Source: a virus. From it: DNA of 12,827 bases. The position numbers and the translations under genes are program-made. Below, piece after piece: positions 1-12,827 of this stretch. The stretch is taken from the UHGV virus genome UHGV-0112014. The stretch is one strand, 5' to 3'. The notes under the pieces were generated by a model that was not told the DNA's origin, ran no database searches, and saw only the letters and a list, made by a program, of their open reading frames with translations. How positions within the stretch are numbered: the first letter of the stretch is position 1; every line of letters begins with the position of its first letter.

Positions 1-1
1 C

Positions 2-1660
2 ATGAATAAGATTAGTTTTTCGGTAGGGCAGGCAGCTGGCGTTGCTGTAATGGCGGTAAATGCTGACGCTACCCTCACCAATACCAGCGGTGGCGCATCT
101 GTCTTTGCTGGGCTTGTAATATCGCGTCGTGGCGCACCGGGTAAAGTGCTGAAAGTTGACGATACGACTTATCAAAGCGTATTAGGTTCACCTATTCACC
201 CTCACCTGGGATCGGCATTTGAACCATACCGCCACGTGGAGCGTGCCGTAAAAGGTGGCTCTGGTTATGTCGTTCGTGTTTGCGCTAAAGACATGAAGGT
301 GCCGGGAATTTCTGTTTCCGTCGCGAGCAGAGCAAAAGCGGCAAAGGCCAACAAAACACTTACCGTGGAACCTGCTGAAACCACAGTAAATCCAGGTGAC
401 ACATTGAGCGTGGGTGTTGCTTCAACTGCAACGACACAATCAGTAACTTTCACACCAAAAGAAACTCCCCAGATTAAAGACGAAGGGAAGGCATTATTCT
501 TCATCAAAGATGGTGATGCATCTCAAAATCGCACGTTATCACTAACTCGCGATGATGAAGAAAGTGAACTCTTTACGCTGACGCTGAAAGAAAAACAAAC
601 CGATGGGTCTGTTGAGGTGCTGGAAAGCCACCAGGTGTCCTTCAATCCAGAAGGCACTAACGACATGGGCCAACCAGCATGGATTCCGACACTGCTTGAA
701 AGCCAGTCCACTCGCATTGGTGCCGTCCTGGCAGATAATGCGGAAGCATCTGCTGCTCAACTCATGTTTGAGGATGTGGCTTTTGAAGGCGGCACTGATG
801 GCGATTTGTCCACCATTGACACCGAAGACTATCTGGAAGCATTAAAGGTTCTCGAAGCCTCGGAGGTTAATTACACCGCATTACTGTCACTGGGCTGCTA
901 TGACGCATCCGCCTTAGCCGCGCTCAAAAATCTGGCAGAAGACGTTCGTGTAGACATGTTCTACGACCTGAAGGGCAACCAGACACCAGAAAATGCCATT
1001 TCAGAAGCTAAAAGCCATAGTTTTGGTGGCTCACACCAGCCAAGCCGCTACTACTTCCCATTCTCCTGCCGAGATACCTTCACCGGTATGAATGTTGTTT
1101 ACGGCATCAGTTGCGATGCATTCGTAGCAAAAGCAAGAGGGGTGGCTCTGGTATCGGATGTTGGCGGCTGGCATTACGCTCCGGCAGGTATATCACGCGC
1201 GATTATTGATCGACAGAATATTGCCCGAATTCCAAATATCGGTGCGGTTGATCGCGAAGCATTCGTTGTCGCACGCATTAACCCAGTTTCTGTTGCTGCT
1301 GATGGTTCTGTCTACATCGACGACTCTTTAACAACTTTCAGTAAAAACAACTACCTGCGATTCCAGCATGTTTCGTCTCTGATGAATGCTATTGCCCGTA
1401 ATTTCTATGAAGTAGCACTGGCGATTAAACATGAACCGGATGGCATTACCCAGGCGACGCTGATGAAAGCAATGACTGAATTGCTTGACCGTTACGTTGC
1501 ATCCGGTGCGCTGGTTACTCCCCGTGACAAGTCTCAGGGCGAAGATCCATATGTTGTCCAGGTTGTCCAGAAAGACATCGATCTGTGGGAAGTGTCCTGG
1601 TCTGTTTGCCCGACCGGTACAGCTCGCCGAATCGTCGGTAAACCAATTCTGATGCGCTGA
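2..1660 (+). CDS. Contractile tail sheath protein (552 aa) with a central Ig-like/Thr-rich insertion
   Basis: Intact ORF from ATG at nt 2 to TGA at 1658-1660. Because the ATG is at nt 2, a start upstream of the window cannot be excluded. The C-terminal half carries recalled sheath-family motifs (GGWHYAPAG, then ARINPVSVAADGSVYIDDSLTT, resembling the APAG and N.iR...vwGarT blocks). Residues about 100-230 (KTLTVEPAETTVNPGDTLSVGVASTATTQSVTFTPKET...) look like an inserted beta-rich domain. Confidence 0.85.
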   Translation: MNKISFSVGQAAGVAVMAVNADATLTNTSGGASVFAGLVISRRGAPGKVLKVDDTTYQSVLGSPIHPHLGSAFEPYRHVERAVKGGSGYVVRVCAKDMKVPGISVSVASRAKAAKANKTLTVEPAETTVNPGDTLSVGVASTATTQSVTFTPKETPQIKDEGKALFFIKDGDASQNRTLSLTRDDEESELFTLTLKEKQTDGSVEVLESHQVSFNPEGTNDMGQPAWIPTLLESQSTRIGAVLADNAEASAAQLMFEDVAFEGGTDGDLSTIDTEDYLEALKVLEASEVNYTALLSLGCYDASALAALKNLAEDVRVDMFYDLKGNQTPENAISEAKSHSFGGSHQPSRYYFPFSCRDTFTGMNVVYGISCDAFVAKARGVALVSDVGGWHYAPAGISRAIIDRQNIARIPNIGAVDREAFVVARINPVSVAADGSVYIDDSLTTFSKNNYLRFQHVSSLMNAIARNFYEVALAIKHEPDGITQATLMKAMTELLDRYVASGALVTPRDKSQGEDPYVVQVVQKDIDLWEVSWSVCPTGTARRIVGKPILMR

Positions 1661-1667
1661 TTTATTA

Positions 1668-1687
1668 CCCCCGCAGAAATGCGGGGG
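1668..1687. terminator. Perfect GC-rich stem-loop (CCCCCGC-AGAAAT-GCGGGGG) between sheath and next gene; possible attenuator or RNA-processing/stabilising hairpin
   Basis: 7-bp perfect inverted repeat with a 6-nt loop, read directly. There is no downstream U-tract on either strand, so it is not a canonical intrinsic terminator. Confidence 0.3.
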
Positions 1688-1701
1688 AGAGAGGTTTGAA
1701 A

Positions 1702-2427
1702 ATGAAAAATTATACTGCTGATCCTTTTATGCGTGCGATTTTTGGTTCTGGCTGCTTTGAAAGCGGTGATAAATCTACGCCGGGAAATGATGATAAAGCC
1801 ATGCTGGAAAGCGCCGAACAGAAAACTCAAACAAAGCCAAAAGAAGATATTGAAACCGCGATGATGGAAGCGGTTGAGTCTCGCGCACAAGGAGATATGC
1901 GCAGCCTGGCGGCTTCCATGCTTGCAGGCTGGATTGAAGATGGCGATCCAGAAGCTGACTCATTTGATGCGTTAGCAATCACTATGGCTGGCCTGGCTGA
2001 TATCGATGAAGACACCGATTTTACCGATGAACAAGTCGATGCTTATAACGATGCTCTTGCAGCCCTTGCAGATGCTGCTGTTGCGCTTGGCGCAGACCAG
2101 GACGACGTGACCGAGATGATCGACGATGAAGATGACTCTGCTGCCGAACGTGTATATGACGCGCTTTCCGAAAGCGACGCCGACATGATGGAAGCGGCTA
2201 TTGCCATTTACACCGTTGCTGGTGGTGACAGCGCAATGCTGGAAGCGGTACGTAAAAAAGTGGTCCGTGATGGCAAGGTTACCATTATCCGTAAGCGCCC
2301 GCGCCCTCGCCGCATGACATCATTGCAAAAACAGGCGCTGAAAAAAGCACGCCGCAAAGCGCATACATCCGTAGCAAATATCAACCGCAAAAAATCAATG
2401 CGCATTCGCAAAAAACGCGGTTTGTAA
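1702..2427 (+). CDS. Hypothetical protein with a strongly acidic Asp/Glu/Ala-rich N-terminal body (about 200 aa) and a strongly basic Arg/Lys-rich C-terminal tail (about 45 aa)
   Basis: ORF track gives 1696 (TTG); the ATG at 1702 is preferred because GAGAGG at 1688-1693 sits 8 nt upstream. TAA stop at 2425-2427. Composition is read from the translation (...DIDEDTDFTDEQVDAYNDALAALADAA... then RKRPRPRRMTSLQKQALKKARRKAHTSVANINRKKSMRIRKKRGL). No family recognised. Confidence 0.75.
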   Translation: MKNYTADPFMRAIFGSGCFESGDKSTPGNDDKAMLESAEQKTQTKPKEDIETAMMEAVESRAQGDMRSLAASMLAGWIEDGDPEADSFDALAITMAGLADIDEDTDFTDEQVDAYNDALAALADAAVALGADQDDVTEMIDDEDDSAAERVYDALSESDADMMEAAIAIYTVAGGDSAMLEAVRKKVVRDGKVTIIRKRPRPRRMTSLQKQALKKARRKAHTSVANINRKKSMRIRKKRGL

Positions 2428-2434
2428 GTGACAC

Positions 2435-2456
2435 AGGCCACCTGCAAAGGTGGCCT
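2435..2456. terminator. GC-rich stem-loop (AGGCCACC-TGCAAA-GGTGGCCT) after the acidic-protein gene; weak terminator or attenuator candidate
   Basis: 8-bp perfect inverted repeat with a 6-nt loop, followed by CTATCT (weakly T-rich). Confidence 0.3.
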
Positions 2457-2476
2457 CTATCTGGGAGGAATAGCGT

Positions 2477-3067
2477 TTGATTTGCGGCGCGATAATGCCT
2501 GATGGAATAAGTCCATTGATGAAGGTTTATATCCTCTCCCCTGAGGATATGGTCGTCGGTTATATCGGTGAAGGATCTACCGCAGAACTGTCTTCAATGT
2601 GGCAATCACCATTTGAAAACCAGTCAGTCGGGGGCTTGCTTGGCGGTATTAGCGCAGCGGCTGGCTCTCTCGCTGATACACTTCAGACCGCAACCGGCGT
2701 AACAACAAAGACCCTCTTTAACTCAATGCTTGTTTGGGAAGGTCAGCAACCGCCTGAATTTAATCTGGTTATTGACTTCATGGCGACAGTAAACGCGCAA
2801 CTTGAAGTGAACGCAGCCATTACAGCATTACTGAAGATGGAATCGCCGGAACTGAACAATGTAGCGCCATTCGGTCGCCGCCCGGAGACGGTAACGTTAA
2901 ACATAGGTAGAAACATAGCCCTTACCGACGTCGTTATCAAAAGCGTGAGTTACCAACTGGACGCTCCGCGCACACCGGAAGGCTATTTCACTCATAACAC
3001 GGTAACCCTGCAATGCAGCGGAAACACCTCTATTAACCGTAGCAATATCTCATCTGTTTTTGTGTAG
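2477..3067 (+). CDS. Tail structural protein, possibly tube-family or tube-initiator-like (196 aa)
   Basis: TTG start at 2477 with GGAGG at 2464-2468 (8-nt spacer); TAG stop at 3065-3067. Position between sheath and a gp19-like tube gene; beta-rich composition. Functional assignment is weak. Confidence 0.55.
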   Translation: MICGAIMPDGISPLMKVYILSPEDMVVGYIGEGSTAELSSMWQSPFENQSVGGLLGGISAAAGSLADTLQTATGVTTKTLFNSMLVWEGQQPPEFNLVIDFMATVNAQLEVNAAITALLKMESPELNNVAPFGRRPETVTLNIGRNIALTDVVIKSVSYQLDAPRTPEGYFTHNTVTLQCSGNTSINRSNISSVFV

Positions 3068-3075
3068 GAGTATTT

Positions 3076-3567
3076 ATGTCCGGTTTTGCAAATACAAAAT
3101 CCGATATGGCCTTTCTGAAATCCCGGTTTAATAAAAACCTGGCTGCGGGCGAAAAACTTATTGGCTCTGAATATTGGATGACCATTAAAGGTTATGAGCA
3201 TCTGTCTGTACTGGTTCGTACTGCTCAGTTACCAGAAATGACACGCGAAGATGTGGAAGATTACGCTCCTGGTGGCATGAAATTCAACCAGCACGGACCA
3301 TTACGCAACTCTGGTGAATTTCAGGTCACATGTGCGGAAACTATCGAGGGCGCAGTTCTCGCCGCTGTAAAACAAATGGTATACGGCAAAGAATATCTGG
3401 AAATTACCTTACAGGCAGCGGCTGAATCCAATAGCGGTAACCATAAAGGTCTGATCCGCACATATTCTCACTGCAAAGTGTATTCCGACGCCGTGGACTT
3501 CTCCTCCGAAGACGTAACGGCAGTCGTTAAGCCTTCCCTGCGCATTGTTTACAACTGGGCAGAATAA
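3076..3567 (+). CDS. Tail tube protein, T4 gp19-like family (163 aa)
   Basis: ATG at 3076 with AGGAG at 3066-3070. Same length as T4 gp19, and the layout (...TAQLPE...GEFQVTCAE... C-terminal ...YNWAE) resembles the recalled gp19 pattern (...TALPA...TVTV... ending YWE). Not verified by alignment. Confidence 0.6.
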   Translation: MSGFANTKSDMAFLKSRFNKNLAAGEKLIGSEYWMTIKGYEHLSVLVRTAQLPEMTREDVEDYAPGGMKFNQHGPLRNSGEFQVTCAETIEGAVLAAVKQMVYGKEYLEITLQAAAESNSGNHKGLIRTYSHCKVYSDAVDFSSEDVTAVVKPSLRIVYNWAE

Positions 3568-3574
3568 TCCCCGC

Positions 3575-3593
3575 TCCCGCCCTTGTGGCGGGA
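3575..3593. terminator. GC-rich stem-loop (TCCCGCC-CTTGT-GGCGGGA) after the tube gene
   Basis: 7-bp perfect inverted repeat with a 5-nt loop. Third intergenic hairpin of the same style in this operon. Confidence 0.3.
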
Positions 3594-3611
3594 ACTCCTT
3601 GCATTTGAGTT

Positions 3612-4172
3612 GTGGGTACGATGACACCAACCGAATTATTAGAAAGCGTTAAAGCACGATTTAATCCACTGCTTGTGCGTGAAGAAGAAACGCTGAAAGC
3701 CTTCCTGATCAAAGCACTGACAACGTATCAGGACAGGGCAGGGGTAGTGAAAACATTAAAACTTGAAAAAGATGGTGGCACGGCAATCCCATTGCCAGAA
3801 GATTATCTCTCTCTGGTCCATGTTACCGACAACAATGGCCTGCTGGTCTATTCGGATGAATTATCCGGCTTTATTGAATTAGAGCTAACAGGTGCAGAAC
3901 GCTGGCCTTTTCGGATGCTGTATCTGGTTAATCTACGCGACAGAAAGCTGGATGAATGGCAAGTGCCGCCAGCGATCATTGGGATGCTGGAGGAGTATCT
4001 GGAGGCGCTTATCAATGTCAGAAATGTCGCCCGGCAGCGGCGAGCGTCCATCGACGGAAAATTTGACTACTCCGATCTACCCGATGAAGCAACGCTATAT
4101 GCCCGCGTGCAGGAGATTGAGGAAAAAATGTCTTCAAACCGGGCAATCATTCCGGGGGCTACCATTTTTTAA
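3612..4172 (+). CDS. Hypothetical tail-module protein (186 aa)
   Basis: ORF with GTG at 3612 (alternative ATG at 3621), neither with a strong SD; TAA stop. Co-oriented and tightly packed within the tail cluster. No motif recognised. Confidence 0.55.
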   Translation: MGTMTPTELLESVKARFNPLLVREEETLKAFLIKALTTYQDRAGVVKTLKLEKDGGTAIPLPEDYLSLVHVTDNNGLLVYSDELSGFIELELTGAERWPFRMLYLVNLRDRKLDEWQVPPAIIGMLEEYLEALINVRNVARQRRASIDGKFDYSDLPDEATLYARVQEIEEKMSSNRAIIPGATIF

Positions 4173-4187
4173 CGCTGGAGGCGCAGA

Positions 4188-4895
4188 GTGAGTATTTTCA
4201 GCAGCGTTGGTAGAACGTTGACCACCGCATTGTCATTTAACACGAAATCATTCACCAGCAACCTCATTAGCGACATTCTTGATAAAGCCATATCAGGCGG
4301 CGGGGTAAGCGGGAATTACAGTAGCGATATTGCCTACGGGGAAAATATTGTTGCTGCCGCTATGCGTATCCGTTATGCCCAGGGATGGCAATGGACAGTT
4401 GAAGTGGATGGCCTGAACGGCTTCGATATGTTCGTGAAGGATATCACGTACAGCAGTGGAAACATCGAGACAGAAAGCAAGGTGATCGGCAGCGTAGAAT
4501 TCAGCAAGCCAACCTATGTTAGCGCCGGACCGGTCACTATGACCGTGAGGGATACCGAAGATGGCAAGATCATGGACTGGTTCAAAGAACGTCGTTCTCG
4601 CGTAACAAATCCGGACGGAACAATAAACCTTCCTCCTGAATATCTGATGAAAATCCGTCTCTACCGGGTAACTCAGGACGGCGGAAAAGAACTGGAAGAA
4701 GAAATGCGCGTATTTCCTACGCAACTTGGGGAGATCACACGCTCACGTGATCAGGTATCAGAGTTCTTGTCATACCCAATCACTTTCCAGAAATACACAT
4801 CCGCAGGCTCAGGTGTTTCTGCTTTGGTCAACGGTGCCGCAGGTATGGCCACAAGTGCGTTAAAGGGGGCTATCAGTGGAGTGATCAAATTCTGA
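4188..4895 (+). CDS. Hypothetical tail-module protein (235 aa) with a Gly/Ala-rich C-terminus
   Basis: GTG start at 4188 with GGAGG at 4177-4181 (6-nt spacer); TGA stop at 4893-4895. Last gene of the first + strand block. Confidence 0.6.
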   Translation: MSIFSSVGRTLTTALSFNTKSFTSNLISDILDKAISGGGVSGNYSSDIAYGENIVAAAMRIRYAQGWQWTVEVDGLNGFDMFVKDITYSSGNIETESKVIGSVEFSKPTYVSAGPVTMTVRDTEDGKIMDWFKERRSRVTNPDGTINLPPEYLMKIRLYRVTQDGGKELEEEMRVFPTQLGEITRSRDQVSEFLSYPITFQKYTSAGSGVSALVNGAAGMATSALKGAISGVIKF

Positions 4896-4985
4896 GATGC
4901 TTTAATTATGTGTGCTGGCGGGATGATCATTTCCCGTCAGCAACCACGCCCCCAACGATAGCGGGTAGGGAAGGAAGCGCAATTT

Positions 4986-5230
4986 TGAGGGCATTTTTTA
5001 CATCATCAATCCATCTGTAATGATGGCATTATTTACACATTCCAATGTAATCAATAAGTTAATCTAACAAACGATTAAGGAAAAAAGCAATAAGAATGCC
5101 AGACACACACGATATAGATTGAGGGTAATTTTTACATAACCTTTACCTATCAATATGTTACATAAAAACATAAACTGCAAACGACAAGATACATGCGATT
5201 TAGATGTAAAAATTGCCCTCAATTGCCCTT
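4986..5230. repeat. Iteron-like repeats downstream of rep (incC-like): direct copies at 4986-5004 and 5120-5137, inverted copy at 5205-5222 plus a partial at 5223-5230
   Basis: TGAGGGCATTTTTTACATC, TGAGGGTAATTTTTACAT and the reverse complement ATGTAAAAATTGCCCTCAA share the TGAGGG(C/T)AA core of the upstream iterons. 5113-5137 and 5197-5222 form a head-to-head pair flanking an AT-rich spacer. Confidence 0.55.
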
Positions 5231-5561
5231 AAGACTGTTGATAGGTAAATTTTATCCTGGCAACTTTGCCGCCTTCCGTCACTTCTGAGAAGACTATTTT
5301 CATTTTTGTATTTTTTTCAATCTCTGCTACAGCCTTCGTTAAAAAACTTCTCTTAAATTCAGCATACCGCTGGTAGCTTTTTGGCAGCCCGTAACGCTCC
5401 CGCATCCATTCAACGCCAAGTATAGCGAAGCCGCTCCCATCATCCTTTCTATACTGGCATAAGGACTCATAAAGCCGCATAGAATAAGGGTTTGTCAGGC
5501 GAGACACTTCAGTAAAATTCAGCCTCGTGAACCTCTTATCAAGCAGAGTAAAAAACGGCAT
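5229..5561 (-). pseudogene. repE: C-terminal fragment of the repE-like initiator (WH2/iteron-binding region) downstream of the amber codon
   Basis: Sub-feature of the pseudogene above. In frame with the N-terminal fragment, with no convincing independent SD before the ATG at 5559-5561. Confidence 0.55.
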
Positions 5562-5585
5562 GAGATATGGATTCAGATGAATAAT

Positions 5586-5984
5586 CTAAGTCCCCCGGCG
5601 TGGTGAGTAAGCCTCCTTAATCATCCAGGGATAAGACTCATAACTGTCTTCTGATTCGGTTGATTCATCAGGGTTATATATCGTGACTTTCTTCTCACTA
5701 AGTCCGGAGATAGCTTTACGAATATCCTTGCTGGCTTCAGCAGAGGGCAAATTATACATCTCTGCATATTCGTTGACCGTCAACTCACAGGCTCCTGAAC
5801 CAAGAACGCCATCCTTAGAAGCATAGCGAAGTCTTCCCACCACAATAAACAACAGTCGCTTTTGGTCGCGTGTCAGATGATAAGCCGCCTCTGTGATCTC
5901 ATTAGCCTGCGCCAAGCTACGGCTAATTGGTGTCGCTGATTCAATCAGACTGACGGCTTTTGCCGTTAATTCCGCTCTGTTCAT
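5586..5984 (-). CDS. repE: N-terminal fragment of the repE-like initiator (132 aa, WH1/dimerisation region), terminated by the amber codon
   Basis: Sub-feature of the pseudogene above. It has its own start and plausible SD, so a truncated product could be made. Confidence 0.6.
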   Translation of the reverse strand: MNRAELTAKAVSLIESATPISRSLAQANEITEAAYHLTRDQKRLLFIVVGRLRYASKDGVLGSGACELTVNEYAEMYNLPSAEASKDIRKAISGLSEKKVTIYNPDESTESEDSYESYPWMIKEAYSPRRGT

Positions 5985-6008
5985 AACCCTGTGTGATCCT
6001 TCAAATGG

Positions 6009-6130
6009 TGAGGGCAATTTTTACATCCCTTTGAGGGCAATTACTACACCTTTTGAGGGCAAATCTTACACCTACTGAGGGCAAATCTTACACCTTAATA
6101 GCTTAATTGAGGGCAAATCTTACACCTTGC
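6009..6130. repeat. Origin iteron array: five direct repeats of about 22 bp (consensus TGAGGGCAAATCTTACACCT) immediately upstream of rep
   Basis: TGAGGGCAA cores at 6009, 6032, 6054, 6076 and 6108, giving spacings of 23, 22, 22 and 32 bp (about two helical turns). The last three copies are near-identical. The core resembles recalled F ori2/incC iterons (...AATTGCCCTCA in the other orientation). Confidence 0.8.
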
Positions 6131-6164
6131 TCCTCTACAAGCCGCGCCACGCTTGGCCTCTGCG

Positions 6165-6230
6165 ATGCCTAAAAAGGATCTAAAAATGATTAAAAATGGA
6201 AAAAGATTTATAAAAATACTCTGTGGATAT
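6165..6230. promoter_or_regulatory. AT-rich tract (candidate DNA-unwinding element) followed by a DnaA-box-like site TGTGGATAT (6222-6230)
   Basis: AAAAAGGATCTAAAAATGATTAAAAATGGAAAAAGATTTATAAAAATACT, then TGTGGATAT, which is 8/9 to the reverse-complement DnaA-box consensus TGTGGATAA. Sits between the iteron array and an inverted iteron copy. Confidence 0.5.
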
Positions 6231-6247
6231 GTGAATAGCGTCACTTA

Positions 6248-6268
6248 AGGTGTAAAAATCACCCTCAA
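6248..6268. repeat. Single inverted iteron copy (AGGTGTAAAAATCACCCTCAA) on the far side of the DnaA box
   Basis: Reverse complement TTGAGGGTGATTTTTACACCT matches the iteron consensus apart from a C-to-T change within the conserved core and a few mismatches in the body. Confidence 0.5.
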
Positions 6269-6373
6269 TAGTTGCTGTTCGATCGACGAAATCATCACTC
6301 AATCCCCCCCTCCGAAATCACACACTCCCTATCCTCTGGAAAATGAACAGACACCTGCTTATCGGAGGAATAC

Positions 6374-7195
6374 TTGAACATTCCAAAATTCCCATTGCCT
6401 TCCCGTCCTGAGACAGAAATTCAGTTCCACGCCCCAACCGTGAAGGATGCGCTGAAATATTCTGACCTGAACCCGGCAGAAGATGAGGCAACTACTACAG
6501 AGTACCTTAACTCTATGCAGGATGGTGAAATTAACGACAGTGCTTACTGGACAGTCCAGGATCGCAGAACTGCCCTTTGGTGGATATTTGTTAACTCGCG
6601 CCCCGATGCAGTAATGACCTACTCCTATGAGTGCAGTCACTGCGGTAATACGCATCATGCAGATATAAACCTGAGCGATCTGGCTCAAACAGTAGAGATA
6701 CTCACTGTACCGCCTTACATAAAAACCAACGTACCGGTAAACGGCGTACCAACCAACTGGATACTTAAACCATTAACCGGAAAAGGCGCTGAACTCCTTG
6801 AGCGTATGCGGGCATCACTTCCTGATATGAAAAGCCCAGAATACAGTGCGGGCGTGGCACGTATGCGAATTGCAGAACTCGCTTTATGTACCGCGCTTGA
6901 AGACGATCCAGAAGACTTCACGCAAGCCGCCAATCGTCGCTTTGACATCATTGAAAGCATGGCGCTCGAAACGGAATTTACTCCGCTTGTTGCTCGCATA
7001 CAGCTTATGCAAAAAGACCTACGCCACGGCCTGAAAATGTCTATTGAGAGAGGCAAAAGCCGCCTGATCCTGCCTCCGCAACGCTGCAAAAACGCTAAGG
7101 AGGGTGCAGACGTGACTACCACGCTGTACGCCCCATTTCTCAATAGAGAGTTTATCCCATCAATTAGATCTGAATGGATGGCTAACCATTATTAA
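6374..7195 (+). CDS. Hypothetical protein (273 aa) opening the second + strand tail/baseplate block; contains a CSHCGNTHH Cys/His motif
   Basis: TTG start at 6374 with GGAGG at 6364-6368 (5-nt spacer); TAA stop at 7193-7195. No family recognised. A tail-assembly or baseplate role is inferred from position only. Confidence 0.55.
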   Translation: MNIPKFPLPSRPETEIQFHAPTVKDALKYSDLNPAEDEATTTEYLNSMQDGEINDSAYWTVQDRRTALWWIFVNSRPDAVMTYSYECSHCGNTHHADINLSDLAQTVEILTVPPYIKTNVPVNGVPTNWILKPLTGKGAELLERMRASLPDMKSPEYSAGVARMRIAELALCTALEDDPEDFTQAANRRFDIIESMALETEFTPLVARIQLMQKDLRHGLKMSIERGKSRLILPPQRCKNAKEGADVTTTLYAPFLNREFIPSIRSEWMANHY

Positions 7196-7249
7196 CAACC
7201 TGACTCTGTATGGATATCAGCCCGTTAGTGACGTTGAACAATTGCCACA

Positions 7250-10200
7250 ATGGCGAGCACTCCATATGTCAAAAGCCCTGGAAGAAAAATACAAAGCTCA
7301 AGCCGGGAAACGTTGATCGCCGCTGGCAAAAGAGAGGTTATTTTGAAAGAGAATAAAGACCGCATCGCAATAATTGACGCTATTCAGGGGGCGAGCGCAC
7401 ACGAACTTAAGGCTCTTGCTGAGATAAAAGACGCGATTCTTTCTGGTGGGGTCGCCATAACTCAACAGGGAGGACAACAAGGTAAAGTTAGCAACAGGCT
7501 ATCCCGTAGGCGTAAAGACTACGGGCAAAACGCACCTGAAGTCGTCAGAGACGCTCAAGCTAATCCATATAAAAAACGCCTTCCGGCGAAAAAGGAGAGG
7601 GCGCTAATAAACCAGGACATAGATCGCTCTATCGTTGCAACTAACACACCAGAAAGTGTTCATTCTGTGCGATCACGCCAGACCATCAAAAGGTCGAAAG
7701 GTTCTATACCGGTAGCAGCTAATTCTACCTCTCTGCAACCACAATCCCCCCAAAGCCCAAAAGGCCAACTGCGGGATAGTAACGGGCGCTTTGTATCCCA
7801 GAAAAATAATGAGGATATAGCCAGAAAAAAAGAATGGCAGAACGCACGTAAGGCCGACGCAAAACTACAAGAAGGCTTTCTCCGGAAGCTGGGTTCTGTT
7901 ATGGGGATGGATGGAAATCAGTCCACCAGTGAAGAGTCTTTAACAAATGCCGCAGGTGTTGGGGCTGGTGGTCCGCTATGGATGGCGGCGCGTGGCATGT
8001 ATGACATTGCAAAAGAGATCACAGGGAAAGCAAAATCACTTAAGGAGTGGGTAGATAATTCACCAGACACCAAAGCAAAATCGCCAGCGATCACTTACCC
8101 GGCTGTAGCCAATGCTCAAAAAACAACCTCCGCAACAGCATTTAATAATGCTGTTGAGACAAAATCCGCACAAGCAGTAGAAGAGCAAACAAAAATTCTT
8201 CAGACCAATGACAACAAAATAATTGATGGTCTGGAAAATGTCTCCGACGAAGTAGCTAAGCTACGTAAATCAGTATCTTCTGGGAATAAGTTCGGCTTGA
8301 GTGATCTCTGGAGAAATCGAGCAAGCAGAAGAAATAAAATCAATATTGGCGATCAGGCTGGTAAAAATAAACGGAGCAAACCGAAAAGGAAAGGTCGCAA
8401 TCTTGGGGGAAAAGCCCTTTCCGTTGGCGAAAAAGTCGCTGCCGGAACCGCTGCTGTTGGCGCTGGTGCCGGAGCTGCAAAGACTGTTAAAACAAAGGTT
8501 AGTAAAGCCAAAGACATCAGCACCACAAGCGACGTATCTAAGGGTATTGCTAAAGAAACAAAAAACACAGCAAAGGCAGTTAAGCCAGCAGGTGTTGTTG
8601 CCGAAGAGGCCACAATTAAAACAGGTGAGACTGTTTCAAAGAAAAAAACCGAATCTGTAGCCCTCAAAAGTGCTGCAAAAATAGGCGTTAAATCAGCTGC
8701 ATCTACAGCGGCAAGAGCTATCCCTATTATCGGGTCGTTGGCAATGGCTGGATATGACGCTATAGACGGTTACACAGATACAGATGCGCAAAAAGCGGCC
8801 TTTGGCTTAAGTGATGATGATATTGTATCCACACAGCAAAAAACCGCTTATGCAACAGCTAATGTGCTTGATATGGGCGGCTTAGTGTCGGGTGCAACCA
8901 ACCTAATAGGTAAAGGAATCTCTGCGTTAGGCTTCGAAAGGGCAGGTGAGAAACTTCAGAATTTTGATACCGAAGATATTGCTCGTGGTGTTAATGGTGC
9001 TGTAGATATCACTAAATCTGCTTTTGGTAGCCTCAAGGATACATTTTTATCCTCTGACGAGAGCACGAAGCAGGTAAAAAAAGCAGTTGAAGATGGCACA
9101 AAAAAGACTGTCGATGCGATTCATTCTTTAGGTGAGCAGCTACAAGGCGGGCGTGATGGTGAAGATGGTGTTGGTGAGCACGGGTATACTTCCCCGGCTG
9201 AATTTAATGCGCCTGCCAGCAATACCATTGCAGCGGATCTGAATATTGGCGGGAGCAACGCTAAAAACCGTAATTACCGGAATAATAATCTCGGCAACCT
9301 TGTTTTCGCTAATCAGGAAGGGGCGACACTGGAAGCGCCAAATGCAAAAGGTGAACAGCGTTTTGCTCGATTCAACACGCCTGAAGAAGGGATCAGGGCG
9401 CTGGCAAACCAGGTGTCAAGTTATTATAACGGCACCAGTGCCGCTGCTGGGTATCAGAAGTTACAGACGGTATCCAGTATTATTTCCAAATGGGCACCCC
9501 CAAAGGAGAACAATACTAATCAATATATCGATAACGTCAGCAAATATCTTGGTGTCTCGCCTAATGAAAAAATAGACGTCAGCAACCCGGAGGTTATGAC
9601 GCAATTAGTTCGTGCTATTGCGACGAAAGAAGGCGGAAACCCTGCGGTTAATAATGAGTTTATTAAGAATGCTCTTGGGGCGTTCAATGCAAATACCGGT
9701 CGTTGGGAGGGGCGCTTCTCCGATGAAACATTGGCGCGGCTTAATAAAATTCAGAAAGAGAATGGCGGTCAGCTAATTGCTCGTGATTCGCAATATAGCG
9801 TTGGTCGCAAGGTGAGATATGCTGATGGTACATCTCCGGCACAACCTGTATTGAATGCAGTCCCAACAGCAACACCTAAGCCAATTGAGGTTGCACAACA
9901 TGCCCAGGCAGCAAAAAAGCCACAAAAAACAGGTAACCGACCACAACCGATTATTCCAGAGAACGCTGATGTTAATACTGACTCGCCATCGAGTTTGCTT
10001 GAGCGGTTAATCGCCATAAATGAAAGCGGTATCAGTGGAGTAAGTGATTTATTTGGCGGCGCGGCTACCAGTCTTGCTGGAACAAGTCTGGACTTGGTGA
10101 AGGATTTTGCGTCGGATACTTCATTTGGTTCTATATCTTCGCTTTCAGAAAAGGCGAAGGGAATGGATCAGGCTCTGACTGAAAAAATATCCGGCTTAAC

Positions 10201-10990
10201 CGGAAAATCTTTTGGATTCAAAAAAGCACCACAGGTAGCTGATATCAGGGAGGCTATACAAAAAAGGCCGACACCTGAACGCGATATGTCTTCGGTCGAT
10301 CTTCTCTCTGACGCTTCACAGCCAACAGAGAATAAAAAAACACCTGTAAACTCAAAAGGGATTCCGGTCTATGACAATGGCAATAAGGTAATAGACGGCG
10401 AAGATAAGGGATTTCTTGGTTCTTTGTTTGATTCGTCATTAACAGGCATAAAGCGCATTGGTTCGGCTGTATTACCTGCAATTGGTGATAACGTTTCACA
10501 GCTTGTTGGTGGCATCGATGGCACTGGCATATTAAATGATTTTGTCTATCAGGCTACAGGGCAGAATTCAACAATCGCCAGGGCGATTAGCCCACTTACA
10601 AAAAGTGCTGGTGGTTGGCTAAATAATGGCATTCAACAAACTGCCGATAGCATCAAAGGAATATCAACTGAGGCAAATAACGCCATATTTGGCACTGCGT
10701 CAGCCGTGCAGGAACCTTTTCTTGCTATGCCGCCACAGCTTCCCACTGTAACCGATCTTGCTCGAAGCGGAATAAGACAACCATTAACTACTGACACTGC
10801 AAATAACGATCCTGCTATGTTGAAGGCGCTGGATAACGTCTGTTCTATCCTGAAAGACCTTCTGAATGTGAACAAAAATAACACAAAAGGCGATCCAGAT
10901 AAGGTTGTCAAAACATCGCAGCCGCAGCCGCGACCACGTGCGAGTACAACTATTAATGACCCGTCGCTGGATGCGCTGCTGGAGGATTAA
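7250..10990 (+). CDS. Tail tape-measure-like protein (1246 aa) with an embedded conserved globular domain (about aa 678-800)
   Basis: Long ORF directly upstream of gp25-like and J-like baseplate genes. It has a basic low-complexity N-terminus, Ala/Gly/Lys-rich central segments with hydrophobic stretches (AIPIIGSLAMAGYDAIDG), and a compact domain (NNLGNLVFANQEG...FARFNTPEEGIRALANQ...KWAPPKENNTNQYIDNV...ATKEGG). No SD precedes the ATG at 7250, so the exact start is uncertain. Confidence 0.65.
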   Translation: MASTPYVKSPGRKIQSSSRETLIAAGKREVILKENKDRIAIIDAIQGASAHELKALAEIKDAILSGGVAITQQGGQQGKVSNRLSRRRKDYGQNAPEVVRDAQANPYKKRLPAKKERALINQDIDRSIVATNTPESVHSVRSRQTIKRSKGSIPVAANSTSLQPQSPQSPKGQLRDSNGRFVSQKNNEDIARKKEWQNARKADAKLQEGFLRKLGSVMGMDGNQSTSEESLTNAAGVGAGGPLWMAARGMYDIAKEITGKAKSLKEWVDNSPDTKAKSPAITYPAVANAQKTTSATAFNNAVETKSAQAVEEQTKILQTNDNKIIDGLENVSDEVAKLRKSVSSGNKFGLSDLWRNRASRRNKINIGDQAGKNKRSKPKRKGRNLGGKALSVGEKVAAGTAAVGAGAGAAKTVKTKVSKAKDISTTSDVSKGIAKETKNTAKAVKPAGVVAEEATIKTGETVSKKKTESVALKSAAKIGVKSAASTAARAIPIIGSLAMAGYDAIDGYTDTDAQKAAFGLSDDDIVSTQQKTAYATANVLDMGGLVSGATNLIGKGISALGFERAGEKLQNFDTEDIARGVNGAVDITKSAFGSLKDTFLSSDESTKQVKKAVEDGTKKTVDAIHSLGEQLQGGRDGEDGVGEHGYTSPAEFNAPASNTIAADLNIGGSNAKNRNYRNNNLGNLVFANQEGATLEAPNAKGEQRFARFNTPEEGIRALANQVSSYYNGTSAAAGYQKLQTVSSIISKWAPPKENNTNQYIDNVSKYLGVSPNEKIDVSNPEVMTQLVRAIATKEGGNPAVNNEFIKNALGAFNANTGRWEGRFSDETLARLNKIQKENGGQLIARDSQYSVGRKVRYADGTSPAQPVLNAVPTATPKPIEVAQHAQAAKKPQKTGNRPQPIIPENADVNTDSPSSLLERLIAINESGISGVSDLFGGAATSLAGTSLDLVKDFASDTSFGSISSLSEKAKGMDQALTEKISGLTGKSFGFKKAPQVADIREAIQKRPTPERDMSSVDLLSDASQPTENKKTPVNSKGIPVYDNGNKVIDGEDKGFLGSLFDSSLTGIKRIGSAVLPAIGDNVSQLVGGIDGTGILNDFVYQATGQNSTIARAISPLTKSAGGWLNNGIQQTADSIKGISTEANNAIFGTASAVQEPFLAMPPQLPTVTDLARSGIRQPLTTDTANNDPAMLKALDNVCSILKDLLNVNKNNTKGDPDKVVKTSQPQPRPRASTTINDPSLDALLED

Positions 10991-10995
10991 TACTG

Positions 10996-11370
10996 ATGCT
11001 TTACGAAATAGACGCAAGACTTCAAACGAACGAAAGCGGTGTCATTATTGCAGAGGGAAATACAGCAGCCTGGATGGCTCGCCTTGACGAGTGGTTACGA
11101 ACCCCGGAAGGAAGCGTTTATGGGTTACCGTCCTGGGGAAATCCAATGGAAGAATTTAAGCATGAACCATTCGGCTCTGAAACTTCGCACATAGTCGAAG
11201 TGGCTATTGAAGGGAGAATGATGACAAAACTACGACAAGATCTACCTGGTTTAGATGTGCAGGGAATTCGCTGTACATCCATTTCTGAAGATTCTTTATT
11301 AATTAGTTTTTATGCGAAAGGTGGAAGCATGGATATTGTTATGCAGAAATCAAGCGGGGTGGGCGCGTGA
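10996..11370 (+). CDS. Baseplate wedge protein, gp25/gpW (GPW_gp25) family (124 aa)
   Basis: ATG at 10996 with GGAGGA at 10981-10986. Size and motif pattern (LDEWLRTPEGSVYGLPSWGNPMEEFKHEPFG...LLISFYAKG) fit the recalled gp25/gpW signature (L.T..GeR...P.fG...l.i.i.Y). Confidence 0.7.
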   Translation: MLYEIDARLQTNESGVIIAEGNTAAWMARLDEWLRTPEGSVYGLPSWGNPMEEFKHEPFGSETSHIVEVAIEGRMMTKLRQDLPGLDVQGIRCTSISEDSLLISFYAKGGSMDIVMQKSSGVGA

Positions 11371-12797
11371 CCATTACAGAATTACTGGACAAATTTAACG
11401 CCAAGCTAAATGAAAATACATGGTGGTCACGATTTGTAAACAGTCAGTTTGTGCAGATGCACGCTGTGTTCGGAGCACAGCTTATTTATATTGCTCGTAC
11501 ATTTGCAAGTCGTGGTCTTACTGAGGGGCTTATTTCAACAGCTACGCGCCGGTCAAGTATTTTGGCGGTTGCTGAAGACCGTGGCTACGTGGGACGATTT
11601 GTTAGTGCTTCATACGGAACAACGTCGATAACCAATAAAACTGATCGGGATATTACGTTACCAGCCGGGGCAGAATTGCTTGCTAGCGACCAAACTCCTT
11701 TAGCAATTATTAACAGTGTGGTTGTTCCTGCTGGGAAAACTGTTTCTGGTGTAGAAGTCAAACAGCACGAAGCCGTAAGCGTTACATTTGATATTGAAAA
11801 GGAAACGCTATTCCTGACGTTGTTGCTTTCCAGAGAATTAACAAAAGAAGTCTCTAGCCTTGATGTTTATGTTATTACAAATGGTGTAGAAAAAAAATGG
11901 GTCTACAACCCATTATTTCGAATGTCCAGAGACAAAAGTAAGCACTATTCATTGGCATATAAGCCAACTGAACAACTTGGCGTTAAATTTGGTGACGGCT
12001 CTATGGGTATGATGCCGCCAGCAGGTTGTCAGGTTAGAATTGATGTTATGGCTAGCCTTGGCGACTATACTTTGGCTGAAGGACAAAAGTTAGAACCAGC
12101 TGGAAATATTGCCCAATACATAGAGTCTTTGGAGTTTAAAACCGATTCGATCATTACTGGCGGCGGTGGCATGGAAACAACAGAAGAAACCCGAAATCGC
12201 GCACAGTATTATGTTGCATATGATGAACAAGTCGTATGGGGCGGTGATTACCGTCAATTCATCCAGAACGTGGTACACGGTACGTCATGGCTGAACGTTT
12301 GGGGTGAAGCGTTACAAGAAAAAATAACAGGATTTGATGTGCGTAACATCAATAAGATTTTCTTTTGTGGACATAAGCCGGGCGTAAGCCAGGAGCAACT
12401 TAAGTCAGAAATACTTAAAGCCCTGGAGAATGTTCCAAATGAACTGAACAAGCGGTTCGAGTATGTAGATACAAATGAACAGCCTTTTACGATAAATTTT
12501 ACTGGTATTGCACGTAAAAGTGTTCTGATAGACGATGCTAAAAATGCCATTAAAGCCGCGTTGGAAGATAATTTTGGGCGTGATTCGTCCTCGTTCAGTT
12601 TATTGCTACAGAGTGATGATGATTCCCAGCAATGCTATGCGCAGGTAAAAGTCAAAGATATTTGGCGCGTAATAGAATCGTTGGATATGTTTCTCTCTTA
12701 TGACATAAAAATACAAAATATGAAGGATGCTGTTTACTTTAATGACTTTATTTATCTTGACGTAAAATCTTCTACTTTCAGCATTTCTTATCCGTAA
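11367..12797 (+). CDS. Baseplate J-like protein (gpJ/gp6 family, 476 aa)
   Basis: GTG start at 11367 overlaps the upstream TGA (GTGA, 4-bp overlap). The W-then-J order is as in P2-type baseplate modules. N-terminal region (ILAVAEDRGYVGRFVSASYG...ITLPAGAELLASDQTPLAIINSVVVPAGKTV) resembles the recalled Baseplate_J pattern. Confidence 0.65.
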   Translation: MTITELLDKFNAKLNENTWWSRFVNSQFVQMHAVFGAQLIYIARTFASRGLTEGLISTATRRSSILAVAEDRGYVGRFVSASYGTTSITNKTDRDITLPAGAELLASDQTPLAIINSVVVPAGKTVSGVEVKQHEAVSVTFDIEKETLFLTLLLSRELTKEVSSLDVYVITNGVEKKWVYNPLFRMSRDKSKHYSLAYKPTEQLGVKFGDGSMGMMPPAGCQVRIDVMASLGDYTLAEGQKLEPAGNIAQYIESLEFKTDSIITGGGGMETTEETRNRAQYYVAYDEQVVWGGDYRQFIQNVVHGTSWLNVWGEALQEKITGFDVRNINKIFFCGHKPGVSQEQLKSEILKALENVPNELNKRFEYVDTNEQPFTINFTGIARKSVLIDDAKNAIKAALEDNFGRDSSSFSLLLQSDDDSQQCYAQVKVKDIWRVIESLDMFLSYDIKIQNMKDAVYFNDFIYLDVKSSTFSISYP

Positions 12798-12807
12798 TGA
12801 GGTTGAC

Positions 12808-12827
12808 ATGAAAGATAATTGGCTTAA
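12808..12827 (+). CDS. 5' end of the next co-oriented gene (MKDNWL...), truncated by the window edge; probably another baseplate or tail-fibre component
   Basis: ATG at 12808 with GAGG at 12799-12802 (5-nt spacer), 10 nt after the J-like stop. Only 6 codons are visible. Confidence 0.4.

Follow-up and report, generated by a model that had tools for sequence, protein, structure and literature searches.

Tail and baseplate genes on a short metagenomic contig point to a D6-like, P1-related phage-plasmid and include a probable substrate of the prohead protease

Introduction

The stretch of DNA analysed here (the window, 12,827 bp in full) raises the question of what kind of contractile machine it encodes. 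Its contractile core, consisting of a sheath, tube folds, a tape measure and gp25-like and gp6/J-like proteins, is shared with the extracellular contractile injection systems (eCIS; Afp, PVC) and the R-type tailocins. A first-pass annotation, made from the sequence alone, took a phage tail on a phage-plasmid as the default and regarded a plasmid-borne eCIS or tailocin as a real alternative. We find that the default reading agrees with what is encoded by phage D6 and plasmid pPSS-10_3, and that the ambiguous-looking gene set can be firmly assigned to the described D6/P1 phage-plasmid family. This placement is already known; what is new is our suggestion that one of the genes, the homologue of P1 gene 21, encodes a substrate of the prohead protease.

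Results and Discussion

The window comprises the whole of a metagenome contig, NODE_1072_length_12827_cov_2.69, with a coverage of 2.7x. Over 100% of its length it aligns with Escherichia phage D6 (MF356679 / NC_050154) at 90.6% nucleotide identity, i.e., a divergence of about 9%, and with the 90.5-kb E. coli plasmid pPSS-10_3 (NZ_AP027688.1) at 98.8%. The same 11 genes are found in the same order in the window and in D6 (orf48 to orf38), and all ten structural ORFs of the window are intact. D6 is an isolated phage, first obtained through induction with mitomycin C and propagated on E. coli C600 (PMC6799933), and pPSS-10_3 and pYU39_89 are further examples of D6-like phage-plasmids. All matches to the window in complete E. 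coli genomes (122 out of 122, in 105 genomes) are plasmid-borne. We are highly confident that the window represents the tail and baseplate module of a temperate myophage which is D6-like and related to P1. Its prophage would be a circular plasmid with a size of about 90 kb, the genome context being taken from near-identical sequences. The features of the window are collected in Table 1.

Table 1. Genes, domains and replication elements located in the window.
Feature	Position	Strand	Evidence or detail
Sheath, P1 gp22 / D6 orf48 homologue, 552 aa	2..1660	+	phrog_1036 E=2e-194; PDB 8jaj Gp22 E=1.5e-121; D6 annotation
P1 gp21 homologue, 241 aa	1702..2427	+	42% identity to P1 gp21, E=2e-9 (tblastn); phrog_1053
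PmgG homologue, T4 gp48-like ring linking tube and baseplate, tube fold	2477..3067	+	PDB 9ay5_G E=1.4e-39
BplB homologue, major tail tube protein	3076..3567	+	PDB 8jan E=4.5e-56; phrog_1120
PmgC homologue, dodecameric head-to-tail adaptor binding the portal clip	3621..4172	+	PDB 9ums E=9.5e-51, residues 1-186
Tub homologue, tube-initiator ring between tube and PmgG, tube fold	4188..4895	+	PDB 9ay5_A E=5.7e-46
Iterons 3′ of rep	4985..5223		Copies 4985-5005, 5119-5139, inverted 5203-5223; repeat search and core scan
Rep_3-family replication initiator, 251 codons	5229..5984	-	Pfam Rep3_N and Rep3_C, one on each half
Predicted plasmid origin region	6008..6269		Iterons, AT-rich stretch, DnaA-box-like site
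PmgB homologue, tail morphogenesis	6374..7195	+	phrog_1854 E=8e-134; Pfam T4_baseplate 23.7 bits (cutoff 24.5, just missed)
Sit homologue, tail tape measure with embedded muralytic domain, 1246 aa	7250..10990	+	phrog_7182; alternative called start 7343
PHA02564 / Enc34-endolysin-type peptidoglycan hydrolase domain in Sit, residues 671-800	9260..9649	+	PDB 7q47 E=4.7e-18 with alignment
PmgA homologue, T4 gp25-like inner baseplate wedge protein	10996..11370	+	PDB 9ay5_M E=3.3e-17
BplA homologue, T4 gp6 / P2 J-like baseplate wedge protein	11367..12797	+	PDB 9ay5_Y E=1.9e-108; phrog_1369, phrog_219

The sheath, tape measure, gp25-like and J-like genes that had been claimed from the sequence are all present on the plus strand, as judged by PHROGs and PDB matches. 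Two candidates for tube folds had also been named; tube folds are indeed present, but the P1 structures raise their number to three (BplB, Tub and PmgG). One-to-one homologues of P1 proteins are found for gp22, gp21, PmgG, BplB, PmgC, Tub, PmgB, Sit, PmgA and BplA (P1 structures: PDB 8jaj, 8jan, 9ay2-9ay5, 9vzk, 9ums), and seven of the window proteins (Gp22, BplB, Tub, PmgG, PmgA, BplA and PmgC) match solved chains of the P1 virion. The BplA homologues carry the annotation baseplate J/gp47 family. By analogy, the roles established in P1 would be expected for the window proteins as well. In P1, BplB forms the 53 hexameric rings of the tail tube (PMC10304247), PmgC is the portal-binding head-to-tail adaptor (PMC12810830), a pmgC knockout yields tails and incomplete heads, and PmgB is essential for tail morphogenesis (PMC9024508). 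The PmgB homologue is probably an assembly factor that is absent from the virion, i.e., a chaperone of the tape measure or the hub.

On the basis of homology to the solved P1 virions, we suggest that rings of PmgG and Tub would be seated on the baseplate hub, and that BplB would polymerise on these rings into a tube enclosing the Sit tape measure. The contractile sheath would be built of Gp22, PmgA and BplA would form, with gp16, the wedges that trigger contraction, and PmgC would couple the completed tail to a DNA-filled head at its portal. In P1 these genes form two operons that lie apart (23-22-21-pmgG-bplB and pmgC-tub-pmgB-sit-pmgA-bplA-16), and the plasmid replicon (repA) is found elsewhere.

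No capsid gene is located within the 12.8-kb window, and to this extent the first-pass annotation was right in seeing no head or packaging genes; on the other hand, a portal adaptor is present in the form of PmgC, the gp21 homologue carries capsid-maturation motifs, and the contig is truncated. Since the contig starts 1 bp 5′ of the sheath ATG, we read the missing capsid gene as a truncation at the contig end (an assembly break at 2.7x coverage), as judged from near-identical sequences. The head, packaging and lysis genes would be absent because the contig is a fragment of a larger replicon, and the gp16 gene, by homology to P1, would lie just past the other contig end. In a second contig, L004, which is 99.9% identical to the window (one true base difference and a run of Ns), the major capsid gene is found 490 bp upstream of the sheath gene with no break in between. 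Its 550-aa product is 97% identical to the major capsid protein of D6 and matches P1 Gp23 in the PDB (E=1e-161). The replicons of about 90 kb, pPSS-10_3 and D6, furthermore encode the PacA/PacB terminase, a portal protein, the Pro prohead protease, DarA/Hdf, a holin, an endolysin, RepL and Cre. It had been proposed that the flanks be annotated for capsid, portal and terminase in a standard phage order. Read by proxy in these relatives, the genes themselves are there, which argues for a phage, but the expected order is not seen, as the head, packaging and lysis genes of D6 and pPSS-10_3 are scattered in the manner of P1.

The plasmid character that had been proposed for the window is confirmed by a Rep_3 initiator gene bordered by 21-bp iterons. 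The predicted origin contains five tandem iterons of 21–22 bp at 6008-6127 with the core TGAGGGCAA, an AT-rich stretch at about 6165-6220, a DnaA-box-like ATATCCACA on the minus strand at 6222-6230 (8/9 matches) and an inverted iteron at 6249-6269, whereas the iterons 3′ of rep form an arrangement resembling a copy-control array. The block of Rep_3 gene and iterons, transcribed oppositely to its neighbours, appears to have been inserted between tub and pmgB, a position that it also occupies in D6, and it would serve to maintain the prophage. In this block, the window differs from D6 and pPSS-10_3 in two respects. Firstly, 48 bp containing two more iteron copies 3′ of rep are missing, as they are in L004. 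Secondly, rep contains an in-frame amber codon (TAG, 5586-5588) where the relatives have TAC (Tyr) in the alignment. This codon is the sole true base difference between the window and L004, and the amber allele was absent from the PLSDB plasmids and found in no relative. Taken at face value, the stop would leave this copy unable to persist as a plasmid, except in a host that suppresses amber codons; at 2.7x coverage, the codon may be a sequencing error.

The amber codon bears on the possibility that the contig derives from a tailocin-like or otherwise defective D6-like plasmid, which has lost its head genes, its packaging genes or its own replication and makes tails only, or nothing. The premature stop in rep would fit such a plasmid, as would the contig stopping just short of the position of the capsid gene, and defective D6-like variants are known, such as p75, in which a 15-kb deletion has removed tail genes and kept head genes (PMC6799933). 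We nevertheless consider this very unlikely. The p75 deletion takes out the tail and not the head, L004 with its identical sequence spans the capsid and sheath genes without interruption, all of the structural ORFs in the window (10/10) are intact, the low coverage is an adequate cause for the contig ends, and the single 36-kb record that seems truncated is an incomplete linear assembly. R-type tailocins are headless tail clusters, usually chromosomal, with lysis genes of their own; no chromosomal copy of the window was found among 5,426 E. coli genomes, and the head genes are adjacent in relatives.

In addition to the contractile core, which is common to all contractile injection systems, eCIS carry an AAA+ ATPase and payload genes; like tailocins they have no capsid, portal, terminase or portal adaptor (connector), in contrast to the window, which encodes the adaptor and, as judged from near-identical sequences, belongs to a replicon with head genes. 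The reading that had been put forward as a real alternative, namely a headless, plasmid-encoded eCIS (Afp/PVC-like) that delivers protein cargo, draws on this common core and on a window with no capsid gene inside it, but can be dismissed as extremely improbable, as genes for capsid, portal, protease and terminase are present on the near-identical replicons, the capsid gene adjoins the sheath gene in L004, the window itself encodes PmgC, for which a machine with no head would have no use, no Afp15/Pvc15-type AAA+ ATPase or toxin domain was found in any window ORF (Pfam, PHROGs), and the domain embedded in Sit is a hydrolase of the cell wall. In pPSS-10_3, the only protein annotated as an AAA family ATPase is a 213-aa ParA-like protein, and addiction modules are also present. 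For genome scans, we point out that it should be established whether a window is the whole of a short contig before absent neighbours are interpreted, and that a portal adaptor gene found among apparent "tail" genes tells a phage tail from a headless machine.

Two elements had been regarded as potentially cargo-like, one of them being the domain within the tape measure. Tape measures are long and largely helical, are encoded beside the baseplate genes and match the tail in length. Over 593 aa, the N-terminal half of the window Sit shares 28% identity with P1 Sit (E=1e-37), and its position and size also agree with a role as tape measure, a role that for P1 Sit itself, placed in the lumen of the tube, is taken from argument and low-resolution density without an atomic model (PMC9024508, PMC12810830). 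The embedded domain matches PDB 7q47 and, on its sequence, is a peptidoglycan hydrolase rather than cargo; the reference for this type is the Enc34 endolysin (PMC8943055). P1 Sit carries an SLT domain, for which no Pfam match was obtained in the window Sit, the PHA02564/Enc34-type hydrolase being found instead. We suggest that the hydrolase would open the cell wall locally upon infection. As calculated from CDS coordinates, the D6 protein has 1260 aa and that of pPSS-10_3 has 1265 aa, compared with 1246 aa for Sit in the window.

The other, a protein with acidic and basic parts, is the gp21 homologue, most plausibly a phage head protein that serves as substrate of the prohead protease, and not an eCIS payload. 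A leader at its N-terminus is followed by a helical core of acidic composition (net charge -34) and by a C-terminal part of 60 aa that is basic (net charge +24), and neither sequence nor fold searches returned a match to a known scaffold or internal protein. Three copies of the motif AM[LM]E/[SA] (slash, cleavage point) are located at nt 1798-1812, 1858-1872 and 2233-2247. Those at residues 33-37 and 178-182 fall in low-confidence segments of the AF2 model, which may correspond to exposed linkers, and that at 53-57 in a predicted helix. In the 103 proteins of pPSS-10_3, AM[LFM]E[SA] occurs 8 times against about 0.1 expected, and is confined to the major capsid protein, DarA (residue 62-66), Pro (three) and gp21 (three). 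The site in the capsid protein is homologous to E120/S121 of P1. gp21 thus carries the cleavage motif of the capsid protein; it is conserved across relatives and co-varies between the two proteins in a comparison of eight lineages, one of which (L010) has GMVLEAA in both.

We suggest that the gp21 homologue is probably a head-internal protein processed by Pro. It would be packaged into the prohead, where Pro would cut it at the AM[LM]E/[SA] sites and so release the basic C-terminal part, which is conserved, from the acidic core. T4-type prohead proteases have the scaffold core and internal proteins among their substrates, and the maturation protease of herpesviruses removes the capsid-binding C-terminal tail of the scaffold. 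gp21 resembles these substrates in its short Glu-ending motifs, equal to the capsid maturation site, at domain boundaries, in its acidic helical body and in its conserved basic C-terminus. Unlike T4 and the herpesviruses, P1 is currently described as having no separate scaffold protein. We see about an even chance that the label "baseplate or tail tube" is wrong for this gp21-family protein, that it is a head-internal Pro substrate which could represent the supposedly missing scaffold or core of P1-like phages, and that its basic C-terminal 60 residues are cut off at AMLE/A, after which they could remain on the DNA or attach to the inside of the capsid. If true, this would give P1, a model phage described without a separate scaffold, a candidate head protein that is processed by a protease.

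Tail chaperones are acidic as a rule, and it is conceivable, though in our view less likely than not, that gp21 is such a chaperone or another tail or baseplate assembly factor, with MLE[SA] motifs unrelated to proteolysis. Its acidic character would fit this role, the gene is located in the sheath-tube operon, P1 gene 21 bears the historical label "baseplate or tail tube" and is essential by CRISPRi score, and gp21 was undetected in the P1 virion proteome (PMC9024508). Against this stand the exclusive distribution of the motif in the pPSS-10_3 proteome and its co-variation with the capsid maturation site. Moreover, the historical phenotype of gene 21 fits the downstream pmgG and bplB of the same operon, and polarity on these genes could be the cause of both the label and the CRISPRi essentiality, which suggests that the 40-year-old label may in fact describe a gene next to it. 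Tryptic peptides of gp21 are also predicted to be hard to detect, as an 83-aa stretch is devoid of K and R whereas the C-terminal part is dense in both. In P1 itself, the cleavage motif has a less stereotyped form.

Identity of the region and its flanks

We find that the window belongs, by its sequence, to the D6/P1 phage-plasmid family and would be expected to work like a member of it (D6 is an Escherichia phage related to P1). This main finding, the tail region of a D6/P1-type phage-plasmid, is already known; what we consider worth passing on are the motif in the gp21 homologue, the domain swap in the tape measure Sit and a lone amber codon in rep. By megablast, phage D6 is 90.6% identical across 100% of the window, and 125 plasmid records match it, the top one being the 90.5-kb E. 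coli plasmid pPSS-10_3 (NZ_AP027688.1; 98.8% over 100%). A survey of 5,426 complete E. coli genomes gave 122 matching places, every one on a plasmid and none chromosomal. A tRNA scan of the window found none. An exact-protein look-up identified the window as the entire public contig NODE_1072_length_12827_cov_2.694096 (ENA ERZ1309120), which begins 1 base 5' of the sheath start codon and stops 30 bases 3' of the bplA stop. As the contig is complete, both ends are assembly breaks at about 2.7x coverage.

Pfam recognized almost nothing in the ten structural proteins, the only hints being sub-threshold ones for PmgB (T4_baseplate), BplA (Gp6-like) and PmgC (SU10_adaptor), and the assignments are accordingly based on PHROGs and P1 chains in the PDB. 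When the proteins were searched against PDB sequences with phmmer, seven matched cryo-EM chains of phage P1, and their roles in the table are taken from the P1 papers. The tube-fold genes suggested by the first-pass annotation are present, but by these matches they number three and not two. P1 PmgB is essential and not found in virions, and is thought to be an assembly factor for the tape measure or hub.

Features of the window and matches of its proteins to P1 structures
Feature	Position (nt)	Strand	Match or composition	E-value	Role in P1
Gp22			PDB 8jaj	1.5e-121	Contractile sheath
gp21 homologue	1702-2427	+
gp21 AM[LM]E/[SA] motif, three copies	1798-1812, 1858-1872, 2233-2247
PmgG			PDB 9ay5_G	1.4e-39	gp48-like tube-linking ring
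BplB			PDB 8jan	4.5e-56	Actual tube, 53 hexameric rings
PmgC			PDB 9ums	9.5e-51	Dodecameric adaptor bound to portal clip
Tub			PDB 9ay5_A	5.7e-46	Tube-initiator ring
Further iterons, downstream of rep	4985, 5119, 5203
rep, Rep_3-family initiator	5229-5984	-	Rep3_N + Rep3_C
Five tandem iterons, upstream of rep	6008-6127
AT-rich stretch, upstream of rep
DnaA-box-like site, upstream of rep	6222-6230
PmgB homologue	6374-7195		Pfam T4_baseplate, just under cutoff
Sit	7250-10990				Tape measure
Sit internal domain (residues 671-800)	9260-9649		PDB 7q47
PmgA			PDB 9ay5_M	3.3e-17	gp25-like wedge protein
BplA			PDB 9ay5_Y	1.9e-108	gp6/J-like wedge protein

The flanks were read by proxy, from the records of D6, pPSS-10_3 and L004, a 24.2-kb metagenome contig that matches window positions 1-11652, differing there only by a single base and a run of Ns at a scaffold gap. 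In L004 a gene 490 bp upstream of the sheath gene encodes a 550-aa protein with 97% identity to the major capsid protein of D6 and a match to Gp23, the P1 capsid protein of known structure (E=1e-161). The full D6 and pPSS-10_3 records contain portal, prohead protease (Pro), DarA/Hdf/DdrA/DdrB/DarB and PacA/PacB terminase genes, together with holin, endolysin, RepL, Cre, Phd/Doc, ParM/StbB and an invertible tail-fibre segment. D6 itself was found through mitomycin C induction and was propagated on E. coli C600. The first-pass annotation had named adjacent capsid, portal and terminase genes in standard phage order as what would refute its reading. All three are present on near-identical replicons with the capsid gene directly adjacent, but in the scattered order of P1.

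Two other kinds of machine had been considered for this gene set. A plasmid-encoded extracellular contractile injection system (Afp/PVC) does not fit, as the window carries the gene for a head-to-tail connector (PmgC), which neither such systems nor tailocins need, near-identical replicons have head genes, and Pfam and PHROGs showed no AAA+ ATPase or payload in the window ORFs. The tailocin reading fails because the element is plasmid-borne, with head genes adjacent in its relatives. The 36-kb plasmid record NZ_CP027382, a candidate tail-only derivative, proved to be a linear, incomplete assembly that ends in a partial portal gene.

Just upstream of the position corresponding to the window start, L004 (8919-9197) has a 92-aa Big_2 Ig-like ORF. 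In D6-like elements this ORF separates the capsid gene from the sheath gene, whereas P1, with about 60 bp between genes 23 and 22, lacks it. Its product may be a decoration protein of the capsid or tail.

The hydrolase domain within Sit

The Sit homologue (1246 aa; phrog_7182) is 28% identical to P1 Sit across 593 N-terminal residues (E=1e-37), and it is Sit, not gp6, that is now taken to be the P1 tape measure. [quoted passage not shown] No alignment was obtained between this domain and the SLT domain of P1 Sit. The embedded muralytic domain is of the PHA02564/Enc34-endolysin type in the window and SLT in P1. More distant P1-like relatives have other hydrolase domains at the same position: L015 has SLT, and L008 and L010 have VgrG3-like_C. 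The Enc34-type match and the varied hydrolases among relatives point to a predicted swappable module that opens the cell wall, and not to cargo. The name "transglycosylase", inherited from P1, is probably inexact for the D6-like lineage.

A plasmid replicon in the tail operon

The ten plus-strand ORFs of the window are all co-oriented, and the gap at 4896-6373 contains a minus-strand gene, rep, which together with its iteron block sits between tub and pmgB and is transcribed opposite to the tail genes. In P1 and five more distant relatives tub and pmgB are adjacent, without this block, which on that comparison resembles an insertion that the tail operon acquired in the D6-like lineage. Across or after the insertion we found no convincing promoter for pmgB-sit-pmgA-bplA; a scan for late promoters of the P1 type, with an Lpa box and -10 element modelled on LP23, gave an uninformative 4 matches versus 3.4 expected, and sigma-70-like sites, equally uninformative, occurred less often than in shuffled sequence. 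Immediately past the stop codon of rep (about 5228) the window and L004 lack a 48-bp segment, whereas D6 and pPSS-10_3 have 48 extra bases there (alignment columns 1178-1225) that hold two iteron-like copies. Loss of this segment might alter copy-number control.

The rep reading frame contains an amber codon, TAG, at codon 133 (minus strand, 5586-5588), where D6, pPSS-10_3 and L004 have TAC, and this stop leaves Rep with 132 of its 251 residues. This is the sole true base difference between the window and L004 over 11.65 kb, and the allele is in no PLSDB plasmid. It may be a sequencing error, given the 2.7x coverage, or a real replication-defective variant that is unable to maintain itself as a plasmid.

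The gp21 homologue as a putative protease substrate

The acidic/basic protein of the first-pass annotation is a homologue of P1 gp21 (42% identity, E=2e-9), a family found only in the P1/D6-like elements of Enterobacterales, for the most part on contigs of 80-95 kb. In P1, cleavage of the capsid protein falls between E120 and S121, and the maturation site reads KAMLE/SVA in P1 and GKAMFE/SVA in the D6-like capsid protein (the slash marks the cut or its counterpart). The gp21 of the window has KAMLE/SA (residues 33-37), TAMME/AV (53-57) and SAMLE/AV (178-182). Across all 103 proteins of pPSS-10_3 the pattern AM[LFM]E[SA] occurs 8 times versus about 0.1 expected, and its only four carriers are the capsid protein (in the position homologous to its P1 site), DarA (residues 62-66, where about 69 residues are removed from P1 DarA), Pro (three copies) and gp21 (three copies). 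A 25-sequence alignment extending to 36% identity shows at least 90% conservation of the Glu in both the first and the last gp21 site (E36 and E181, numbered as in the 241-aa form). The gp21 sites furthermore track the local capsid site across the eight lineages compared, with GLIFE/SV in gp21 against LMFE/SV in the capsid protein of L009, and GMVLE/AA in both proteins of L010.

In a usable AlphaFold (AF2) model of gp21 (pLDDT 75), the first and last sites lie in low-confidence segments, which we read as exposed linkers bordering an acidic helical bundle (net charge -34) and a basic unit at the C-terminus (+24). A fold search of this model against PDB and BFVD gave no meaningful match, whether to a tube, baseplate, toxin or established scaffold fold. 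From the motifs and the model we lean towards gp21 being a putative Pro substrate, and hence a head-internal protein and not a part of the tail. The existing "baseplate or tail tube" label and the CRISPRi essentiality of gene 21 could stem from pmgG and bplB, which lie downstream in the same operon. According to the P1 literature, P1 has no identified scaffold protein of its own apart from its other head proteins, and our literature search found no paper proposing a Pro-substrate or head-internal role for gp21.

A gp21-like gene with an adjoining 456-aa ORF was also observed at 5001-5690 of L016, a 216-kb contig (ENA ERZ21831104), amid IS110, IS91 and integrase genes. The remaining tail module is missing there, and the locus seems to be what is left of a decayed P1-like element. 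The P1 portal protein Prt (L011, 12751-14460) has AQILE/SV near its C-terminus, at residues about 552-560, within the stretch 534-569 that is invisible in the cryo-EM map; judging from this motif, Pro may also trim the portal at its C-terminus.

Follow-up and report, generated by a model that had tools for sequence, protein, structure and literature searches.

T4 gp21-type proteases cut after Glu at short motifs, and they process internal head proteins as well as auto-processing their own C-termini (PMC5694885). Phage P1 is a founding model phage and the prototype of the phage-plasmids that are now noted as carriers of resistance genes. The maturation site of its capsid protein (gp23), KAMLE|S, was mapped by Edman sequencing (PMC9024508), and two recent P1 papers say that this phage has no separate scaffold (PMC9024508, PMC12810830). 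The product of P1 gene 21 carries a tail/baseplate label that is decades old. We found no discussion of the function of this product in the literature searched, and gene 21 is not discussed in the 2022 P1 proteome or the 2026 P1 cryo-EM papers.

We analysed a stretch of 12,827 nucleotides (the window) from a D6-like P1-family phage-plasmid that encodes an orthologue of this product. In the window protein a conserved copy of the capsid cleavage site lies between the two oppositely charged poles, which makes it most likely that the protein is a precursor cut by the prohead protease. Below, gp21 denotes the product of P1 gene 21 and its orthologues, and the T4 protease of the same name is always given with its phage.

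The gene, its family and its position

The coding sequence (1702-2427, + strand), identified from the ORF list, its translation and homology, encodes a 241-aa bipolar protein that is the orthologue of P1 gene 21 and D6 orf47 (PHROG 1053). It starts at ATG 1702, the same Met at which the D6 annotation places the start, and stops at TAA 2425-2427, with an alternative TTG at 1696; a Shine-Dalgarno-like GGAGAGAGG can be read directly from the sequence 7 nt before the ATG (1686-1694, + strand). The first-pass annotation had recognised no family. This is overturned by a full-length match to phrog_1053 (E 8.6e-84, with residues 1-241 covering positions 1-230 of a 230-position profile) and by tblastn identities of 94% with D6 orf47 and about 42% with P1 gp21. 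PHROG 1053 is annotated as being of unknown function, and public labels for the gene 21 family read "baseplate or tail tube", "tail tube protein" or "hypothetical". The identical protein is present on 47 public E. coli contigs, with sizes up to 91 kb, and the family comprises 584 clusters at 50% identity (E <= 1e-3); the gene is therefore conserved and is not a chance ORF. Pfam, NCBIfam and PADLOC scans of the window protein gave 0 matches.

The location of the gene had initially been taken for an odd insertion between sheath and tube, but synteny shows it to be the conserved gene 21 position. The order 23-22-21-pmgG-bplB is common to the window, D6 and P1, and the order capsid protein, sheath, gene 21, pmgG, tube recurs in a distant relative (locus L007). 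Of 144 related loci, 125 have a gene for the capsid protein upstream, on the same strand. Gene 21 itself stands among tail genes, and the protease and portal genes are not adjacent to it.

Conservation is uneven along the protein. The basic module is the most conserved part of the family, with invariant and near-invariant columns clustering there, and the acidic body is poorly conserved. The basic module is kept in Listeria phage LIS04 and Bacillus phage SP-15 (hhalign 99.2%, E 1e-19). Pairwise comparison of D6 with LIS04 gives 5e-6 for the protease, 3e-8 for the capsid protein and, by hhalign, 1e-19 for the gp21-type protein, and detects no similarity for the sheath (0.43). These comparisons suggest that the gene 21 protein is linked with the head module across phyla. 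When the C-terminal module was used in a word-indexed search, the top 120 matches included no named or fused relatives, and the P1-like family appeared again; no additional recognisable domain is present in P0241, P0243 and P0246, the longer members of the family, which therefore offer no informative fusion.

GC-rich hairpins flank the gene on both sides, as had been noted at first pass, and RNA folding places them at 1668-1687 and 2435-2456 (+ strand). The former is intercistronic, lying between the sheath stop codon and the gene, with an 8-bp stem CCCCCGCA/TGCGGGGG and a GAAA loop (-19 kcal/mol, z = -3.7, 0 of 200 shuffles equally stable). Its 3' arm adjoins the ribosome-binding site, and it is missing from P1, where the 22-21 gap is 9 nt. 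The latter follows the stop codon and precedes pmgG (AGGCCACCU/GCAA/AGGUGGCCU; 9-bp stem, -18.8 kcal/mol, z = -1.8). A terminator scan of the + strand scores neither hairpin as an intrinsic terminator, because no U tract follows either of them, and we dropped this interpretation. Both are treated here as lineage-specific intercistronic stem-loops that lie outside the proposed mechanism.

Charge switch, predicted fold and cleavage motifs

The 241-aa product contains 30 Asp, 17 Glu, 38 Ala, 18 Lys and 17 Arg. Charge profiling gives a net charge of -32 and a pI of 4.05 for residues 1-193, and a net charge of +20 and a pI of 12 for residues 194-241, which are without any acidic residue. Summed along the chain, the charge falls to its lowest value, -36, at residue 181, and the switch from acidic to basic is therefore abrupt, in agreement with the acidic body and sudden basic tail of the first-pass annotation. 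The 45-aa polybasic tail given there equals residues 197-241 exactly, but the basic module starts earlier, at about residue 182, and comprises 60 aa with a net charge of +24.

The structure was modelled with AlphaFold2, with confidence judged by pLDDT, and the predicted fold is all-helical. An N-terminal propeptide (residues 1-36; 1702-1809, + strand), predicted from the model and by analogy, would end at the predicted site E36|S37; it has a short helix at residues 8-14, and residues 17-43 are of low pLDDT (<50). By analogy with T4 capsid-targeting sequences (PMC5694885), residues 1-36 are a candidate capsid-targeting peptide. An acidic all-helical domain with six helices and a pLDDT of about 90 follows (residues 47-172; 1840-2217, + strand), from which cleavage is predicted to leave a fragment of residues 57-164 (108 aa, 11.4 kDa, net charge -30). 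A linker with pLDDT below 50 (residues 177-189) leads into the polybasic module (residues 182-241; 2245-2424, + strand; 7.1 kDa), a predicted free peptide that includes a predicted basic helix-turn-helix (residues 207-239, with helices 207-220 and 223-239; 2320-2418, + strand; pLDDT about 88-92). A profile search of the 2026 PDB with the window protein found nothing, although P1 PmgG is deposited there (9ay5, 9vzk), and comparison of the predicted fold with solved structures gave no significant match, DNA mimics included. By Pfam, NCBIfam, PDB sequence or fold, no homology to known scaffold, core or internal proteins was detected, the scaffold families P22 gp8, phi29 gp7, T4 gp22 and T7 gp9 included.

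The window protein carries four M-[LM]-E|[SA] motifs where 0.028 are expected, and 0 of 200,000 shuffles reach four. Predicted site 1 (A33-M-L-E36|S37, in the context DDKAMLE|SAEQ; 1798-1812, + strand) shares the six residues KAMLES (residues 32-37) with the mapped P1 capsid-protein site NKAMLE|SVAAEM; the homologous stretch of the D6 capsid protein reads GKAMFE|S. The site 1 motif is conserved within an otherwise variable linker; column-based alignment is unreliable in this N-terminal region, and local motif extraction was used instead. Predicted site 2 (A53-M-M-E56|A57; 1858-1872, + strand), at the start of the first long helix, is called from family conservation, being kept as phi-phi-E|A in 85 of 138 family representatives. 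Predicted site 3 (A178-M-L-E181|A182; 2233-2247, + strand), called from motif, conservation and co-variation, lies in the disordered linker at the charge switch, and a motif directly upstream of the basic module is present in 100 of the 138 representatives, compared with 22% of control windows. The remaining motif (M162-M-E164|A165; 2185-2196, + strand), a motif match inside the last helix of the acidic domain, is the weakest candidate site. The two best-conserved sites, 1 and 3, thus fall in the low-confidence linkers of a model that is otherwise confident, and across the family the linker motifs are kept while the flanking sequence varies. In LIS04 the basic module has [LI]xE motifs on either side, and the gp21-type protein as a whole has 6 such motifs, compared with 0-1 in its neck and tail neighbours. 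A separate candidate, "NPL" as an N-terminal targeting motif shared by several gp21 homologues and D6 DarA, was rejected as a tripeptide only, missing from P1 DarA.

In the D6 proteome (107 proteins, 26,170 aa), 6 copies of AM[LF]E[SA] are present against 0.084 expected, and just four proteins have them: the capsid protein, DarA, gp21 and the prohead protease Pro. All 9 D6 copies of M[LFM]E[SA] are likewise confined to these four proteins, which hold 6.8% of the residues. The relaxed motif phi-phi-E-[SA] is also found in unrelated P1 proteins (14 of 41 proteins), so that the case in the P1 lineage leans on conservation and co-variation over exclusivity.

Co-variation was scored in 65 distinct pairs of capsid protein and gp21 from public viral contigs, the counts being phylogenetically non-independent. 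At the P1 residue of the motif, 59 pairs were Glu/Glu and 6 were Asp/Asp, with 0 mismatches, and the Asp/Asp pairs came from two distinct sequence contexts, ILD|S and LLD|S. At P3, the residue class matched in 63 of 65 pairs (46 Met-Leu/Met-Leu and 17 Ile-Val/Ile-Val, with 2 mismatches).

D6 Pro aligns to the S77 (T4 gp21-type) protease of LIS04 (BLASTP E 5e-6), in which Pfam detects PF03420. Pro has a helical, motif-rich C-terminal extension, and the LIS04 protease is fused to a long coiled coil. The motif predicts known processing, DarA being an example: P1 DarA carries DLLE69|A70, cryo-EM of P1 shows no density for DarA residues 1-69 (PMC12810830), and the Pfam DarA_N domain of D6 DarA begins at the motif.

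A predicted prohead precursor and its alternatives

We consider it probable that the window protein is a precursor located inside the prohead, and that cleavage by Pro yields a targeting propeptide, the acidic helical domain and the conserved polybasic peptide; we infer the cleavage itself, the prohead location, and the fate and role of the fragments from sequence. The protein would be expressed late, in one operon with the major capsid protein and the sheath, and would be incorporated into the assembling prohead, with its first 36 residues as the candidate targeting propeptide. Pro, a T4 gp21-type protease, would cut after Glu at E36|S37, E56|A57, E181|A182 and possibly E164|A165, using the same motif by which it would mature the capsid protein, DarA and itself. 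In P1 gp21, the new N-termini predicted to arise are S31, A88 and A213. Cleavage would part the 11-kDa acidic helical domain (net -30) from the 60-residue polybasic peptide (net +24). In our preferred reading, the acidic domain would serve as a carrier or filler that can be removed: up to the cleavage step it would neutralise the basic module, and afterwards it would be expelled or give way to the incoming DNA. The conserved functional element would be the polybasic module, binding either the inner face of the capsid shell, as a scaffold-like anchor, or the packaged DNA. Packaging into the particle, which the first-pass annotation had suggested, would agree with these results.

A more tentative possibility is that the gene family encodes the self-neutralised precursor of a protamine-like head peptide, whose polybasic helix-turn-helix stays on the packaged genome and may enter the host. 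The acidic domain would then mask the 60-residue, +24 peptide until the linker is cut, and leave. The polybasic peptide gives a single 10-residue fragment with trypsin, and its P1 counterpart only fragments of 7 residues or fewer; with so few usable tryptic peptides, published virion proteomics would have missed it, and on the genome it would be beyond cryo-EM resolution. If true, this would be a phage counterpart of adenovirus pVII/mu, conserved in phages of Listeria and Bacillus as well as in E. coli phage-plasmids.

For the prohead precursor, the predicted architecture of an acidic helical body and a basic C-terminal helix-turn-helix also makes coat binding a candidate role. P1 has two scaffold-like elements: in the capsid protein an N-terminal domain of 120 residues, and in Pro the C-terminal half, which is helical. 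Given the helical extension of Pro and the coiled coil of the LIS04 protease, scaffold functions therefore seem to be already covered, and "missing P1 scaffold" was downgraded as a headline.

The main counter-evidence to a prohead role comes from classical genetics, in which gene 21 was scored as a tail gene. Amber mutants of P1 gene 21 were scored as tail-defective, which is the source of the "baseplate or tail tube" annotation, and classical genetics suggests that P1 heads form without the gene 21 product. The tail-defective phenotype is reportedly that given by both Walker and Walker in 1983 and Lobocka in 2004. If the amber mutations lie in the gene 21 ORF, are non-polar and leave heads normal, gp21 would be at most a dispensable head component. 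Mutations in pmgG (tube-linking protein) or bplB (tail tube), or polarity, would presumably give the classical phenotype.

The annotation itself can be set against several results. Neither a tube-like beta fold nor a likeness to a solved tail or baseplate chain was found, the model being all-helical and the PDB having been searched. gp21 is missing from the P1 virion LC-MS/MS table (PMC9024508), which is weak evidence because the acidic fragment has almost no usable tryptic peptides. It is not among the proteins of the P1 cryo-EM model, in which other proteins account for the tube, initiator, linker and baseplate. We conclude that gp21 is probably not a tail or baseplate part and that the annotation is unsupported.

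A tail or baseplate assembly factor, such as a chaperone that stays out of the virion and helps to assemble the sheath, tube or tape measure, would fit this absence from virions. Its acidic body would shield basic surfaces, and its basic tail would dock on an acidic partner. The gene position between the sheath gene and pmgG/bplB agrees with such a role, as do the annotation and the tail-defective amber mutants from which it derives. Like the tail assembly chaperones of lambda (gpG/gpGT) and P2 (gpE/E+E'), which are typically acidic, gp21 is acidic, non-virion and encoded in the tail cluster. Unlike them, it carries head-protease motifs, is about twice the usual size and matches no chaperone family. 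Chaperone genes of the gpG/GT type stand directly before the tape-measure gene, usually with a programmed frameshift. Gene 21 is not beside the tape-measure gene sit, from which it is separated by five genes and 4.8 kb, with pmgB directly upstream of sit in the chaperone position. A chaperone would leave the four capsid-maturation motifs, the restriction of the motif to protease substrates and the capsid co-variation unexplained, and the classical phenotype could have the other sources just named. We therefore regard such a factor as unlikely, and the tail-chaperone or tape-measure analogue proposed at first pass does not hold, given the location of the gene and the motifs that tie its product to the head protease.

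We give slightly less credence to a packaged and injected anti-restriction or anti-defence effector, in which the acidic domain would be a DNA mimic and the basic tail would serve packaging or co-ejection. A DNA-mimic role had been among the proposals made at first pass and finds no support here. The acidic fragment (108 aa, net -30) is indeed comparable to the DNA mimics T7 Ocr and ArdA in size and negative charge density. Moreover, P1-family heads carry injected anti-restriction proteins, those of the Dar system (PMC9024508, PMC12810830), and T4 and phiKZ-like phages load ejected proteins via an N-terminal propeptide and protease processing (PMC5694885). However, gp21 has no sequence or structural similarity to Ocr or ArdA, the fold comparison and the PADLOC, Pfam and NCBIfam scans described above gave no match, and the acidic part is the least conserved in the family while the basic module is conserved, the reverse of what would be expected were the acidic domain the effector. 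Absence from virion mass spectrometry weighs slightly in the same direction, with the caveat on tryptic peptides already given.

Finally, it is very improbable that gp21 is a cytoplasmic nucleic-acid-binding protein (for example, an accessory of packaging or late regulation) that never enters the capsid and whose motif does not serve cleavage: the very basic, conserved helix-turn-helix tail of the model would suit DNA or RNA binding, and head entry of gp21 is itself a prediction, but cleavage at the motif has been mapped by experiment in the capsid protein (PMC9024508), and both motif exclusivity and co-variation would be left without explanation.

Implications and comparison with known systems

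If gp21 is a prohead precursor, it would be a part of P1 head assembly that has been overlooked. The P1 prohead protease would have the specificity hydrophobic-hydrophobic-Glu/Asp, then Ser/Ala, which would predict the DarA site E69|A70 and auto-processing sites in Pro. Several hundred sequence clusters from phages of Proteobacteria and Firmicutes would gain a testable function, and the N-terminal propeptide and motif could be used, beside the DarB signal, to load foreign proteins into P1 heads. The case would also illustrate how a cleavage motif together with its co-variation can reassign a structural gene that has no homology to a known protein.

By analogy, gp21 is akin in its predicted prohead loading to T4 gp22, gp67, gp68, IPI-III and Alt and to their phiKZ and SPN3US counterparts. 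As with the T4 core and internal proteins, an S77 protease is predicted to cleave it behind the Glu of a short hydrophobic-x-Glu motif, and the N-terminal propeptide ending at a cleavage site and the multiple sites of T4/phiKZ-type proteins are likewise predicted for gp21 (PMC5694885). These proteins are without sequence or fold homology to gp21, whose gene lies among tail genes. We know of no T4/phiKZ-type internal protein in which an acidic domain and a polybasic helix-turn-helix are split by a cleavage site.

Scaffolds of the P22 gp8 type (also phi29 gp7 and 80alpha gp46) have an acidic helical body and a basic C-terminal helix-turn-helix, as predicted for gp21 by the model, and in the P22 scaffold this helix-turn-helix is the coat-binding domain. 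They are absent from the mature virion, as gp21 is from the P1 virion table and model. Their helices are long, whereas the gp21 model has several short ones (47-172), and the P22 scaffold, which has no homology to gp21, exits intact, whereas gp21 is predicted to be cut. A further difference is that in P1-family phages both the capsid protein and Pro already bear scaffold-like domains.

Adenovirus pVII and pX(mu) are Arg/Lys-rich DNA-condensing peptides that are released from precursors in the capsid by the maturation protease. They would offer an analogy for a retained gp21 basic peptide, with virus, protease and sequence all unrelated. The closest described proteins remain P1 gp21 and D6 orf47, which are orthologous to the window protein and have the same structure and gene order; what differs is the function that we infer here.

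The gp21 gene and its surroundings

Across all of its 12.8 kb the window is 90.6% identical to Escherichia phage D6, a plasmid prophage of the P1 family, and the gene order is that of D6 and P1. The sheath gene (P1 gene 22; 2-1660) is followed by the flagged ORF (1702-2427) and then, in order, by pmgG, bplB, pmgC and tub; a repA-like gene lies on the opposite strand between tub and pmgB, with sit (tape measure with a transglycosylase domain), pmgA and bplA following pmgB. In D6, the major capsid gene (P1 gene 23) is directly upstream of the stretch matching the window. Existence, coordinates and composition of the ORF agree with the first-pass annotation: the 241-aa product carries a net charge of -32 over residues 1-193 and +20, with no acidic residues, over residues 194-241, and its cumulative charge reaches a minimum of -36 at residue 181. 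The GC-rich hairpins described on both sides were likewise recovered by RNA folding, at 1668-1687 (z = -3.7) and 2435-2456 (z = -1.8); neither has a U tract, and the upstream hairpin is absent from P1. The downstream hairpin and a GGGAGGA run precede pmgG (2477-3067), for which the mechanical ORF gives TTG 2477 and the D6 annotation the equivalent of ATG 2495, so the pmgG start codon is uncertain by six codons.

The first-pass annotation recognized no family for the gene. It is the orthologue of D6 orf47 (94% protein identity) and of P1 gene 21 (~42%), and its product, gp21, is covered from end to end by a match to PHROG 1053 (“unknown function”; E 9e-84). Among public E. coli contigs, 47 encode an identical protein. 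When 1.84 billion representative proteins were searched with a profile, 584 clusters passed E <= 1e-3; among the matches listed, most are 190-300 aa with the basic module C-terminal.

The tail gene cluster also contains an iteron replicon, with tub on one side and pmgB on the other. Its repA-like plasmid replication gene (5229-6017, minus strand) has an in-frame stop between RRGT and IIHL that splits it into minus-strand ORFs 5586-6017 and 5229-5561, whereas the D6 protein has Tyr at this position (RRGTYIIHL) and is intact at 251 aa; the gene could be a pseudogene or carry a suppressible nonsense mutation, or the stop could come from a sequencing error. Iteron-like 21-22-nt repeats (TTGAGGGCAAATCTTACACCT) extend across 4985-6269. 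Five near-tandem copies lie directly upstream of repA (6008-6127); others are found at 4985, 5119 and 5741, and copies in inverted orientation occupy 5199-5223 and 6245-6269. PmgB (6374-7195) shows a weak, sub-threshold match to Pfam PF12322 (T4 baseplate protein; 23.7 bits vs a cutoff of 24.5), and its gene is directly upstream of sit, the expected place of a tape-measure chaperone or hub assembly factor.

Head-protease motifs in gp21, the capsid protein, DarA and Pro

The P1 capsid protein (gp23) is cut during maturation between E120 and S121, as found by Edman sequencing (Gonzales et al., PMC9024508). The context is NKAMLE/SVAAEM (slash, cut position), and D6 has GKAMFE/SVAQS in the homologous place. 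The window protein alone carries four such motifs, KAMLE/S (residues 32-37), AMME/A (53-57), MME/A (162-165) and SAMLE/A (177-182), against 0.028 expected, a count that 0 of 200,000 shuffles equalled. In the D6 proteome built from annotation (107 proteins, 26,170 aa), shuffles predict 0.084 copies of AM[LF]E[SA] and there are six, all of them within four proteins: gp21, the capsid protein, the head protein DarA and the prohead protease Pro. All nine copies of M[LFM]E[SA] fall in these four proteins as well. For the three carriers other than gp21, cleavage by Pro is already established or presumed. For DarA, the motif predicts maturation cuts at E69/A70 in P1 (DLLE/AISSTR; darA at 27904-29823 of the P1 locus) and at E65/S66 in D6 (AMFE/SITTTR; 28166-30103 of the D6 locus), where the Pfam DarA_N domain starts at the motif. 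This matches processing already known: residues 1-69 of DarA are invisible by P1 cryo-EM and presumed cleaved (PMC12810830). The AlphaFold2 model of the window protein is helical throughout (mean pLDDT 76.6), with a confident bundle (residues 47-172) and C-terminal helix-turn-helix (207-239) and disordered segments at 17-43 and 177-189. The first and last predicted sites, E36/S37 and E181/A182, fall within these two low-confidence linkers.

D6 Pro has no match in Pfam, and its N-terminal part aligns to the protease of Listeria phage LIS04 (BLASTP E 5e-6), which matches PF03420, the T4 gp21-type prohead protease. Such proteases cleave on the C-terminal side of Glu within short motifs, trim their own C-termini, and also process head proteins, both internal and ejected, that bear N-terminal targeting propeptides (PMC5694885). 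Judged by this relationship, Pro is the right kind of protease for the gp21 motifs. RefSeq and PHROG name it “tail fiber protein”, which is wrong given its alignment to an S77 T4-type protease. The pro genes of D6 (22494-23492 of its locus) and P1 (19014-20033) encode three or four copies of AM[LM]E/S in a helical C-terminal extension of ~160 aa, which suggests auto-processing and a protease-scaffold fusion. In LIS04, a long coiled coil, likely a scaffold, is joined to the protease. Because of this coiled coil, and because the C-terminal half of D6 and P1 Pro is helical and motif-rich, we do not call gp21 “the” scaffold.

From 144 related loci (public viral contigs plus one metagenomic contig), each gp21 homologue was paired with its own capsid protein, giving 65 distinct pairs in which both the capsid site and the last gp21 site were scored. 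At cleavage position P1 both sites had Glu in 59 pairs and Asp in 6, with no mismatches, and at P3 both were Met/Leu in 46 and Ile/Val in 17, with two mismatches, the pairs being phylogenetically non-independent. Asp lineages have Asp at the N-terminal gp21 sites as well, as in one distant relative (capsid protein AILD/S; gp21 VFD/S, ILD/A and LILD/A), and Asp is found in two distinct contexts, ILD/S and LLD/S. That several sites, spread over two proteins, have changed in concert is nonetheless hard to explain without a shared motif reader. Directly upstream of the basic module, hydrophobic-hydrophobic-[E/D]-[S/A/G] is present in 100 of 138 family representatives, compared with 22% of random windows.

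The tail label and alternative roles

The best explanation, which we regard as reasonably probable, is that gp21 is a protease-processed, head-internal precursor. Packaging in the particle, which the first-pass annotation had proposed, fits this reading; the tail role it had also proposed is at odds with the head-protease motifs. Public records nonetheless name the family “baseplate or tail tube”, “tail tube protein” or “hypothetical”, and P1 gene 21 amber mutants, reportedly classed as tail-defective, are the source of the tail annotation and the main objection to a head reading. The next two genes downstream, pmgG and bplB, encode the tube linker and tail tube (PMC12810830), and deletion of pmgG abolishes tails; the classical gene 21 alleles may lie in pmgG/bplB or act by polarity. 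Cryo-EM of the whole P1 virion, published in 2026, assigns the tube to BplB, the tube initiator to Tub and the tube linker to PmgG, and also the hub, spike, wedges and plug, without gp21, which is never mentioned (PMC12810830). No PDB chain (2026 copy) matches the family profile, although the neighbouring P1 PmgG is represented there (9ay5, 9vzk). Together with the all-helical predicted fold, these results leave the tail/baseplate label unsupported, the public label of a known family is probably wrong, and we consider it unlikely that gp21 is a tail assembly factor. Nor is gp21 listed in the 2022 P1 virion proteome (PMC9024508), which says little on its retention because the processed fragments give few usable tryptic peptides: the acidic core of the window protein after predicted processing is an 83-residue stretch without Lys/Arg, the basic tail gives only one tryptic peptide, of 10 residues, and the predicted cleavage sites fall inside most detectable tryptic peptides.

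Less likely still is an injected DNA-mimic effector, a role that the acidic body would suit; when 29 diverse members are aligned, the acidic body and the N-terminus vary, and the invariant or near-invariant positions cluster in the basic tail (KVVRxGKV...AQKxALKKARRKAxTSxA...RxKSMxxRKKRG). A cytoplasmic nucleic-acid-binding protein, to which the basic tail might point, is very improbable when set beside the head-protease motifs.

Proposed processing and relation to known systems

As a head-internal precursor, the window protein would enter the prohead and be cut by Pro into five fragments: residues 1-36, a candidate targeting propeptide; the short peptides 37-56 and 165-181; 57-164 (11.4 kDa, net -30); and 182-241 (7.1 kDa, net +24). 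The acidic domain would probably neutralise the basic module until cleavage and then be lost; the basic helix-turn-helix would be the conserved working part, with the shell interior or packaged DNA as its partner. As part of this explanation, gp21 would plausibly join the substrates of T4-type prohead proteases, set apart by an unusual acidic/polybasic design that neutralises itself. According to both P1 papers, the phage lacks a separate scaffolding protein (PMC9024508, PMC12810830); if heads form normally without gp21, it would be an accessory internal protein and not an essential scaffold. A head role would revise the gene map of a classic phage and is directly testable.

A 341-aa protein of LIS04 and Bacillus phage SP-15 shares the acidic stretch as well as the basic module of gp21 (hhalign probability 99.2%, E 1e-19). 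In LIS04, a Firmicutes jumbo-type myophage, this is gene 64 (6419-7444 of its locus); it is flanked by a head-tail adaptor gene on one side and a tail gene on the other, and the genes for the protease-coiled-coil fusion and the capsid protein are upstream of it. Unlike in the window protein, the basic module lies inside the chain, with an additional ~85-aa domain after it. The module has [LI]xE motifs on either side (QLEE/R... and ...RRIKE/SFD), and the protein contains six, compared with 0 or 1 in neck and tail neighbours. D6 and LIS04 show pairwise similarity in the protease, in the capsid protein (E 3e-8; GKAMFE/S opposite NRALLE/T) and in the gp21-family protein, whereas none is detectable between their sheaths (E 0.43); the gp21 family therefore travels with the head module. 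In the scaffold of phage P22, a basic C-terminal helix-turn-helix binds the shell interior, and the predicted basic helix-turn-helix of gp21 may, by analogy, be likened to it.

Follow-up and report, generated by a model that had tools for sequence, protein, structure and literature searches.

How does a plasmid replicon come to lie among the tail genes of a phage, and what has become of it in a copy whose initiator gene is interrupted by a stop codon? The question is raised by a window of 12,827 bp that spans an entire metagenome contig (ENA ERZ1309120 NODE_1072; SPAdes k-mer coverage 2.69), itself a linear 12.8-kb fragment. A sequence-only reading had described a mini-F-like layout on the minus strand, made up of an inverted iteron, a DnaA-box-like site, an AT-rich tract, five phased iterons, a repE-like gene and downstream iteron-like repeats, and every one of these elements was found, within positions 4986-6267. 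Very probably, this region of about 1.3 kb serves a D6-like phage-plasmid as its plasmid-prophage (lysogenic maintenance) replicon and is related to ori2-repE-incC of mini-F. The replicon as such is already known from the annotation of D6 and D6-like plasmids and from publications on them, and the sole unusual point is that the allele is damaged, with a stop codon in the initiator gene and two control repeats lost.

The initiator gene, rep (repB in D6-like elements), spans positions 5229..5984 on the minus strand and comprises 251 codons with a TAG at codon 133, its identification drawing on Pfam, on identity to RepE and on the annotation of D6 and of plasmid pPSS-10_3. Both this length and the domain matches refer to the read-through of the in-frame TAG, the protein being split as encoded. 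The read-through Rep matches Pfam Rep3_N (PF01051; E 4e-29, 102.1 bits with a gathering cut-off of 22.4) and Rep3_C (PF21205; E 2.5e-15, 56.9 bits with a cut-off of 21.1). Likewise, it shares 50% identity with F RepE over 228 residues, each protein being 251 aa long, and matches the RepE crystal structures PDB 1REP and 2Z9O with E ~1e-73, in agreement with its earlier description as RepE-like and with the Rep_3/RepE similarity that this description predicted. Weak matches extend to the R6K pi protein (2NRA, E 2e-6) and to pPS10 RepA (1HKQ, E 4.5e-4). By analogy, the D6 Rep probably works like that of mini-F, yet it is not F RepE. On the NCBIfam RepE equivalog model (NF010305), Rep scores 280 bits, below the cut-off of 342, and among plasmids this Rep falls in a tight cluster of 108 records at 95% or above, followed by a gap down to IncFIA RepE at ~50%. 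Relative to D6, the gene differs by 46 synonymous and 3 non-synonymous changes, the stop counting among the latter, and purifying selection on Rep is strong across the D6-like family. The rep allele in the window is a mosaic of alleles found in other relatives. A sigma-70 consensus scan of the minus strand returned no rep promoter, and inspection by eye was unconvincing too. Since no such promoter passed the scan, the autoregulation of rep by iterons is suggested only by the 24-bp gap between the nearest iteron and the ATG.

Eleven matches to the iteron pattern TGAGGGCAAWNNTTACA (at most 2 mismatches) occur in the window, all of them inside 4986-6267, where shuffled sequences lead one to expect 0.06 for the window and none of 200 shuffles reaches eleven. 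Five of these are the origin iterons, recovered by the pattern scan and as repeat families on the plus strand at 6009..6124 (starts 6009, 6032, 6054, 6076 and 6108), which form a phased direct-repeat array adjoining rep with spacings of 23, 22, 22 and 32 bp, the innermost one ending 24 bp from the rep ATG. Their map is unchanged in all aligned relatives, and they have AAATTGCCCTCA in common with the iterons of F. Next comes an AT-rich tract with one GATC (6160..6219), the presumed DNA unwinding element, whose A+T content peaks at 87.5% over 40 bp around 6178-6217 and whose motifs TATTTTTATAA and TTTTTAGATC..TTTTTAG are common to F ori2. The DnaA-box-like site is present as described, except that what had been taken for a single site consists of two boxes with one base in common (6222..6238, minus strand), as in F ori2. 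On the rep strand, 6222-6230 reads ATATCCACA and 6230-6238 reads CTATTCACA, each with 1 mismatch to TTWTNCACA, and the pair is conserved in 34 relatives. On the far side of the boxes lies an outlying inverted iteron (6251..6267, minus strand, 2 mismatches), which corresponds to position -283 in the relatives and is kept in all of those that reach that far; a comparison with the F origin found no counterpart for it. Downstream of rep, control iterons are found at 4986..5002 (plus strand, in the orientation of the origin iterons; 1 mismatch to the consensus; +1030 in relatives), at 5120..5136 (plus strand; 1 mismatch; +896) and, inverted relative to the origin iterons, at 5205..5221 (minus strand; 0 mismatches; +811), together with a degenerate copy at 5021..5037 (plus strand; 2 mismatches; +995). 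Relatives covering that stretch have six downstream iterons, at +753, +782, +811, +896, +995 and +1030. Additionally, an iteron-like sequence lies within rep itself (5742..5758, plus strand, 2 mismatches), at +226, and is kept in every relative.

The element to which this replicon belongs is indicated by its closest matches. Over the 1.5-kb region, identity is 90.9% to Escherichia phage D6 and 98.8% to the E. coli plasmid pPSS-10_3, and the gene order of both is that of the window, i.e., sheath, gene 21, pmgG, bplB, pmgC, tub, rep (on the opposite strand), pmgB, sit, pmgA and bplA. The two flanks were correctly recognized as tail blocks, with the sheath, the tube and PmgG/PmgC upstream and with PmgB, the Sit transglycosylase/tape measure protein, PmgA and BplA downstream. 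These identities are backed by PHROGs; Pfam recognised almost no tail proteins of the window, and PHROGs and the D6 and P1 annotations were used instead. The phage-plasmid, one of the options originally proposed, is supported by the match to D6 and to about 120 plasmids of ~90 kb with rep in the same place, 117 of which were typed as non-mobilizable; a few relatives reside on conjugative or larger plasmids. A search of 5,426 complete E. coli genomes gave 122 matching places, every one of them on a plasmid and none chromosomal, which argues against the chromosomal prophage that had also been envisaged. Elsewhere in its genome, D6 carries a C1 repressor, terminase, portal and major capsid genes, the repL lytic replicon, Cre/rox and phd-doc, as well as partition genes of the StbA/ParM type and a ParA-like one about 10 kb from the replicon. 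The major capsid gene lies 2 kb upstream of the sheath gene. The window is indeed devoid of partition, capsid and terminase genes, as had been pointed out; the head genes of D6 speak against the other option then raised, a plasmid-borne tailocin.

The D6 record annotates orf42 as a putative plasmid replication initiator, and among phage records this Rep occurs in D6 alone. For the D6-like element pYU39_89, a repB with iterons and a repL have been described (PMC6799933), and D6-like elements have been screened by repB, which was reported to be absent from plasmid-typing databases (bioRxiv 10.1101/2025.09.12.675607). The replicon therefore adds nothing new in itself, D6-like prophages having been sequenced, annotated and surveyed in Escherichia, Shigella and Salmonella; given the reported gap in the typing databases, its iteron and origin map could help typing. 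P1-like elements, in turn, are typed by their repA, as IncY or p0111. The notion that D6-like elements are those bearing the PlasmidFinder p0111 replicon was considered and dropped, since p0111 stands for an alternative repA found in P1-like elements. Nor does the locus correspond to the IncY/p0111 repA of P1 (Punavirus), a phage in which no replicon separates tub from pmgB.

How the tail gene cluster accommodates a plasmid origin is best seen from the borders of the module. The placement had been regarded as unusual, a view that does not hold for this lineage, given the same position in D6 and pPSS-10_3 and a replicon map kept in about 37 aligned relatives. It is true that the replicon lies within the tail cluster, between tub and pmgB; it probably lies not inside an operon but between two late units. 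The upstream late block ends with the tub-like tail tube gene (4188..4895, plus strand), whose product has 98.3% identity with D6 Tub and 51% with P1 Tub (PHROG E 3e-97). Directly 3' of tub, folding predicts a plus-strand hairpin with an 11-bp stem and no U-tract (4914..4941; MFE of -34 kcal/mol and z of -2.0 for 4890-4990), which could possibly mark the end of the upstream late transcript. At the other border, the plus strand carries a D6-type late-promoter-like motif, AAATCACA-N7-TATCCT (6315..6335), 39 bp upstream of the pmgB-like gene (6374..7195, plus strand; PHROG PmgB-like, E 8e-134, and D6 annotation) that opens the downstream late block, and this motif is invariant in the alignment of relatives (A1).

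The motif recurs in D6. Searched for in its exact form, AAATCACA-N7-nAnnnT (a relaxed pattern derived from P1 LPsit was discarded as too noisy), the composite is found in 8 copies in D6, with 0.4 expected, and all 8 are intergenic, each standing immediately before a late operon of its own orientation, namely those of tail lysozyme, portal, ddrB, R, pmgB, major capsid, gene 7 and mat. This distribution suggests that the AAATCACA-N7 composite is the late promoter of D6, and the replicon would accordingly sit between two late transcription units without splitting an operon. A plasmid origin could be tolerated without harm in the tail cluster because the module lies between late units, beside the apparent late promoter. 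In P1, the gap between tub and pmgB is 14 bp and lies within the late operon starting at LPsit, and in Cronobacter phage JK004 the homologues of the two genes are 15 bp apart. Since tub and pmgB adjoin in both phages and D6 is the sole phage record with this Rep, the insertion of rep marks the D6 lineage.

Against this conserved background, the copy in the window has two lesions. The first is the in-frame amber codon (TAG, codon 133; 5586..5588, minus strand), which is TAC, encoding Tyr, in every relative. The comparison set comprised about 37 loci, i.e., D6, pPSS-10_3, 17 IMG/VR loci and 18 metagenome loci, and all of these aligned relatives have TAC at codon 133 and an intact Rep of 251 aa. 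In PLSDB, no plasmid is identical across the TAG site, the best match being 98.8%. Of three metagenome matches to a 19-base probe (L031, L036 and L043), one carries TAG, but all three turned out to be unrelated sequences that match by chance. Truncation at residue 132 takes off the end of the first winged-helix domain (WH1) and all of the second (WH2), and because of the amber at residue 133 no full-length initiator can be made from the gene as written except by stop-codon read-through. Reassignment of the stop codon was considered and excluded, all other genes being intact under table 11 and having the same lengths as in relatives.

The second lesion is a 48-bp deletion (alignment A1, columns 322-369), whose junction falls within a 7-bp microhomology, AATTGCC (5221..5227). 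Of the iteron overlapping the stop codon of rep it leaves only the smaller part, and the next one is lost entirely; both members of this pair (+753/+782) are kept in all relatives aligned over that segment. When the deletion junction was used as a probe against PLSDB, only pPSS-10_3 matched, in two pieces, and no plasmid matched in one piece. Compared with 32 relatives, the 1.5-kb replicon has 4 private substitutions plus the deletion, a rate similar to that of the neighbouring tail genes, and all changes downstream of the TAG relative to D6 are synonymous. Strong purifying selection on Rep, together with so few private changes, indicates that the lesions are recent.

What do the lesions mean? 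One explanation, somewhat short of an even chance, is that they are real and that the phage-plasmid no longer depends on this replicon, either because it is fused to or integrated in another replicon or because it is defective in lysogeny and lives lytically by means of repL. In its favour, the truncation at residue 132 costs Rep the end of WH1 and the whole of WH2, and D6-like elements do possess a separate lytic repL. Additionally, the few relatives found on conjugative or larger plasmids suggest cointegrates, and in one metagenome relative (L032) Rep diverges after residue 213 and the downstream iterons are missing. On the other hand, further decay is not seen, the 4 private substitutions in 1.5 kb leaving the origin iterons and DnaA boxes intact, and the contig ends show no sign of a junction to another replicon. 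If the lesions are real, they provide a natural case of a phage-plasmid that loses or re-tunes its plasmid lifestyle, and thereby bear on the switch between vertical and horizontal transmission.

It is also possible, though rather less than probable, that the amber codon, and perhaps the deletion too, are low-coverage assembly errors and that the true replicon is intact and ordinary. The k-mer coverage of 2.69 would allow this, the stop is a single base change present in no other record, the codons beyond it differ from those of relatives only synonymously, and the rate of private changes matches that of neighbouring genes. A second contig (L047; ENA ERZ920362, run ERR1190924, project PRJEB12124) weighs against it, since this contig, assembled with MEGAHIT at k=127, is 100% identical to positions 1121-5842 of the window over 4,722 bp, both lesions included. 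The samples of this project come from a Chinese cohort with type 2 diabetes and were taken both before and after treatment (PMC5702614). The agreement between SPAdes and MEGAHIT rules out an artefact of the assembler. A contig built at k=127 should need real reads spanning the deletion junction, where only 7 bp are common, and since a 7-bp microhomology cannot make a false join at this k, the deletion is taken as real DNA. The ten other genes of the contig are all intact, which likewise speaks against poor assembly. Still, the two assemblies may share reads or derive from the same person, and with the same few reads possibly underlying both, a read error could account for the stop; the amber codon is real with about two chances in three.

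Taken together as genuine, the lesions would define a human-gut D6-like phage-plasmid in which a real knockout or severe hypomorph of the initiator (Tyr133 amber) is combined with a shortened control array, the element being a low-Rep replicon with compensation or else a derivative defective in lysogeny, which would persist by spreading lytically or by being carried along on another replicon; we regard this full description as tentative and on balance doubtful. Its compensated version, in which the two lesions form a pair, is unlikely. Under this proposal, a little Rep would be made by read-through of the TAG, and the reduced number of titrating and handcuffing iterons would restore initiation. 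Both private structural changes do fall in one 1.5-kb module, the 11 kb of tail genes being untouched. It is established that removal of control iterons raises copy number in F incC and P1 incA, and that autorepressed rep genes are transcribed more when Rep is scarce. The proposal is nevertheless one of inference throughout; moreover, a search of D6 for an amber suppressor tRNA found none encoded, and two hits in one module could be a coincidence. Least credible by far is that the region is a plasmid-borne tailocin or injection system, or a chromosomal prophage with a dead plasmid remnant, which would fit a window lacking capsid, terminase and partition genes but is contradicted by its colinearity with D6, where capsid, portal and terminase are present, by the 0 of 122 E. 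coli matches on a chromosome, and by the strong purifying selection on Rep throughout the family.

With the region read as the maintenance replicon of a D6-like phage-plasmid, its working in the undamaged state can be outlined by analogy with F RepE and P1 RepA. Rep monomers would bind the five phased origin iterons and DnaA the two adjacent boxes, and the two proteins together would open the AT-rich tract, where the host helicase and replisome would load for theta replication. When occupying the promoter-proximal iterons, Rep may repress its own gene, and the downstream iterons may titrate Rep and handcuff origins, which would result in a low copy number. Lytic growth would be left to the separate repL replicon elsewhere on the element. 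As for the surrounding genes, the upstream late transcript would end after tub, and the late promoter would restart transcription before pmgB.

Several known systems show how far these likenesses reach. R6K pi, pPS10 RepA and the pSC101 initiator have the same architecture of two winged-helix domains (Pfam Rep3_N/Rep3_C), but they are far more distant than F RepE, and their iteron sequences and hosts differ. The oriR-repA-incA replicon of P1 (IncY) ensures the low-copy maintenance of the P1-type prophage and has origin iterons very near rep and a downstream control array. The maintenance role and the iteron logic are therefore alike, and P1-like tail and head genes are common to both elements, whereas the P1 replicon occupies another locus, tub and pmgB being adjacent in P1 with no replicon between them.

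The ori2-repE-incC region of mini-F (IncFIA) has the same order of DnaA boxes, AT-rich tract, phased iterons, rep and control iterons. In the orientation of rep, the iterons here read GGTGTAAGATTTGCCCTCA or GATGTAAAAATTGCCCTCA and those of F read TGTGACAAATTGCCCTCA, the right half AAATTGCCCTCA being common. Similarly, the DnaA boxes of F ori2 are a pair with an 8-bp offset, after which come TATTTTTATAA and TTTTTAGATC..TTTTTAG in this order, with a single GATC, as is the case here. Comparison of the module with F by blastn gave two short patches only, so that homology to F rests on the protein and on the ordered motifs, not on DNA identity. The two replicons also differ in several respects: F has four origin iterons and the region here five; repE is preceded by 97 bp with inverted TGTGACAA operator arms, in contrast to only 24 bp here; the control iterons are all inverted in F and of mixed orientation here; and the region here has the extra inverted iteron past the DnaA boxes and no adjacent sopABC.

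By far the closest are the D6-like replicons themselves. Rep is 99% identical at the protein level to those of D6 (orf42), pYU39_89 (repB) and pPSS-10_3, which also agree with it in their origin iterons, DnaA boxes and inverted iteron. Flanks were read for two of these loci, D6 and pPSS-10_3, and in both the replicon is likewise located between tub and pmgB. The copy described here differs from these replicons in the TAG at codon 133 and in the loss of two of the six downstream iterons.

Exchange among relatives is visible in the rep gene, which encodes the RepE-like initiator. Across codons 178-191 (window 5412-5451) it differs from its counterpart in the related plasmid pPSS-10_3 by seven clustered synonymous substitutions, and this cluster is the allele seen in five other relatives; the 5' part of the gene resembles the allele shared by loci L016 and L039. 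Hence, rep alleles recombine within the family. Differences from pPSS-10_3 number 154, and 117 of them are concentrated in window 7500-9000, a 1.5-kb part of the transglycosylase/tape-measure gene sit. This divergent part is a mosaic patch, and its surroundings are 99.8% identical to that plasmid.

D6-type replicons are also altered elsewhere. In the metagenome relative L032 (OQVL01001061.1, 11202-12913), Rep continues into unrelated sequence beyond residue 213, and both the iterons downstream of rep and the tub gene are missing, which together indicate a rearranged D6-type replicon. Additionally, two D6-type Rep fragments from other public assemblies (P0002 and P0005, of 136 and 154 aa) are frameshifted as assembled, either in reality or through long-read homopolymer errors; the 154-aa fragment sits on a 103-kb contig.

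Within rep, an iteron-like sequence with two mismatches (window 5742-5758, at +226 relative to the rep start) is kept in all relatives examined. On the origin side, window position 6028 (-44) is C in the window and A in 32 of 32 relatives. This private substitution misses the promoter-proximal iteron by 2-3 bp and adds a third to the private changes carried by this variant's control region. Further out, with the origin on one side and the probable pmgB promoter on the other, a poly-C tract (window 6304-6310) varies in length among relatives, being C7 in the window, C10 in pPSS-10_3, and shorter and interrupted in Escherichia phage D6.

The composite motif AAATCACA-N7-nAnnnT precedes pmgB at window 6315-6335. 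It occurs eight times in D6, against 0.4 copies expected (record positions 19215, 25241, 27747, 38135, 45511, 54144, 67413, and 72120), and every one of these copies is intergenic, immediately 5' of a late structural operon and in the same orientation. The motif is probably the D6 late (Lpa-type) promoter. Phage D6 further encodes four tRNAs, namely Met, Ser-UGA, Thr, and Asn, as well as a glutaminyl-tRNA synthetase, in segments represented by loci L021 (6084-7850) and L022 (5026-6687); these genes lie outside the window and have no bearing on the replicon finding.

The D6-type Tub protein (window 4188-4895) comprises 235 aa, and its alignment to P1 Tub is restricted to residues 60-205. Because the alignment covers these residues only, D6-type Tub possesses an N-terminal extension of ~59 residues, which P1 Tub lacks.

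Follow-up and report, generated by a model that had tools for sequence, protein, structure and literature searches.

The probable iteron origin of a D6-type phage-plasmid, a relative of mini-F ori2

Identity and genomic setting of the origin

Positions 6008–6268 of the window, by which we mean the whole 12,827-nucleotide stretch analysed here (UHGV-0112014), very probably form the cis-acting plasmid-maintenance origin of a D6-type RepE-like replicon, a relative of mini-F ori2 that most likely works in the same way. Followed along the minus strand, on which rep is read, the region comprises a single inverted iteron, two DnaA boxes, a 54-bp AT-rich element, a GC-rich spacer, five iterons, a 23-nucleotide leader and the rep gene. 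This combination of a Rep_3 gene, repeats of ~17–22 bp, an AT-rich tract and DnaA boxes is that of an iteron-controlled theta origin. The origin architecture proposed by a first-pass annotation of the same DNA is borne out by a column-by-column alignment with mini-F ori2 and with two independent related origins from Pantoea and Erwinia, and by the RepE-like gene that adjoins it.

The window is a human-gut metagenome contig (ENA ERZ1309120, NODE_1072; k-mer coverage of 2.7x according to the contig name) and represents a D6-type (P1-like, P1-group 2) phage-plasmid. The replicon is flanked by P1-like tail and baseplate genes (sheath, tube, pmgB, sit and baseplate) and is typed by MOB-suite as rep_cluster_1704. 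It is 92.2% identical to phage D6 and 98.8–99.2% identical to the E. coli plasmid pPSS-10_3. At 92–99% identity, the same origin recurs in D6 and in about 120 plasmids from E. coli, Salmonella and Shigella, where it invariably occupies the interval between tub (tail tube) and pmgB; complete E. coli genomes gave 103 matches, every one of them on a plasmid. The GenBank and RefSeq records of D6 annotate coding sequences only, with no origin features, and a literature search found no experimental paper on the D6-type replicon. For the D6-like pYU39_89, a “repB associated with iteron sequences” has been mentioned (PMC6799933). Given its occurrence in D6 and over 120 plasmids, and the published mention of its iterons, the origin is the already known replicon of D6-type phage-plasmids and a relative of F ori2.

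The tub–pmgB slot can hold more than one kind of replicon. In pB2C_96 it is occupied by a different one, of the P1 RepA/oriR type, and comparison with this element places the bounds of the RepE-like cassette at roughly 4924–6317, a length of ~1.4 kb. A DNA-level comparison run for the insertion bounds, distant mode included, left P1 unmatched and returned matches to D6 only. A two-iteron scar of P1 type lies at 4908–4947 and is evidence for the displacement of a P1-type replicon from this slot.

The rep gene and its product

The adjoining gene, rep (5229–5984, minus strand; ATG at 5984, stop codon at 5229–5231), has 251 codons and encodes a predicted RepE-like initiator of the Rep_3 type (WH1 and WH2). 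Its product matches Pfam Rep3_N with 103.5 bits and Rep3_C with 56.8 bits, both above the cut-offs. RepE chains are its best relatives in the PDB (E about 1e-73), and the structures of pi and pPS10 RepA are matched as well. The protein is ~49% identical to F RepE, and the nearest NCBIfam model, the RepE equivalog NF010305, gives 280 bits against a cut-off of 342; we therefore regard it as a close relative of RepE, but not as RepE. The label that PGAP gives to the D6-type Rep is likewise “RepB family”, not RepE.

Two stretches of the protein were compared with their F counterparts. The helix SAEASKDIR is nearly identical in F RepE, whereas SYQRYAEFKRSF has diverged (F: SYQRMPDFRRRF). From the winged-helix architecture of RepE, we infer that the two halves of the iteron may be read by different Rep domains, in which case the pairing of one conserved with one diverged stretch would match that of one conserved with one diverged iteron half-site.

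The five-iteron array

A repeat search identified five direct repeats, 76–100% identical to one another, that start at 6008, 6031, 6053, 6075 and 6107, giving the spacing of 23/22/22/32 bp that had been proposed. The exact 9-mer TGAGGGCAA recurs five times on the plus strand, at 6009, 6032, 6054, 6076 and 6108. Allowing up to one mismatch, the window contains 12 such copies against 3.4 ± 1.8 expected, a number that none of 200 shuffles reached. We also built a 22-nucleotide position weight matrix (PWM) from the five origin iterons and compared its scores with those in 200 shuffles of the whole window. All five iterons lie on the minus strand. Iteron 1, the closest to rep (6008–6029), and iteron 5 (6107–6128) were found by both the repeat search and the PWM, while iterons 2 (6031–6052), 3 (6053–6074) and 4 (6075–6096) scored 32.4, 34.7 and 34.7 bits, respectively. 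Iterons 4 and 5 are separated by a 10-bp spacer (6097–6106), whose length is fixed and 80% of whose columns vary among relatives.

Two parts of the first-pass description need refinement. The repeats had been called 22-bp iterons; 22 bp is indeed the period, but the constrained unit within it is only ~19 bp long (GGTGTAAGATTTGCCCTCA, read in the rep direction), and the variation found in the iterons of relatives sits on the flanking bases. The repeats had also been called helically phased, which is approximately correct, although successive sites drift around the helix because 22 bp corresponds to 2.1 turns. The iteron sites of mini-F ori2, spaced at 21/33/22 bp, drift likewise. The array was correctly placed directly upstream of the rep start, with 23 nucleotides between iteron 1 and the ATG.

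The rep promoter

A scan for sigma-70 and terminator consensus sequences detected no promoter on the rep strand, and a relaxed scan of that strand yielded only a weak extended −10 element, TGTAAAAAT, which lies inside iteron 1 and faces rep. Because the leader (5985–6007) is only 23 nucleotides long and the ~95-nucleotide promoter/operator segment of F is absent, the rep promoter must be located in or upstream of the iterons. The geometry thus agrees with the earlier proposal that the promoter would overlap the iterons. In P1, the repA promoter lies within the iterons and is autoregulated by iteron occupancy.

The AT-rich tract and the DnaA boxes

Beyond the iterons, a GC-rich spacer (6129–6167; 33% AT), which contains GTGGCGCGGC, leads to an AT-rich tract of 54 bp (6168–6221). 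The tract is 80% A+T, compared with 54% for the window, and the least stable 40-mer of the entire 12.8 kb (6178–6218, z = 3.8) lies within it. These values uphold the AT-rich tract of the first-pass annotation, and we consider it a putative DNA unwinding element. At its spacer-proximal end, a 13-mer-like element on the minus strand, GATCCTTTTTAGG (6168–6180), aligns with the F 13-mer GATCTTCTTTTTT.

The single DnaA-box-like site that had been proposed is present at 6222–6230 (minus strand), but it is one of two overlapping boxes, as in F. This proximal box, ATATCCACA, matches TTATCCACA at 8 of 9 positions and is invariant among relatives. The distal box, CTATTCACA (6230–6238, minus strand), overlaps it, is degenerate (7/9 against the same consensus) and aligns with the first box of the F tandem pair as its homologue.

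An inverted iteron beyond the DnaA boxes

A single iteron in the opposite orientation, AAGGTGTAAAAATCACCCTCAA, is located at 6247–6268 on the plus strand, 8 bp past the distal DnaA box. It scores 25.4 bits, above the best match in any of the 200 whole-window shuffles (23.2), so the element reported by the first-pass annotation does exist. Its core is the TCACCC variant, shared with iteron 2 of F and iterons 1–2 of Pantoea. PWM scans with lineage-specific matrices detected no inverted iteron upstream of the DnaA boxes in F, Pantoea or Erwinia, in agreement with the earlier remark that it stands outside the mini-F layout.

The element is strictly conserved. None of its 22 columns varies across the 18 distinct sequences of relatives, nor does any of the 8 bp between it and the distal box (0/8). 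Together these make 0 of 30 variable columns, compared with 22 of 49 at the adjacent cassette edge (6269–6317; Fisher p = 3.5e-6). On the simplest view, the inverted iteron would be one more Rep site, able to bridge the unwinding element by pairing with the direct array; a role as operator for an outward promoter would be a weaker alternative.

Further iterons downstream of and inside rep

Scanning the contig for more iteron copies, a check that the first-pass annotation had proposed, turned up additional sites both downstream of rep and within it. The strongest of these is an inverted downstream control iteron (5201–5222, plus strand; 31.0 bits), which by alignment is the +810(−) copy of the relatives. 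A distal downstream iteron, ATGATGTAAAAAATGCCCTCAA (4985–5006, minus strand; 23.9 bits), lies about +1026 from the rep ATG, is oriented as the five origin iterons are and is kept in 20/20 relatives. A weak one, GTTATGTAAAAATTACCCTCAA (5119–5140, minus strand), has the same orientation and is found at +892 in most relatives; its score of 18.2 barely exceeds the 99th percentile of the shuffle maxima (17.7). The window has three downstream iterons and its relatives have five, three of which, +752(−), +778(+) and +810(−), directly follow rep. Judged by their position, the downstream iterons are the counterpart of F incC.

Inside rep, an iteron-like site (5741–5762, minus strand; 21.7 bits), again oriented as the five origin iterons are, covers the codons for E-M-Y-N-L-P-S. 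It is conserved at synonymous positions, and its 20-nucleotide stretch GAGATGTATAATTTGCCCTC is the longest run in rep that is identical in the D6-type, Pantoea and Erwinia genes.

Conservation of the origin among relatives

Column variability was counted across 18 distinct D6-type sequences. Each iteron has 1–3 variable columns out of 22, almost all at edge bases. The rep leader has none in 23, the AT tract 4 in 54 and the DnaA segment 2 in 17, both of the latter (6235 and 6237) in the distal box. The spacer between iterons 4 and 5 (8/10) and the GC spacer (13/39) vary far more freely. The stretch 5985–6307 is free of indels in these 18 relatives, with indels starting at 6308.

These column counts show that the five iterons, the inverted iteron, the AT tract and the proximal DnaA box are under purifying selection, and the spacers, free in sequence and fixed in length, behave as expected of a putative array of protein-binding sites. 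Coding does not explain the conservation, since only short spurious open reading frames cross the origin, and an Rfam scan of 4800–6500 matched no family.

Lesions specific to this contig

Two lesions distinguish the rep region of the window from that of 20 relatives (D6, pPSS-10_3, 17 IMG/VR loci and one GTDB contig). The first is an in-frame TAG at rep codon 133 (5586–5588), which is TAC (Tyr) in 20/20 relatives. The second, located by alignment with the relatives, is a 48-bp deletion whose junction (5215–5232) shows AATTGCC microhomology. About 1.5 iterons are lost with it: all of the +778(+) copy and, from the +752(−) copy that adjoins the stop codon of rep, the 5′ part. Of 18 distinct sequences, the window alone has this gap, which splits all 95 complete E. 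coli matches into two BLAST pieces.

Both lesions recur in a second ENA contig, a MEGAHIT assembly from human gut (ERR1190924) that is 100% identical over 4722 bp and that may share its sample or reads with the window contig. An exact-pattern search for the amber allele returned no matches in GTDB genomes, IMG/VR or JGI metagenomes. Relative to D6, rep differs at 46 synonymous and 3 non-synonymous codons, the stop included, and the other genes of the window are all full length. Since rep is otherwise conserved and the neighbouring genes are intact, the amber lesion is either very recent or a low-coverage error. The origin is thus intact in cis, and its initiator appears either to be null or to have been misread at 2.7x coverage. 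With rep interrupted, this copy of the origin may be silent.

Two other readings of the interrupted gene were considered and rejected. A Rep made in two pieces, WH1 and WH2, by a translational restart at Met142 is unlikely, as no Shine–Dalgarno sequence precedes the ATG of this codon and part of WH1 is lost at the break. Stop-codon reassignment is opposed by the other open reading frames of the window, which end normally, and by the Tyr at codon 133 in all relatives.

Proposed mechanism and significance

By homology with the established RepE/ori2 model, the best-supported reading is an F-like initiation pathway, in which Rep monomers would occupy the five iterons while host DnaA binds the invariant proximal box. 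Together, and with HU or IHF, Rep and DnaA would melt the AT-rich element around the 13-mer-like GATC motif, after which the DnaB helicase could be loaded. Transcription of rep would start from a promoter buried in the proximal iterons and be autoregulated by iteron occupancy, a P1 repA-style control that we favour given the lack of a separate inverted-repeat operator like that of F. The downstream iterons would brake copy number through Rep-mediated pairing with the origin iterons (handcuffing or looping), and the single inverted iteron is probably a further brake of this kind.

A more specific proposal joins several of these features. It holds that the inverted iteron and the intragenic site are lineage-specific Rep-binding control sites and that the rep-null, ori-intact allele is real; taken as a whole, we consider it unlikely. 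An intra-origin loop would form as Rep bound at 6247–6268 pairs with the direct iterons on the other side of the unwinding element, giving the compact phage-borne 1.4-kb cassette the copy-number braking that the Pantoea and Erwinia replicons would obtain from 8–15 downstream iterons. The allele would then be the mark of a phage-plasmid able to persist in the gut with no initiator of its own.

In E. coli, Salmonella and Shigella, phage-plasmids of the D6 type are common, and it is this cassette that keeps them plasmids. Knowing the origin base by base helps with annotation, replicon typing and the prediction of incompatibility, and leaves the current understanding of iteron replicons unchanged. 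The invariant inverted iteron, the intragenic iteron-like site, the P1-type scar and the rep-null allele may be previously undescribed. If the lesions are real, either this origin depends on Rep provided in trans or the element has ceased to be maintained as a plasmid; a real amber allele would be a natural case of a phage-plasmid losing its initiator and keeping its origin.

Alternative readings

The alternative that weighs most concerns the state of the origin. If the lesions are real and no functional Rep is made, the origin would be a very recent relic, the element persisting by integration in another replicon, by lytic growth or through the Rep of a co-resident relative. The stop at a codon that is TAC in every relative, the deletion found in the window sequence alone and the 100% identical contig produced by another assembler all speak for this reading, as do the full-length remaining genes of the window and a published discussion of integrated P1-like elements that no longer require a replicase (PMC10879196). 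Against it stand the k-mer coverage of just 2.7x, the possible derivation of both assemblies from the same reads and the absence of the amber allele from the three databases searched. Moreover, with 46 synonymous against 3 non-synonymous differences and every cis element intact, any inactivation would have to be extremely recent. On balance, we find a decaying origin quite conceivable, while leaning slightly against it.

The remaining alternatives concern function. The inverted iteron could act mainly as an operator, with bound Rep repressing an outward promoter into pmgB and sit, so that the late morphogenesis genes are insulated from origin-proximal transcription, and with no part in initiation or handcuffing. 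The best promoter candidate of the relaxed scan in this region does point outwards (plus strand, 6231–6259: GTGAAT, 17 nucleotides, TGTAAAAAT); its extended −10 falls inside the inverted iteron, and iteron 1 holds the mirror-image motif facing rep. Yet the candidate scores below the threshold of the consensus scan, its −35 matches at only 3 of 6 positions, pmgB starts 105 nucleotides farther on, across the poorly conserved cassette edge, and a P1-type cassette occupies the same slot without any such element. We therefore hold a predominantly operator role to be improbable. Far less probable still is that the array is no origin at all and instead serves as a partition centromere or as an operator array for a transcription factor, lying next to rep by chance. 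Centromeres, too, have tandem repeats of ~20 bp, but a centromere has no use for an AT tract and DnaA boxes, D6-type elements carry separate partition genes (PMC6799933), the iteron sequence is common to F, and the region is homologous, element by element, to the experimentally defined F ori2. A plasmid-maintenance origin related to mini-F ori2 is the reading that we retain.

Comparison with known replicons

The closest systems are the D6-type elements themselves. D6 (orf42), pYU39_89 and pPSS-10_3 carry the same element, with iteron positions identical relative to the rep ATG; unlike the window, these D6-like plasmid prophages lack the TAG at codon 133 and retain the 48 bp of the downstream iteron cluster.

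Functional analogy is all that links the origin to the P1 oriR/RepA/incC–incA (IncY) and pO111_2 (p0111-type) replicons. As in the P1 type, five origin iterons abut rep, DnaA boxes and a GC spacer are present, control iterons follow downstream and, because the five iterons abut rep, the promoter would lie within them. The 19-bp P1 oriR iterons (ATGTGTGCTGGAGGG) are unrelated in sequence, and P1 has GATC heptamers instead of a plain AT tract. P1 oriR/IncY iterons and GATC heptamers are absent from 6008–6268, the scar at 4908–4947 being the only match. The PlasmidFinder type p0111 was considered and rejected: the RepB of pO111_2 (AP010962) is unrelated, P1-RepA-like and encoded next to parAB, its comparison with the D6-type Rep gives no significant similarity (blastp E = 0.045), and the cassette has no blastn match in pO111_2. 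The origin is homologous to F ori2 and belongs to neither IncY nor p0111.

The resemblance to mini-F extends over the whole origin. In F, whose layout we took from the sequence of NC_002483, tandem DnaA boxes are followed by an AT tract with a GATC 13-mer, a GC spacer and four iterons, TGTGACAAATTGCCCT(C/T), at 21/33/22-bp spacing; a ~95-nucleotide promoter/operator segment, repE and five inverted incC iterons come next. The mini-F ori2 layout, including the 13-mer, has been described (PMC13028717). The window, D6, Pantoea pAPP145_3, Erwinia aeris and F align collinearly from the DnaA boxes to the start codon, as seen, for instance, in GCTATTCACATATCCACAGAGTATTTTTATAA of the window against GTTATCCACTTATCCACGGGGATATTTTTATAA of F and in TTTTTAGATCCTTTTTAGG against TTTTTAGATCTTCTTTTTTAG. 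The D6-type origin and mini-F have in common the order of elements, iterons of ~19 bp with a 21–22-bp period and one 32–33-bp gap, two DnaA boxes, an AT region with a 13-mer, incC-like iterons after rep, and initiators of the same two-winged-helix fold family. They also have in common the iteron 3′ part AAATTGCCCTCA and the TCACCC variant. The first-pass remark that the core resembles the F ori2 iterons is accordingly supported, with 11–13 of 18 positions identical, except at the TGTGAC end, which differs.

The two replicons are nevertheless distinct. Mini-F has four origin iterons and the D6 type five; the RepFIA iteron TGTGACAAATTGCCCTCA does not occur in the window array, (G/A)TGTAA replacing its TGTGAC end; and the D6-type Rep, at 49% identity, falls short of the RepE equivalog (280 against 342 bits). 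The distal DnaA box is degenerate, unlike that of mini-F, and an extra inverted iteron lies beyond the boxes. Downstream iterons are fewer and of mixed orientation (−, +, −, +, +) in the D6 type, whereas F has five in uniform orientation. The inverted-repeat operator of mini-F, bound by the RepE dimer, falls in an alignment gap for the D6-type, Pantoea and Erwinia origins. With Rep below the equivalog cut-off and the TGTGAC half not conserved, details such as dimer-operator control cannot be transferred from F.

Outside the D6 type, Pantoea sp. App145 pAPP145_3 and an Erwinia aeris contig encode Rep proteins 63% and 60% identical, respectively. In both origins, five iterons of the form (A/G)TGTAGAAATTGCCCTCA, spaced at 22 bp, immediately precede rep. 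Tandem DnaA boxes and an AT tract are again present, an F-type operator is again missing, and the intragenic iteron-like 20-mer is shared. These origins differ in having no inverted iteron beyond the boxes and in carrying from 8 to ~15 downstream copies, uniformly inverted, and these replicons reside on large plasmids, not in phage.

Alternative replicons between tub and pmgB

In D6-type phage-plasmids, the intergenic slot between the tail-tube gene tub and pmgB houses alternative replicons. Most members carry the RepE-like cassette, but pB2C_96 (L027, positions 925–2289) and NZ_CP044179 contain a complete P1-type replicon instead, in which five ATGTGTGCTG...GGG iterons are accompanied by GATC repeats and a DnaA box. 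When the window is compared with pB2C_96, homology is sharply lost at 4923 and returns at 6318, which places the RepE-like cassette at roughly 4924–6317 of the window.

Directly past the tub stop codon, we identified a near-perfect iteron of the P1 RepA/oriR type, ATGTGTGCTGGCGGGAT, on the plus strand at 4908–4924 (27.8/29.5 bits; best shuffle, 15.5). A degenerate inverted partner lies on the minus strand at 4931–4947, separated from the first copy by 6 bp (TGATCA). The pair is kept in D6 and other relatives; it looks like what is left of a P1-type replicon that gave way to the RepE-like cassette. In the window's own origin, the GC-rich spacer that separates the iterons from the AT-rich tract contains the motif GTGGCGCGGC (6141–6150, minus strand). 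The same motif stands at the corresponding position in the P1-type origins of pB2C_96 and pO111_2, although these are unrelated to the window's origin; its recurrence may be due to chance, a host-factor site in common or the history of recombination.

Lesions in and downstream of rep

Codon 133 of rep is an in-frame TAG (5586–5588, minus strand) that leaves two ORFs, one of 132 aa and one of 110 aa; the codon is TAC (Tyr) in all 20 relatives compared. Coverage of the window's contig, which bears on this call, is only 2.7×. The TAG was found again in a second ENA assembly that carries both lesions (L005). Scans of GTDB, IMG/VR and JGI gave no match to the change. Downstream of rep, a 48-bp deletion flanked by AATTGCC microhomologies (junction at window ~5215–5232, corresponding to 6228–6275 of the undeleted relative L001) takes out one downstream iteron entirely and a second in part. 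In a comparison with 18 distinct relatives and with 95 complete plasmids of E. coli, this deletion was seen in the window sequence only.

Promoter-like motifs within the iterons

Two iterons contain the extended −10-like motif TGTAAAAAT: iteron 1, where it is directed toward rep (6017–6025, minus strand), and the inverted iteron, where it is directed toward pmgB (6251–6259, plus strand). Iterons 3–5 have TGTAAGATT in its place. Both sites score under the threshold of a consensus promoter scan. They may represent divergent candidate promoters occluded by Rep.

Possible variable segment in the sit-like tail gene

The sit-like tail transglycosylase ORF (7250–10990, plus strand) encodes 1246 aa in the ORF listing, compared with ~1260 aa in D6 and ~1265 aa in pPSS-10_3; the contig's own gene call places the start later, giving 1215 aa. 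BLAST against pPSS-10_3 revealed seven gap openings within 5221–8456, a stretch covering the start of this gene. Because the reading frame stays open despite these gaps, the alignment suggests a variable, repeat-rich segment.

An iteron-like site inside rep

Within rep, the iteron-like 20-mer GAGATGTATAATTTGCCCTC (5741–5762, minus strand) codes for E-M-Y-N-L-P-S. Among the D6-type, Pantoea and Erwinia lineages, it forms the longest three-way identical nucleotide run in the gene, at 20 nt against 11 for the runner-up, and only 21% of conserved degenerate rep codons are identical across all three. This conservation suggests a Rep-binding site maintained within the gene. F does not have the 20-mer.

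Follow-up and report, generated by a model that had tools for sequence, protein, structure and literature searches.

A predicted Enc34-type peptidoglycan glycosidase domain within the Sit-like tape-measure protein of a D6-like E. coli prophage

The Sit protein of phage P1 ("structural injection transglycosylase") has been detected in virions by LC-MS/MS and is judged to be the tail tape measure, a role that was inferred from its length and predicted helicity (Gonzales et al. 2022, PMC9024508). Its residues ~750-900 form an SLT domain, regarded as the source of the muralytic activity that is missing from the P1 gp5 needle (PMC9024508). Two neighboring genes have also been assigned functions in P1, with pmgB proposed to encode a tape-measure chaperone and pmgA a T4 gp25-like baseplate wedge (PMC9024508). 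Other tape measures cited as muralytic are Pb2 of phage T5 and Tmp of mycobacteriophage TM4 (PMC9024508).

A second group of muralytic enzymes, the Enc34-type family, corresponds to PHA02564 of the NCBI CDD (Cernooka et al. 2022, PMC8943055). The structure of its Enc34 member (PDB 7Q47) shows an all-helical, lysozyme-like alpha-lobe related to GH73/GH23, in which the helix bearing Glu131 is circularly permuted relative to the GH73/GH23 enzymes (PMC8943055). The catalytic role of Glu131 was inferred from superposition, not mutagenesis; the conserved residues of the active site further include Trp79 and Tyr95 (PMC8943055). The isolated Enc34 domain (ORF39ΔC) lyses outer-membrane-permeabilised E. 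coli, P. aeruginosa and H. alvei (PMC8943055). Likewise, M4LysΔTMD is muralytic on outer-membrane-permeabilised Gram-negative cells, and M4Lys, the enzyme of Salmonella phage BSPM4, yields glucosaminidase-type and possibly endopeptidase-type products (PMC7143992). Both the Enc34 ORF39 endolysin and M4Lys are free-standing endolysins of lysis cassettes and end in a two-helix membrane domain. Already known are the domain family together with its structure and activity, the existence of muralytic tape measures, and an annotated D6 gene of which the one described here is a close variant. D6 genome paper (Gilcrease & Casjens 2018) aside, we did not find in the literature an explicit description of a D6-type Sit in which an Enc34-type fold replaces the SLT domain of P1.

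The window analyzed here, a single DNA stretch of 12.8 kb, is the tail-and-baseplate module of an E. coli plasmid prophage that is D6-like and belongs to the P1 family. Every one of its genes has its counterpart, in the same order, in the annotated genome of phage D6, and the features of the window are collected in Table 1. Within it, positions 9263-9739 most probably encode an Enc34-type peptidoglycan glycosidase domain, situated in the C-terminal half of a Sit-like tape measure. An Rfam scan of the window returned no matches. Two overlapping ORFs, at 9246-9575 (+) and 9769-10017 (-), were rejected as spurious because the pattern of synonymous and non-synonymous substitutions relative to D6 fits coding in the Sit frame alone.

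Table 1. Features of the window, in positional order; aa numbers refer to the 1246-aa Sit-like protein
Feature	Position	Strand	Remarks
Sheath gene	2-1660		First in ORF order
gp21-like baseplate protein	1696-2427		
pmgG, bplB, pmgC, tub			In ORF order between the gp21-like gene and the rep gene
RepB-family rep gene	5229-6017	-	
pmgB homologue	6374..7195	+	Directly upstream of the sit-like ORF; synteny with D6 gp086
Sit-like tail tape-measure gene, 1246 aa	7250..10990	+	Homologue of D6 gp087 and P1 sit
Conserved Sit core, aa 459-614	8624..9091	+	Part closest to P1/P7/SJ46 Sit
Predicted Enc34-type (PHA02564) peptidoglycan hydrolase domain, aa 672-830	9263..9739	+	From predicted fold and family similarity
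Family signature RNNNLGN, aa 677-683	9278..9298	+	Family consensus RNNNPGN
W748	9491..9493	+	Equivalent of Enc34 Trp79; substrate-positioning aromatic at the end of helix 3
Y759	9524..9526	+	Equivalent of Enc34 Tyr95
E794	9629..9631	+	Equivalent of Enc34 Glu131, in helix 5; putative catalytic Glu
Sit-clade extension, aa ~815-830	9692..9739	+	GRWEGRF hairpin and short helix; no counterpart in Enc34-type endolysins
pmgA homologue	10996..11370	+	Synteny with D6 gp088
bplA	11367-12797		Last in ORF order

The 1246-aa ORF shares 86.7% nucleotide identity with D6 gp087 over 100% of the gene, and the latter is annotated as a "tail injection transglycosylase, similar to P1 gene sit". The protein matches phrog_7182 at 2266 bits. 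In BLASTP comparisons with P1 Sit, aa 41-613 of the window protein were aligned at 28% identity (E=1e-37) and the last ~90 residues matched weakly, while aa ~614-1150, a region that includes the enzymatic domain, could not be aligned. The most strongly retained part is the Sit core, which shows 41-47% identity to Sit proteins of the P1 family (tblastn) and contains the matches to phrog_2533, phrog_24683 and phrog_21630. The gene order pmgB-sit-pmgA-bplA is kept between the window and the D6 and P1 annotations, such that the protein has both the homology outside the enzymatic domain and the position between pmgB and pmgA-bplA that characterize a P1 Sit-type tape measure. The gene is present in 109 plasmid records, the closest being NZ_AP027688.1 at 96.6%. 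The preliminary description of this DNA had placed the domain within a low-complexity, tape-measure-like protein, and the homology to P1 Sit bears this out: judged by its sequence, the protein surrounding the domain is low in complexity, tape-measure-like and homologous to P1 Sit.

It is very unlikely that this protein is an internal, ejected "pilot" protein resembling T7 gp16, with the domain forming part of a trans-envelope ejectosome. The same domain does head a gp16-like ejectosome protein of Kayfunavirus, and some P1 records label sit as "protein inside capsid D" or "internal (core) protein". Proteomics and length arguments in P1 nonetheless make Sit the tape measure (PMC9024508), the gene is flanked by a putative tape-measure chaperone gene (pmgB) and by baseplate genes, and P1-family phages are contractile myophages whose tube lumen requires a tape measure.

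Having a Sit-type tape measure as the carrier, the domain itself was delimited at aa ~672-830, with approximate boundaries. The amino-acid string quoted in the preliminary description is the exact translation of 9281-9760 in the frame of ORF 7250-10990, and that interval covers the same domain, although it begins about 6 codons late and runs about 7 codons too long. An AF2 model of aa 666-830, built from an alignment of 40 diverse relatives, had a mean pLDDT of 90.4 and a pTM of 0.87 and consisted of six helices followed by a short C-terminal hairpin, compact and free of disorder. This agrees with the compact globular module that had been postulated. Structure prediction and Foldseek comparison had also been suggested at that stage, and they gave a confident fold with a match probability of 1.00 rather than a disordered or coiled segment.

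A phmmer search of PDB sequences matched the domain to 7Q47, the catalytic domain of the Hafnia phage Enc34 endolysin (E=3.3e-18), and to 9VVP, a 1295-aa protein named "Gp29" (E=8e-15). A profile of 40 relatives matched 7Q47 at E=3.1e-38 and 9VVP likewise at ~1e-38, and phrog_873, annotated "endolysin", was matched at E=2e-40. Foldseek, queried with the predicted structure, concurred with the PDB sequence search at a probability of 1.00. Enc34-like and BSPM4-like endolysins share 36-39% identity with the domain (tblastn). An exhaustive search of representative protein clusters found 6855 that match the family at E<=1e-3 and 1233 at E<=1e-10, numbers that are far beyond chance; a word-indexed protein search gave just 16 matches, mostly fragments. 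On these similarities, the domain is clearly placed as a member of the PHA02564/Enc34-endolysin catalytic-domain family.

Scanning the whole protein, and the domain on its own, against Pfam-A and NCBIfam yielded no usable match, and neither collection models the Enc34-type family. Two sub-threshold candidates, DHQ_synthase (16.8 bits; cut-off 24.2) and ChrR anti-sigma (13 bits; cut-off 124.5), were dismissed as chance. Of the domain searches, the Pfam scan suggested earlier gave no match, and those of PDB and phrog gave significant sequence matches. In the preliminary description, signatures of lytic transglycosylases, M23 peptidases and lysozymes could not be matched to the segment, because Pfam and NCBIfam lack a model and because the helix with the catalytic Glu is circularly permuted relative to SLT and GH73 enzymes. 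Its suggestion of a cell-wall-active domain is probably right, given the family membership. Two further points need correction: the module is not "uncharacterised", as its family has a crystal structure (7Q47) and homologues with demonstrated muralytic activity (PMC8943055, PMC7143992), nor does it stand apart from lysozymes, the Enc34 family having a lysozyme-like alpha-lobe fold related to GH73/GH23.

In order to compare individual residues, equivalences were taken from the alignment to 7Q47, for which the numbering offset was verified, and conservation was counted in an alignment of the query and 165 relatives (166 rows), with totals given as the number of sequences covering a column. In the family signature, R677, N678, N679, N680 and N683 are conserved in 91-96% of the 166 rows, or 94-99% of the column-covering sequences. 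Position 681 is P, F or L across the family; the window protein has Leu, and Sit-clade members typically have F or L there instead of the motif Pro. The signature also includes F705, G714, Y725, A749-P750, E753-N754-x-T756, Y759 and E794. The column of E794 is invariant (160/160), as it is in the 40-relative modelling alignment. At W748 the column holds W, Y or F in 154 of 159 sequences, and at Y759 it holds Y in 152 of 159. A second acidic residue, E753, is nearly invariant (E or D in 156/158). The domain thus combines similarity to the Enc34 domain with a Glu in helix 5 and with equivalents of Trp79 and Tyr95, and all of the proposed active-site residues are kept as a putative catalytic triad-like signature, E794/Y759/W748.

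When the window is compared with D6, no part of the 1246-aa protein is better conserved than the domain. Its residues are identical to D6 at 157 of 159 positions (98.7% at the protein level), and the codon differences comprise 28 synonymous and 2 non-synonymous changes. Several flanks (e.g. aa 1-100, 831-900 and 1001-1100) have only 66-83% identity to D6, with ratios roughly 1:1 or worse; aa 615-671, directly N-terminal of the domain, are 98% identical as well. The substitution pattern indicates that the domain is under purifying selection and hence real selective constraint. A structural or binding role would give purifying selection too, and tape measures do include structural segments, which bears on the idea that the module is a catalytically inert peptidoglycan-binding or structural element, such as a baseplate-hub plug or anchor. 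We regard this as extremely unlikely, since the residues kept across thousands of relatives, bona fide endolysins included, are exactly those of the proposed active site, and E794 (160/160), Y759, W748 and the RNNNxGN motif should have been lost from an inert derivative.

A putatively muralytic Enc34-type domain in this position invites comparison with P1 Sit. The two proteins are orthologous by synteny and by the homology of their N-terminal ~600 residues and extreme C-terminus, and each has its muralytic domain, predicted in the case of the window protein, about two-thirds of the way along. They differ in the domain used: P1 Sit has SLT (GH23), matched by Pfam PF01464 at residues 748-867 with 91.6 bits, whereas the window protein and D6 gp087 have an Enc34-type domain at 672-830 and no SLT. 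The PF01464 profile matched neither of the latter two, and no Pfam match was obtained for them or for 7 further long proteins that bear the domain, most of them Sit-like. The Enc34-type domain sits about where P1 Sit has SLT and presumably does the same job. The shared scaffold with differing modules in the P1 and D6 lineages therefore suggests alternative muralytic cassettes on a common tape measure. The arrangement of a Sit core followed by an Enc34-type domain was found in 32 retrieved proteins, of which about 27 are full-length, and each protein represents one 50%-identity cluster.

The two modules show no detectable similarity in sequence, and an alignment of the domain profile to the P1 SLT with hhalign was non-significant (probability 0.8%, 22 columns over the Glu helix). 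The aligned stretch sets "AIATKEGGNP" over the SLT catalytic motif "AIAATESGGNP", which fits the published permutation; being non-significant, it is not evidence.

The bond that the domain would cleave can be narrowed by analogy. With Enc34 and M4Lys as guides, an N-acetylglucosaminidase-type hydrolase is most likely and is our best guess. A single-Glu mechanism would fit a lytic transglycosylase too, and it could be argued that the domain, on its permuted scaffold, works as a true lytic transglycosylase, cleaving MurNAc-GlcNAc non-hydrolytically to leave 1,6-anhydroMurNAc, as would the SLT of P1 Sit. There is one invariant acidic candidate, E794, in a helix-end motif resembling that of P1 Sit; the GH23 enzymes phiKZ gp144 and MltC are among the remote structural relatives of Enc34 (PMC8943055); and the domain replaces SLT at about the same position. 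We nevertheless consider this reading unlikely. Pfam SLT is not matched and the hhalign comparison to the P1 SLT is as poor as stated above, GH73 glucosaminidases appear to be the nearest remote relatives with a solved structure (8yxk; PMC8943055), the muropeptides obtained with M4Lys pointed to hydrolytic, glucosaminidase-type products (PMC7143992), and E753 could serve a hydrolase mechanism. The "transglycosylase" label in databases appears to have been passed on from P1 by synteny, without sequence support.

Carried by the tape measure, the domain is likely to digest peptidoglycan locally during tail penetration. The tape measure would lie within the tail tube, and upon contraction of the sheath and passage of the tube across the outer membrane it would be expelled into the periplasm, a step inferred from other phages. 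There the domain may bind glycan strands in a groove that W748 and Y759 line, and E794 would serve as general acid when the glycosidic bond is cleaved. The resulting local hole in the murein could then admit the tube and the DNA conduit to the inner membrane. By analogy with T7 gp16, T5 Pb2 and TM4 Tmp, the effect would be greatest on highly cross-linked murein. SLT mutants of T7 gp16 have been reported to show a conditional defect, of the kind seen on stationary-phase or low-temperature cells. The earlier proposal that the module is delivered with the tail at infection is in keeping with this scheme and is judged right, its carrier being a Sit-type tape measure and the expulsion step inferred. 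The window domain shares its PHA02564 catalytic domain with the Enc34 endolysin and M4Lys, but it would act at entry rather than at lysis, lies inside a virion tape measure of 1246 aa rather than being free-standing, and has a clade-specific C-terminal hairpin and a Leu for the motif Pro. Like T5 Pb2 and motif 3 of TM4 Tmp, it would be a peptidoglycan-degrading module inside a tape measure that aids penetration; those two belong to siphovirus tails, however, and to other enzyme families, with Rpf/LT-like motifs in TM4 Tmp motif 3 and a peptidase-type module in T5 Pb2.

The same choice between modules seems to recur outside the P1 family. T7 gp16 carries an N-terminal SLT, and by tblastn the Gp29 of PDB 9VVP was identified as a Kayfunavirus gp16-like protein, for which structure no describing paper was found. 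In Kayfunavirus (K1F-like) Gp29, as in the window protein, an Enc34-type domain forms part of a large protein that is delivered to the cell envelope at infection. Gp29 differs in being a podovirus ejectosome protein rather than a tape measure, in having the domain at its extreme N-terminus and in sharing only about 35% identity with the window domain. T7 gp16 and Kayfunavirus Gp29 seem to present the same SLT-or-Enc34-type alternative as P1 and D6. The domain also occurs in virion or structural proteins of epsilon15/phiV10-like, D3112/MP29-like, Aeromonas and Burkholderia phages, and in virion proteins of the membrane-containing phages PM2 and NO16.

One could speculate that the alternation seen in the tape measures of P1 and D6 and in the gp16 proteins of T7 and K1F is an adaptive switch of bond chemistry and not neutral shuffling, which we hold to be quite unlikely. 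Such a switch could lead from a lytic transglycosylase to a hydrolytic glucosaminidase, possibly a bifunctional glycosidase/endopeptidase. If true, it could bypass host murein modifications or periplasmic inhibitors of lysozymes and lytic transglycosylases (Ivy/MliC-type), and the muralytic cassette would be a determinant of host range or physiological state.

For annotation, the result bears on >100 D6-like phage-plasmids of E. coli, Salmonella and Shigella in which the gene is labelled "transglycosylase" or "hypothetical protein". The module would be better annotated as an Enc34-type, lysozyme-like glycosidase, a type absent from the Pfam and NCBIfam models. This is a modest annotation correction and an ordinary finding that alters no concept. 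It offers a clear example of homologous scaffolds bearing different muralytic cassettes, paralleling T7 and K1F gp16, and adds a virion-associated, putatively Gram-negative-active lysin domain to the candidates for enzybiotic engineering.

The C-terminal extension of the Sit clade was visible in the AF2 model as strands at model residues 146-148 and 153-155. Columns 817-820 are filled in only about 40-64 of the 166 sequences, among which W819 is conserved.

The muralytic domain of the Sit-like tape-measure protein, a predicted peptidoglycan hydrolase module of the Enc34 type, is lengthened at its C-terminal side by residues ~815-830 (GRWEGRFSDETLAR), which are modelled as a hairpin followed by a short helix and include a conserved Trp. 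This extension is confined to the Sit-type tape-measure clade and is lacking in Enc34-type endolysins. It could serve as a linker, as a docking element or as an additional substrate contact.

The best-conserved segment of the protein relative to Sit of P1, P7 and SJ46 (41-47% identity) is residues 459-614, which are rich in glycine and alanine, hydrophobic in part, and include AARAIPIIGSLAMAGYDAIDGY and GLVSGATNLIGKGISALGF. Conservation of this segment extends to three PHROG families of unknown function; within the tape measure, the segment may serve to insert into a membrane or to provide an anchor at the tube or hub. The region diverging most from D6, the reference phage with the same gene order, comprises the first ~100 residues, with 66% identity and indels. 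From the annotated start the D6 product is 1260 aa long, versus 1246 aa from the putative start used here.

The orthologue of the gene at 7250-10990 in P1 (2358-5780 of L002, the P1 sequence carrying sit) is named differently between public records, where sit orthologues appear as "transglycosylase", "lytic tail fiber protein", "protein inside capsid D", "internal (core) protein" or "hypothetical protein". The "transglycosylase" label on D6-type genes appears to have been transferred from P1, despite the absence of the lytic transglycosylase (SLT) domain.

Features of the Sit-like protein gene and the rep region
Feature	Window position	Strand	Remarks
Sit-like residues 1 to ~100	7250-7550
Sit-like residues 459-614	8624-9091
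Sit-like residues ~815-830	9692-9739
RepB-family plasmid replication initiator gene	5229-6017	-	homologue of D6 gp085, 251 aa
In-frame TAG	5586-5588		Tyr codon in D6
Five tandem ~21-nt iterons	6008-6127		TTGAGGGCAAATCTTACACCT; spacing about 22 nt; directly upstream of rep
Copies related to the rep iterons	5199-5223, 6245-6269		one on each side of rep

The iteron array and the rep gene together look like a typical iteron-type plasmid origin, lying amid the genes of the tail cluster. Comparison with D6 revealed an in-frame TAG that divides rep into two ORFs of 143 and 110 aa. Apart from this codon, the protein differs from D6 gp085 at only two residues. The TAG could be an amber mutation or the mark of recent pseudogene formation, or it could stem from an error in sequencing. 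Among complete E. coli plasmids the nearest is NZ_AP027688.1, in which the rep region is 98.7% identical to the window and rep is annotated as intact.
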